From the NCBI GenBank assembly GCA_039801885.1, contig JBDRVN010000005.1:1-48032 (forward strand): a stretch of DNA of 48,032 nt, in the 5' to 3' direction. Below, piece by piece: positions 1-48,032 of this stretch. Below the pieces are notes generated by a model. The model had not been told where the DNA came from, did no database searches, and saw only the letters and a program-made list of their open reading frames with translations. The translations under genes and the position numbers were made by a program. This stretch comes from a candidate division WOR-3 bacterium. GTDB lineage: Bacteria; Hydrothermota; Tepidihabitantia; Tepidihabitantales; DTDR01. How positions within the stretch are numbered: the stretch's first letter is position 1; the number at the start of each line of letters is the position of its first letter.

Positions 1-1
1 T

Positions 2-277
2 ACTGAAAATGGTAATAATTATTTAAAAATAAAAATGATTGGAAAGAAATCTAATAAAAATGGAATTGGTGCTCGGGTAAAAATAAAGATTGATAAAAAA
101 ATTCTATTAAGAGAAGTTAATTGTGGCAAAGGAACAACATCCCAATCCTCAATGATTTTACATTTTGGTTTAGGAAAGAAAAACAAGATAAATTTAAATT
201 ATTGTTTTCTTGGCAGTAAAGAAAAAAGTTTAAAAAATATAAAGGCAAATCAATTTTTAATAATTGAAGAAGAATAA
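2..277 (+). CDS. ASPIC/UnbV domain protein (CRTAC1/FG-GAP family), C-terminal part; runs off the left edge
   Basis: Frame is open from position 2 (TENGNNYLKIKMIGKKSNKNGIGARV...SQSSMILHFGLG), matching the ASPIC pattern N.L.V.L.G..SN..GIGARV...SQ....HFGLG. Confidence 0.8.
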   Translation, partial: TENGNNYLKIKMIGKKSNKNGIGARVKIKIDKKILLREVNCGKGTTSQSSMILHFGLGKKNKINLNYCFLGSKEKSLKNIKANQFLIIEEE

Positions 278-338
278 TTAAACATTGATTTTTTAAAGAA
301 TTTGACTTAATATTTTTTGAATTTAAAAGGAGGGTATT

Positions 339-1322
339 ATGAAAAAGAAATTAAGTTTATTTGTGGTAATTATTTTATTATTCTTTATTAATTGTGGGAG
401 AAGGAGTCCTTTTCCTAATCAAATAATTACCACAATTTCGGTAGGTCGTGGTCCCCAAGGAATTGGAATTTTACCAAATGGACAATATTTATATGTAGCA
501 AATTTTTATGGAAATACTGTATCAGTAATTAGATTTTTTGATAACCAAGTAATTAAAACAATTCCTGTTGGTGACGGTCCGGATGGAATAGCTGTTTTAC
601 CTAATGGAGAGTATGTATATGTTACTAATCATCGTAGTGATGATGTGTATATTATTCGAATTTCTGATAACCGAGTTGTTGGTAGAATTGAAGTTGGCGA
701 TGGTCCAGAAGGGATAGTTATTTCGCCCGATGGCGAATATATTTATGTTACTAATCACCATAGCAATGATATTTCGGTGATTGAAGTGAGTTCTAATCAA
801 GTGATAAATACAATTCCATTAAGCAATGGTCAATTAGATTGGATAACAATTTCGCCAAATGGAAGATTTGCTTATGTTGCTGACTTTTTAAATGACTGTG
901 TTTTTGTAGTTGATTTACAAAATAATCAAGTAACAACAACTATCCCTGTCGGTGATGGTCCGCAAGGTGTCACTATTTCTCCAAATGGTGATTATGTTTA
1001 TGTGGCTTGTGAATATGATAATAAAGTTGTGATTATTAGAGTAAGCGATAATCAAGTAATTGGTAATATTCCTGTAGGAAGAGGTCCTTGCGATGCTCTT
1101 ACTTTATTACCTAATGGTAGATATCTTTATGTAGCAAATGGAAACGACAATAATATATCAGTGATAAGAACAAATGATAATAGTATTGTTTCTATAATTC
1201 CAGTTGGTGACTATCCCATCGGTGGAATCTGTGTCCATCCTTCGGGCGATTTTGTTTATGTTTCTAATTTACGCGATAATTCAGTTTCAGTTATTGGCCG
1301 TTCCTATATTTATCCTTGGTAA
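339..1322 (+). CDS. YncE/YVTN-repeat beta-propeller, probable lipoprotein
   Basis: About seven ~42-aa repeats IPVGDGP.GI...PNG.Y.YV.N; hydrophobic N-terminus ending FINC; AGGAGG SD upstream. Confidence 0.85.
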   Translation: MKKKLSLFVVIILLFFINCGRRSPFPNQIITTISVGRGPQGIGILPNGQYLYVANFYGNTVSVIRFFDNQVIKTIPVGDGPDGIAVLPNGEYVYVTNHRSDDVYIIRISDNRVVGRIEVGDGPEGIVISPDGEYIYVTNHHSNDISVIEVSSNQVINTIPLSNGQLDWITISPNGRFAYVADFLNDCVFVVDLQNNQVTTTIPVGDGPQGVTISPNGDYVYVACEYDNKVVIIRVSDNQVIGNIPVGRGPCDALTLLPNGRYLYVANGNDNNISVIRTNDNSIVSIIPVGDYPIGGICVHPSGDFVYVSNLRDNSVSVIGRSYIYPW

Positions 1323-2436
1323 TAGATAATATAAGAAGATAATATTCTAATTGCTTTTTAGTCAAAATATTCCAATCAAATTGTTTTGCCCATTTTTTCC
1401 CTTTTTCTCCTAAAGATTTTCTTAGATTTTTATCTTTAATTAATTTTAACATTGCCTCACTTAATTGATTTATATTATCTTTTTCAACCAAGATACCTGT
1501 TTGATTATTAATTACTAAAGAATTTAGTGGCTCAATATTGGATACAATTATTGGTTTACCACAAGCCTGGACTTCACAAGCAACCATACCAAAAGACTCA
1601 AAACGAGAAGGCATACAGACAAATAAAGAACTTTCAATAACTCCTTTCTTTTTTTCGCCATAAACTGCTGGTAATAATTTAACTTTATCTTCCAAATTTA
1701 AAGAAATAATTAACTTTTCTATTCTTTTTTCATCTTTCCCTTTACCAACAATATATAAATCAGGTAAATCATTTTTTAATTCTGAAGCAAGGTTTTTATA
1801 AGCATAGATAAGGGTATCAATTCCCTTTTGTTCAATATCATATCTACCAATAAAAAGAATATAATTTTCTCCTTTAGAAAAAGAATTAAAAAGAACTTCT
1901 TCGATGCCATAAGGGATTAAGATAATATTTGCTTTTTTATTTATTTGAAAGATTTCCTTTTTAATTACTTCAGATACAGCAATAATATATTTAAAATTCT
2001 TAATTGCAATATGTTCAAAAATATAAGAAAATAAACCCTGGATTTTTTTTAAAAATTTTTTATTTTTTATTTCGTATTTATAAAAAATGTTTTGGAAAAG
2101 ACCAATTACTGGTTTTTTAGTATATAAGAAAGTAAAAATTGGCGAATGACTGGAAAAATCTTCAACTAAGATATCATGAGGAATTTTTTTAATATAATAA
2201 GGAGCAAAAAAGGAATAGGTTAAGCGAGATAGAAAATAATTAAGGGGAAAACCAATTCTTATATATTTTATGTTATCCTTTTTTTCTATTTTTTTACAAT
2301 GAGGATAAGCACCGGTAATAATAGTAATAAAAATATTTTTAGGAAATCTATTATAAATTTCATAAGTTCTTATTGCTCCGCCACCGCCACACCAAGGATT
2401 CTTTAAATCATCGTATATTAAATGTAAAATTCTCAT
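1291..2436 (-). CDS. Glycosyltransferase family 4 (GT-B fold)
   Basis: N-terminal MRILHL...GGG, QKGID, and PSRFESFGMVACE (E-x7-E) motifs. Confidence 0.9.
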   Translation of the reverse strand: MRILHLIYDDLKNPWCGGGGAIRTYEIYNRFPKNIFITIITGAYPHCKKIEKKDNIKYIRIGFPLNYFLSRLTYSFFAPYYIKKIPHDILVEDFSSHSPIFTFLYTKKPVIGLFQNIFYKYEIKNKKFLKKIQGLFSYIFEHIAIKNFKYIIAVSEVIKKEIFQINKKANIILIPYGIEEVLFNSFSKGENYILFIGRYDIEQKGIDTLIYAYKNLASELKNDLPDLYIVGKGKDEKRIEKLIISLNLEDKVKLLPAVYGEKKKGVIESSLFVCMPSRFESFGMVACEVQACGKPIIVSNIEPLNSLVINNQTGILVEKDNINQLSEAMLKLIKDKNLRKSLGEKGKKWAKQFDWNILTKKQLEYYLLILSITKDKYRNGQ

Positions 2437-2441
2437 TCCTT

Positions 2442-2469
2442 ATTTTATTTAAAATTTATAATTTGTCAA
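2442..2469 (-). promoter_or_regulatory. sigma70-type promoter of the GT4 gene, leaderless-type
   Basis: Minus strand TTGACA-16 nt-TAAAAT, 5 nt before the ATG at 2436. Confidence 0.6.
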
Positions 2470-2713
2470 TTTTAAAATTTCTGGTAACCAAAAGGGTATC
2501 TTTTTCGTTATATATATAGAGGAGAATTATGGTATTAAAAGAGACTTATTGTATAAAAAGAAGGTTGTTAAATTATTATTTCTTAATTTAGAAGAAAAAG
2601 AAGATTAAATTATTGAGAAATTTAAAAGGAGGTTTTAGGAGTAGTTAATTAAACCATTAATTAATGTCTTTTATTACTGTTTCACAGAAGAGGAGGGTAT
2701 TTCTTTAATTAAA

Positions 2714-2747
2714 ATAGGGGACTGTGTAGGAGATAGTATAGTTATCT
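2714..2747 (-). repeat. 34-bp dispersed repeat, copy 1
   Basis: Minus strand AGATAACTATACTATCTCCTACACAGTCCCCTAT matches 38170-38203 (+) at 29/34 positions by manual alignment. Confidence 0.6.
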
Positions 2748-3938
2748 TTTTAAAGTTTCTTTGTAAAGGTCTTTCAAATCGTTAATAATCCTTTCCCAAG
2801 AGAAATTTTCTTTTACAAATCTATAACCATTTTCTCCTAATTTTTGAGCTAATTCTTCGTTTCTTAGTATTTCTAATATCTTTTCTTTTAATATTTGAGG
2901 TTCTTTTTCAGGAACCAATATTCCATTTTTATAATCTTTTACAATATCTAAAATCCCGCCAACCGCCGAAGCAATAACTGGTTTTTTATACACCATCGCT
3001 TCTAATAGTACAACACCAAGTCCTTCTGTATCGCCTCTTTCATCAATTATTGCTGGTAAAACAAATAAATCACAATTTTTATAATAATAAGCCAATTCTC
3101 TATCGCTTACAAAACCTTTAAATTCAACATAATTAGCGAGTTCTAATTCTTTTGTTAAGTTTTCTAAATTTCTTCTTTCGCTTCCATCGCCAATAATAAT
3201 AAGTTTTGCTTCTATTTCTTTTAATACCTCTTTTAATGCTAAAATTAAATAATTAACTCCTTTTCTTTTAACTAACCGACCAACAAATAAGATAGTTTTC
3301 TTATCAGATTTTTTCTTTTCTTTTTCTTCTGCTTCTTCTGCCAAAACTTTTACAGCAGTGCTGAAAGGAATAATCTTAATTTCCCGATCATAGTATTTTC
3401 TTATTTCATTACTCGTATAGTTAGAAATAGCGGTAATCTTATCGCTCTTTTTAATAATAAATTTTATTAAACTTTTAATTAATGTTGATTTTAGGAATTT
3501 GAATTCCACGCCATAAAAACTGCTTATCAATTTTGGCATTTTTGAAGCAAAAAATCGGGAAAGATAGGCAAAGAAGAAATGGGGAAGAGGCCAGTGAATA
3601 TGAATGATATCATAATTTTTCTTTCTCAATAAAATTGCTAAATTTAAAATGCCAAAAAAAAGATAAAAGATTAAAAGAAATTTATAAAAGAACCCTTTTT
3701 TTAATCTATCGGGCACATTCTCTTCATGAGTTAATCTCTCATATTTTTTAAAAAAATATCGGAACCGATAAACAGGAATATTAAAAATTTGGTGATTTTT
3801 TAGACCAAGATAACTGGAAGTAAAAACTTCGCAACGAATATTTTCTTCGTTTAATCTTTTTAATGTTTCGGTAAGCCAGGGAGTAATAATATCTTTTTCA
3901 TTACGAGCAAAAGCAGTAGCAATATGAAGGATTTTCAT
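2742..3938 (-). CDS. Glycosyltransferase family 4
   Basis: FVGRLVKRKG, GDGSER and DTEGLGVVLLEAM motifs. Confidence 0.9.
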   Translation of the reverse strand: MKILHIATAFARNEKDIITPWLTETLKRLNEENIRCEVFTSSYLGLKNHQIFNIPVYRFRYFFKKYERLTHEENVPDRLKKGFFYKFLLIFYLFFGILNLAILLRKKNYDIIHIHWPLPHFFFAYLSRFFASKMPKLISSFYGVEFKFLKSTLIKSLIKFIIKKSDKITAISNYTSNEIRKYYDREIKIIPFSTAVKVLAEEAEEKEKKKSDKKTILFVGRLVKRKGVNYLILALKEVLKEIEAKLIIIGDGSERRNLENLTKELELANYVEFKGFVSDRELAYYYKNCDLFVLPAIIDERGDTEGLGVVLLEAMVYKKPVIASAVGGILDIVKDYKNGILVPEKEPQILKEKILEILRNEELAQKLGENGYRFVKENFSWERIINDLKDLYKETLKR

Positions 3939-3947
3939 TAATAAAAT

Positions 3948-4208
3948 TTAGGAGAGAGAGGTAATATGTTCGGCAAGCTTGCTTTTTATTCGTGCAGCCT
4001 TGTTTTTATGAATAATACCTACCTTAGCTGCTTTATCAATAATTGATTGTACCTTGGGAAATAATTTTAACGCTTCTTCTTTATTAGTTATTTTTTTAAG
4101 TTCTTTGATAGCACTTTTTAATCTTTCTTTTCTTGCTTTATTTCTTAAATATCTTTTTCGGTTTTGTCTTATTCTTTTTAATACTGAAACACTCTTTTTC
4201 TTTGCCAT
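3948..4208 (-). CDS. rpsT: 30S ribosomal protein S20
   Basis: KRIRQN..R..RN and IDKAAKVGIIHKNKAARIKS; AGGAG SD upstream. Confidence 0.97.
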   Translation of the reverse strand: MAKKKSVSVLKRIRQNRKRYLRNKARKERLKSAIKELKKITNKEEALKLFPKVQSIIDKAAKVGIIHKNKAARIKSKLAEHITSLS

Positions 4209-4229
4209 TTTTACTCCTAATTTATTATA

Positions 4230-4301
4230 TGCCAGGGCGCGGAATCGAACCGCGGACTCCCGGATTTTCAGTCCGGAGCTCTACCTCTGAGCTACCCTGG
4301 C
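4230..4301 (-). tRNA. tRNA-Phe(GAA)
   Basis: Minus strand GCCAGGGTAGCTCAG...CTGAAAA...GGTTCGATTCC...CCCTGGCA folds as a cloverleaf; no encoded CCA. Confidence 0.97.
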
Positions 4302-4310
4302 ATATTTATT

Positions 4311-4360
4311 ATTTTAAAAAAAATTTTCTTATTGTCAACAAGAAGGTTATTAATTATAAT
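4311..4360. promoter_or_regulatory. Divergent promoters with overlapping -35 boxes (tRNA-Phe/rpsT and UPF0158 gene)
   Basis: Minus: TTGACA(4338-4333)-16-TAAAAT(4316-4311). Plus: TTGTCA(4332-4337)-17-TATAAT(4355-4360). Confidence 0.65.
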
Positions 4361-4368
4361 TATTAATA

Positions 4369-4797
4369 ATGAATAAAAAAGAGATTAAAATTAATAAAAG
4401 AGATTTACTTTTTGTTTTACAGAAAAGATTGCCGGAAATTGATTATTTTTTAGATTTGGAAAATGGTGAAATAATTCCTGTTTTTGAAATTACTAAAGAA
4501 GATTTTGAAGGATTACAAAAAAGTTTTCCTAAGCGTTTTTATAAAATTAAGACTTTTAGCGGGAATGAGACTTTTTTTATTGTAAAAAATTTTATTAATT
4601 TAATTAAAGATAAGAAAATAAGAGAGGAGATTATTAATAATCTTAAAGAAAAAGCAACTTATAAAAATTTTAAAGAGGTGCTAAAAAAATATGATAAAGA
4701 ATGGCAAGAATGGCTGTTATATGAAAAAGAGGAGCTTTTAAAATATTTTAAGAAAAAGATAGAAGAAAAATTTCCCTTAAATATTCAATTTGTTTAA
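4369..4797 (+). CDS. UPF0158 family protein
   Basis: YFLDLENGEI near the N-terminus and FK.VL......EW..Y near the C-terminus. Confidence 0.7.
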   Translation: MNKKEIKINKRDLLFVLQKRLPEIDYFLDLENGEIIPVFEITKEDFEGLQKSFPKRFYKIKTFSGNETFFIVKNFINLIKDKKIREEIINNLKEKATYKNFKEVLKKYDKEWQEWLLYEKEELLKYFKKKIEEKFPLNIQFV

Positions 4798-4830
4798 CCT
4801 CTGGTCAGTTAACACATTTACTAATCTTTC

Positions 4831-4858
4831 TTGACTTTTAAAAAATTTTTATTATAAT
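4831..4858 (+). promoter_or_regulatory. sigma70-type promoter, leaderless-type
   Basis: TTGACT-16-TATAAT, 8 nt before ATG 4867, no SD. Confidence 0.65.
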
Positions 4859-4866
4859 TCTAAACT

Positions 4867-6312
4867 ATGAAAAAATTGATATTAAAAATTGTTCTTTTGA
4901 TAATTTTGTTAGGAGGTTTCTTTTGTAAAAAAAATCAACCACCCGAATTAATAGAAGCAAATTTTCCATCAACCGGTAAAGTAAATGCGGTAGTTTATTT
5001 TAAAATAAAAGCCAAAGACCCAGAGGGAAAGGAAATAAGTTTTAAATTGGATTTCGGAGATAATAACCAATCAGGATGGTCTCCTTATATTCTTAGTGAA
5101 TCAGTGTATACCGATACTCATACTTATCAAAATCCGGGTCAATTTGATATTAATGTCAAAATAAAAGATGTTAAAGGGAAAGAGAGCGAGTGGATAAAAA
5201 TAGGTAAAATTGCTATTGCTCCTTTGGAAATTGGCGAAATCTTTTGGAGTTTTGTCTGCGAAAAGGATGGAGAGACAGCAGCCTTTTATTCAACGCCAAT
5301 TATTGATGAGCAAGATAGTGTGATTTATGTAGTTTGTGAATTTGGTGATTTACACGCGATTAAGTTTAACGGTGAGGAGAAATGGCATTTTTCTCTTTTA
5401 GAAGAAGAAAGGGTGGTTTCTTCACCCTTAATGGACGATTATAAATATATTTATTTTGTTACTGAAGATGGTAAATTTCTTTCTTTAACAAAAGAAGGAA
5501 ATCTTCGTTGGGAAAGAGATCTATATAACAGTTTTTATGCCTCACCTGGCTTAGGAAGATTTAATGAGATTTATTTGCAGAGTGAAGATAGTATTTTTGC
5601 TTTTAGTAATACTGGTGAACTTCTCTGGACAAAAGGTTATGGCGGTGGTAATAATTCACCAATTATTGATGAAGAAGGAAATATTTATTTAGCCAGTGAA
5701 AAAGATAGTGCGATTTTTTCTTTTGATGCTAATGGTATGTTAAGATATAATCTTTATTTAAATTCATCGGTTATCAATTCCCCCTTTTTTATCAATAGTA
5801 AAGAAATTCTTTTTGGTTTGGAAGATAATAGAGTTATTTGTGTTGACACTCGCGGTGAAACATTATGGTCAAGAAATTTAGGTGAACCTATAATTTCTTC
5901 AGGCATAGTTTCTGATGATTTTAGTTTTTACTTGATTACTAAATATGGTAGTTTATTTAAAGGAAATAGAGATGGTAATTTTCTGCCGATTATTTCCGTC
6001 TCTTGCGATTTAGTATCTTCCTTAGCAATTTCCGAACAAAATTATCTTTATTTTCGGGCAAAATGGGAAAATGAGGAATACGATACTTTATACGGAGTTG
6101 ATTTAAATGGTAATATTGTTTTTCGAACCCCGATCTCTGGCGATGATGAGTCAGAAGATTGGGAAATTTTGCCTTCCCCCAAAATTGGGCTTGATGGCAC
6201 AATTTATATAAGCACAGCAAAAGGTTTGTATGCAATTGTTGGTAAAGGAAAACCAAAATATACTGATTGGTATTCTTTTAGAAAAGATAACAGAAATACG
6301 GGAAGAAGATAA
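4867..6312 (+). CDS. Lipoprotein with PKD/Ig-like domain and PQQ-type (BamB-like) beta-propeller
   Basis: Signal ending LLGGFFC; DPEG...DFGD...HTYQNPGQF (PKD); repeated SP.I...G.IY......G..(K/R)W blades. Confidence 0.75.
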   Translation: MKKLILKIVLLIILLGGFFCKKNQPPELIEANFPSTGKVNAVVYFKIKAKDPEGKEISFKLDFGDNNQSGWSPYILSESVYTDTHTYQNPGQFDINVKIKDVKGKESEWIKIGKIAIAPLEIGEIFWSFVCEKDGETAAFYSTPIIDEQDSVIYVVCEFGDLHAIKFNGEEKWHFSLLEEERVVSSPLMDDYKYIYFVTEDGKFLSLTKEGNLRWERDLYNSFYASPGLGRFNEIYLQSEDSIFAFSNTGELLWTKGYGGGNNSPIIDEEGNIYLASEKDSAIFSFDANGMLRYNLYLNSSVINSPFFINSKEILFGLEDNRVICVDTRGETLWSRNLGEPIISSGIVSDDFSFYLITKYGSLFKGNRDGNFLPIISVSCDLVSSLAISEQNYLYFRAKWENEEYDTLYGVDLNGNIVFRTPISGDDESEDWEILPSPKIGLDGTIYISTAKGLYAIVGKGKPKYTDWYSFRKDNRNTGRR

Positions 6313-9269
6313 TGGAAGATAAAAAATTTTCACCGGTACCACAGATTCCAGATTTTGTAAAAATTGAACATAAAATCCTAAAATTTTGGCAAGAAAATAA
6401 TTTTTTAAAAAAGTTAATGGAGAAAAATAAAGGGAAAAAGAAATTTTCTTTCCTTGATGGTCCAATTACTGCTAACAATCCAATGGGTGTTCATCACGCT
6501 TGGGGAAGAACTTATAAGGATGTTATTCAAAGATATAAGGCACAAAAAGGTTTTGATCAAAGATTTCAAAATGGATTTGATTGCCAAGGACTTTGGGTGG
6601 AAGTAGAAGTAGAAAAAGAACTTGGTTTTAAATCAAAGAAAGATATTGAAAAATTTGGAATTGATAAATTTGTTGAAAAGTGTAAAGAAAGAGTTTTGAA
6701 ATACTCTCAGATTCAAACTCAACAGTCAATTAGACTTGGCCAATGGATGGATTGGGAAAATTCCTATTATACTATGTCTGATGAAAATAATTATACTATT
6801 TGGTATTTTTTAAAAAAGTGTCACGAGCACGGTTGGATATATAAAGGCGAAGATGTTGTGCCTTGGTGTCCGAGATGCGGTACAGCAATTTCCCAACACG
6901 AAATTGTTACCGAAGGTTATAAAGAATTGACCCATCCTGGTGTTTATTTACAATTTCCTATTAAAGGAAAAGAAAAACATTATCTTTTAGTTTGGACGAC
7001 AACACCCTGGACATTAACCGCTAATGTTGCCTGTGCAGTCCATCCGGAACTTATATATGTTTTGATAAAACATAATGAGAAATTTTATTATCTCTTAAAA
7101 GATAGATTAAATGTTATTGAAGGAAGATACGAGATAATAAAAGAAATTTTTGGGAAAGAGATATTAAATTGGGAATACGAAGGTCCGCTCAGTTTTTTGC
7201 CGATACAAAAAGAAATTAAACATATCGTAATTCCTTGGGAAGGAGTTAGTGCCGAAGAGGGCACAGGCATTGTTCATATTGCTCCCGGTTGCGGCCATGA
7301 AGATTTTATTTTGGGGAAAGAATTTTCTTTAAAGGCTATTTGTCCAATAGATGAAGAAGGAAATTTTTTAGATAATTATGATGGTTTATCTAAGAAAAAT
7401 ATTAAAGAAAGCGAAGAAATTATTTTTGAGTTGCTAAAAAAAGAAGATAAACTATATAAAATTGAAAAATATACCCATCGATATCCAGTTTGTTGGCGAT
7501 GTGGTGTTGAATTGGTTTTTCGTTTAGTACCGGAATGGTATATTTCGATGAAAGAATTGAGATACAAGATAATGGAAGTAGCTAAACAAGTTCAATGGAT
7601 ACCCTCTTTTGGTTTAGAGAGAGAATTAGATTGGTTAAGAAATATGGAAGACTGGTTGATTTCTAAAAAAAGATATTGGGGATTAGCTTTACCAATTTAT
7701 GAATGTGAATGTGGTTATTTTGATGTAATTGGTGGTAAAGAAGAACTTAAAGAAAAAGCAGTAGAAGGATATGAGAAGTTTGAAAGTCGTTCTCCCCATC
7801 GTCCTTGGATTGATTATGTAAAAATTAAATGTCAAAAATGTGGAAATAAAGTCGGTCGTATTCCGGATGTCGGTAACCCTTGGTTAGATGCGGGAATAGT
7901 CCCTTTTTCTACTTTACATTATTTAAAAGATAAAAAATATTGGGAAGAGTGGTATCCTTTTGATTTTGCAGTTGAATGTTTCCCTGGTCAATTTCGCAAT
8001 TGGTTCTATGCCATTTTAGCAATGGCAACGGTGTTAGAATATTCTCCTCCGGTAAAAACAATTTTCGGTTATGCCTTAGTGAAGGATGAAAAAGGAGAAG
8101 ATATGCACAAAAGCAAGGGAAATGTTATTTGGTTTGATGAAGCGGCAGAAAAGATGGGCACCGATATAATGCGCTGGATTTTTGTTTCCCATAATCCTTT
8201 TGAAAATCTTCACTTTGGCTATAAACTTGGTCAGGAGGTAAAAAGAAAATTATTAACTCTTTGGAATTGTTATTCTTTTTTTATTACCTATGCTCGTATT
8301 GATAACTTTGATCCAAAAAGAAAGGAATGTCAAGTTGATTTTAAAAATCTAAAAAATCCTTTAGATAGGTGGTTGCTTTCGATCACTAATAATCTTATTA
8401 AAAATGTTGATGCTGCTTACAATAATTATGAATTTGATGAAGTGCCAAAATTGATTGAGAAATATGTTGATGATCTTTCTAACTGGTATATTCGTCGTTC
8501 CCGAAGAAGATTTTGGAAATCTCAAATTGATTATGATAAATGGTCGGCCTACAATACTTTATATTATGCCTTAACAACATTAGTCAAAATGGTTGCTCCA
8601 ATAATGCCTTTTTTGGCTGAAGAAATTTATCAAAACTTGGTGGTAAAAGTTGATGAAAATGTTGAAAAAAGTGTTCATCTTAATGATTTTCCTCAAATCC
8701 AAGAAGAGTTAATTGATGAGGATATTGAAGAAAAAATGAAATTGTGCCGGAAATTGATTTTTTTAGGAAGAGCTGCCCGGGAAAAAGCAAAAGTGAAAAT
8801 CCGGCAGTCATTAAAAAAGATAATCTTTTTAAATATTCCTGACAAAGAAAAATTAAATGATTTGGTGTCTTTGATAATGGACGAATTAAATATTAAAGAG
8901 GTTATTTTTAATGAAGAAAAATATATTAGCAAAAATTTTGTGAAAGTTGAAGAAGATAATTTGGCTGCTATTTTAGATATTAGTTTAGATGAGGATTTAT
9001 TATGGGAAGGATTTTTAAGAGAATTTATTCATCGGATTCAAATTTTAAGAAAAGATGCGGGGTTTGATATCACTGACCGAATTATTTTGGGGTATCAAGC
9101 AGATAAAAAAATTGAAGATATTTTAAATAAAAATATTGAATATATCAAAAATGAAATTTTAGCTGAGGAAATTAGAAAAGGAATTTTAGAAATCAAAGAC
9201 ATCGAAAAGAAAATGGAAATAAATAATTACGAAATTTTAGTCAGTTTAAAGAGGAAGGTTCATGGATAA
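6312..9269 (+). CDS. ileS: Isoleucine--tRNA ligase, type 2
   Basis: DGPITANNPMGVHHAWGR, WTTTPWTL editing motif, GTGIVHIAPG, DMHKSKGN, LSNWYIRRSRRRFW; C-terminal IQILRKDAGFDITDRI typical of IleRS2, no C-terminal Zn finger. Confidence 0.95.
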   Translation: MEDKKFSPVPQIPDFVKIEHKILKFWQENNFLKKLMEKNKGKKKFSFLDGPITANNPMGVHHAWGRTYKDVIQRYKAQKGFDQRFQNGFDCQGLWVEVEVEKELGFKSKKDIEKFGIDKFVEKCKERVLKYSQIQTQQSIRLGQWMDWENSYYTMSDENNYTIWYFLKKCHEHGWIYKGEDVVPWCPRCGTAISQHEIVTEGYKELTHPGVYLQFPIKGKEKHYLLVWTTTPWTLTANVACAVHPELIYVLIKHNEKFYYLLKDRLNVIEGRYEIIKEIFGKEILNWEYEGPLSFLPIQKEIKHIVIPWEGVSAEEGTGIVHIAPGCGHEDFILGKEFSLKAICPIDEEGNFLDNYDGLSKKNIKESEEIIFELLKKEDKLYKIEKYTHRYPVCWRCGVELVFRLVPEWYISMKELRYKIMEVAKQVQWIPSFGLERELDWLRNMEDWLISKKRYWGLALPIYECECGYFDVIGGKEELKEKAVEGYEKFESRSPHRPWIDYVKIKCQKCGNKVGRIPDVGNPWLDAGIVPFSTLHYLKDKKYWEEWYPFDFAVECFPGQFRNWFYAILAMATVLEYSPPVKTIFGYALVKDEKGEDMHKSKGNVIWFDEAAEKMGTDIMRWIFVSHNPFENLHFGYKLGQEVKRKLLTLWNCYSFFITYARIDNFDPKRKECQVDFKNLKNPLDRWLLSITNNLIKNVDAAYNNYEFDEVPKLIEKYVDDLSNWYIRRSRRRFWKSQIDYDKWSAYNTLYYALTTLVKMVAPIMPFLAEEIYQNLVVKVDENVEKSVHLNDFPQIQEELIDEDIEEKMKLCRKLIFLGRAAREKAKVKIRQSLKKIIFLNIPDKEKLNDLVSLIMDELNIKEVIFNEEKYISKNFVKVEEDNLAAILDISLDEDLLWEGFLREFIHRIQILRKDAGFDITDRIILGYQADKKIEDILNKNIEYIKNEILAEEIRKGILEIKDIEKKMEINNYEILVSLKRKVHG

Positions 9270-9639
9270 AAAAAAGTTAAAGAAACTTCAAGAGTTGTTA
9301 ATAAAAGAGAAAGAAAAATTGTTAAAAGGAAAAGTTCACATTGAGGAAATTCTAAAAAAAAGCCCCAAAGAAGCGACGGGAGAACTTTCTACTTATCGGA
9401 CGCATATTGCTGATTTAGGAAGTGATACTTATCAGAAAGAGATAGCTGCTTATTTAACAACTCAGGAAACACAAATATTAATGAAAATTGATAAAGCTTT
9501 AAGAAAGATAGAAGAAGGTACTTATGGTAAATGTGAGAGATGTAATAAAGAAATTGAGATACCAAGATTAGAGGCGATACCTTATGCTGAATTTTGTATT
9601 AATTGTCAAAAAGAATTAGAAAAACGTCAAAAAAGATAA
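9262..9639 (+). CDS. dksA: DksA/TraR C4 zinc-finger protein
   Basis: HIADLGSD coiled-coil tip; GTYGKCERC...RLEAIPYAEFCINC. Confidence 0.88.
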   Translation: MDKKKLKKLQELLIKEKEKLLKGKVHIEEILKKSPKEATGELSTYRTHIADLGSDTYQKEIAAYLTTQETQILMKIDKALRKIEEGTYGKCERCNKEIEIPRLEAIPYAEFCINCQKELEKRQKR

Positions 9640-9648
9640 TTTCCTTTA

Positions 9649-10404
9649 ATGAAAAATTTTTTATTGACTGTAGAATTTGATGGTCGTAATTTTTTTGGAT
9701 GGCAGGAGCAAAAAGATAAAAGGACAGTAGCTGGCGAGATAAAAAAGGTTTTAAAAAAGATTTTTAAAAAAGAGATTAAACTAATTGGTATGGGAAGAAC
9801 TGATCGTGGGGTCTCGGCTTTAAAATATTTTTGTAATTTTAAAGTATTGTTAGAAAAACAAATTGATTTAGAAATCTTGAGAAAAAGAATAAATTTTTTA
9901 TTACCTTCCGAAATTTATGTAAAAGAAATAAAAGAGGTTCCTTTGGATTTAAATTCTCGTTACGTTGTCAGAAGAAAGACTTATTATTATTTTGTAACAA
10001 CCGAAGTTTCGCCGATAAAAAGACATTTTTGTTGGGAAGTGCCGAAAGAAATAGATATTAAAAAAATGAAAGAGGCTAGTAAACTTTTTCTTGGCGAAAA
10101 AGATTTTAGCAAATTTTGTTATTGTGCCAAAAAAGGAATTTGTCAAATTGAAGAAATTAAAATAATAAAAAAGAATAAAGAAATAATCTTTAAAATCACC
10201 GGTAACAGGTTTTTATATAAAATGGTAAGAAGGATTGTAGGTGCTTTGATTGATGTTGGTAGCAATAAAAGAGAAATAAAAGATGTTGAGAAAGCTCTTT
10301 CTGGCGAATATCATTTGCCTTTAACCACTGCGCCTGCTAAAGGGTTAACCCTCTATGATTGTGAAATTGATTGGAATAATTTTAAAAAAGTTTTTGACAA
10401 TTAG
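9649..10404 (+). CDS. truA: tRNA pseudouridine(38-40) synthase
   Basis: FDG.NF.GWQ.Q, GRTDRGVSA, FLYKMVR, TAPAKGL. Confidence 0.93.
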   Translation: MKNFLLTVEFDGRNFFGWQEQKDKRTVAGEIKKVLKKIFKKEIKLIGMGRTDRGVSALKYFCNFKVLLEKQIDLEILRKRINFLLPSEIYVKEIKEVPLDLNSRYVVRRKTYYYFVTTEVSPIKRHFCWEVPKEIDIKKMKEASKLFLGEKDFSKFCYCAKKGICQIEEIKIIKKNKEIIFKITGNRFLYKMVRRIVGALIDVGSNKREIKDVEKALSGEYHLPLTTAPAKGLTLYDCEIDWNNFKKVFDN

Positions 10405-10422
10405 GAAAATTTTAGTTATATT
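10394..10422 (+). promoter_or_regulatory. Promoter of the Thr-Tyr-Gly tRNA cluster
   Basis: TTGACA-17-TATATT, 18 nt upstream of tRNA-Thr. Confidence 0.55.
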
Positions 10423-10440
10423 ATTATTTAGAAAACTTAA

Positions 10441-10512
10441 GCCGGCATAGCTCAGTGGTAGAGCAGGGGTTTTGTAAACCTCAGGTCGGGGGTTCGAATC
10501 CCTCTGTCGGCT
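10441..10512 (+). tRNA. tRNA-Thr(TGT)
   Basis: Cloverleaf, anticodon arm GGGGT-TTTGTAA-ACCTC. Confidence 0.97.
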
Positions 10513-10518
10513 TAAAAT

Positions 10519-10602
10519 GGGCAGGTACCCAAGTGGCCAAAGGGGGCAGACTGTAAATCTGCTGGCGTGATGCCTTCGGAGGTTCGAATCCTTCCCTGCC
10601 CA
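10519..10602 (+). tRNA. tRNA-Tyr(GTA)
   Basis: Anticodon arm GCAGA-CTGTAAA-TCTGC and long variable arm. Confidence 0.97.
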
Positions 10603-10606
10603 CATT

Positions 10607-10678
10607 GCGGGTGTAGCGCAACGGTAGCGCAACGGCCTTCCAAGCCGTTGGTTGCGGGTTCGAATCCCGTCACCCGCT
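10607..10678 (+). tRNA. tRNA-Gly(TCC)
   Basis: Anticodon arm ACGGC-CTTCCAA-GCCGT; acceptor stem GCGGGTG/CACCCGC. Confidence 0.97.
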
Positions 10679-10688
10679 TTTAATAATA

Positions 10689-10716
10689 TTGACTTTTTTA
10701 AAAATTATATTATAAT
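10689..10716 (+). promoter_or_regulatory. Promoter of tRNA-Thr(GGT)-tuf
   Basis: TTGACT-16-TATAAT. Confidence 0.65.
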
Positions 10717-10730
10717 TTTAAAATTATTTT

Positions 10731-10803
10731 GCCCATGTAGCTCAGGCGGTAGAGCACACCCTTGGTAAGGGTGTGGTCGCCGGTTCGAGTCCGGCCATGG
10801 GCT
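10731..10803 (+). tRNA. tRNA-Thr(GGT)
   Basis: Anticodon arm CACCC-TTGGTAA-GGGTG; standard tufB-cluster position. Confidence 0.97.
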
Positions 10804-10861
10804 TGAAAATTTTAAAAATTTAAGTAAAATTATTATTAAAAATTAAAGTGGAGGAAAAAAT

Positions 10862-12061
10862 ATGGCAAAACAAAAATTTGAAAGGAAAAAGCCGCACGTA
10901 AATATTGGTACAATTGGACACGTAGATCATGGAAAAACTACTTTAACAGCAGCAATGACTTTAGTTTTAGAGAAAAGAGGATTAGCCAAATATACTCCTT
11001 ATGATCAAATTGATAAGGCGCCAGAAGAGAAGGCAAGAGGTTTGACAATTCAGTTGGCTCATATTGAATACGAAAGTGAAAAAAGGCACTATGCCCATAT
11101 TGATTGTCCCGGTCACGCGGATTATATTAAAAATATGATTACTGGTGCTGCACAAATGGATGGAGCAATTTTAGTTGTTTCAGCACCTGACGGTCCCCAG
11201 CCCCAAACACGTGAGCATGTGTTATTAGCTCGTCAGGTAAATGTGCCGGCGATGGTAGTATTTTTAAATAAAATTGATATGATGAGCGATCCGGAATTAA
11301 TTGAACTGGTAGAATTGGAAGTTAGAGAAATCCTTTCTAAATATGAGTATCCCGGTGATAAAATACCATTTGTTAAAGGTAGTGCTTTAAAAATTTTGGA
11401 ATGTGGGTGTGGTAAGGAAGATTGTCAATGGTGTGGAGCAGTTTGGCAATTAATTAAAGCAATTGATGAATATATTCCTGAACCAATAAGAGAATTAGAC
11501 AAACCTTTTTTAATGCCGGTGGAAGATGTGTTTTCAATTACTGGTCGAGGCACAGTAGTCACAGGGAAAGTGGAGAGAGGAAAGATTAAACCAGGTGATG
11601 AAGTAGAGCTTATTGGTTTTGGCACTCATATCAAAACAGTAGCAGTAAGTGTCGAAATGTTCAGAAAAATATTGGATGAAGGTGTAGCCGGAGATAATAT
11701 CGGTATTCTTTTAAGAGGAGTGGAAAAAGATCAAGCAATGCGAGGAATGGTAGTAGCTGCTCTTGGGTCTATTAAACCTCATAAAAAGTTTCAAGCACAA
11801 GTTTATGTATTGAAAAAAGAAGAGGGCGGAAGACATACACCGTTTTTTAGCGGTTATCGACCACAGTTTTATATTCGGACAACAGATGTTACTGGAACAG
11901 TAAAATTACCGGAAGGAGTAGAAATGGTAATGCCTGGAGATAATGTAAATTTAGAAGTAGAATTAATTAGCGAAGTAGCCCTGGAAGAAGGTTCTCGTTT
12001 CGCAATTCGTGAAGGTGGTAAAACAGTCGGTGCGGGTGTAGTAACAAAAATTTTTGAATAG
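10862..12061 (+). CDS. tuf: Elongation factor Tu
   Basis: [32 protein letters not shown]; GGAGG SD. Confidence 0.99.
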
Positions 12062-12064
12062 AGA

Positions 12065-12211
12065 ATGCGAGTTTTTATTAATTTATCTTGTATCGAATGC
12101 AAAAGAAAAAATTACCAAACTACCAAAAATAAAAATAAACAAGAGAAATTGGAATTAAAAAAATATTGTAAATTTTGTAGAAAACATACGATACATAAAG
12201 AGACTAAATAG
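12065..12211 (+). CDS. rpmG: 50S ribosomal protein L33, Zn-ribbon (C+) form; not in the ORF track
   Basis: Manual translation [48 protein letters not shown] (48 aa). Confidence 0.96.
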
Positions 12212-12282
12212 GCCAGTAGCTCGAACGGTAGAGCACCGGACTCCAAATCCGGGGGATGGGGGTTCAAATCCCTCCTGGCCTG
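12210..12282 (+). tRNA. tRNA-Trp(CCA)
   Basis: Acceptor stem AGGCCAG/CTGGCCT plus G discriminator; anticodon arm CCGGA-CTCCAAA-TCCGG. Confidence 0.96.
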
Positions 12283-12295
12283 CCTTATATTTTGG

Positions 12296-12490
12296 ATGAG
12301 AAATTTATTGAGTAAATTAAAAAATTTTTTAGTAGACGTAAAAAATGAATTAAAAAAGGTTTCGTGGTCTTCAAGAAAAGAACTTTTTCAAACTACTTTG
12401 TTAGTGATTATTTTGTCTTTTCTTTTGTCATTATTTATTGGCTTTTGGGATTTTGTATTTTCGCGAATTTTAAGATTAATTATAAAGTGA
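12296..12490 (+). CDS. secE: Preprotein translocase subunit SecE
   Basis: ELKKVSW motif followed by one TM helix; conserved position. Confidence 0.93.
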   Translation: MRNLLSKLKNFLVDVKNELKKVSWSSRKELFQTTLLVIILSFLLSLFIGFWDFVFSRILRLIIK

Positions 12491-12495
12491 TTTTT

Positions 12496-13062
12496 ATGAA
12501 GAAATTCTACATTGTTCGTACTCATACTGGTAGAGAAAAAAAGGCGAAAGAAATGTTAGAAAAATTGATTATTGAAGAAGAAAAACAAGATTTATTTGGA
12601 AGGATTATTGTACCAATGAAAAAAACTGCACGGTGGTATAAAAAGAAAACAAAAAAATATGGTAAAAAAGAAGAAAATGAATATCAAATGGTGGAAGAAG
12701 AAAGAAAACTTTATCCAGGTTATATCGTTATAGAAATGGAAGAAAATAATGAAGAGGCTATTAAATTAGTAACTTCCGTTCCGGTTATTGCTCACTTTTT
12801 AGGAGTAAAAAATAAACCTACACCTCTTTCGGAAGAAGAAATGAAAATGATAGAAGAAATTGAGAAAGAAAAAGATACTTCTCTTCCGGAAATTCCCTTT
12901 TCTTCCGGCGATCATGTACGAGTGGTTAAGGGACCTTTTGCTGGATTTAGTGGTACGGTTGAAGAAGTATATCCTGATCGAAGAAGAATTAAAATGACCG
13001 TGACGATCTTTGGCCGAATGACCCCTATCGAGATAGATTTTTTTGAGGTAGAAAAAATTTAG
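12496..13062 (+). CDS. nusG: Transcription elongation factor NusG
   Basis: Start moved to ATG 12496 (MKKFYIVRTHTGRE); LYPGY, KOW motif GPFAGFSG, IFGRMTP. Confidence 0.95.
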   Translation: MKKFYIVRTHTGREKKAKEMLEKLIIEEEKQDLFGRIIVPMKKTARWYKKKTKKYGKKEENEYQMVEEERKLYPGYIVIEMEENNEEAIKLVTSVPVIAHFLGVKNKPTPLSEEEMKMIEEIEKEKDTSLPEIPFSSGDHVRVVKGPFAGFSGTVEEVYPDRRRIKMTVTIFGRMTPIEIDFFEVEKI

Positions 13063-13077
13063 ATAAGGAGGTAAATA

Positions 13078-13509
13078 ATGGCAAAGAAAGAGATTGCCAA
13101 AGTAAAATTACAAATTCCTGCTGGTCAAGCTACTCCTGCTCCACCAGTAGGGCCGGCTTTAGGTCAACATGGAGTAAATATTATGGAATTTTGCAAACAA
13201 TTTAATGCTCGAACAAAAAATGAACCAGCAGGGATAATTATTCCGGCGGTAGTAACAATCTATTCAGATAGAAGTTTTACTTTTGTTATAAAAAGCCCGC
13301 CGGCTTCAGTGCTTTTAAAACAGGCAGCAGGATTGGCGAAAGGTTCGAGTGTTCCTAACCAAATTAAAGTAGGAAAAATTACAAAAAAACAATTGCGAGA
13401 AATAGCAGAAAAAAAGTTAAAAGACCTTAATACTAATGATATTGAAGCAGCAATGAGAATTATCGAAGGTACCGCAAAACAAATGGGTATTACAATTGTG
13501 GAGGATTAA
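13078..13509 (+). CDS. rplK: 50S ribosomal protein L11
   Basis: [23 protein letters not shown]. Confidence 0.99.
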
Positions 13510-13511
13510 AA

Positions 13512-14222
13512 ATGAAAAGAAGTAAAAGATATCAGTTAATAAGTACCAAAGTAGACAGGTCTAGAATATATTCTTTGGAGGAAGCATTAAATCTATTGAA
13601 AGAGACTTCTAATGCGAAATTTACCGAGTCTGTCGATATTGCTATTAAATTAGGAATAGACCCTAAAAGAACAGACCAGATGGTGAAGGGAAGTGTGATT
13701 TTGCCTTACGGCACAGGTAAGGAAGTTAAAGTATTAGTATTAACAAAAGGCGAAAAAGAAAAAGAGGCAAAAGAAGCTCAAGCTGATTATGTGGGATTAG
13801 AAGAATATGTGGAGAAAATAAAAGAAGGTTGGTTAGATTTTGATGTAATCGTTGCTACTCCGGATGTAATGCCGGAAGTTGGGAAATTAGGTAAAATTTT
13901 GGGACCGAAAGGTTTGATGCCTTCGCCTAAAACAGGGACAGTTACTTTTGACGTAGCTAATGCTGTAAAAAGTTTAAAAACAGGCAAAATACAATATAAA
14001 ACTGATAAAACGGGAAATATTCATGCTCGGATTGGAAGTATAGATTTTGAAAAAGAAAAGTTGAAGAAAAATATTATTGTTTTTGTCAGCGAAGTATTAA
14101 AAGAAAAGCCAGTGGGTATAAAAGGACAGTATTTGAAGTCTGTTACAATTTCTTCTACAATGGGGCCAGGAATAAAATTAGATATTAAAGAATTACAAGA
14201 ATTAGCTAGGAAGGAGTTATAA
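13512..14222 (+). CDS. rplA: 50S ribosomal protein L1
   Basis: LGPKGLMPSPKTGTVT, SSTMGPG. Confidence 0.99.
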   Translation: MKRSKRYQLISTKVDRSRIYSLEEALNLLKETSNAKFTESVDIAIKLGIDPKRTDQMVKGSVILPYGTGKEVKVLVLTKGEKEKEAKEAQADYVGLEEYVEKIKEGWLDFDVIVATPDVMPEVGKLGKILGPKGLMPSPKTGTVTFDVANAVKSLKTGKIQYKTDKTGNIHARIGSIDFEKEKLKKNIIVFVSEVLKEKPVGIKGQYLKSVTISSTMGPGIKLDIKELQELARKEL

Positions 14223-14223
14223 G

Positions 14224-14730
14224 ATGATTAAAGAAGAAAAAATAAATAAAGTAAAAAGTTTAAAGCAAATTTTGCAAAATGCGAAAGGAGTATACTTCGT
14301 AGATTTTACAAATATTCCAGCAAACGAAATTGCAAAAGTTAGAATTCGTTTTCGAGAAGAAAGGATAAAAATGAAGGTGGTTAAGAATAATTTATGCGAA
14401 CTTGTTCTCCGTGAGTTAAATTTTCCCAAAGAAATAGAGAATTTTCTTATTGGTCCCACTGCAGTAGTGGTTTCTAGCGATGAAACAACGAAAGCTGCTA
14501 AATTAATTAAAGAATTTAAATTTTTAAAGTTTAAAGGTTCAATTATTGAAGATAAAATTTTTTATGATAAAGATTTTGAATTTCTGGCAAATATTCCTAG
14601 TAAAGAAGAATTATATTCACAAGTTTTCAGTTATATTTTTTCACCAATTTTTGAGTTTGTTTTTGTTTTAGAGAATACGTTTAAAGAGCTAATATTTATT
14701 TTAGAAACTTTAAAAAATAAAAAAACTTAA
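14224..14730 (+). CDS. rplJ: 50S ribosomal protein L10
   Basis: KVVKNNL, GPTAV, LANIPSKEEL; lies between rplA and rplL. Confidence 0.93.
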   Translation: MIKEEKINKVKSLKQILQNAKGVYFVDFTNIPANEIAKVRIRFREERIKMKVVKNNLCELVLRELNFPKEIENFLIGPTAVVVSSDETTKAAKLIKEFKFLKFKGSIIEDKIFYDKDFEFLANIPSKEELYSQVFSYIFSPIFEFVFVLENTFKELIFILETLKNKKT

Positions 14731-14741
14731 GGGAGGTTAAT

Positions 14742-15125
14742 ATGTTGTCAAAAATTGATGAATTAATTAATGCTATTGAAAATTTAACAGTAATGGAACT
14801 TACCGAGCTAGTGCAAAAATTAAAAGATAAGTTCGGAATTACTCAAACTACTTTTACAGTACCAACAGCTGGTGTGGCTCAACCTAGTACTCCCCTGGAG
14901 ACTAAAGAGGAAAAAACCGAATATACGGTTACCTTAGTTTCCGTAGGCGAGAAAAAAATTCAAGTACTTAAAGAATTACGTGCTTTAACGAATTTAGGAC
15001 TTAAAGAAGCGAAAGATTTAATTGATAATGTTCCCAGTGTGATAAAAGAGAAAGTTCCTAAAGAAGAAGCAGAAAAAATTAAGGCTAAGTTAGAAGAAGT
15101 GGGAGCGAAAGTAGAAATAAAATGA
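14742..15125 (+). CDS. rplL: 50S ribosomal protein L7/L12
   Basis: KKIQVLKELR..TNLGLKEAK, GAKVEIK. Confidence 0.98.
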   Translation: MLSKIDELINAIENLTVMELTELVQKLKDKFGITQTTFTVPTAGVAQPSTPLETKEEKTEYTVTLVSVGEKKIQVLKELRALTNLGLKEAKDLIDNVPSVIKEKVPKEEAEKIKAKLEEVGAKVEIK

Positions 15126-18100
15126 AAAAAAGAGATTTTACGAAATTTAAACATTCTTGGGAAATTCCTCCTTTGCTTTCTATTCAGTTGGAATCTTATC
15201 ATTATTTTTTCCAATTTGATAAACCATGGGAGAAAAGAGAAGAAATCGGTTTACAAAAAGTTTTTAAAGAAATTTTTCCTATTGTTGACGTCCATAAACG
15301 ATTCATTTTAGATTTTGTAAAATATGAAATAAAAGAACCTCAATATTTACCAGACGAAGCTTTACAAAAAGGTTTAAGCTATGATGCACCCTTTTATGTA
15401 ACTTTTCGTTTTATCAAAGGCGAACCGGTTAAAGCAGGAGAAGAGTTTAAAATCAAAGATATTATTGAGCAAGATGTTTATCTATTTAATTTACCTTTAA
15501 TGACAAAAGAGGGAACATTTATTATAAATGGTAATGAGCGAGTGGTAGTAAACCAGCTTCATCGAGCTCCGGGGGTTTATTTAATTAGAGAAAAAGGCGA
15601 ACATTCTTTATTATTAGTTCCTCTTAGAGGTGCTTGGTTTGAGATGGTGATTTCTCGCGATAATGATTTTTCAGTTTTATTGGACCGAAAAAAGAGGCTT
15701 CCTTTATTTCTTTTCCTTCAAGCTTTAGGATATTCACCGGAGGAAGCATTAGAGAAAATTTATCCTGATATGGTAATCGAAAAGGAGATCGAAGTAGGAG
15801 ATATGATTGTTGAACAGACAGAATTCGAAGCAATTTCGATAGGTGAGATTGTGACCGAAGGTATTTTAGAATTTCTCCAAAAACAACGACAAACAAGATT
15901 AAAATGCTTAAAAAAAGGTACGCCAGGGCTAAAAGTAATTCATAATATTCTAAAACTTCATCCTTTTGTTGACGAAAATGAGGCTATAAAAAGAATTTAT
16001 AAAAAACTTCGTGGAATAGAACCGACGCAGTCTCAAACAGCAAAAAGTCTTATTGAAGGTGCTTTATTCGATATTAATCGATTTGATTTGGCGAAATGCG
16101 GTCGTTTTCGGTTAAATCAAATTTTTAATGAAAATTTGCCTTTGGAAAAAACTAATTTTGAGAAAGAGGAGCTTTTTAAATTAATTCGGCGTCTTTTAGA
16201 ATTTTACGAACGACAAATTCCTTCTGACGACGTTGATCATTTAACATCGAGAAGGGTTCGTTCCGTTGGAGAACTTTTAGAGCCCTATTTTCGTAACTCA
16301 CTTATAAATCTTGCTAATCAAGTAAGAGATAAAATTTTGCAAATAGGGATTAATAAAATAAATTCTTTAAGAGATTTGATTCAAGGAAAAGCTATTGAAA
16401 GCCAGGTGTTGAAATTTTTCACTCAACATCCTTTATGTCAATATATGGAACAGGTAAATCCTTTATCTTCTTTGATTCACAAAAGACGTGTTTCTGCGTT
16501 AGGTCCTGGAGGATTAACAAAAGAAACTGCTGGTTTTGAAGTACGCGATGTTCACTATTCTCATTATGGAAGGATTTGTCCGATAGAAACACCGGAAGGT
16601 GCTAATATTGGTTTAATTAATACAATAGCTACCTATAGCAAAATTAACGAATTTGGTTTTATTACTACTCCTTATTGGCGTGTTAAGAATGGGATAGTAA
16701 CAAAAGAAATTGTTTATTTAGCACCTTATGAAGAAGAGAATCACAAAATTGCCCAATTTACAACTCCTTTGGATGAAGAAAGAAAAATTATTAGTAAGGA
16801 AGTGGTAGTAAGATATCGGGGCGATGTGGTGACTGTTTCCCGAGAAGAAGTTGAGTTTATGGATGTTTCCCCCAAACAGCTTTTTTCACCTTCAACAGTA
16901 ATGATACCTTTTTTAGAACATAATGATGCTGATCGTGCGTTGATGGGAGCTAATATGCAAAGGCAAGCAGTTCCTTTATTAAAGCCAGAAAAACCTTTAG
17001 TTGCCACTGGAGTAGAAGAACAGTGGGCAAAAGAGTCAGGAGCAGTTATAATTGCTGAAGAAGATGGAGAAATAATAAAAGTTGATGCTGAGAGAATTTT
17101 GATAAAAACAACGAAAGGTCTAAAGGAATATCGGCTAAAGAAATTTAAAAAAACAAATCAATACACTTGTTATAATCAAATTCCTAAAGTAAAGAAAGGA
17201 ATGAAAGTAAGAAAGGGTGATTTATTGGCAGATGGTCCTTGTACCGATGATGGACAATTAGCATTAGGAAGGAATATTTTAGTAGCATTTTTGCCTTGGC
17301 GGGGTTATAATTATGAAGATGCAATTGTAATTTCTGAAAATCTTTTAAAAGATGATGTGTTTACATCAATTCAAATATTAGAATTCGATATTCAGGCAAG
17401 AGAGACAAAATTGGGGCCCGAGGAGATTACTCGAGATATTCCGGGAACAACCGAAGAAGATTTAGCTCATTTAGATAAATTTGGAATAGTAAGAATTGGA
17501 ACGGAAGTTGCTCCAGGGGATATTCTTGTGGGAAGGATTACTCCTCGGGGAGAAACTGAATTTATGCCGGAAGAAAAATTATTAAGAGCAATTTTTGGAG
17601 AGAAAGCAGCAAATGTACGAGATACTTCTTTAAGGGTGGAACCGGGTGTTTATGGAACCGTTATTGATGTCCAAATTTTTTCTCGAAGAACAGAGGATCC
17701 GTTAGCAAAAGAGATATTTAAAAGAAGAGAAGAAGAATTAGAAAAAAGATTTATTGAAAAAAAGAATTTTCTTATTCAAGAAAGAAACGAAAAGTTAAAA
17801 AATTTGCTGTTAAATGTTATTGTTTATAAAAATATTAAAGATAAGAAAAATAAAAAAATAATTATAAAAGAAAGCGAAAAAATAACTGAGGATTTTTTCG
17901 TTTCTAATAAAATAGATAAGGTTAAACTTGAAGATTTAGCTGATTTAGTAAAAAGTGAAGAAAAGAAAAAAGAAATCGAAGAAATTTTTAAAGAATTCGA
18001 AAAAGCAATGAAATTGATTGAAGAAGAAAGAAAGAAAGATTATGATAAATTGAAAGTAGGTGATGAACTTCCCAGTGGCGTTTTAAAATGGATAAGAGTG

Positions 18101-18826
18101 TATATTGCTCAAAAACGAAAAATTAGTGTTGGAGATAAATTAGCTGGAAGACATGGAAATAAAGGAGTAGTGGGAAAGATTTTACCGTTAGAAGACATGC
18201 CTTATTTACCTGATGGCACAACAGTAGATATGGTTTTAAATCCCTTAGGCGTTCCTTCACGAATGAATATTGGTCAAATCTTGGAGACAGCTTTAGGTTG
18301 GGCTATGAAAGTATCAGATTGTCAGGCAATTACGCCAGTTTTTGAAGGGGCGACGATCGAAGAAATTAAAGAAGAACTAAAAAAAGCCGGTTTGCCGGAA
18401 GACGGTAAGATTACTCTGTATGACGGAAGGACAGGGCTGCCTTTTAAAGAGAAAGTTGTTGTTGGTTATATTTATATGATGAAATTAATTCACATGGTTG
18501 ATGATAAAATTCATGCTCGTTCAGTAGGCCGGTATTCGCTAATTACTCAGCAACCATTAGGTGGAAAAGCCCAATTTGGTGGCCAAAGATTTGGTGAAAT
18601 GGAGGTTTGGGCTTTAGAAGCATACGGAGCTGCTTACACTTTGCAAGAAATGCTTACTATAAAATCGGATGATGTGGAAGGAAGAACAGAACTTTTTGAG
18701 TCTTTAATAAAAGGGATTAATCCACCTACACCAAAAATTCCTGCTTCTTTTTCTGTATTGGTTAAAGAATTAAGAGGTTTATGTTTAGATTTAATACCAA
18801 TTAATTCGGAAAAGGAGAAAAAATGA
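15122..18826 (+). CDS. rpoB: RNA polymerase beta subunit
   Basis: HKRRVSALGPGG, RICPIETPEG, GDKLAGRHGNKG, GGQRFGEMEVWALEAYG. Confidence 0.99.
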   Translation: MKKRDFTKFKHSWEIPPLLSIQLESYHYFFQFDKPWEKREEIGLQKVFKEIFPIVDVHKRFILDFVKYEIKEPQYLPDEALQKGLSYDAPFYVTFRFIKGEPVKAGEEFKIKDIIEQDVYLFNLPLMTKEGTFIINGNERVVVNQLHRAPGVYLIREKGEHSLLLVPLRGAWFEMVISRDNDFSVLLDRKKRLPLFLFLQALGYSPEEALEKIYPDMVIEKEIEVGDMIVEQTEFEAISIGEIVTEGILEFLQKQRQTRLKCLKKGTPGLKVIHNILKLHPFVDENEAIKRIYKKLRGIEPTQSQTAKSLIEGALFDINRFDLAKCGRFRLNQIFNENLPLEKTNFEKEELFKLIRRLLEFYERQIPSDDVDHLTSRRVRSVGELLEPYFRNSLINLANQVRDKILQIGINKINSLRDLIQGKAIESQVLKFFTQHPLCQYMEQVNPLSSLIHKRRVSALGPGGLTKETAGFEVRDVHYSHYGRICPIETPEGANIGLINTIATYSKINEFGFITTPYWRVKNGIVTKEIVYLAPYEEENHKIAQFTTPLDEERKIISKEVVVRYRGDVVTVSREEVEFMDVSPKQLFSPSTVMIPFLEHNDADRALMGANMQRQAVPLLKPEKPLVATGVEEQWAKESGAVIIAEEDGEIIKVDAERILIKTTKGLKEYRLKKFKKTNQYTCYNQIPKVKKGMKVRKGDLLADGPCTDDGQLALGRNILVAFLPWRGYNYEDAIVISENLLKDDVFTSIQILEFDIQARETKLGPEEITRDIPGTTEEDLAHLDKFGIVRIGTEVAPGDILVGRITPRGETEFMPEEKLLRAIFGEKAANVRDTSLRVEPGVYGTVIDVQIFSRRTEDPLAKEIFKRREEELEKRFIEKKNFLIQERNEKLKNLLLNVIVYKNIKDKKNKKIIIKESEKITEDFFVSNKIDKVKLEDLADLVKSEEKKKEIEEIFKEFEKAMKLIEEERKKDYDKLKVGDELPSGVLKWIRVYIAQKRKISVGDKLAGRHGNKGVVGKILPLEDMPYLPDGTTVDMVLNPLGVPSRMNIGQILETALGWAMKVSDCQAITPVFEGATIEEIKEELKKAGLPEDGKITLYDGRTGLPFKEKVVVGYIYMMKLIHMVDDKIHARSVGRYSLITQQPLGGKAQFGGQRFGEMEVWALEAYGAAYTLQEMLTIKSDDVEGRTELFESLIKGINPPTPKIPASFSVLVKELRGLCLDLIPINSEKEKK

Positions 18827-21800
18827 GTGAAGAATTTATTTTAGCAGATTTTGAGGGATTGAAAATTACTTTAGCTTCTCCTGAGACTATTAGAAGCTGG
18901 TCTTATGGTGAGGTAACAAAGCCAGAAACTATTAATTACCGAACTCAAAAACCGGAGAGAGATGGATTATTTTGTGAGAGAATATTTGGACCGGTTCGTG
19001 ATTACGAATGTAATTGTGGAAAATATAAGAAAATAAGATTTAAAGGAACAATTTGTGATAGGTGTGGTGTGGAGGTGACTACTTCTTTAGTAAGAAGAGA
19101 AAGAATGGGGCATATTGAATTAGCCGCGCCAGTAGCTCATTTTCTTTTCTATCAAGTACCTCCTTCTAAAATGGGGTTATTATTAGATTATACAATTAAC
19201 GAAATTCAGAGTATTTTAAATTATCAGGTGTATATAGTTTTGGAACAGGGGGATTCTCCTTATCACTTTAAAGATTTAATTGAAGAGGGTGAGTATTTAG
19301 AAAAAAGAAAGAAATTCGAAGGGCTTATTGCAGCTACCGGTGCTGAAGCATTAGAAGAACTTTTAAAAAGAATCGACTTAGATAAATTAGCAGCTGAATT
19401 AAAAGCAAGAATAATTCACGAAGAGTCACGGCGTTTTCAGCTATTAAGAAGATTGCAGATAGTTGAAGCTTTTAAAAACTCTGGGACCAAACCGGAATGG
19501 ATGATACTTCATGTAATACCTGTTATTCCTCCTGATTTACGTCCTCTAGTTACTTTAGAAGGTGGAAGATATGCAAGTGCTGATTTGAATGATTTATATA
19601 AAAGAGTAATTGTTCGAAATAATCGATTAAAACAACTTTTAAGTACTAAAACTCCTGATGTAATTCTAAAGTATGAAAAAAGATTACTTCAAGAAATAGT
19701 AGATGCTTTATTTAGCAACGAAAGTAAACCAAATTCAATAATTGGAAAACAAAATCGTCCATTGAAATCTTTGTGCGAATCTCTTCGCGGAAAACAAGGA
19801 AGATTTAGAAGGAATCTTTTAGGGAAAAGGGTTGATTATTCTGGTCGCTCAGTAATCGTTGTTGATCCAACCTTAAAACTTCATCAATGTGCTTTACCTA
19901 AAGAAATGGCGTATGAATTATTTAAACCAATGGTAATGAGAAAATTAGAAGAAATGAAAGTAGCCGATACTCAAAAAACTGCTAAGGCGTTATATAAAAA
20001 AGCTTCACCGGAAGTTTGGGAAGCTCTTGTTGAAGTTACTAAAAATCATCCAGTACTTTTGAATCGCGCTCCTACTCTTCATCGTGTTTCTATTCAAGCT
20101 TTCTATCCGGTTTTAGTTGAACATCGTGCTATCGGAATCCATCCATTAGTTTGTCCGCCTTTTAATGCTGATTTCGATGGCGATACAATGTCTTGTCATG
20201 TGCCATTAACACCAGAAGCTATTTTAGAATCATCTACTCTTTTACTCTCTTGTAATAATATTCTTTCACCCGCTCATGGGAAACCTTTGATGACCCCCAG
20301 TCAAGATATTGTGGCAGGAATTTATTTTATTACCAAAGAGCACCCTCAAGCACCGGAAATTAAAAGAATTTACGATGATTTTTCAGAAATAATAAGTGGT
20401 TACGAATTGGGAGAATTTTCAATTCATACTAAAATAAAATTTCGTTATAAGGAGGAAATTTATGATACTACTGTGGGTCGAGTAATATTGAATGAAATTT
20501 TACCGGAAGAGCTTCGATTTGTAAATGAAGTATTAAATAAAGATAAATTGAATGAATTAGTTGATAAATGTTATCGAAAATTAGGAAGTAAAAGGACAGT
20601 TCAACTTCTCGACGATTTAAAAGATTTAGGATTTGAAAAGGCAACTCGAGCAGGTATATCGTTGGGTATAAATGACATTATTGTGCCAAAAGAGAAGGAA
20701 AAAATTATTAAAGAGGCAGAAATAGAAGCCAGGAAAGTATTAGAGAAACATCGAAAGGGATATATTTCTGATTCTGAACGATACAATATGATAGTAACAA
20801 TTTGGAATAATGCAACTCAGGAGATTGAAAACAAATTAATGGAAGAGCTAGAGAAATCTCAAAATGGTTTTAACCCGCTTTTTTTACTTATTGATTCTGG
20901 TGCCCGTGGTTCTAAAGCTCAAGCTGTACAAATAGGAGGTATGCGAGGTTTGATGGCGAAACCTCAAAGAGGAGGTGAAGGTGAAGAAGTGATTGAGACG
21001 CCAATAAAAAGTTCTTTCCAAGAAGGTTTATCCGTTTGGGAATATTTTATTTCAACCCGTGGAGGAAGAAAGGGATTAACTGATACTGCTTTAAAAACTG
21101 CGGAAGCCGGTTATCTTACCAGAAGGTTGGTTGATGTTGCTCAAGAGGTAGTGATTACTATGGAGGATTGCGGCACAATTTTAAAACAAGAAATAACTCC
21201 ATTGAAAGAGGGTGGCGATATTATTGAATCTTTATCAGAAAGAATTATTGGTAGAATTGCCGCGGAAGATATTGTTAACCCAATTACTAAAGAAATAATT
21301 GTAAAAGAAGGTGAAGAAATAGATGAAGATAAAGCGAAAGAAATTGAGGAGTGTGGAATCGAAAAAGTTGCTGTTCGTTCTGTTTTGACTTGTCAGGCAC
21401 CAAATGGATTATGCGCAAAATGTTATGGAAGGAATTTAGCAACTGGGAAATTAGTTGATGTAGGAGAAGCAGTTGGGATAATTGCTGCTCAGTCAATCGG
21501 AGAGCCGGGAACCCAGTTAACGTTAAGAACTTTTCATGTAGGTGGGATGGCTACTCATATGGTTGAGCAAAATAAAGCAACAGCAAGATTTCCAGGGAAA
21601 ATAACTTACCGGGAATTAAAAGTTTCTATTAGGAGTGACAGACAAACTGTGGCATTAAATCGAGGCGAAATTGAACTTTCCGAAAATGGTAGAAAAATTA
21701 TTTATGAGGTACCAGAGGGTGCTATTATTAAAGTGGAAAACGGTACTTTTGTTAAAGAGGAGGAGGTTTTATTTGAATGGGAACCTTATTCCATTTTAAT

Positions 21801-22830
21801 TATTGCCAAAAAAGAGGGAGAAATAAGATATAAAGATATTGAATTAGGAAGAACGCTTCAAGAAGATATTGATGAGCGGGTAGGAAGAAAAGAAAAACGG
21901 ATTATCGAAGATAGAGAGAAAGAGAAACATCCACAATTAGAAATCGTCAATGAAGATGGCAAGGTGGTTGAGGTTCGAGAATTACCTAACGATGCTTACT
22001 TAGTGGTAGAAAATGGTCAAAAAGTAAAACCAGGCGATATTTTAGCAAGATTAGTAAGGGAAGTAATAAGAGCCAAAGATATTACAGGCGGATTGCCTAA
22101 AGTAGCTGAATTATTCGAAGCGAAAAGAGTCAAAGATCCGGCGGTAATAAGTGAAATCGACGGACGGGTTGAAGTATCTTCACCTTATATGGGAATGAGG
22201 GTAATAAAAGTAATTGCGGAAGATAATAAAACAGAAAGAAGTTATAAAATTCCTTACGGTAGATATCTTTTGGTAAAAACAGGCGATATTGTGAAAGCGG
22301 GTGATAAATTATGCGAAGGTGAAGTGGATCCTCACGATGTATTAAAAGTGAAAGGATGGATGGCGGTCCAAGAATTCTTGACTAATCGGATTCAAGAGGT
22401 TTATCGGTTACAAAATGTTAAAATTAATGATAAACATATTTCGGTAATTGTGCGTCAAATGTTAAAGAAGGTAAAAATTGAAGATTCTGGAGATAGTAAT
22501 TTTATGGAAGGTCAAATCGTTGATGCTCAAAAAGTGGATTGGGAAAACCAAAAGTTGGTAGCCGAACATAAAAAGCCAGCGAAATATACTAGGATTATTT
22601 TAGGTATTACGAGAGCCTCTTTGTTAACCGATAGTTGGCTTTCTGCAGCTTCTTTTCAAGAAACAACGCGGGTAATTTCTGAAGCTGCAATCGATGGAAA
22701 AGTTGATTATTTAAAAGGACTGAAAGAAAATGTAATTGTTGGTAGGTTGATTCCAGCAGGAACAGGTTTTCGCGAATTTAAGAAAATTAAAGTGATTACA
22801 AAAATTGAAGAAATTAAGGAGGTTGGTTAA
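18823..22830 (+). CDS. rpoC: RNA polymerase beta-prime subunit
   Basis: [17 protein letters not shown] active site, [16 protein letters not shown]. Confidence 0.99.
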
Positions 22831-23213
22831 TGCCAACAATTAATCAATTAGTTAAAAAGGGAAGAAAAAAGGTAAAGAAAAAAAGTAAAGCTCCTGCTCT
22901 TATGGGATGTCCCCAAAAAAGGGGAGTATGTATTCGCGTTTATACCACTACTCCCAAAAAACCCAATTCAGCATTAAGAAAAGTCTGTAAGGTGAGATTT
23001 AGTAATGGTTACGAAGTAATTGCTTATATTCCTGGAGAAGGACATAATTTACAAGAGCATTCGATTGTTTTAATTCGTGGCGGAAGGGTGAAAGATTTAC
23101 CGGGTGTAAGATATCATGTAATAAGAGGAGTTTATGATTGTGCCGGTGTGGAGGGACGACGGCAAAGTCGTTCCCTTTACGGTGCCAAAAGACCCAAAGA
23201 AACTAAAACATGA
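22830..23213 (+). CDS. rpsL: 30S ribosomal protein S12
   Basis: [32 protein letters not shown]. Confidence 0.99.
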
Positions 23214-23221
23214 GGTGAAAA

Positions 23222-23692
23222 ATGGCACGGAGAAAGAAAGCAGAAGTAAAAGAAATTTTACCAGATCCAGTATATAATTCAGTGCTTGTTCAGAAGTTTA
23301 TTAATAATTTAATGTGGGCGGGTAAAAAGACAGTTGCCCAAAAAATTTTCTACGGTTCGTTAGAACTAATTAAAAAGAAAACAGGCGAAGAAGGTTACAA
23401 TGTTTTTTTAAAAGCAATTAACAATGTAAAACCGGTTTTAGAAGTAAGACCAAGAAGAGTTGGTGGCGCAACCTATCAGATTCCGGTAGAAGTTTCTCCC
23501 CGAAGAAAGGAATCTTTAGCAATTAAATGGATTATTCAAGCAGCAAGAGAAAGAAATGAATACCAAATGGTAGAGAGATTAGCTAATGAATTAATAGATG
23601 CCTCTAAAGGTGCCGGTCAAGCGGTAAAGACTAAAGAAACTACCCATAAAATGGCAGAAGCTAATCGGGCTTTTGCTCATTTTCGCTGGTAG
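23222..23692 (+). CDS. rpsG: 30S ribosomal protein S7
   Basis: RRVGGATYQIPVEV, HKMAEANRAFAHFRW. Confidence 0.99.
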   Translation: MARRKKAEVKEILPDPVYNSVLVQKFINNLMWAGKKTVAQKIFYGSLELIKKKTGEEGYNVFLKAINNVKPVLEVRPRRVGGATYQIPVEVSPRRKESLAIKWIIQAARERNEYQMVERLANELIDASKGAGQAVKTKETTHKMAEANRAFAHFRW

Positions 23693-23698
23693 TAATTA

Positions 23699-24283
23699 TT
23701 GAAAACCCTAATTATAAACTTTTACCCGTCTCAAAAAAAAGAGAGAATACTTCCTTACATTGATTTAATAAAAGATTTTAGTAATTATCAAATAATTTCT
23801 GAAAATGAATTCAATTTAAGTTTCCTAAAAAATTTAAATTCTATTATTCTCTCTGGTTCACCAAAGATGCTCTCACAGAATGAGTTTAATAAAGATATCT
23901 TAGAGATATTGAAGGAAGTCGAAATTCCTATTTTAGGAATTTGCTACGGACATCAACTTTTAGCAAAAACTTTTGGTGGCGAGATTGGACGACATCCGGA
24001 AATCATTGAAAGAGACGAAGAAATATTTATTTTAGATAAAAAGGATATATTTTATAATTTAGCAGATAAAATTATTGCTAAGGAATCTCATCAAGAATAT
24101 GTAATAAAATCGTCTTTAGAAAAAAATGATTTAGAAGTTATTGCTTTCTCTAAAAGTTGCGAGGTTGAAGCCATTAGACATAGAAAGAAGAAAAGTTTTG
24201 GACTTCAATTTCACATCGAACGATCAGGAGATATTGGTTATAAAATAATTAAAAATTTTTACCAAAGAATAGTTAAATATTGA
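23699..24283 (+). CDS. Stand-alone class I glutamine amidotransferase (GMP synthase subunit A-like)
   Basis: IILSGSP, GICYGHQ (catalytic Cys), QFHIE (His-x-Glu); TTG start. Confidence 0.85.
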   Translation: MKTLIINFYPSQKKERILPYIDLIKDFSNYQIISENEFNLSFLKNLNSIILSGSPKMLSQNEFNKDILEILKEVEIPILGICYGHQLLAKTFGGEIGRHPEIIERDEEIFILDKKDIFYNLADKIIAKESHQEYVIKSSLEKNDLEVIAFSKSCEVEAIRHRKKKSFGLQFHIERSGDIGYKIIKNFYQRIVKY

Positions 24284-24308
24284 CAATTTATAAAAATTTG
24301 ATTATAAT
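24280..24308 (+). promoter_or_regulatory. sigma70-type promoter, leaderless-type
   Basis: TTGACA-17-TATAAT (exact consensus), 5 nt before ATG 24314. Confidence 0.75.
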
Positions 24309-24313
24309 TATAT

Positions 24314-25255
24314 ATGGTAATAAAAAGAATAATATTAATTTTAATAGCCTTTTTAATTATTGGTCTTTCTTTATTTAATTTTCAAAATTATCAAAGATTA
24401 AACTTTTATAATGAAAAATTTTTAAAAGAAAAGAATGAACTTACTAAAGAAATCTTTTTATTAAAAGAAATTGCTATCAATTTAGAAAAATTTCGACTTT
24501 TCTTTGAGTCTATTTATTTAGATCAAATAAAAGAATTAATAAAAGAAAGCAAAATTCTAAGGGATAGCAGTTTTAATTTATTTCTTAATAATCTAAATTA
24601 TTTAATCCAGCCTTCCAAAATTAAAAAAAATGATTTAACAATTTTTATTAATTTTCGTGAATGGTTGAAGGGGAAAGAAATAAATTTAATTAAAGAGGTG
24701 GCTAAATTAGAAATAGATTATGATACTATCAAAAGACAAAAAACCAAAGAATTATATTTTGTTAATGGGATAATTATTTTGGGATTATTTATTTTAATAG
24801 TGTTAACGAATATCTTTTTGCCTTTTGGGAAAAAGAAAGAGAAAATTTTTAACAATTATTTTTCCTTGTTGGAACTTTTAAAAATTGTTAAAGAAAAAAC
24901 AGAGAAATATTTAGAAAAAATAAATTTTTGGGAAAATAGACTAAAAGAGTTTCAAAAACCTTTAGAGGATACTAAGAATTTAGAGGTTCTTAATAATTAT
25001 AAAAAAATTTTTACTTATTATTTCCTTAATCTCCAATTAAGCTTGTTACAGAATGATCAATTATTGATAAATAAATATTTTACTGATTTTCGGGAGATGA
25101 GCGAAAAAATTGTTAATTTACTCTCAACAAATAATAAAGAAAAATTAATTACCTATTTTCAAGAAAGTGAGGAAGAATTGAATCTTTTTAAAGAAGAATT
25201 AATTAATTTAAAGAATATAATTGGTGAAATCAAAAATTACGAAATAAAAAAATGA
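24314..25255 (+). CDS. Two-TM membrane protein with cytoplasmic coiled coil; possible degenerate chemoreceptor
   Basis: TM at about aa 5-22 and aa 147-170, helical segment between them, helical C-terminus; overlaps cheW by ATGA. Confidence 0.5.
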   Translation: MVIKRIILILIAFLIIGLSLFNFQNYQRLNFYNEKFLKEKNELTKEIFLLKEIAINLEKFRLFFESIYLDQIKELIKESKILRDSSFNLFLNNLNYLIQPSKIKKNDLTIFINFREWLKGKEINLIKEVAKLEIDYDTIKRQKTKELYFVNGIIILGLFILIVLTNIFLPFGKKKEKIFNNYFSLLELLKIVKEKTEKYLEKINFWENRLKEFQKPLEDTKNLEVLNNYKKIFTYYFLNLQLSLLQNDQLLINKYFTDFREMSEKIVNLLSTNNKEKLITYFQESEEELNLFKEELINLKNIIGEIKNYEIKK

Positions 25256-25710
25256 TTATTGAAAAAGGAGCCTTTTTGGTTTGTGAAATTGGCGAAGATA
25301 AAATAGCATTGCCTATTTATGGGATAAAAGAAATTTTATGGGATATAAAAGTCTATCCTTTGCCAAAAGTTTCTGAATATATCATTGGTATTCTTGCGGA
25401 AGAAAAAAAATTAGCAGTAGTAATTGATTTGGCAAAATTCTTTAATATTAAAGAAGAGGCTGCTAAAAATATTTTTCTAAAAATTAAAATAAATGAGCAG
25501 TTAGTTTTTTTAGCAATAAAAGATGTGAAAGAAATTTTAGAAGTAAAAGAAGGGGAAATTTATCCTTGTCCACCATTATTTTCTTCCAACATTCCAAATT
25601 ATTATATTATCGGTCTAATAAAAAAAGAAGAAGCATTTATTCCGATTATTGAAATAACAAAAATTCTTGACCACGAAGAGATAAAGCCATTTATTTCTAT
25701 TGGTAAATAA
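25252..25710 (+). CDS. cheW: CheW-like coupling protein
   Basis: ALPI..IKEI, YPLPKVSEYIIGI, VIDLAKFF, V.EI..V...I.P.P pattern of CheW. Confidence 0.75.
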   Translation: MIIEKGAFLVCEIGEDKIALPIYGIKEILWDIKVYPLPKVSEYIIGILAEEKKLAVVIDLAKFFNIKEEAAKNIFLKIKINEQLVFLAIKDVKEILEVKEGEIYPCPPLFSSNIPNYYIIGLIKKEEAFIPIIEITKILDHEEIKPFISIGK

Positions 25711-25743
25711 TTTTAGTATTTTTTAGCATTTTACTTTCTTCAC

Positions 25744-25771
25744 TTGACTTTTAAAAAGATTTTATTATAAT
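25744..25771 (+). promoter_or_regulatory. Promoter of the rplM operon
   Basis: TTGACT-16-TATAAT, 10 nt before ATG 25782, no SD. Confidence 0.65.
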
Positions 25772-25781
25772 TTATAAAATT

Positions 25782-26219
25782 ATGAAAACAACAATTTTAA
25801 CGGATAAGAAAAAAGTCGAAAGAAGATGGTGGTTAATTGATGCGAAAGGAAAAATTTTGGGTAGATTAGCTTCACGCATCGCTTTTCTTTTGATGGGGAA
25901 ACATAAACCTTATTATACTCCTCATATTGATTGTGGAGATTTTGTGATTGTAATTAATGCTTCTCAAATTAAAGTTACTGGCAAAAAAGAAAAAAATAAA
26001 ATATATTATTGGCATACGGGATATCCCGGTGGTTTAAAATCAATGAGTTTTGAAGAAATTATGAAAAAGAATCCAAAGAAAGTAATAGAATTGGCAGTAA
26101 AAAGAATGTTGCCAAAAAATCGCTTGAGAAAATTTCGATTGAAAAGATTAAAAATTTATTTAAATGAAAAACATTTTCATGAAGCGCAAAGAGATTTAAT
26201 TATTGAGATAAAAGTATGA
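25782..26219 (+). CDS. rplM: 50S ribosomal protein L13
   Basis: LGRLAS, GKHKPYYTPHIDCGD, HTGYPGG. Confidence 0.99.
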   Translation: MKTTILTDKKKVERRWWLIDAKGKILGRLASRIAFLLMGKHKPYYTPHIDCGDFVIVINASQIKVTGKKEKNKIYYWHTGYPGGLKSMSFEEIMKKNPKKVIELAVKRMLPKNRLRKFRLKRLKIYLNEKHFHEAQRDLIIEIKV

Positions 26220-26617
26220 ATCAAGTTTATTTTGCCTCGGGTAGTAGAAAAGAAGGAGTAGCAAAAGTATGGCTTTATCCTAAAACAAATAATGATAATT
26301 GGAAATTTATGGTCAATAATCAACCAATCGAAAAATATTTTGGTCGTTTTGATTTGGTGTTATTAGCCCAACAGCCATTAAAAGTTACAAATCTTCTTGG
26401 ACAGTTTGATGTGAAATGTGAAGTAAAAGGCGGTGGTAAGTCAGGTCAAGCAAGTGCGATTTCTTTAGGGATTGCACGTGCTTTGGTGGATTATCAACCA
26501 GAATTGAGAAAAATACTTTCAGACGCAGGATTATTAAAAAGAGATCCGCGAGAAAAAGAAAGATGTAAATACGGTTTAGCAAAAAGGAGGAAGAGATTTC
26601 AATGGACCAAACGTTAA
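26216..26617 (+). CDS. rpsI: 30S ribosomal protein S9
   Basis: GGGKSGQA, RDPREKER.KYG, FQWTKR. Confidence 0.98.
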   Translation: MNQVYFASGSRKEGVAKVWLYPKTNNDNWKFMVNNQPIEKYFGRFDLVLLAQQPLKVTNLLGQFDVKCEVKGGGKSGQASAISLGIARALVDYQPELRKILSDAGLLKRDPREKERCKYGLAKRRKRFQWTKR

Positions 26618-27269
26618 CTATTAAAGAATTATTGGAAGCCGGTATTCATTTTGGTCATCTATCTAAAAGATGGAACCCCAGGATGGCTCCTTTTATTTAT
26701 GGAAAAAAGAACGGTGTTTATATAATTAATGTTGAAAAAACTTTTGAGCGATTAAAAATAGCTTACGAAGCAGTAAGGAGAGTAGCAGAAAAGGGAGAGG
26801 ATATTTTATTTATTGGACGGAAACAGCAGGCAAAACCAATAATTGAAGAAGAGGCAAATAGATGTAAAGCGCTTTATGTTAATGAAAGATGGGTTGGTGG
26901 TCTTTTAACTAATTTTTCTGTTATAAGTTCTCGAATTATCCGATATTTAGAATTGGAAAAAAAATTTCAAGAAAAAGATTTTAAAAATTTGGGTAATAAG
27001 GAAATAAGAAAGTTGGAAAGAGAATTCATAAAATTAGAAAAATTTTATAAGGGATTAAGAGAGATGGAGCGACTGCCAGGAATTATTTATGTTGTTGATG
27101 TCCAATAGTTGCTTTGGTAGATACTGATGGTGACCCAACTTTGGTAGATTATCCAATCCCAGGAAATGATGATGCAATGCGTTCCATAAAATTAATTACC
27201 TCCCAAATTGCTGATGCGGTAATTGAGGGTAGAAAAATTTTTGAGCAAGAATTAAAGGAGGAAATATGA
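26602..27269 (+). pseudogene. rpsB: 30S ribosomal protein S2, interrupted by an internal deletion and frameshift near 27102
   Basis: Frame 1 (LLEAGIHFGH..WNP...YVVDVQ) stops at 27108. The -1 frame 27102-27269 reads [12 protein letters not shown]...[13 protein letters not shown]. About 15 conserved residues are missing between them. Confidence 0.9.
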
Positions 27270-27862
27270 AAGATATTCCTATTGAAAAAATTAAAGAACT
27301 GCGACAAAGAACTGGTTCAGGAATTTTAGATTGTAAACAGGCATTAATAGAGGCTAATGGAGATATTGAAAAAGCAATAGAAATTTTAAGAAAAAAAGGA
27401 ATTGCAAAAGCAGAAAAGAAATTAGAGCGACCTACTGCTGAGGGAGTAGTGGAGGCATATATTCATCCTGGTGAAAAGTTAGGGGTATTAGTAGAAGTAA
27501 CTTGCGAAACTGATTTTGTTGCTCGTAATCAAGAGTTCAGAAGATTTGTCAGAGATATTGCAATGCAAATTGCTGCCACGGATCCGTTAGCAATAAGTCC
27601 AGAAGATTTGCCACCTCAAATTGTGGAGCGAGAAAGAAAAATTTATGAAGAACAGCTAAAAGATAGTGGTAAACCAAAAGAGGTGATTGAAAAAATAATT
27701 GAGGGAAAATTACAGAAATTTTATGAAGAAGTATGTCTTTTAAATCAATCATTCATTAAAAATCCTGAAAAAATAGTGGGAGTATATTTAAAAGAACAAA
27801 TAGCTAAATTTGGTGAAAATATAAAGATAAGAAGATTTGCCCGGTTTAAAATTGGTGAATAA
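27266..27862 (+). CDS. tsf: Elongation factor Ts (short form)
   Basis: [24 protein letters not shown]. Confidence 0.98.
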
Positions 27863-28544
27863 ATCCCCTCCCTATCAACGAATTATCCTTAAATTAACTG
27901 GTGAAATTTGGCAAAAGGAAAAACTTTTAAAGGTTATAAGTGAAGAGATAATCGATGTGGTAGAAAATTTATTGATAAGGATTGCTATTGTAACGGGCGG
28001 TGGAAATTTTATTCGAGGGATGATTAATGATATGGGAAATCGACTTCTGGCGGATCGGATAGGAATGTTGGGAACAGTAATTAATGCGCTAATAATTGAA
28101 AACCATTTGAAAAAAAAATTACCTTGTGTTGTTTTTTCTTCTTTTTCTTGCATACCGATAGTAGAACATTATAATGTAGAAAAAGCTCAAGAAGCAATGG
28201 AAAATAGAAAGGTGATTATTTTAGCTGGCGGTACAGGAAATCCTTATTTTTCCACTGACACTGCTTGTGCTTTACGTGCCCGGGAATTAAAAGTAGACGT
28301 AATTTTAAAAGGCACAAAAGTAGCAGGAGTTTATTCAGATGATCCTTTTAAAAATAAAAATGCTAAGTTTTATAAAAAAATTACCTATGAAGAAGCGATT
28401 AAAAAAGGTTTAAAAATAATGGACCAAACTGCTTTTTTTCTTTTGAAAGAAGCAAAAATTCCTTTAATTGTTTATAACGGAATGAAAAAAAATAACTTAA
28501 AAAGGATTTTATTGGGAGAAAAAATTGGGAGTTTGATATGTTAG
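27855..28544 (+). CDS. pyrH: Uridylate kinase
   Basis: KLTGE, GGGNFIRG, DRIGMLGT, GTGNPYFSTD; start uncertain (GTG 27855 chosen). Confidence 0.93.
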   Translation: MNKSPPYQRIILKLTGEIWQKEKLLKVISEEIIDVVENLLIRIAIVTGGGNFIRGMINDMGNRLLADRIGMLGTVINALIIENHLKKKLPCVVFSSFSCIPIVEHYNVEKAQEAMENRKVIILAGGTGNPYFSTDTACALRARELKVDVILKGTKVAGVYSDDPFKNKNAKFYKKITYEEAIKKGLKIMDQTAFFLLKEAKIPLIVYNGMKKNNLKRILLGEKIGSLIC

Positions 28545-29095
28545 AAGAGATACATAAAACAACAAAAAATAAAATGCAGAAAACTTACGAATTATTAGGA
28601 CAAGAGTTAGCAAAGATTAGAACCGGACGAGCCAATCCCGCGATTTTAGATGGAATTAAAGTAGATTATTATGGTAATCCAACACCTTTAAAACAATTAG
28701 CAAACATTTATGCACCGGAACCAAGGATGTTAGTTATCCAAGTATGGGATAAAAATACGGTACCGGAAATTGAAAAAGCAATTTATAAAGCTGAATTAGG
28801 AATTACTCCCAAGGTGGAAGGCTCTTTGATAAAAATCCCTATTCCTCCCTTAACTGAAGAAAGAAGAAAAGAATTGATTAAATTATGTGCAAAACTTACC
28901 GAAGATGCCAAAGTGGCTATAAGAAATATCAGGAGAGACGCTAACGATGAAATAAAAAAGTTAGAAAAAGAGAAAAAAATTTCGGAAGATGACAGCAGGA
29001 TAGGAACCAAAAAAATTCAGGAGATTACCGATGAGTTTACTAAAAAGATAGAAGAACTTTTTAAAAAGAAAGAAAAAGAAATTTTGGAAGAATAA
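28538..29095 (+). CDS. frr: Ribosome recycling factor
   Basis: IRTGRANP, PPLTEERRK, IRNIRRD. Confidence 0.99.
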   Translation: MLEEIHKTTKNKMQKTYELLGQELAKIRTGRANPAILDGIKVDYYGNPTPLKQLANIYAPEPRMLVIQVWDKNTVPEIEKAIYKAELGITPKVEGSLIKIPIPPLTEERRKELIKLCAKLTEDAKVAIRNIRRDANDEIKKLEKEKKISEDDSRIGTKKIQEITDEFTKKIEELFKKKEKEILEE

Positions 29096-29800
29096 GTGTC
29101 CGAAAAAATTCCCGCTCATATTGCAATTATTATGGATGGTAATGGTCGATGGGCTAAAGAGAGAAATTTGCCCCGTTATTTTGGCCATCGGGCAGGTGTT
29201 GATTCAGTAAGAGAAATAGTTCGTAATTGTGCCAAATTAGGAATTAAATATTTAACTCTTTTTGTTTTTTCAACAGAAAATTGGGAAAGACCAAAAAGGG
29301 AAATTAATGCTTTGATGGATTTGTTAAAAAAATTATTAAAGAGCGAAGCCAAAGAATTAAACGAAAATAATGTACGAGTAAAAGCAATTGGTCAAATAGA
29401 GAGATTACCTAAAGAAGTTAAAAAAAATTTAGAAGAACTGATTGAATTAACAAAGAATAATACTGGTTTAACTTTAGTTCTTTCGTTGAGTTACGGTGGC
29501 CGTCAAGAAATTTTGGATGCGGTTAAAAAAATTCTGAAAAAAAATTTGGAGCCAGAAAAGCTCAACGAAGAAGAATTTAGAAAGTTCCTTTACGATCCCG
29601 AGATTCCGTATCCTGACCTTTTAATAAGAACCGGTGGAGAATATCGGATATCAAATTTTTTGCTTTTTCAATCTGCTTATACGGAATTTTATTTCACTAA
29701 AACTCTTTGGCCTGATTTTCGCGAAAAAGATTTATTATTAGCAATTGAGGACTATCAAAAAAGAAAAAGAAAATTTGGCCGGGTTTTAGAATTTGAATAA
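29096..29800 (+). CDS. uppS: Undecaprenyl diphosphate synthase (cis-prenyltransferase)
   Basis: HIAIIMDGNGRWA, FSTENWERP, IRTGGEYRISNFLL. Confidence 0.97.
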   Translation: MSEKIPAHIAIIMDGNGRWAKERNLPRYFGHRAGVDSVREIVRNCAKLGIKYLTLFVFSTENWERPKREINALMDLLKKLLKSEAKELNENNVRVKAIGQIERLPKEVKKNLEELIELTKNNTGLTLVLSLSYGGRQEILDAVKKILKKNLEPEKLNEEEFRKFLYDPEIPYPDLLIRTGGEYRISNFLLFQSAYTEFYFTKTLWPDFREKDLLLAIEDYQKRKRKFGRVLEFE

Positions 29801-30581
29801 CCTTTTAAAAAGAATAATTATTGCTTTACTTTTCGGCGGTTTATTAATTTTTTGTTCTTTTAATAATTTTTTACTTCTTCTTTATTTGCAAATATTTCTA
29901 TTCATTGCTGGCTTAGAGCTTATTAGAATATACCGTCTGCGTCTTTCTAATTTTAGTTGGATTTACTATTTTTATCCTTTTTTAAATATTCCCCTACTGA
30001 TATTTTTTTATTTTCAAAAAAGGATAGATGGGTTATTATTTATTTACTTCGTCATTCTTACGATTATTACCTTATTAAGAAGGCCGATAACAATAGAGAA
30101 TCTGGTTTTTGGTCTTTTTTATTTTGTTTATTTAGGTATTTTACCGGCGCACATCTTTTTATTAAAATATCTAATTAATCAAAAAAGTCTTTCTCCTTGG
30201 GTTTTTTTGTTCCCTATATTTTTTACGTGGTTTAATGATACCGTTGCTTATATTTTTGGTAGTCTTCTGGGAAAGCATAGAATTGCTAAAGATATTAGTC
30301 CTAACAAAAGTGTTGAAGGATTGGTTTTCAGCATAATTTTCTCAATTCCTTTTACTTTTTTATATTTAAGAAAAATGGATAGCTTTCTAAATCTTTCTAT
30401 CTTAAGCTTTTCTCTAAGTTTTTTAGCCTTTTTGGGTGATTTGTTAGAATCTTTAATGAAAAGAGAAGCTAAGCTTAAAGATAGTTCTAACTTATTGCTC
30501 GCCCACGGTGGTTTTTTAGATCGAATTGATAGTTTACTTTTTACTATTCCGGGATTTTATTATTTTTTAATAAGTAAATAG
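29793..30581 (+). CDS. cdsA: Phosphatidate cytidylyltransferase
   Basis: ISPNKSVEG, GDLLES..KR...KDS, HGGFLDRIDS; multiple TMs. Confidence 0.95.
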   Translation: MNNLLKRIIIALLFGGLLIFCSFNNFLLLLYLQIFLFIAGLELIRIYRLRLSNFSWIYYFYPFLNIPLLIFFYFQKRIDGLLFIYFVILTIITLLRRPITIENLVFGLFYFVYLGILPAHIFLLKYLINQKSLSPWVFLFPIFFTWFNDTVAYIFGSLLGKHRIAKDISPNKSVEGLVFSIIFSIPFTFLYLRKMDSFLNLSILSFSLSFLAFLGDLLESLMKREAKLKDSSNLLLAHGGFLDRIDSLLFTIPGFYYFLISK

Positions 30582-30758
30582 ATGAAGAAAAAGGTTAGTT
30601 TTCGAATTTCTCGTTATCAAATAGTGAAATCTTTGTCGCGACAAAAAAGAATTGTTAAACCCACTAAGGTTTTTGAAAGCAAAAAATTATATAAAAGAGC
30701 TGAGAAAAAGGAAGAATTAAGAAAAAGGATAAAAAAAGATATTGAAGATAATCAATAA
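30582..30758 (+). CDS. Small basic hypothetical protein (58 aa); not in the ORF track
   Basis: ATG immediately follows the cdsA stop; manual translation MKKKVSFRISRYQIVKSLSRQKRIVKPTKVFESKKLYKRAEKKEELRKRIKKDIEDNQ fills the gap. Confidence 0.7.
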   Translation: MKKKVSFRISRYQIVKSLSRQKRIVKPTKVFESKKLYKRAEKKEELRKRIKKDIEDNQ

Positions 30759-30776
30759 TTTTAGTAAAATATCAAA

Positions 30777-31325
30777 ATGAAAAGAGAAGAAGCTTTAAAA
30801 TTAATCGATAATTTTATCAAAAACGAAAATTTAAAGAAACATTCGTTAGCAGTAGAAGCGTGTATGCGAAGATTAGCAAAGTATTTTAATGAGGATGAAG
30901 AAAAATGGGGATTATGTGGATTGCTTCATGATTTGGATTATGAAGAAACTAATAGGAATCCAGAAAATCACGGGATTAGAACAGTAGAAATTTTAAAAGA
31001 GAGAAATTTTAACGATGAAGAAGTCTTAAACGGAATTCTTGCCCATTGTGAAAAGAAAAATCCCGAAAATAAATTAGAAAAAGCAATTTATGCAATTGAT
31101 CCATTAACCGGTCTTATCATTGCTGCTTGTTTGATGCATCCTGATAAAAAATTAAGAAGTTTAGATGTTAATTTTGTTTTGAGACGTTTTAAAGAGAAAA
31201 AATTTGCTGCCGGAGCTAATCGGGAACAGATAAAAAAATGTGAAGAGATTGGTTTAAATTTAGAAAGATTTATTGAATTTTGTCTTTCAGCAATGCAAGA
31301 AATAGCCGAAATCCTTGGTTTATGA
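30777..31325 (+). CDS. HD-domain (HDIG-type) phosphohydrolase
   Basis: [36 protein letters not shown]. Confidence 0.88.
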
Positions 31326-32188
31326 AGAAAAAAAGTTTTCAAGATATTATATTGACTTTACAATATTTTTGGAGCAAAAAAGGCTGTTTAATTTATTCTC
31401 CTTATAATTCTGAGGTGGGAGCAGGTACCTTTAATCCAGCAACTTTTTTTAAAGTTTTAGACGAAAAGCCTTGGCGAGTTTGTTATACGGAACCTTCTAA
31501 AAGACCAAGAGATGGTAGATATTGCAAAAATCCCTTAAGAGTGCAACAATATTGGCAACTCCAAATTATTTTAAAACCAGCGCCCAAGAATATTCAAGAA
31601 CTTTATCTAAAAAGTTTAGAGGCGATAGGTATTAATTTAAAAAACAACGATATTAAATTTATCGAAGATGACTGGGAATCGCCAACGTTGGGTGCCTGGG
31701 GTGTGGGATGGCAAGTGGAACTTAATGGTATTGAAATAACTCAGTTTACTTATTTTCAACAAATGGGAGGATTAGATTTAAAAGTTATACCAGTAGAGAT
31801 TACTTATGGGTTAGAAAGAATAGCAATGTTTTTGCAAAAAGTTTTTTCAATCTTTCAAATTGAATGGAATAGAAATCATACTTGGGGTGATATATATTTT
31901 CAAAATGAAGAAGAATTTTCTTTTTTCAATTTTGAAGAAGTCCTTCCAGAAGAATATTTAAAATTATTCAATTTTTATGAGAAAGAGGCAAAAAGACTAT
32001 TAGAAAAAGGTTTAGTTTACCCGGGATATGATTATGTAATCAAATGTTCTCATACTTTTAATCTTTTAGAAGCCCGAGGAGTTATTAGTGTTTCTGAAAG
32101 AACAAATTATATAAAAAGAATAAGAGATTTAGCAAAATTAGCAGCCATAAAATACTTAGCAAAAAATAACACCTCTGGAACTTCCTAA
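31322..32188 (+). CDS. glyQ: Glycine--tRNA ligase alpha subunit
   Basis: [40 protein letters not shown]; start moved to ATG 31322. Confidence 0.97.
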
Positions 32189-32242
32189 CTTTTTCTTTAT
32201 CTAAGTTTTTAAATATCAAAAGGTTATCTTAATCTTTCATTA

Positions 32243-32270
32243 TTGACATTTTTAAAATTAATAATAAAAT
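32243..32270 (+). promoter_or_regulatory. Promoter of the putative exopolysaccharide operon
   Basis: TTGACA-16-TAAAAT, then GAGGA SD before ATG 32295. Confidence 0.65.
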
Positions 32271-32294
32271 CTTATTTGTATTGAGGACTGGGCT

Positions 32295-33317
32295 ATGGAA
32301 AGAGATTTAATAAAAAGTGGAATAGAAGAAGTTGATAATATTTGGGGCGGATTTAATTTTGGCTACGGTTATTTATTAATTTCGGAGAACGAAGAGACAA
32401 ATAGAGAAATTCTGTTAAAATATGTTAATAAGATTTTAAATAAGGACCAACAAATTTTATATTTTGTCTGTTTAAAAACTGAAGATTTTTTACAAAAGGC
32501 AAAAGAAATTATTCCGGATATTGATGAGTATGTGAAAAGAAATTTATTTTTTATTCATTTTATCAATTCCGAATTTTTAAAAACAAGAGAGGATAAAAAA
32601 ATAATTTTCGCCTTAACTTCTTTGAAAAAGATTTTGATTAAAGAAAAAGCCAATCAAATAATTATTGATAATTTCAGTTATTTTCTTAATTTTGAAAATT
32701 TAGAAAAATTTTACAAAGAAATTTTTGAATTCTTTATGATATTAAGAGAATACTCTTATATTGGGTTTTTTTCTTTAACTAAGAATTTTGTAGAAGAAAA
32801 TAACCAAATTTTCTCCTTCCTGAAAGAAATTTCGGCAGGGTTAATTTTCTACGAAGAAAATAAGTGCCGTTTATTTTCACGGTTTTCTCATCAAGAAGGA
32901 ATTTTTAAAAAAGAGGAATTTTTTATTCCGGAATTTCCCCAAAATTTAACGGATCAAGATGGCTATACCGGACTCTACAATTATCAAGGATTTAAACAGA
33001 TTTTAGATAATTTAATTGAGAAAAAAGTTGGCTTCTCTCTTTTTGGTTATCAAATTTTGACCGATCTAGCTGACCATTTAAAAAGAATTTTTCTTCACCG
33101 AATAACCAAGATTTTGAAAGAAAAAGGAATAAAGGTTCCAGCGATGCGTTATCAAGATAGGATTTATTTATTGTTTTTAAATAATCGAGAGAAAATAGAA
33201 GACTGTAAAAGAATTATTAACGAAGAAGAAGTTGCTGGCGGAATAAAAATTGTTAATTTTATATATCATTATCCGGTAGACTTTCAAACCGGCGAAGAAT
33301 TGGAGAAAATTTTATGA
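32295..33317 (+). CDS. Degenerate RecA/KaiC(RAD55)-fold domain fused to a degenerate GGDEF-like domain
   Basis: IKSGIEEVDNIWGGF (cf. I.TGI..LD..LGGG) and IIIDNFS (Walker B-like) without a GxxGxGKT P-loop; DGYTGLYNYQGF (cf. D.LTGL.NRR.F); RYQDRIY in place of RYGGDEF. Confidence 0.6.
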   Translation: MERDLIKSGIEEVDNIWGGFNFGYGYLLISENEETNREILLKYVNKILNKDQQILYFVCLKTEDFLQKAKEIIPDIDEYVKRNLFFIHFINSEFLKTREDKKIIFALTSLKKILIKEKANQIIIDNFSYFLNFENLEKFYKEIFEFFMILREYSYIGFFSLTKNFVEENNQIFSFLKEISAGLIFYEENKCRLFSRFSHQEGIFKKEEFFIPEFPQNLTDQDGYTGLYNYQGFKQILDNLIEKKVGFSLFGYQILTDLADHLKRIFLHRITKILKEKGIKVPAMRYQDRIYLLFLNNREKIEDCKRIINEEEVAGGIKIVNFIYHYPVDFQTGEELEKIL

Positions 33318-34876
33318 AGACTTTTTTAATTATTTTAATACTTTTTTCTTACAATGAATTAGAAAAGGCAAAAGAATTATACGAAAAGGGGATATATTTA
33401 GAGGCAATTTATTATTTAAATAAATACCTTAAAAAAAATCCATTAGATAAAGAAGCCGGAGATTTAAAAAGAAAAATTCTTTTAGGATTGAATTTAGCAG
33501 ATTCGACAGAAAAAATGGATAATTCTTATAATATTTCTAAACCACAAAAGAGAATTAAAAAGATTGAAAAAAGAGAATCTCAATATTCAAAAATATTGTT
33601 AAATGCCCGAAAAGCAAAAGAAGAGGGCGATTATTTTAAAAGTCTTTATTTTTATGAAAACTTTTTAAAAAAGGATACGAATGATAAAAAAATTTTTTAT
33701 GAAGTTGCCCAAATAAATAATTGGTTAGGATTTTTCAATAAGGCAATTTTTTATTACAATAAGTATTTAAATTACTTTCCGCAAGATAAAAGAGCTCGCT
33801 ATGAATTGGCCCTGGTTTATAGTTGGAATGGTAATTATGAAAAAGCATTAGGTATTTTAGATGAATTAGAAAAAGAGACAGCCGATATTAGAATTGATTT
33901 AGCCAAAGCGAGAATTTATAAATGGCAAAACGATTATTCGAATTCTTATCGGATTTATCAACAATTAAAAAATTTGTATCCGGAAAACGAAGATATTTTA
34001 AAAGAATATGAAGAAGTAAAAAGCAAAATGGAAGAAAAAGGGAAAAAGGAAGAAAAATCTGAATTTTTATATTCTTTTTCACCAATATTTTCTTATCAAC
34101 AAACAGCGGAAGAATGGCAGAGGATTTTATTGGGCTCGTATTTTCAGTTTAATTGGAATAAATTATCCTCTACTATTCTCTATGAATGGCAACAATGCCA
34201 AGAGGACGATAGTTTGCGAATAATAAATAAAATTGGTTTAAAAAACAAAATCAATTTTTTAGAAAATCTCTATCTTAATTTTAATATTTATTATTTAGCG
34301 ATAAAAAGAAGCGATGATTTAATTCTTTATGGTATTGGGGTCAATTATCAAAATCCGAAGTTGCTATTAAGTTTAGAATATAATAAAAAACCGATTTGGG
34401 AAGAGGTTTATAAAATAAATACTTGTTATCGTTTATTAACAGCCGATGCTATTTGGGGAGGGATATATTATCAACCTTTCAAATTTTTAGGTTTTGACGG
34501 AAGTTATCAGTACAATCTTTATAGTGATAAAAATGAAGCGAATAATTTAAATTTTAAACTACATTTTTTACCCTTTAATAATTTAAAATTTGGTTATCAT
34601 TATTATTTTCTAAATTATCTTATGGAAAAAGAGGAATATTGGTCACCAAAATTTTACGAAGTCCATTCAGCATTTTTAAATATTTGGGCAGAAAATTTTG
34701 AAATATTTTTTGAATTGGGGAAACCTATTGATTTTTCTTTTTTAGAAAAAAATCTCTCAATCGCTTTTAGAATAAAATTAGTTAAAAATTTCTTTTTACT
34801 ACTGAACGGCAAATACGGCGAAACTTATTATTACAAAATTGGTGAAGGAACTATCGGTTTTGAATATTTATGGTAA
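33314..34876 (+). CDS. TPR-repeat protein with probable C-terminal outer-membrane beta-barrel (PgaA/BcsC/PelB-like export scaffold)
   Basis: Short signal peptide; TPR repeats such as ARYELALVYSWNGNYEKA; aromatic alternating C-terminal half with EYWSPK; ends GFEYLW. Confidence 0.7.
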   Translation: MKTFLIILILFSYNELEKAKELYEKGIYLEAIYYLNKYLKKNPLDKEAGDLKRKILLGLNLADSTEKMDNSYNISKPQKRIKKIEKRESQYSKILLNARKAKEEGDYFKSLYFYENFLKKDTNDKKIFYEVAQINNWLGFFNKAIFYYNKYLNYFPQDKRARYELALVYSWNGNYEKALGILDELEKETADIRIDLAKARIYKWQNDYSNSYRIYQQLKNLYPENEDILKEYEEVKSKMEEKGKKEEKSEFLYSFSPIFSYQQTAEEWQRILLGSYFQFNWNKLSSTILYEWQQCQEDDSLRIINKIGLKNKINFLENLYLNFNIYYLAIKRSDDLILYGIGVNYQNPKLLLSLEYNKKPIWEEVYKINTCYRLLTADAIWGGIYYQPFKFLGFDGSYQYNLYSDKNEANNLNFKLHFLPFNNLKFGYHYYFLNYLMEKEEYWSPKFYEVHSAFLNIWAENFEIFFELGKPIDFSFLEKNLSIAFRIKLVKNFFLLLNGKYGETYYYKIGEGTIGFEYLW

Positions 34877-34877
34877 A

Positions 34878-36260
34878 ATGAGAGAGAAGAAGTTTTTTAT
34901 TACTTTAATTTTACTGATAGTTATCACAATCGGTTGTATTTATCTTTTATCCTTTATTAAAGAAAAAATTAATTTAAGTTATGCCCATATTTTTATGCTC
35001 AGTCTCACGGTTCTTTTGCTTTCCTTTTTTATTTTATTACTTTTCCGTTATTTAATAATCCTTATTCTCTCTCTTCTTGCCCATTTCCGCTATAAAAAGG
35101 AATTACTTAAGGAAGAAAACTTAAAAACGGTCTCTATTATTATGCCCGTTTATAATGAGGAAAAGATTTTAGGTGTGGTAATTAATTCTTTATTAAATTT
35201 AAATTATCCAAAAGATAAATATGAGATTATTATTATTGATGATGGTTCAAAAGATAATTCTTATTCAATTGCTTATCAATTTTTGAAAAATGAGCAAGGG
35301 ATAAAATTAAAATTGTTAAGGCAGGAAAATCAAGGAAAGGCTAAGGCATTGAATCGGGGTATTTCGGAAAGTAATGGTGAGATTATCGTTTGTATCGATT
35401 CGGATTGTGTGGTAACCAAGAATTCTTTGATTTATGGAGTAAGACATTTTCAAGATGAAAAGGTGGGAGCGGTTGCCGGCAATGTGAAGATTTGGAATCA
35501 AGATAAATTATTTGTGAAATTGCAGGCGTTAGAATATATGGAAGGTTTGAATTTCACTCGGCAGGCATTAAGCTTTTTAAACAAAGTTAATATTGTGCCC
35601 GGCGCAATTGGCTTTTTCCGTAGAGAAGTTTTAGAGAAAGTTGGTTTATATAATGGAAATATTTACGCGGAAGATTGTGATTTAACATTAAGAATATTAA
35701 AGGCTGGCTATAAAGTTATCTATGAACCCAAGGCGGTTGTTTATACCGAGGCTCCGGAGAGCATTAATTGTCTTTTTAAACAAAGGTATCGGTGGACAAG
35801 GGGTATTTTACAAGCAGCCGGAAAAAATAATCATCTTCTTTATCATTCTAATGCTTCCTTTTCTTTAATTTTGAGTTATCTATTATTAATTTACGAAGCC
35901 TTTTTCTGGCCAGCAATGAATTTAATTGCCCATTTGTTTTTTACACTTTTGGCGCTTCTTTACGGATTTATTCCTTTTCTTTTTATTTGGTGGCTTTCTT
36001 TAACCCTTCTTGATTTTAGTTCAGCTTGTTATGCTTACGTTAGCGATAAGAAAAGCGAAAATAATGCTTACAATAACAAAAAGATTGTTTTTTCCCATTT
36101 ACCTTTTTTGGTTTTAATCTATCGTCTTTTTTATCTTTTATTGATTGATACTATAAAGGTTTTTGCCTTTTTAGAAGAAATTTTAAATTTAGAAATGGGC
36201 TGGCAAAGGATAAAAATTACTGGCAAACTTAATGGATATATAGTAAAGGAGAAGTTATGA
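34878..36260 (+). CDS. Processive GT2 glycosyltransferase, PgaC/IcaA-like polysaccharide synthase
   Basis: DDGSKD, GKAKALN, DSD, AEDCDL and QRYRW (D,D,D,QxxRW) motifs; N- and C-terminal TMs; start moved to ATG 34878. Confidence 0.88.
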   Translation: MREKKFFITLILLIVITIGCIYLLSFIKEKINLSYAHIFMLSLTVLLLSFFILLLFRYLIILILSLLAHFRYKKELLKEENLKTVSIIMPVYNEEKILGVVINSLLNLNYPKDKYEIIIIDDGSKDNSYSIAYQFLKNEQGIKLKLLRQENQGKAKALNRGISESNGEIIVCIDSDCVVTKNSLIYGVRHFQDEKVGAVAGNVKIWNQDKLFVKLQALEYMEGLNFTRQALSFLNKVNIVPGAIGFFRREVLEKVGLYNGNIYAEDCDLTLRILKAGYKVIYEPKAVVYTEAPESINCLFKQRYRWTRGILQAAGKNNHLLYHSNASFSLILSYLLLIYEAFFWPAMNLIAHLFFTLLALLYGFIPFLFIWWLSLTLLDFSSACYAYVSDKKSENNAYNNKKIVFSHLPFLVLIYRLFYLLLIDTIKVFAFLEEILNLEMGWQRIKITGKLNGYIVKEKL

Positions 36261-36460
36261 GAGAAATAATTACCATCCTTTCAGCAATTGTTTTGGGTGT
36301 TACTCTAATTACTTTGATTTTTTCATTAGTGATTTATATTTTATTTCGTTTAAAGATAAATAGAAAAGAAAATTTAAATAATAAAAAGATAAAAACAGAA
36401 AAAGAAATAGAAGAAGAAATTTTTATCCGCTACCAACCGAAAGAGGATGAGAAAAATTAA
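36257..36460 (+). CDS. Small single-pass membrane protein (67 aa)
   Basis: One N-terminal hydrophobic helix and a charged tail; ATGA overlap with the GT2 gene; AAGGAG SD. Confidence 0.75.
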   Translation: MREIITILSAIVLGVTLITLIFSLVIYILFRLKINRKENLNNKKIKTEKEIEEEIFIRYQPKEDEKN

Positions 36461-38135
36461 CCTTTGGTTTCTTCTTTTAATTTTTTTTATTTTTCTTTTA
36501 TTTCTCCTTACGGCTCTTGGGCTTACTCAATTGGTAATAAAAAAACCGGAATTTTATTCAATAGTTAAAGAGGAAGAAGATACTTTACTAACTTCCGATA
36601 CCTTAAAATTATCTTTTCCCAAAGAGGGATATCTGCCTTTAAAAGGTTATGTGCTTACTAATAAAAATTTTATTTTTGATAACGAGATAAAAATTTTAAA
36701 AGAGATATTAAAAGATTTTTCGGAATTTGATTATCAAATAATTGATGAAAAGGTTTTTGAGAGATTATCAGAAGAGAAGGGAATCATTATTTTATTAGAA
36801 AAAACCAAATATGATATCAAGATAAGTGAGAAAGTCAAAGAAAAAGTTTATTCCGGTTGGGGAATTTTGGTAATTAAAAACCCCCAGACAAAAGAAGGTG
36901 TTTCTTTATTAAGTCATATTGGCGGCGTTATTCCAGTAGAAAATAACAAAATAGAATACCAAGAAATATTTCTTAAAGGAGAAACACCATTAACTTTTAA
37001 TATGAAAGTCGGAGATTTTTTAGGAATTGTTGGTGAAAAAAGTTATTATTTAAAGCCAGTGGAAAAGAGAGTAAATGGTTGTGGTTATTATAAATTTGAT
37101 AAAGAAGCAATTGTTTATGGTTTTTATAATAAAGGAAGATATGTTGCTTTAGGTTTTTCTTTAAATAGTTTAACAGGCGATTCTTTTACCCAAAGGAATA
37201 TTAGAATTTTATTTAGAAATATAATAAATTGGTTAACCAAAAGACCAGTAATTCAATTTAAATATTGGCCAAACAATAAAGAGTATGCTTTTATTTTTAC
37301 TTGCGATGTAGAACACCAAGGTGAAAATTGGCATAAAATTAAAGAAATAGTAAATGATGGTACTTTCTTTTTCTTAACATCAGAATTTAAAAGTTTTGAT
37401 AAGAAAGAGATAAAAAATATTGAAATTGCTCTTCACGGACAAGGACACGAACCCTTAAAAAATAAAGATTATGAAAAGCAAGAAAGAATTATTTTAGAGG
37501 GGAAAAATTACTTAGAAAAAAGATTGAAAGAAAAGATTTTTGGTTTCCATCCACCCCTTTTGATGTATGATAATCTCACTTTAGAAATTCTTAAAAAATC
37601 TGATTTTCTTTATCTTCTTATAGAATATAAATTAGGTCTCCCTTTTTTGCCTTATTTTTCCTCAATAATTTCAATTCCTCAAACAATTCCGGATGATTAC
37701 GATTTGATCATAAGAAACGGAATAAAAAACCCAGATACTTTATTCACTTATTTTTTAAATTATATTGAAGAACTAAAAAGGATAAATGGGTTAATTGTTT
37801 TTAGTATTCATACCCATTTATTGGGCAATAGAGATTATCAGCCAGTAATAAAACAAATTATTGACTTGATAAAAAATGATAAAAATTGTTATTTTACCAA
37901 AGCAAAAGACATTGCTCAATGGTGGCAAAAAAGGTCAAAGATAGAAATTGATTTTAAAGAGAATAAAACAGATGAGATAATTATAGCAAACTTTAGCCCT
38001 GAAGATATTGAAGGGATTGTTATAAAGTATTATCCTTCAACTAATGAAATATCAGAGAGAGAGATTACAATTGATATTAAAAAATTGGCTAAAAGAGAAA
38101 AAAGAAAAATATATATTATTTACCAAGATCATTAA
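36447..38135 (+). CDS. Membrane-anchored polysaccharide deacetylase (CE4/NodB-like) with an extra N-terminal domain
   Basis: FTCDVE, ALHGQGH, GFHPP, PDDYD and SIHTH correspond to CE4 motifs 1-5; N-terminal TM anchor. Confidence 0.78.
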   Translation: MRKINLWFLLLIFFIFLLFLLTALGLTQLVIKKPEFYSIVKEEEDTLLTSDTLKLSFPKEGYLPLKGYVLTNKNFIFDNEIKILKEILKDFSEFDYQIIDEKVFERLSEEKGIIILLEKTKYDIKISEKVKEKVYSGWGILVIKNPQTKEGVSLLSHIGGVIPVENNKIEYQEIFLKGETPLTFNMKVGDFLGIVGEKSYYLKPVEKRVNGCGYYKFDKEAIVYGFYNKGRYVALGFSLNSLTGDSFTQRNIRILFRNIINWLTKRPVIQFKYWPNNKEYAFIFTCDVEHQGENWHKIKEIVNDGTFFFLTSEFKSFDKKEIKNIEIALHGQGHEPLKNKDYEKQERIILEGKNYLEKRLKEKIFGFHPPLLMYDNLTLEILKKSDFLYLLIEYKLGLPFLPYFSSIISIPQTIPDDYDLIIRNGIKNPDTLFTYFLNYIEELKRINGLIVFSIHTHLLGNRDYQPVIKQIIDLIKNDKNCYFTKAKDIAQWWQKRSKIEIDFKENKTDEIIIANFSPEDIEGIVIKYYPSTNEISEREITIDIKKLAKREKRKIYIIYQDH

Positions 38136-38169
38136 TAAAAAGATTTAAAATTTAGATAGAAAATTAAAC

Positions 38170-38203
38170 AGATAACTATACTATATCCTATATAGCTCCC
38201 TAT
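38170..38203 (+). repeat. 34-bp dispersed repeat, copy 2
   Basis: AGATAACTATACTATATCCTATATAGCTCCCTAT; 29/34 identical to the reverse complement of 2714-2747. Confidence 0.6.
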
Positions 38204-38278
38204 CTAACTAAATATAAATTATTAATTATAATATATAATAATAAAAAATCAATATTTAAAGCTTCTCTTAAGTTTTTA

Positions 38279-39241
38279 TTAGTTGGGCGATATTTTTTTG
38301 ACTTTTTCTTTAATGCCCAGAATTTTTTGAACGGGAAGATAAGATTTTCTAACAAACCAAGGAAATTCTTTATATTTTTCATACCAGTTCTTTAACCATT
38401 CTATTGTTTCTTTATCGTTCAGATTTCCGCTACCCATTGTTAAGTTTTCAATCTGGTATTCTGGATTGCCTTTAATTTGAGAAAAGAATTTTTCTCTAAA
38501 GAATTTGGCAATAAGAGAAGCAGTTTTCACTTCCAAATATTTTTCGTCAGCATTTTTCTTAATGATTATTTCTGTTCCTCTTTTGGCTAAATCAGTTAAA
38601 AAATTCTTTAAATTTTTGCCTACTCCATAGTCATCAATCGTAATCCTTAAATTCTTTAAATCTTTGTCTTTAATTAATTTCTTTAATATCGTTAAATAAC
38701 CGATATCCATTAAATAATTGATTTTATATTTATCAATCAATTGGGGTGAGATTTTTTTACCAATAAAAGTTAAACCAGCCTCTTTATAAAATAAAATCTT
38801 TTTATAAAACTCCTGCCAATATGAAAGATTATGATTCTTTTTGGTATCAACAGTTGAAATAATTTCTTCTAAAAAGGGAAAAAGATTTTTGGGAATAAAG
38901 AGACCAATTAAAAATAAAGGTCCAAATAGTTCACCTTTGTTTGTTTCGTCCAAACCAATGGCAAATTCTCTCTTTAAAGGAACATATAAAGAACCAGCAA
39001 TTTTGTTTATCTCTTCCCAAGCATTAATAACCTCCGGTGTATCTCTTTTTGTTGGTGTAGAATATAAAGTTTTGGAAGAGTAATAAGTAAAAATTACATC
39101 TTCTAATCTTATCCGCCAGATTTCGTAAGGACTATTTACTTTTTCCTGTTTTCCGCCTTTCTCTAATAAGAGGGATTTTATTTTTTCTGCCTTACTTTTG
39201 TTGACCTGCCATTTTCTACCGGTTAAAATTTCTTTCGCCAT
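38279..39241 (-). CDS. Ribonuclease HII/HIII family protein with N-terminal TBP-like extension
   Basis: IGLDETNKGELFGP, DTKK, ITIDD, ADEKYLEVKTASLIAK; N-terminal domain with FTYYSSKTL. Confidence 0.85.
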   Translation of the reverse strand: MAKEILTGRKWQVNKSKAEKIKSLLLEKGGKQEKVNSPYEIWRIRLEDVIFTYYSSKTLYSTPTKRDTPEVINAWEEINKIAGSLYVPLKREFAIGLDETNKGELFGPLFLIGLFIPKNLFPFLEEIISTVDTKKNHNLSYWQEFYKKILFYKEAGLTFIGKKISPQLIDKYKINYLMDIGYLTILKKLIKDKDLKNLRITIDDYGVGKNLKNFLTDLAKRGTEIIIKKNADEKYLEVKTASLIAKFFREKFFSQIKGNPEYQIENLTMGSGNLNDKETIEWLKNWYEKYKEFPWFVRKSYLPVQKILGIKEKVKKISPN

Positions 39242-40410
39242 TAATAATCATAAATTCTCTTTTCACCTTCAATTTTTTTAATTTCGGTAATATCCTGGGT
39301 AACTTCAATACAGCCTAAGTAATCACCTTCTTTATTCCGAATGGCAAAATAACGAATATGAACGAGCCTTCCTTTATAGAAAATCCAAAATTCAGCAACA
39401 TCTCTTTTCTTATTTTTAAAATCGCTTAAAATTCTTTCAACAATATGGATACTTTTTTGGGGATGGCATTGTTGAACTTTTCTACCCAAAACTGCTTTGG
39501 TGCGTAAGAATATTCTTTCTTTTGACTGGTTGAAGTATCTAACAATATCGTTTTTATCAACAAAAGTAATATCAAAAGGCAGAGTGTTTAAAAGGCTCTC
39601 TAATTCTTCCAAAGAAAAGGCACCAGTTTCAAAATTGATTGGCAAGGTTTCCGAGATTTTTTTGGCTGCCTCTTTTATTTCTTCTCTTTTAGTGCTCTCA
39701 TCGGGTGTAAAACAGCAATAACCGATTTCATTAAATTCTTTCTTTATCTCCTGCCACTCTTCTTGGGTTATTACATTTAAAGAAGTGGGGAAAAGGATTT
39801 TGTTTTCCTTATAAAAATGGGAATTTAACATTTCAAAAAGTTCTTGTGCCTTTTCTTTTAAAAGATTTATATTTTCTTTCTTTTCCCATAATTGATAAAT
39901 CTCTTTCTTAATGCTACGGATTTTATCATGTTCCATCCACATTATTGCTGGTGGTTGGGTAATTCCGTGTTTCTCTAAATAGGGGAAAAGGACATTCTCT
40001 TCTCTTAGATAATGGGATTCAGAATCTTTAAAATGATGAATAATATGTTCCAATCTTTCATCTATTTTATTTTCTAAAAGAATTTGATAAAACTCTCGGG
40101 CATTCTCTAAAAGAAGTTTATGCTCAGTCATTAAAATATAAATCGGGTGTCCAGGTTCGGTTAAAACCTCCTGTTTTACTAATTCCTCTTCCATAAGTGC
40201 CAAATGGAGAGAGCAAAATTTCTGAATTTCTTCTTTACCCATTCCTTCCCTAATCAATTCCTCTTCAATTTCCGCAATTGCCTTTGGTGTTAAACCTTTT
40301 AAAGAATCTTTAAATTCCTCTTTCAATTTTTTAACATCTTCACCTTGATGGATTCTTTTTATTATTTGTTTAATTATTTCTTTTTTATTTTTGCCAAAAA
40401 GCTCACTCAC
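39241..40410 (-). CDS. DUF438 + hemerythrin-like + PAS domain protein
   Basis: IAEIEEELI..G.....IQ.FC.LH; GHP; EH, HY.REE..LFP, EHD, H..KE..ILFP; C-terminal LPFDITFVD...CHP PAS. Confidence 0.88.
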   Translation of the reverse strand: MSELFGKNKKEIIKQIIKRIHQGEDVKKLKEEFKDSLKGLTPKAIAEIEEELIREGMGKEEIQKFCSLHLALMEEELVKQEVLTEPGHPIYILMTEHKLLLENAREFYQILLENKIDERLEHIIHHFKDSESHYLREENVLFPYLEKHGITQPPAIMWMEHDKIRSIKKEIYQLWEKKENINLLKEKAQELFEMLNSHFYKENKILFPTSLNVITQEEWQEIKKEFNEIGYCCFTPDESTKREEIKEAAKKISETLPINFETGAFSLEELESLLNTLPFDITFVDKNDIVRYFNQSKERIFLRTKAVLGRKVQQCHPQKSIHIVERILSDFKNKKRDVAEFWIFYKGRLVHIRYFAIRNKEGDYLGCIEVTQDITEIKKIEGEKRIYDY

Positions 40411-40847
40411 TTTTCCTCCCTTTTGTTCAATTCTTTACATAATTTATCAATATTATCTTTTAATAAATCTCTTATTTTACGATAAAAATTTAAAATTTCC
40501 TCTTCGCTACCTTTAGCTAATTTAGGATTAGGAATTGGCCAAAATAATCTTTCTTTTACCTTTCCGGCAAAATAGGGACAATTTTCCTTGGCATCGTCAC
40601 CGCAAAGGGTAATTACATAATCAAATTCTTGGTTAGAAAATTGATTTACTAATTTACTTTTTTGTTGAGAGATATCAATATTAATCTCTTTCATTATCAA
40701 AATTGCCTTTGGGTCAATTTTGGTTAATCTGCTACCAGCACTTTTTGCTTCACAACAATAAGAATAAAAATTGTTGATAATCGCTTCGGCCATTTGGCTA
40801 CGGCAGGAGTTTTCTTCGCAAAGAAAAAGAATTTTAATTTTTCTCAT
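40407..40847 (-). CDS. arsC: Arsenate reductase, thioredoxin-coupled / LMW-PTPase family
   Basis: CEENSCRSQMAE (CX5R) plus resolving cysteines in ITLCGDDAKENCP. Confidence 0.85.
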   Translation of the reverse strand: MRKIKILFLCEENSCRSQMAEAIINNFYSYCCEAKSAGSRLTKIDPKAILIMKEINIDISQQKSKLVNQFSNQEFDYVITLCGDDAKENCPYFAGKVKERLFWPIPNPKLAKGSEEEILNFYRKIRDLLKDNIDKLCKELNKREEK

Positions 40848-40854
40848 TTCAATA

Positions 40855-40890
40855 ATTTTATTTGATTTTTATAAAAATGTCAATTATAAT
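40855..40890. promoter_or_regulatory. Interleaved divergent promoters (arsC and cmk operons)
   Basis: Minus: TTGACA(40883-40878)-17-TAAAAT(40860-40855), 7 nt to ATG. Plus: TTGATT(40862-40867)-17-TATAAT(40885-40890), 8 nt to ATG. Confidence 0.7.
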
Positions 40891-40898
40891 TTAAATCT

Positions 40899-41579
40899 AT
40901 GAAAAAAAATTTTATTGTCGCCATTGACGGTTATGCCGGTTCAGGAAAAAGCACGATTGCCAAAGAGGTTGCCAAAAGGTTAAATTTTTTTTATTTAGAT
41001 ACGGGAGCAATGTACCGGGCAATAACTTATAAAATTATCAAAGAGAAAATTGATTATCGGAATGAGCAAGAATTAAACAGAATTCTTAAAAATTTAAAAA
41101 TTGATTTTAAAAAAGAGGATAAGCAAACGAGAATTTATTTAAATGGTGAGGATGTGACCAGCGAGATAAGAGAGCCGAAAGTAGAAAAATTAGTTTCCCC
41201 GATTTCGGCAATCAAAGCCGTTCGAGAAAAAATGGTAAAATTGCAAAGAAATATTGCCCGTCAAAAAAACATAATTGCCGAAGGTCGGGATATTACTTCG
41301 GTAGTTTTTCCTAAAGCCGATTTAAAAATCTTTGTCGATTGTGAATTAAAAGAACGAACAAAAAGAAGATTTAAAGAAGCAAAAGAAAAAGGTTATAAGA
41401 TAAGTTTTTCTGAAGTATTAAAAAATCTTATTATTCGTGATAAAATTGACCAAGAAAGAAAATATAGCCCTCTAAGGAAGACCGCTGATAGTATATATTT
41501 AAATACAACTAATTTAACAATTGAAGAAGAAATCGATTTAGTAAAATCTTTAATTGAATATTTGCTAAAAAAAAGATGA
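40899..41579 (+). CDS. cmk: Cytidylate kinase
   Basis: AIDGYAGSGKST, DTGAMYRA, EGRDI, RDKID..R..SPL. Confidence 0.97.
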   Translation: MKKNFIVAIDGYAGSGKSTIAKEVAKRLNFFYLDTGAMYRAITYKIIKEKIDYRNEQELNRILKNLKIDFKKEDKQTRIYLNGEDVTSEIREPKVEKLVSPISAIKAVREKMVKLQRNIARQKNIIAEGRDITSVVFPKADLKIFVDCELKERTKRRFKEAKEKGYKISFSEVLKNLIIRDKIDQERKYSPLRKTADSIYLNTTNLTIEEEIDLVKSLIEYLLKKR

Positions 41580-42199
41580 AATGGTATTGGCGATTAGGTT
41601 TTATTTTAACGTTGCCTTTTTCTTTTATCTTTTTAAAAGTAAAGAATAGATATTATTTACCAAAAGGAAAGGCAATTATTGTTTGCAACCACACTTCCAA
41701 TTTTGACCCAATTTTGATAAGCTTAGCCAGTTTACAAGAGTTATACTTTCTTGCTAAAAAAGAATTGTTTTATGTTAATAAATTTTTTAGTTGGTTAATA
41801 AAAAGTTTTAATGCCATTTCCTTGGACAGGCAAGGAATTGATTTAGAGGCTTTGAGAAAAGTGGAAGAACTTTTTAATAAGGACCAAAAGATTGTCATTT
41901 TCCCCGAAGGCACCCGTTCGAAAAATGGGAAATTAGGAGAGTTTAAAGATGGGGCTAGTTTTTTGGCTTTAAAATTTAAAGTTCCGATTATTCCTTGCTA
42001 TATAAAAGGTGTAAGAGAGTCCTTTATTCCGTTACTTGTTGATCGAGATTTAGTAAAATATCGTAGTGGAAGGAAGAGATTTAAAAAAATTGAGGTAACC
42101 TTTTTAAAACCGCTTAAAATAAATAACTATGATTGGGATAAAAATATAATAAAATATTTAACAAAAAAAATTGAAGAAAGATTTAAAGAGAATGGCTAA
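41576..42199 (+). CDS. plsC: 1-acyl-sn-glycerol-3-phosphate acyltransferase
   Basis: NHTSNFD (HX4D), FLAKKELF, FPEGTRS. Confidence 0.92.
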   Translation: MKWYWRLGFILTLPFSFIFLKVKNRYYLPKGKAIIVCNHTSNFDPILISLASLQELYFLAKKELFYVNKFFSWLIKSFNAISLDRQGIDLEALRKVEELFNKDQKIVIFPEGTRSKNGKLGEFKDGASFLALKFKVPIIPCYIKGVRESFIPLLVDRDLVKYRSGRKRFKKIEVTFLKPLKINNYDWDKNIIKYLTKKIEERFKENG

Positions 42200-43070
42200 A
42201 ATATATTTAGTAAAACCTTATGGTTTTTGTAGCGGTTTAAAAAGAGCGTTATATTTAATTAAAAATTGTGAAAAGAAATATTTCCAGATTTATTTACTTG
42301 GTGAATTACTTCATAATCCGGTGGTGATAAAAGAACTAAAAGATAAGGGAATTAAAATAATTAAAGAAAGGGAAATCGATTTCTTAAATAATTTAAATGA
42401 AAAAGAAAAAAAGAAAACAGTAATAATAATTCGGACACACGGAATACCAAAGGAAATATTGAAAAAATTGGAAAATTTTGGTATAAATATAATTAATACG
42501 ACATGTGGGTATATAAAAAAAATTTGTACCATAGTAGAAAATTTAAAAAAGGAGGGTTATTGGGTTGTGATAATTGGCGATAGTGGTCATCCCGAAGTTA
42601 AAACAATTAAAAGTTTCGCCGAAGAAAAAGGTTTAATCTATAAAGAAAATTTAAGTTTAAAAAATAATTCAAAGGTTGGTGTCGTAAATCAAACAACTTT
42701 AGATGAAGTAACTTACCAACAAGCATTAAATAATATTATCAACAATTTTCAATTAAAAGAGTTAAGAATTTTTAATACCCTTTGTCCGGAGGTTCTCAAG
42801 CGTCAAAAAGAAGTTAAAAAACTTGCCAAGAAAGTTGATTTAATGATAATTGTGGGCGGTAAAAACAGTGCCAACACTAAAAGATTAAAAAAAATTGCTG
42901 AAAGGGAAAGTTGCCAAACTTTCTGGATTTCTACATTTAAAGAGATAGAAAATTTAAAAAAATTATTTAAAAAATTTGATAAAATTGGTGTTGCTTCGGG
43001 CACTTCCACCCCGGAAGGTTTTGTTAATTTGGTAATAAAAAATCTTAAAAAAGGAGGTAACAAAAGATGA
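42192..43070 (+). CDS. ispH: 4-hydroxy-3-methylbut-2-enyl diphosphate reductase
   Basis: GFCSG, HN, RTHG, TTC, GHPEV, QTT, NTLC, NSANT; start moved to ATG 42192. Confidence 0.93.
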   Translation: MAKIYLVKPYGFCSGLKRALYLIKNCEKKYFQIYLLGELLHNPVVIKELKDKGIKIIKEREIDFLNNLNEKEKKKTVIIIRTHGIPKEILKKLENFGINIINTTCGYIKKICTIVENLKKEGYWVVIIGDSGHPEVKTIKSFAEEKGLIYKENLSLKNNSKVGVVNQTTLDEVTYQQALNNIINNFQLKELRIFNTLCPEVLKRQKEVKKLAKKVDLMIIVGGKNSANTKRLKKIAERESCQTFWISTFKEIENLKKLFKKFDKIGVASGTSTPEGFVNLVIKNLKKGGNKR

Positions 43071-44743
43071 AATTTGAAGATTTATTATCTCAATATACTG
43101 TTCCTTTAAAAGAAAAAGAAATTGTTAAAGGGAAAATTGTAAAAATCTTAAAGAATACTGTTCTGGTGGATTTAGGTTTAAAGTCAGAAGGCGAATTAAA
43201 TATTGACGAATTTTCTGATCCCGATGAGTTGAAAGAAGGAAACGAAATTTATGTCTATTTAGAAAAATTAGAAGACCGGGAGGGAAAACCAGTAATTTCT
43301 AAAAAGCAGGCTGATTTCCTTCTTCGCTGGGATAAAATAAAAGAGAAATTTGAAAAAGGCGAACCGGTGGAAATAAAAATAAAAAAGAAAGTGAAAGGCG
43401 GGCTAATGGCAGAGGTTTTTGGTTTATCAGCTTTTCTACCTGGTTCCCAGATTGACATAAAACCGGTAAACAACCACGATGCCCTTATTGGCCAAGTTTT
43501 AAAAGGAAAGATTATTCAGGTAAATTACCCTAAACAGAACATTGTAGTTTCCCGGCGAGAACTTTTGGAAGAAGAAATTCAAAAAAAGCGAGAGGCTCTA
43601 TTGAAAAAGATAAAGGTTGGCGATGTGGCGACGGCGCGGGTAAAATCGTTAACTGATTTTGGTGCCTTTGTTGAGATTGATGGTGTTGATGCTCTTTTAC
43701 ATGTTTCTGATATTTCCTGGAACAAAGTTGTTCATCCGAGCGAGATTTTATCCATTGACCAAGAGATAAAAGTAAAAATTTTGGCCATAGACGAAAAATC
43801 TTATCGGATTACTGTTGGAATGAAACAACTACAGCCCCATCCTTGGGATATGATTGAGGAGAAATATCCAGTTGGTTCCCGGGTAAAAGGAAAGGTGACT
43901 TCTTTAGCCGAATATGGAGCCTTTGTGGAATTAGAAAAAGGGGTGGAAGGGTTAATTCATGTTTCGGAGATGTCTTGGACAAAAACTATTCACCATCCTT
44001 CGCAAGTTTTAAAGGTTGGTCAAGAAGTGGAAGCGGTTGTTTTACATGTGGATAAAGAAAATCGAAGGATTTCTTTAGGACTAAAACAAACAACTCCTGA
44101 CCCTTGGTCAATAGTTGGTGAAAAATTTAAAGAAGGAGAAAAGGTTATTGGAAAAATTAAGTCCTATAAAGAATTTGGTGCTTTTGTGGAATTAGAAGAG
44201 GGAATTGAGGGATTGATTCCAACCACAGAAATCTCTTGGACAAAAAGAATAAAACATCCCAAGGAAGTTTTTAAAAAAGGTCAAAAGGTAGAAGCAATAA
44301 TTATTGGTATTGATAAAATCAATCGGCGAATTACTTTGAGTGTAAAAAGATTAAAAGAAGATCCCTTAGAAATTTTCGCTAAGGAATATAAAGTGGGAGA
44401 TACTCTAAAAGTAAAAATTATTGATACACCGAAAGCCGGTTTGGTGGCGAGTTTACCTTATGGATTAGAGGGATTTATCCCTAATAGTATGGTGGCTCGT
44501 GATGAAAATCGGAAAAAATTGGAACATAAAATTGGCGAAGAGATTGAAGCAAAGATTAGCGAGATTGATAAGGAAAAAAGTAGAATTATTTTAAGCGAAA
44601 GAGCAGTAAAGGAAGAGTTAATTAAGGTAGAGACAAAAGAAGAAGCTGAGCCGATTGTGTCCAGTAGTCAAAAAAGCAAAGAGAGAAAAAGAAAATATAC
44701 TATTGGTGAAAAGATTAAGCGGCAAAAAGATAAACGTGAATAG
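43067..44743 (+). CDS. rpsA: 30S ribosomal protein S1
   Basis: Six S1 repeats (AFLPGSQID, FGAFVE..GVDALLHVSDISW, GLIHVSEMSW). Confidence 0.97.
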   Translation: MKFEDLLSQYTVPLKEKEIVKGKIVKILKNTVLVDLGLKSEGELNIDEFSDPDELKEGNEIYVYLEKLEDREGKPVISKKQADFLLRWDKIKEKFEKGEPVEIKIKKKVKGGLMAEVFGLSAFLPGSQIDIKPVNNHDALIGQVLKGKIIQVNYPKQNIVVSRRELLEEEIQKKREALLKKIKVGDVATARVKSLTDFGAFVEIDGVDALLHVSDISWNKVVHPSEILSIDQEIKVKILAIDEKSYRITVGMKQLQPHPWDMIEEKYPVGSRVKGKVTSLAEYGAFVELEKGVEGLIHVSEMSWTKTIHHPSQVLKVGQEVEAVVLHVDKENRRISLGLKQTTPDPWSIVGEKFKEGEKVIGKIKSYKEFGAFVELEEGIEGLIPTTEISWTKRIKHPKEVFKKGQKVEAIIIGIDKINRRITLSVKRLKEDPLEIFAKEYKVGDTLKVKIIDTPKAGLVASLPYGLEGFIPNSMVARDENRKKLEHKIGEEIEAKISEIDKEKSRIILSERAVKEELIKVETKEEAEPIVSSSQKSKERKRKYTIGEKIKRQKDKRE

Positions 44744-45950
44744 GCTCTATATAAAAACCTTAGGTTGTAAGGTTAATTATGCGGAAAGTGATGGGTTAGC
44801 AAATTATTTTAAAAATCAAGGTTATGAGATTGTGGAAAGTGAGAATAAAGCAGATATTATCTTGCTTAATACCTGTGCGGTTACCAAGGAAGCAGAAAAA
44901 AGTTCTTTCAAATGGTTAAATCGTTATAAAAAGAAAAATTATCAAATTATTCTTACCGGTTGTCTAACTCCGCTTTTAAAGGAGAAACAATTTCCGGAAA
45001 ATGGACGGGTGAAAGTTCTTTCCTTAGAAGAAAAACAAAGAATTGTGGAGAGAGAAAATATCCTTCCTTCCCGTCGCCGGGTTTTCTTAAAAATTGTTGA
45101 TGGCTGTGACCACTTTTGTTGTTTCTGTTTAGTAGGAAGAATTCGGGGGAAAATAAGAAGTGTGGGAGAAGATTGGATAGTTAAAGAATGTGAAAGACTA
45201 AGAAACTTGGGAATCAAGGAAATTGTTCTTTGTGGGATAAATTTAGGACTCTACGGTAAAGATATCGGTACTTCTTTACAAAATTTACTTTCTCGTTTGG
45301 CAAAGGAAATCAAAAATGTGCGGTTTAGACTTTCTTCTTTGGAAGTGGATACTATTTCCGAGGAGCTTTTATTATTAATGATTCAACTTGTTAAGGATGG
45401 AATTCTGTGTCCCCATTTTCATTTACCTCTTCAATCGGCCTCGAATAAGATTTTAAAGAAAATGGGAAGGAGATATGGGATCAAAGAGTATGAAGAAATT
45501 TTGATGAAAATAATTGAAAATCTGTCTGATGCTAATATTGGCTGTGATGTGATGGTTGGATATTTAGGAGAAGAAGAAGAAGATTTTTTTTCTACCTATC
45601 AATTTTTAGAAAAAATGCCTTTTGGTTATTTTCATGTTTTTCCTTTTTCGAAAAGACCCCTTACGCCGGTTTATCAAGAAAAAGAGACTATTTCCGAAGA
45701 AGCGAAAAGAAGGAGATTAAAAATTTTAATGAATTTACGAGAAAAGAAAATAAATGAGTACTGTCAAAAATTTTTTAATCAGGTGCGAAAGGGAATTTTG
45801 ATTGAAGAAGGTATTTATTTAACTGACAACTATTTAAATGTTAAAATTTTTAATAATTTAGAAGAAGAGATTTATATAAAAATTAAAGATTTTTATATAA
45901 GAAATAAAAACTTTCCAATTTTGATTGGCGAAGAGTTTAAAGGAGGATAA
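44736..45950 (+). CDS. mtaB: Radical SAM methylthiotransferase, MtaB-type
   Basis: TLGCKVNYAES, NTCAVT, TGC, GCDHFCCFC, RLSSLE, HVFPFSKR; start moved to GTG 44736. Confidence 0.85.
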   Translation: MNRLYIKTLGCKVNYAESDGLANYFKNQGYEIVESENKADIILLNTCAVTKEAEKSSFKWLNRYKKKNYQIILTGCLTPLLKEKQFPENGRVKVLSLEEKQRIVERENILPSRRRVFLKIVDGCDHFCCFCLVGRIRGKIRSVGEDWIVKECERLRNLGIKEIVLCGINLGLYGKDIGTSLQNLLSRLAKEIKNVRFRLSSLEVDTISEELLLLMIQLVKDGILCPHFHLPLQSASNKILKKMGRRYGIKEYEEILMKIIENLSDANIGCDVMVGYLGEEEEDFFSTYQFLEKMPFGYFHVFPFSKRPLTPVYQEKETISEEAKRRRLKILMNLREKKINEYCQKFFNQVRKGILIEEGIYLTDNYLNVKIFNNLEEEIYIKIKDFYIRNKNFPILIGEEFKGG

Positions 45951-45951
45951 A

Positions 45952-46884
45952 ATGGCTTATTTTTTAATCTTATTAAATTTTCTTTTTTTTAAAGAGGTAA
46001 AAATCGCCTATGTGGATATGGATAAAATTTTAAAGGAGTATCAAGGAGCCAGAGAAGTTTTAAATCAATTAGAAAAAGATATCGACCAATGGGAAAAAGA
46101 AGCCGATTCATTAAAAAATCTTCTTAATAAATCAAAAGAAGAATTAGAAGTAAAAAAATTGATACTTACGGAAGAAGGTTTTAAAATTGAAATGGAAAAA
46201 ATAAATAACCTTAGTGAAAGATATAATAATTTTCTTTATGAAATATGGGGAAAAGGAGGGCGTTTAGAAAGAAGACAGGATGAATTACTAACCCCCGTGG
46301 TAAAGAAAATCAGTGAAATAATTCAGAAGATTGCGGAAAATGAGGGTTTCACAATTGTTTTTGATGCCAGCGCTACAAAAGTGTTGTATGCCGAACCAGG
46401 TTTAGATATCACCGAATTAATATTAACTGAATTAAACAAAGAATATGCTAAAAAAGAAGGAAAGATAACAAAAGAGGTTTTAGTCGGAGTTCTGCCAATT
46501 TACGAAAGCGAAGCTCGGGCTAAAGAGGAAAATCTTGGTGATTATTTTTATAGCAATCTAATTATTTTTTTAAAAAGAAATCCTAATATTAAATTAATTA
46601 ATGAGGAAGATATTGAAAATGCTTTAATAAGACATAATCTTAAAAAGGGTGATAAAATTGAAAGAAATATGGTTTTTCTTATTGGTCAAGAGCTTTCTTT
46701 AGATTATATTATTTATGGCAATGTTAGCCAAACTGGTAAGAAAATTATTTGTGAGACAAAAATTATTGATATAAAAAATAATAGTGATATTTCAGTGGGC
46801 AAAGCCGAAGGAGGCAACAAAGAAGAAGCTTTGACAAAATTAAATGACCTTATTGGTCGGGCATTTTATCGGTTAATAAAATAA
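45952..46884 (+). CDS. Skp/OmpH chaperone fused to a CsgG/TolB-N-like domain
   Basis: KIAYVDMDKIL, coiled coil, GFTIVFD...LYA....DIT; extra ~130 aa ending IGQELSLDYIIYGNV...KIIDI; AGGAGG SD before ATG 45952. Confidence 0.8.
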   Translation: MAYFLILLNFLFFKEVKIAYVDMDKILKEYQGAREVLNQLEKDIDQWEKEADSLKNLLNKSKEELEVKKLILTEEGFKIEMEKINNLSERYNNFLYEIWGKGGRLERRQDELLTPVVKKISEIIQKIAENEGFTIVFDASATKVLYAEPGLDITELILTELNKEYAKKEGKITKEVLVGVLPIYESEARAKEENLGDYFYSNLIIFLKRNPNIKLINEEDIENALIRHNLKKGDKIERNMVFLIGQELSLDYIIYGNVSQTGKKIICETKIIDIKNNSDISVGKAEGGNKEEALTKLNDLIGRAFYRLIK

Positions 46885-47514
46885 ATGTCAAATTCTTTTA
46901 TTTCTGATAAAGCAAAGATTGCTGATAATGTTTTGATTTATCCTTTTACTTATATTGGTGAAAATGTTTTTATTGATGAAAATACAATAATCTATCCTTT
47001 TGTTTGTATTTTAAGAAATACAAAAATTGGTAAGAACTGTCGAATTTTTCCTGGTGCTTTAATTGGCTTTGATGGTTTTGGCTATGAAAAAAAGGGAGAA
47101 GAATATTTTTCTATTCCCCATAATGGTTGGGTAATTATTGAGGATAATGTAGATATTGGTTCGAATGTCACAATTGCTTTGGCAAAGGAAGGAGAGACAA
47201 GAATTGGCAAAGGAACAAAGATTGATGCCTTGGTTCATATTGGTCATAATGTAAAAATTGGTAAGAATTGTATTATTATTGCTCAGGTCGGAATTGGTGG
47301 CAGTGCCAGGATTGGTGATAATTGTATTTTGGCAGGACAGGTTGGAATAAGAGACCATTGTGAGATAGGTGATAACTCAATTATCTATGCCAAATCAGCA
47401 GTTTTTAAATCAGTGCCAAAAGATAGTAAATATTCGGGTATTCCTGCCCGACCTCATTTCTTAAATCTCAGATATTGGGCAAAACTTTTAAAAGATGCTC
47501 CAAAGAACGATTAA
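46885..47514 (+). CDS. lpxD: UDP-3-O-acylglucosamine N-acyltransferase, short form
   Basis: IGFDGFGY, PHNGWVIIEDNVDIG, GTKIDALVHIGHN, hexapeptide repeats, YSGIPARP. Confidence 0.88.
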   Translation: MSNSFISDKAKIADNVLIYPFTYIGENVFIDENTIIYPFVCILRNTKIGKNCRIFPGALIGFDGFGYEKKGEEYFSIPHNGWVIIEDNVDIGSNVTIALAKEGETRIGKGTKIDALVHIGHNVKIGKNCIIIAQVGIGGSARIGDNCILAGQVGIRDHCEIGDNSIIYAKSAVFKSVPKDSKYSGIPARPHFLNLRYWAKLLKDAPKND

Positions 47515-48032
47515 AAAGGAAATTATCTTTCAAGGCGCGGGTGCCTATTTTAAAGATAAAGTTTTTATAAAATGTTATCCCGCAAAAGCAAATTCCGGAA
47601 TAATAATTAACAATCAAAAATTAGTAATTGATAAAATAACCTGTGAAAATCACACAACCGTTTTTAATAATAATGGTAATAAAATTTTTCTTATTGAACA
47701 TTTTTTAGGTGTTCTTTTTTTATTAGGGGTTGATAATTTAATAATCGAAATTTCTGGTAAAGAGTTTCCTTTTTTTGATGGTAGTGGGAAGGATTATTAT
47801 TTAAAATTAAAAGATTTGGTGGTTGATTTGGTTCCTTATAAAAAAGAGTTTATGGAAATCAAAAAGAGCTTGTTAGTCTTTGGTAGCAATAATTTTATTT
47901 TGTTATTCCCTAATAAAGAATTTTCTTGTTTAATGATTACCAATTTTCCTGATTATTTTTATTGGCAAACTTGTAAATTAAATAACAATTTTTTAGATAT
48001 TATTTTTTCCCAAACGCCAATTCCTAAAAAAA
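47495..48032 (+). CDS. lpxC: UDP-3-O-acyl-N-acetylglucosamine deacetylase, partial (runs off the right edge); not in the ORF track
   Basis: Manual translation MLQRTIKKEI...IEHFLGVL..LGVDNLIIE...EFPFFDGS. Confidence 0.85.
   Translation, partial: MLQRTIKKEIIFQGAGAYFKDKVFIKCYPAKANSGIIINNQKLVIDKITCENHTTVFNNNGNKIFLIEHFLGVLFLLGVDNLIIEISGKEFPFFDGSGKDYYLKLKDLVVDLVPYKKEFMEIKKSLLVFGSNNFILLFPNKEFSCLMITNFPDYFYWQTCKLNNNFLDIIFSQTPIPKK

Follow-up and report, generated by a model that had tools for sequence, protein, structure and literature searches.

The window analysed here is a 48,032-nucleotide stretch of forward-strand DNA from a candidate division WOR-3 bacterium (contig JBDRVN010000005.1 of assembly GCA_039801885.1). 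Five co-oriented genes (designated p1 to p5) were identified at positions 32295-38135 of the + strand, and each junction between them, as read from the open reading frames, is an overlap or a 1-nt gap: p1 and p2 overlap by 4 nt, p2 and p3 are separated by 1 nt if p3 begins at the ATG at 34878, p3 and p4 overlap by 4 nt and p4 and p5 overlap by 14 nt. A promoter-like site (TTGACA-16-TAAAAT; positions 32243-32270, + strand; 11/12 matches) lies 25 nt 5' of the p1 ATG and ranks joint best among the promoter-like sites in 31200-38600. As matches of this kind occur frequently in AT-rich DNA like that of the locus (47 observed vs 37.7 +/- 5.1 in shuffles), a candidate promoter ahead of p1 is plausible only. 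Five tightly coupled genes behind a promoter had been proposed in a first-pass annotation of the sequence, and this layout, promoter-like site included, was recovered here. Three contigs from one RNA library, at least 99% alike, covered 655 nt of p2, p3 and p4, although DNA carry-over is possible; sequencing run X2 contained next to no sampled words of the locus, with two tiny partial pieces only, and gave no indication of habitat or expression.

Synthase, small membrane partner and exporter

The p3 gene (34878-36260, + strand) is predicted to encode a membrane GT2 synthase of 460 amino acids from the ATG at 34878, which is the more likely start, or of 473 amino acids from an alternative TTG at 34839. 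The protein matched PF00535 (E 8e-38) and PF13632, carries the motifs DDGS, DSD, AED and QRYRW and has five hydrophobic segments (19-37, 51-69, 339-357, 366-384 and 416-434 in the 473-aa numbering), while no PilZ domain was found on it in the Pfam search. The hallmarks of an inner-membrane processive GT2 (D, DxD, (T)ED and QxxRW, with flanking TM helices) were therefore all present at the level of sequence, as the first-pass annotation had proposed from the QRYRW motif and the lack of a PilZ tail.

The best NCBIfam match of p3 was TIGR03937 (PgaC_IcaA) at 206-207 bits, against a cut-off of 422.3 which, among 14 control genomes, only E. coli exceeds. The nearest named relative was E. coli PgaC (31% identity over 263 aa), with scores of 133-137 bits for PgaC, 105-107 for NodC, 91 for HasA and 75 for BcsA. 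In a 20-row GT2 tree the cassette GT2s formed a clade of their own (89/98), with a Halorubrum GT2 as its sister and PgaC outside at 88/91. The nearest plasmid-borne GT2, that of Halorubrum, was found to adjoin a CE4-like DUF2334 gene.

The p4 gene (36257-36460, + strand) encodes a single-pass membrane protein of 67 amino acids, its one TM segment being that already recognised at first pass, and the TM helix and a C-terminal RYxP motif are conserved.

The p2 gene (33314-34876, + strand) encodes an exporter-like protein of 520 amino acids with an N-terminal hydrophobic leader, a TPR region and a predicted beta-barrel (mean pLDDT of the model 84.4). The TPR region (residues 15-247; 33356-34054, + strand) matched Pfam TPR_19 (E 3.3e-9) and other models and is helical in the predicted structure, while residues 252-519 (34067-34870, + strand) comprise 16 predicted strands and end in ...FEYLW. 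Foldseek matched the barrel to BcsC (9b8a, E 2.3e-15), the PgaA barrel (4y25, E 1e-11, TMt 0.69) and PelBC (9h80_M, E 1.3e-10), in agreement with the earlier description of a TPR protein with a probable beta-barrel. The genome encodes BamA (485 bits, above its cut-off) and the cell therefore has an outer membrane. The p2 model fits the prediction of an outer-membrane exporter with a periplasmic TPR region and a beta-barrel.

The CE4-like protein and the probable polymer

The p5 gene (36447-38135, + strand) encodes a protein of 562 amino acids with a TM anchor (residues 8-26), a GH42M-like domain, a CE4 (NodB-homology) domain and a C-terminal beta-rich region. The CE4-like domain (residues about 275-470; 37269-37856, + strand) bears TCDVE, HGQGH, FHPPLL, DDYD and HTH. 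Taken alone, the window protein scored 22.6 bits against PF01522 (cut-off 23.1); the family profile matched the PDB CE4 structure 3rxz at E 5.5e-14 and the f3 ortholog matched PF01522 at E 3.7e-20. The CE4 assignment, weak from the single sequence, is thus firm at the family level, and the membrane-anchored CE4 protein of the first-pass annotation stands, with an N-terminal TM segment and motifs that are partly canonical.

Alignment with NodB and PgaB placed TCDVE at TFDD of NodB, HGQGH at its HTMTH and HPPLL at its RAPYG, the window p5 having DxE where DD is expected and H for R in the RxPY motif. The profile also matched peptidoglycan deacetylase 3qbu and PuuE types, with which, going by motif comparison, p5 presumably shares its DxE spacing. 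The D, HxxxH and PP motifs are retained in WOR-3 p5. DxE and HxxxH were both absent from 8/8 aligned Ignavibacteria p5 orthologs, and deacetylation is therefore not a conserved function of the p5 family. An apparent CE4 loss in one relative (G002, p5 of 321 aa) was discarded as an artefact, since its reading frame runs into a run of N. No glycoside-hydrolase family, and no GH153-like half, was detected on p5, nor was any glycoside hydrolase or lyase recognised across the five-gene cassette.

The first-pass annotation had described an exopolysaccharide machine for an N-acetylhexosamine polymer. The parts of such a machine were found; that the polymer is HexNAc-based we infer only as probable, from the 31% identity of p3 to PgaC, its nearest named relative, and from the partly canonical CE4 motifs. 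In the proposed machine p3, with p4 as its small single-pass partner, would polymerise a UDP-sugar, for which a HexNAc such as GlcNAc is the likeliest candidate, and the nascent chain would be threaded through the membrane channel of p3 itself. The p5 protein, fixed in the inner membrane by its TM anchor and extending into the periplasm, would handle the nascent chain, and in WOR-3 its CE4 domain would probably strip some N-acetyl groups. The chain would then be taken by the TPR region of p2 and pass out through the 16-strand outer-membrane barrel.

A polymer of another kind (e.g. a glucan, a mannan or a ManNAc-based polymer), with the CE4-like domain of p5 serving for binding, as a scaffold or as an O-deacetylase, was judged rather unlikely. 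The GT2 clade does stand apart from PgaC and NodC, but the named relatives that score highest with p3 (PgaC, NodC and HasA, ahead of BcsA) are all HexNAc transferases. The window p5 motifs are non-canonical and metal and base residues are lost in the 8 aligned Ignavibacteria orthologs, against which the D, HxxxH and PP of WOR-3 p5 are kept and the nearest plasmid-borne Halorubrum GT2 also has a CE4-like DUF2334 gene beside it. There is a precedent for such a reading in Listeria Pss, for which, in the available part of the report, the composition of the polymer could not be predicted from ~30% identity to PNAG synthases (PMC4125290).

Like the cassette, pgaABCD pairs an inner-membrane QxxRW GT2 with a small membrane protein and adds a CE4-bearing modifier and an exporter of TPR region and 16-strand barrel. 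The cassette could be pgaABCD (PNAG) in divergent form, enlarged by one gene, with p2 corresponding to PgaA, p5 to PgaB, p3 to PgaC and p4 to PgaD. In favour of this, PgaC_IcaA is the best NCBIfam match of p3 (206 bits), p3 and E. coli PgaC share 31% identity, the PgaA model makes a slight match to p2, the p2 barrel superposes on that of PgaA (4y25, TMt 0.69) and a CE4 domain is present in p5. We nevertheless consider this very improbable. The p3 score of 207 bits compares with 422.3 required for PgaC, and p2 reached 28.8 bits, in its TPR part only, against the PgaA cut-off (TIGR03939) of 366.65, the likeness of p2 to PgaA being at fold level only. The cassette GT2s form a separate clade (89/98) with PgaC outside it (88/91) in the 20-row tree. 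PgaB is a lipoprotein. In it CE4 is fused to a C-terminal glycoside hydrolase, whereas p5, on which no glycoside hydrolase was detected, consists of an N-terminal TM anchor, a GH42M-like domain, CE4 and a beta-rich tail. The p4 protein has one TM segment, with no PgaD model among the Pfam/NCBIfam matches listed, the gene order differs, and p1, the extra KaiC/GGDEF-like subunit, lacks a pga counterpart. In addition, no diguanylate cyclase was found for activation of the PgaCD type (GGDEF in 0/41 genomes).

Pel resembles the cassette in that p2 matches PelBC (9h80_M) and both machines have a CE4-type protein and a degenerate GGDEF-type subunit. However, Pel is made by a GT4 synthase (PelF), PelD is a TM-GAF-GGDEF* protein with an I-site, and Pel requires PelC, PelE and PelG; the cassette has no GT4 synthase, no TM-GAF-GGDEF* PelD and no PelC, PelE or PelG. 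It also differs from Bcs in that p3 does not resemble BcsA and lacks a PilZ domain. The statement of the first-pass annotation that no named operon was matched accordingly holds, the genes failing to map one-to-one onto pga, bcs or pel. Listeria pss is a Gram-positive system with no known outer-membrane exporter. Within its pssA-E operon a PgaC/IcaA-like GT2 (~30% identity) is linked to a degenerate GGDEF protein, a pairing also found in the cassette; PssE binds c-di-GMP via RxxD, the operon bears a BcsB-like PssD, and no KaiC-like domain is described for it in the available part of the report (PMC4125290).

The KaiC/GGDEF-like subunit and regulation

The p1 gene (32295-33317, + strand) encodes a soluble protein of 340 amino acids (mean pLDDT 83.0 and pTM 0.55 for the AlphaFold model) with a KaiC/RecA-like and a degenerate GGDEF-like domain, which bears out its first-pass reading as a RecA/KaiC*-GGDEF* protein. 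The N-terminal domain (residues 1-197; 32295-32885, + strand) has a KaiC/RecA-like fold in which the P-loop is lost. It scored 25.8 bits against PF06745, slightly below the cut-off of 26.6, and the family profile matched PDB KaiC at E 4.7e-22. Foldseek with the entire p1 model returned KaiC-type matches only, among them KaiC (8fwj, E 4.7e-11), FlaH (4yds) and PH0186 (2zts). By target coverage the last two, both single-domain KaiC-like proteins, were among the best structural matches of the N-terminal domain (TMt 0.65-0.66). FlaH, a ring component beneath the archaellum membrane machine, binds ATP but hydrolyses it poorly and is by analogy a possible model for p1, although FlaH and PH0186 have no GGDEF-like domain and belong to another machine.

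The Walker A position of p1 reads SENEETN in place of GxxxSGKT. In a census of this position the P-loop was absent from 4/4 p1 proteins of the window and its genus, GKT was kept in 3/3 WOR-3 f2/f3 proteins, and the 82 Ignavibacteria p1 ORFs had GKT (39), GRT (41) or a gap (2). Given this loss, p1 in the window genus would be only a scaffold or ligand sensor and no ATPase.

The C-terminal domain (residues 222-340; 32958-33314, + strand) is short and GGDEF-like, with RYQDRIY at the RyGGDEF position; the motif itself is YQDRI in the window p1 and YSDKI in the f3 proteins. PF00990 matched 1/7 p1 C-terminal domains, at E 0.11 only, and the window p1 has neither the GG(D/E)EF active-site motif nor the Pfam gathering score for an active diguanylate cyclase. 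The p1 relative P0018 bears PF00990 at 29.5 bits (cut-off 23.8). The sole solved chain with significant similarity to the domain was 6khu_A ('Diguanylate cyclase/phosphodiesterase-domain containing protein', 131 aa; E 2.6e-7), which has the GRYSD and YPED motifs in common with f3 p1 orthologs and differs in being a stand-alone short chain; no paper on this entry was found in a literature search. The model has the element order alpha-beta-alpha-beta-beta-alpha-beta-alpha, and in the ESM Atlas 25 of the 30 nearest clusters were GGDEF. A relationship by fold to GGDEF is supported by P0018, 6khu_A and the ESM Atlas.

Complex prediction for p1 and p4 gave an ipSAE of 0.49 (runs 0.51, 0.49 and 0.45) vs 0.00 for the best control, with a partner pLDDT of 76-77 and at least 95% of contacts agreeing between runs. 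In calibration the mark was reached by 58/80 solved complexes and 2/110 mismatches, scores of 0.60 or below comprising just 7 of the 80 solved complexes and both passing mismatches, and the prediction lends weak support to binding of p4 to p1. The cytoplasmic tail of p4 may tether p1, which would be a cytoplasmic KaiC-like/GGDEF-like regulator or scaffold of the synthase machine. This looks like the same idea as BcsE and BcsF, by analogy: BcsE has a degenerate RecA/KaiC-like N-terminal domain and a degenerate GGDEF domain and BcsF, encoded in the same operon, recruits it to the membrane, as described in the available part of PMC7439463; in E. coli K-12 the annotated BcsF gene is 192 nt long. 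In contrast to BcsE, p1 has no REC* module between its domains (in the model) and no I-site RxxD, and Walker A is kept in most p1 relatives. Homology was dropped and the analogy retained, as the p1 family, compared by hhalign with one BcsE sequence, that of E. coli, reached a probability of 0.1.

No GGDEF domain was found in 41 genomes of this WOR-3 order (0/41), and neither EAL nor PilZ was found in this 91%-complete genome. RxxD five residues before the degenerate motif was absent from p1 in every lineage examined. Each of 5/5 Ignavibacteria genomes had one GGDEF match, and the match inspected, in one genome, has a degenerate GRIDEKIF motif. With no PilZ on p3, no RxxD in p1 and no GGDEF, EAL or PilZ in the genome, activation through a c-di-GMP receptor was not indicated, and regulation of the cassette appears independent of c-di-GMP. 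The BcsE result and these searches leave the Bcs-like regulator, or c-di-GMP receptor, of the first-pass annotation unsupported.

It is unlikely that p1 is a receptor for a nucleotide second messenger (c-di-GMP or other) that activates the synthase in the manner of PelD, PssE or BcsE. Its C-terminal domain is GGDEF-like, with the TGLxN turn at its start retained in WOR-3, and degenerate GGDEF domains are c-di-GMP receptors in Pel (PelD), Pss and Bcs, according to the available parts of PMC7439463 and PMC4125290; yet the RxxD is missing at the expected position in all lineages, and the one Ignavibacteria GGDEF match inspected, of the single match in each of 5/5 genomes, is degenerate. The count of 0/41 for the order and the lack of EAL and PilZ here argue against c-di-GMP, not against other ligands. 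A more speculative and less likely reading is an unnamed family native to the FCB group (WOR-3 and Ignavibacteria) in which p1, its KaiC-like module with the P-loop retained in many members and joined to a repurposed GGDEF-like domain, would be tethered beneath the synthase by the tail of p4 and would gate polymerisation by ATP binding, autophosphorylation or another ligand, free of c-di-GMP. If p1 does gate polymerisation in this manner, the window genus would have a derived form, its ATPase decayed to a scaffold as in BcsE.

Conservation and setting of the cassette

The order p1-p2-p3-p4-p5 was found in 6/6 loci examined from WOR-3 relatives, which belong to three families of the order, and in 62/79 Ignavibacteria loci, the complete cassette being present in 60 of the 64 Ignavibacteria loci whose sequence continues for 7.3 kb or more past p1. 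The flanking genes are housekeeping genes and vary between lineages. Conservation across genomes, the test suggested at first pass, was thus seen in both WOR-3 and Ignavibacteria. It is likely that the five genes form a single operon encoding a trans-envelope synthase-dependent exopolysaccharide system, as a distinct family common to the two. A phylum-wide profile of the p1 C-terminal domain was rejected as a cassette census: it matched 83/272 genomes, only 8 of them at E <1e-50, the remainder matching weakly in other reading frames, mostly of 290-1250 aa, and it overlooked the cassette-bearing G034.

The IVYWREL fraction over 15 ORFs was 0.458, which by the Zeldovich formula would reportedly give about 94 C; this temperature is implausible, AT bias probably inflating the fraction. 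No reverse gyrase above the cut-off was found. The organism may be a thermophile, as the first-pass annotation supposed.

No description of the cassette was found in literature searches. The supplementary tables of the operon survey PMC7112194 might list such loci; Ignavibacteria, Bacteroidetes and KaiC are unmentioned in its main text.

Conserved in a phylum without cultured members as well as in dozens of Ignavibacteria species, the cassette shares its overall build with the cellulose, PNAG, alginate and Pel systems. These well-studied synthase-dependent systems were for the most part defined in Proteobacteria and Firmicutes, and to our knowledge c-di-GMP switches on each of them. As no c-di-GMP synthase was found in the WOR-3 genomes searched, the cassette is a testable case of c-di-GMP-free regulation, and it bears on the role of the GGDEF-like fold in lineages without such a synthase. 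Ignavibacteria are common in sludge, sediments and hot springs, and the cassette may be a lead to a matrix polymer made by bacteria that are abundant in the environment. MAGs labelled Ignavibacterium album (L020 and L041) carry the cassette and cultured Ignavibacteria exist, so that it may be experimentally approachable.

Organisation and conservation of the five-gene cassette

The cassette is located on the forward strand of the window, a chromosomal segment of a small genome (1.56 Mb, 91% complete, approximately 29% G+C) and consists of five open reading frames: p1 (32295-33317, 340 amino acids), p2 (33314-34876, 520 amino acids), p3 (34878-36260, 460 amino acids from the ATG, or 473 from an alternative in-frame TTG at 34839), p4 (36257-36460, 67 amino acids) and p5 (36447-38135, 562 amino acids). 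As the first-pass annotation had described, the five genes are tightly coupled on one strand, with overlaps of 4 nt (p1/p2), 4 nt (p3/p4) and 14 nt (p4/p5) and a gap of 1 nt between p2 and p3. The single promoter that it had proposed is present as a TTGACA-16-TAAAAT site (32243-32270, forward strand) matching the consensus at 11 of 12 positions; such matches are common in the AT-rich DNA here (47 in the region compared to 37.7 +/- 5.1 in shuffled sequences) and the site is therefore regarded as a plausible promoter only. Three contigs of metatranscriptome library X1, at least 99% alike to the cassette, cover 33543-33732, 35486-35762 and 36248-36435, which is compatible with its transcription.

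Both flanks consist of housekeeping genes: those upstream encode UppS, CdsA, an HD protein and GlyQ, and those downstream encode RNase HII (convergent), a hemerythrin-PAS protein and a low-molecular-weight phosphatase. The DUF438-hemerythrin-PAS gene (39241-40410, reverse strand) and the low-molecular-weight phosphotyrosine phosphatase gene (40407-40847, reverse strand) overlap one another and are convergent with the cassette.

A search of the order's 41 genomes detected p1 in 9, among them all 5 other members of the genus, both genomes of family f3 and one of the 19 in family f2; close relatives of p1 occur in public records titled candidate division WOR-3 bacterium. The five-gene order was the same in all six relatives' loci examined further (G002, G004, G005, G007, G011 and G034). 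When the p1 family was used in an exhaustive HMMER search, 1169 proteins reached E 1e-3 or better. The majority are KaiC-only; two-domain relatives of 360-460 amino acids formed a distinct set, in which one cluster is named Ignavibacterium sp. An alignment of these two-domain relatives, used to scan species-representative genomes, identified 341 encoding stretches, the best 79 of which were used for neighbourhood analysis, with cassette genes called by phmmer (E 1e-3 or better) using the window and f3 proteins as queries. All of the best 79 loci were from MAGs titled Ignavibacteria, Ignavibacteriota or 'Bacteroidetes bacterium', and p1-p2-p3-p4-p5 were present in order at 62 of them. Where at least 7.3 kb was available downstream of p1 (64 loci), 60 were complete, 2 lacked p2 and 2 had p1-p2 only; among the remaining 15, 2 were complete, 1 lacked p2 and the rest end at a contig edge. 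The gene-neighbourhood check suggested at first pass thus found the cassette to be conserved. Only the five genes are shared between lineages while the flanks differ, which is strong evidence that the cassette is one functional unit.

Predicted synthase, exporter and CE4-like protein

The p3 protein is a GT2 glycosyltransferase (PF00535, E 8e-38) with the motifs DDGS, DSD, AED and QRYRW. Its GT domain is preceded by two hydrophobic segments and followed by three, and the domain search gave no PilZ match, in agreement with its initial reading as a processive GT2 with QRYRW and no PilZ tail. Its best curated family was PgaC_IcaA (206-207 bits, under the 422.3 cut-off), and it is 31% identical to E. 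coli PgaC over 263 residues. Named plasmid-borne matches ranked in the order PgaC (133-137 bits), NodC (105-107), HasA (91) and BcsA (75), while the best plasmid-borne relative was an unnamed GT2 on pHLAC01 of Halorubrum lacusprofundi (187 bits, 37% identity), whose gene overlaps a DUF2334 (CE4-like) gene (L111:4442-7152). The pairing of a GT2 with a CE4-like protein therefore exists well beyond bacteria.

A maximum likelihood tree of 20 rows was built from 14 cassette GT2s, 2 PgaC, 2 NodC, the Halorubrum GT2 and the GT region of BcsA as outgroup; IcaA, HasA, chitin synthases, PssC and NfrB lie outside this sample. The cassette GT2s formed a single clade (89/98) with the Halorubrum GT2 as its sister (89/89), PgaC outside (88/91) and NodC farther out. 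The branch of the window's genus is long (1.04).

The p2 protein carries TPR repeats. Modelling of p2 (mean pLDDT 84.4) placed helices at residues 15-247 and a set of exactly 16 strands at 252-519. Its top structural matches were E. coli BcsC (9b8a, E 2.3e-15; also 6tzk), the PgaA barrel (4y25, E 1e-11, TMt 0.69) and PelBC (9h80_M), so the prediction favours the TPR and probable beta-barrel protein that had been suggested. BamA in the same genome scores over its cut-off, and an outer membrane is therefore expected.

In p5 an N-terminal TM anchor is followed by a GH42M/GATase-like domain (6t5o, E 2e-4), then by a CE4 domain and a tail rich in beta structure. The p5 sequence by itself scored 22.6 bits against PF01522 (cut-off 23.1); its f3 ortholog reached E 3.7e-20, and the family profile matched solved CE4 enzymes (3rxz, E 5.5e-14; also 7y51, 1z7a, PuuE 3cl6 and the peptidoglycan deacetylase 3qbu). 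In an alignment with NodB and PgaB, the NodB motifs TFDD, HTMTH and RAPYG corresponded to TCDVE, HGQGH and HPPLL: p5 retains the base Asp and both His, but has a Glu one residue farther on in place of the second Asp, and His in place of the Arg. Of the membrane-anchored CE4 deacetylase originally proposed, the anchor and the CE4 domain were thus borne out, while the motifs are only partly canonical. The 321-amino acid p5 of G002, a WOR-3 relative, was rejected as a real short form, being an assembly artefact in which a run of Ns (L012:~9200-9286) cuts the gene just after the CDV motif.

In many Ignavibacteria cassettes a second p5-like gene (approximately 540 amino acids) directly follows p5 (e.g. 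L027:17007-18638). Judged from sequence, deacetylation is probably a WOR-3 feature and not a constant of the cassette family, because each of the 8 p5 orthologs from Ignavibacteria in the alignment has lost DxE and HxxxH and a Pfam search of the second p5-like gene gave no CE4 match.

The KaiC-like/GGDEF-like subunit and c-di-GMP

Against KaiC (PF06745), p1 alone scored 25.8 bits (cut-off 26.6), while its family profile matched solved KaiC structures (E 4.7e-22, residues 3-161), and Foldseek matches of its AlphaFold model (mean pLDDT 83.0, pTM 0.55) were to KaiC, FlaH and PH0186. In the model the secondary-structure elements of the C-domain (residues 222-340) run alpha-beta-alpha-beta-beta-alpha-beta-alpha, and the beta-hairpin carries RYQDRIY at the expected RyGGDEF position. 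Four links connect this domain to GGDEF: its profile matched one solved chain, 6khu_A ('Diguanylate cyclase/phosphodiesterase-domain containing protein', E 2.6e-7); a two-domain relative (P0018) scored 29.5 bits against PF00990, over the 23.8 cut-off; in the ESM Atlas, 25 of its 30 closest clusters belong to GGDEF families (score 0.94), which serves as a lead only; and the DxxTGLxN turn is kept at its start. Because of these links and the KaiC matches, the first-pass annotation of p1 as a degenerate RecA/KaiC-GGDEF protein was upheld. The C-domain profile also weakly matched (E 1e-8 to 1e-4) mostly 620-700-amino acid frames in 75 more WOR-3 genomes outside the order, which are presumably other GGDEF-like proteins.

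Walker A is missing in 4 of 4 p1 proteins of the window's genus, where SENEETN or a near variant stands in place of GxxxSGKT; it reads GKT in 3 of 3 f2/f3 proteins, and among 82 Ignavibacteria p1 ORFs 39 have GKT, 41 GRT and 2 are gapped. At Walker B, nearly all Ignavibacteria have FDE and members of the window's genus have IDN or a variant. With Walker A and B so variable and the P-loop lost in this genus, not every lineage can depend on ATP turnover, and the RecA-like domain probably serves, at least in part, as a scaffold. Some Ignavibacteria loci have extra short KaiC-like ORFs directly upstream of p1 or a duplicated p1-p2 pair (L060:7003-8868, L070:2449-7438, L078, L079, L081, L091 and L093).

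A role for p1 as c-di-GMP receptor, as previously proposed, was not supported. No PF00990 match was found in the window's genome or in 41 genomes of the order (control search positive in 8 of 14 reference genomes), neither EAL nor PilZ was found in the 91%-complete genome, RxxD is absent ahead of the degenerate p1 motif, and hhalign detected no similarity of the p1 family to E. coli BcsE (probability 0.1; a weak test, the BcsE side being a single sequence). Taken as sequence evidence, this speaks against such a role. BcsE is described as combining degenerate RecA-like, REC and GGDEF domains and as being brought to the membrane together with BcsF, which is encoded in the same operon (PMC7439463); BcsE/BcsF remains useful as an analogy for p1 and p4, though hhalign shows no similarity.

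One GGDEF match each was present in 5 of 5 cassette-bearing Ignavibacteria genomes, which likewise weighs against c-di-GMP. The sole PF00990 match of the Ignavibacteriota chromosome G041 (L116:675-2534) is a 619-amino acid protein whose N-terminus is hydrophobic; GRIDEKIF, its degenerate motif, resembles GRYSDKI (f3 p1) and GRYSDD (PDB 6khu). The matches of the four other genomes are similar, in frames of approximately 625 amino acids.

The single N-terminal TM helix of p4 is strongly conserved, with L8, I11, L13, T16, T19 and Y27 invariant across 14 sequences; a variable linker separates it from a C-terminal [RK]Y-x-[PS] motif, which is also conserved. Complex prediction for p1-p4 gave an ipSAE of 0.49 (runs 0.51, 0.49 and 0.45; best control 0.00), a range (up to 0.60) that in calibration held only 7 of 80 solved complexes and both passing mismatches, the mark being reached by 58 of the 80 and by 2 of 110 mismatches. 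Partner pLDDT was 76-77 and the runs agreed in at least 95% of contacts. The model lends weak support to p1 binding p4.

Relation to known systems and proposed mechanism

The cassette belongs to the synthase-dependent exopolysaccharide class. It differs from pga in scoring under all equivalog cut-offs, with no hydrolase family detected on p5 and no c-di-GMP machinery detected, and it also departs from Bcs-type regulation; this accords with the view that its architecture matches no named operon. No description was found in the literature searched, and the main text of a systematic survey (PMC7112194) makes no mention of Ignavibacteria, Bacteroidetes or KaiC. The cassette is apparently an unnamed, conserved operon family with a KaiC-like/GGDEF-like subunit, occurring in WOR-3 genomes with no detected c-di-GMP synthase and in Ignavibacteria. 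The amino-acid index for thermophily is high, with composition bias likely, and no reverse gyrase scored over the cut-off.

Most likely, p3 would polymerise and translocate the chain with p4 as its single-pass partner, and p1 would be a regulator or scaffold at the cytoplasmic face, possibly held by the p4 tail. In the periplasm p5 would handle the chain and, in WOR-3, probably deacetylate it in part, and p2 would export it. A HexNAc chain is the probable product, since each of the nearest named GT2s transfers HexNAc and CE4-type partners recur. This evidence is weak, as composition could not be predicted for Listeria PssC from its approximately 30% identity to PNAG synthases (PMC4125290).

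A second PgaC/IcaA-like GT2 (120.9 bits, 508-amino acid frame) was observed elsewhere in the window's genome (G000:C21:1513-2547), with GT2 fragments bearing stop codons nearby.
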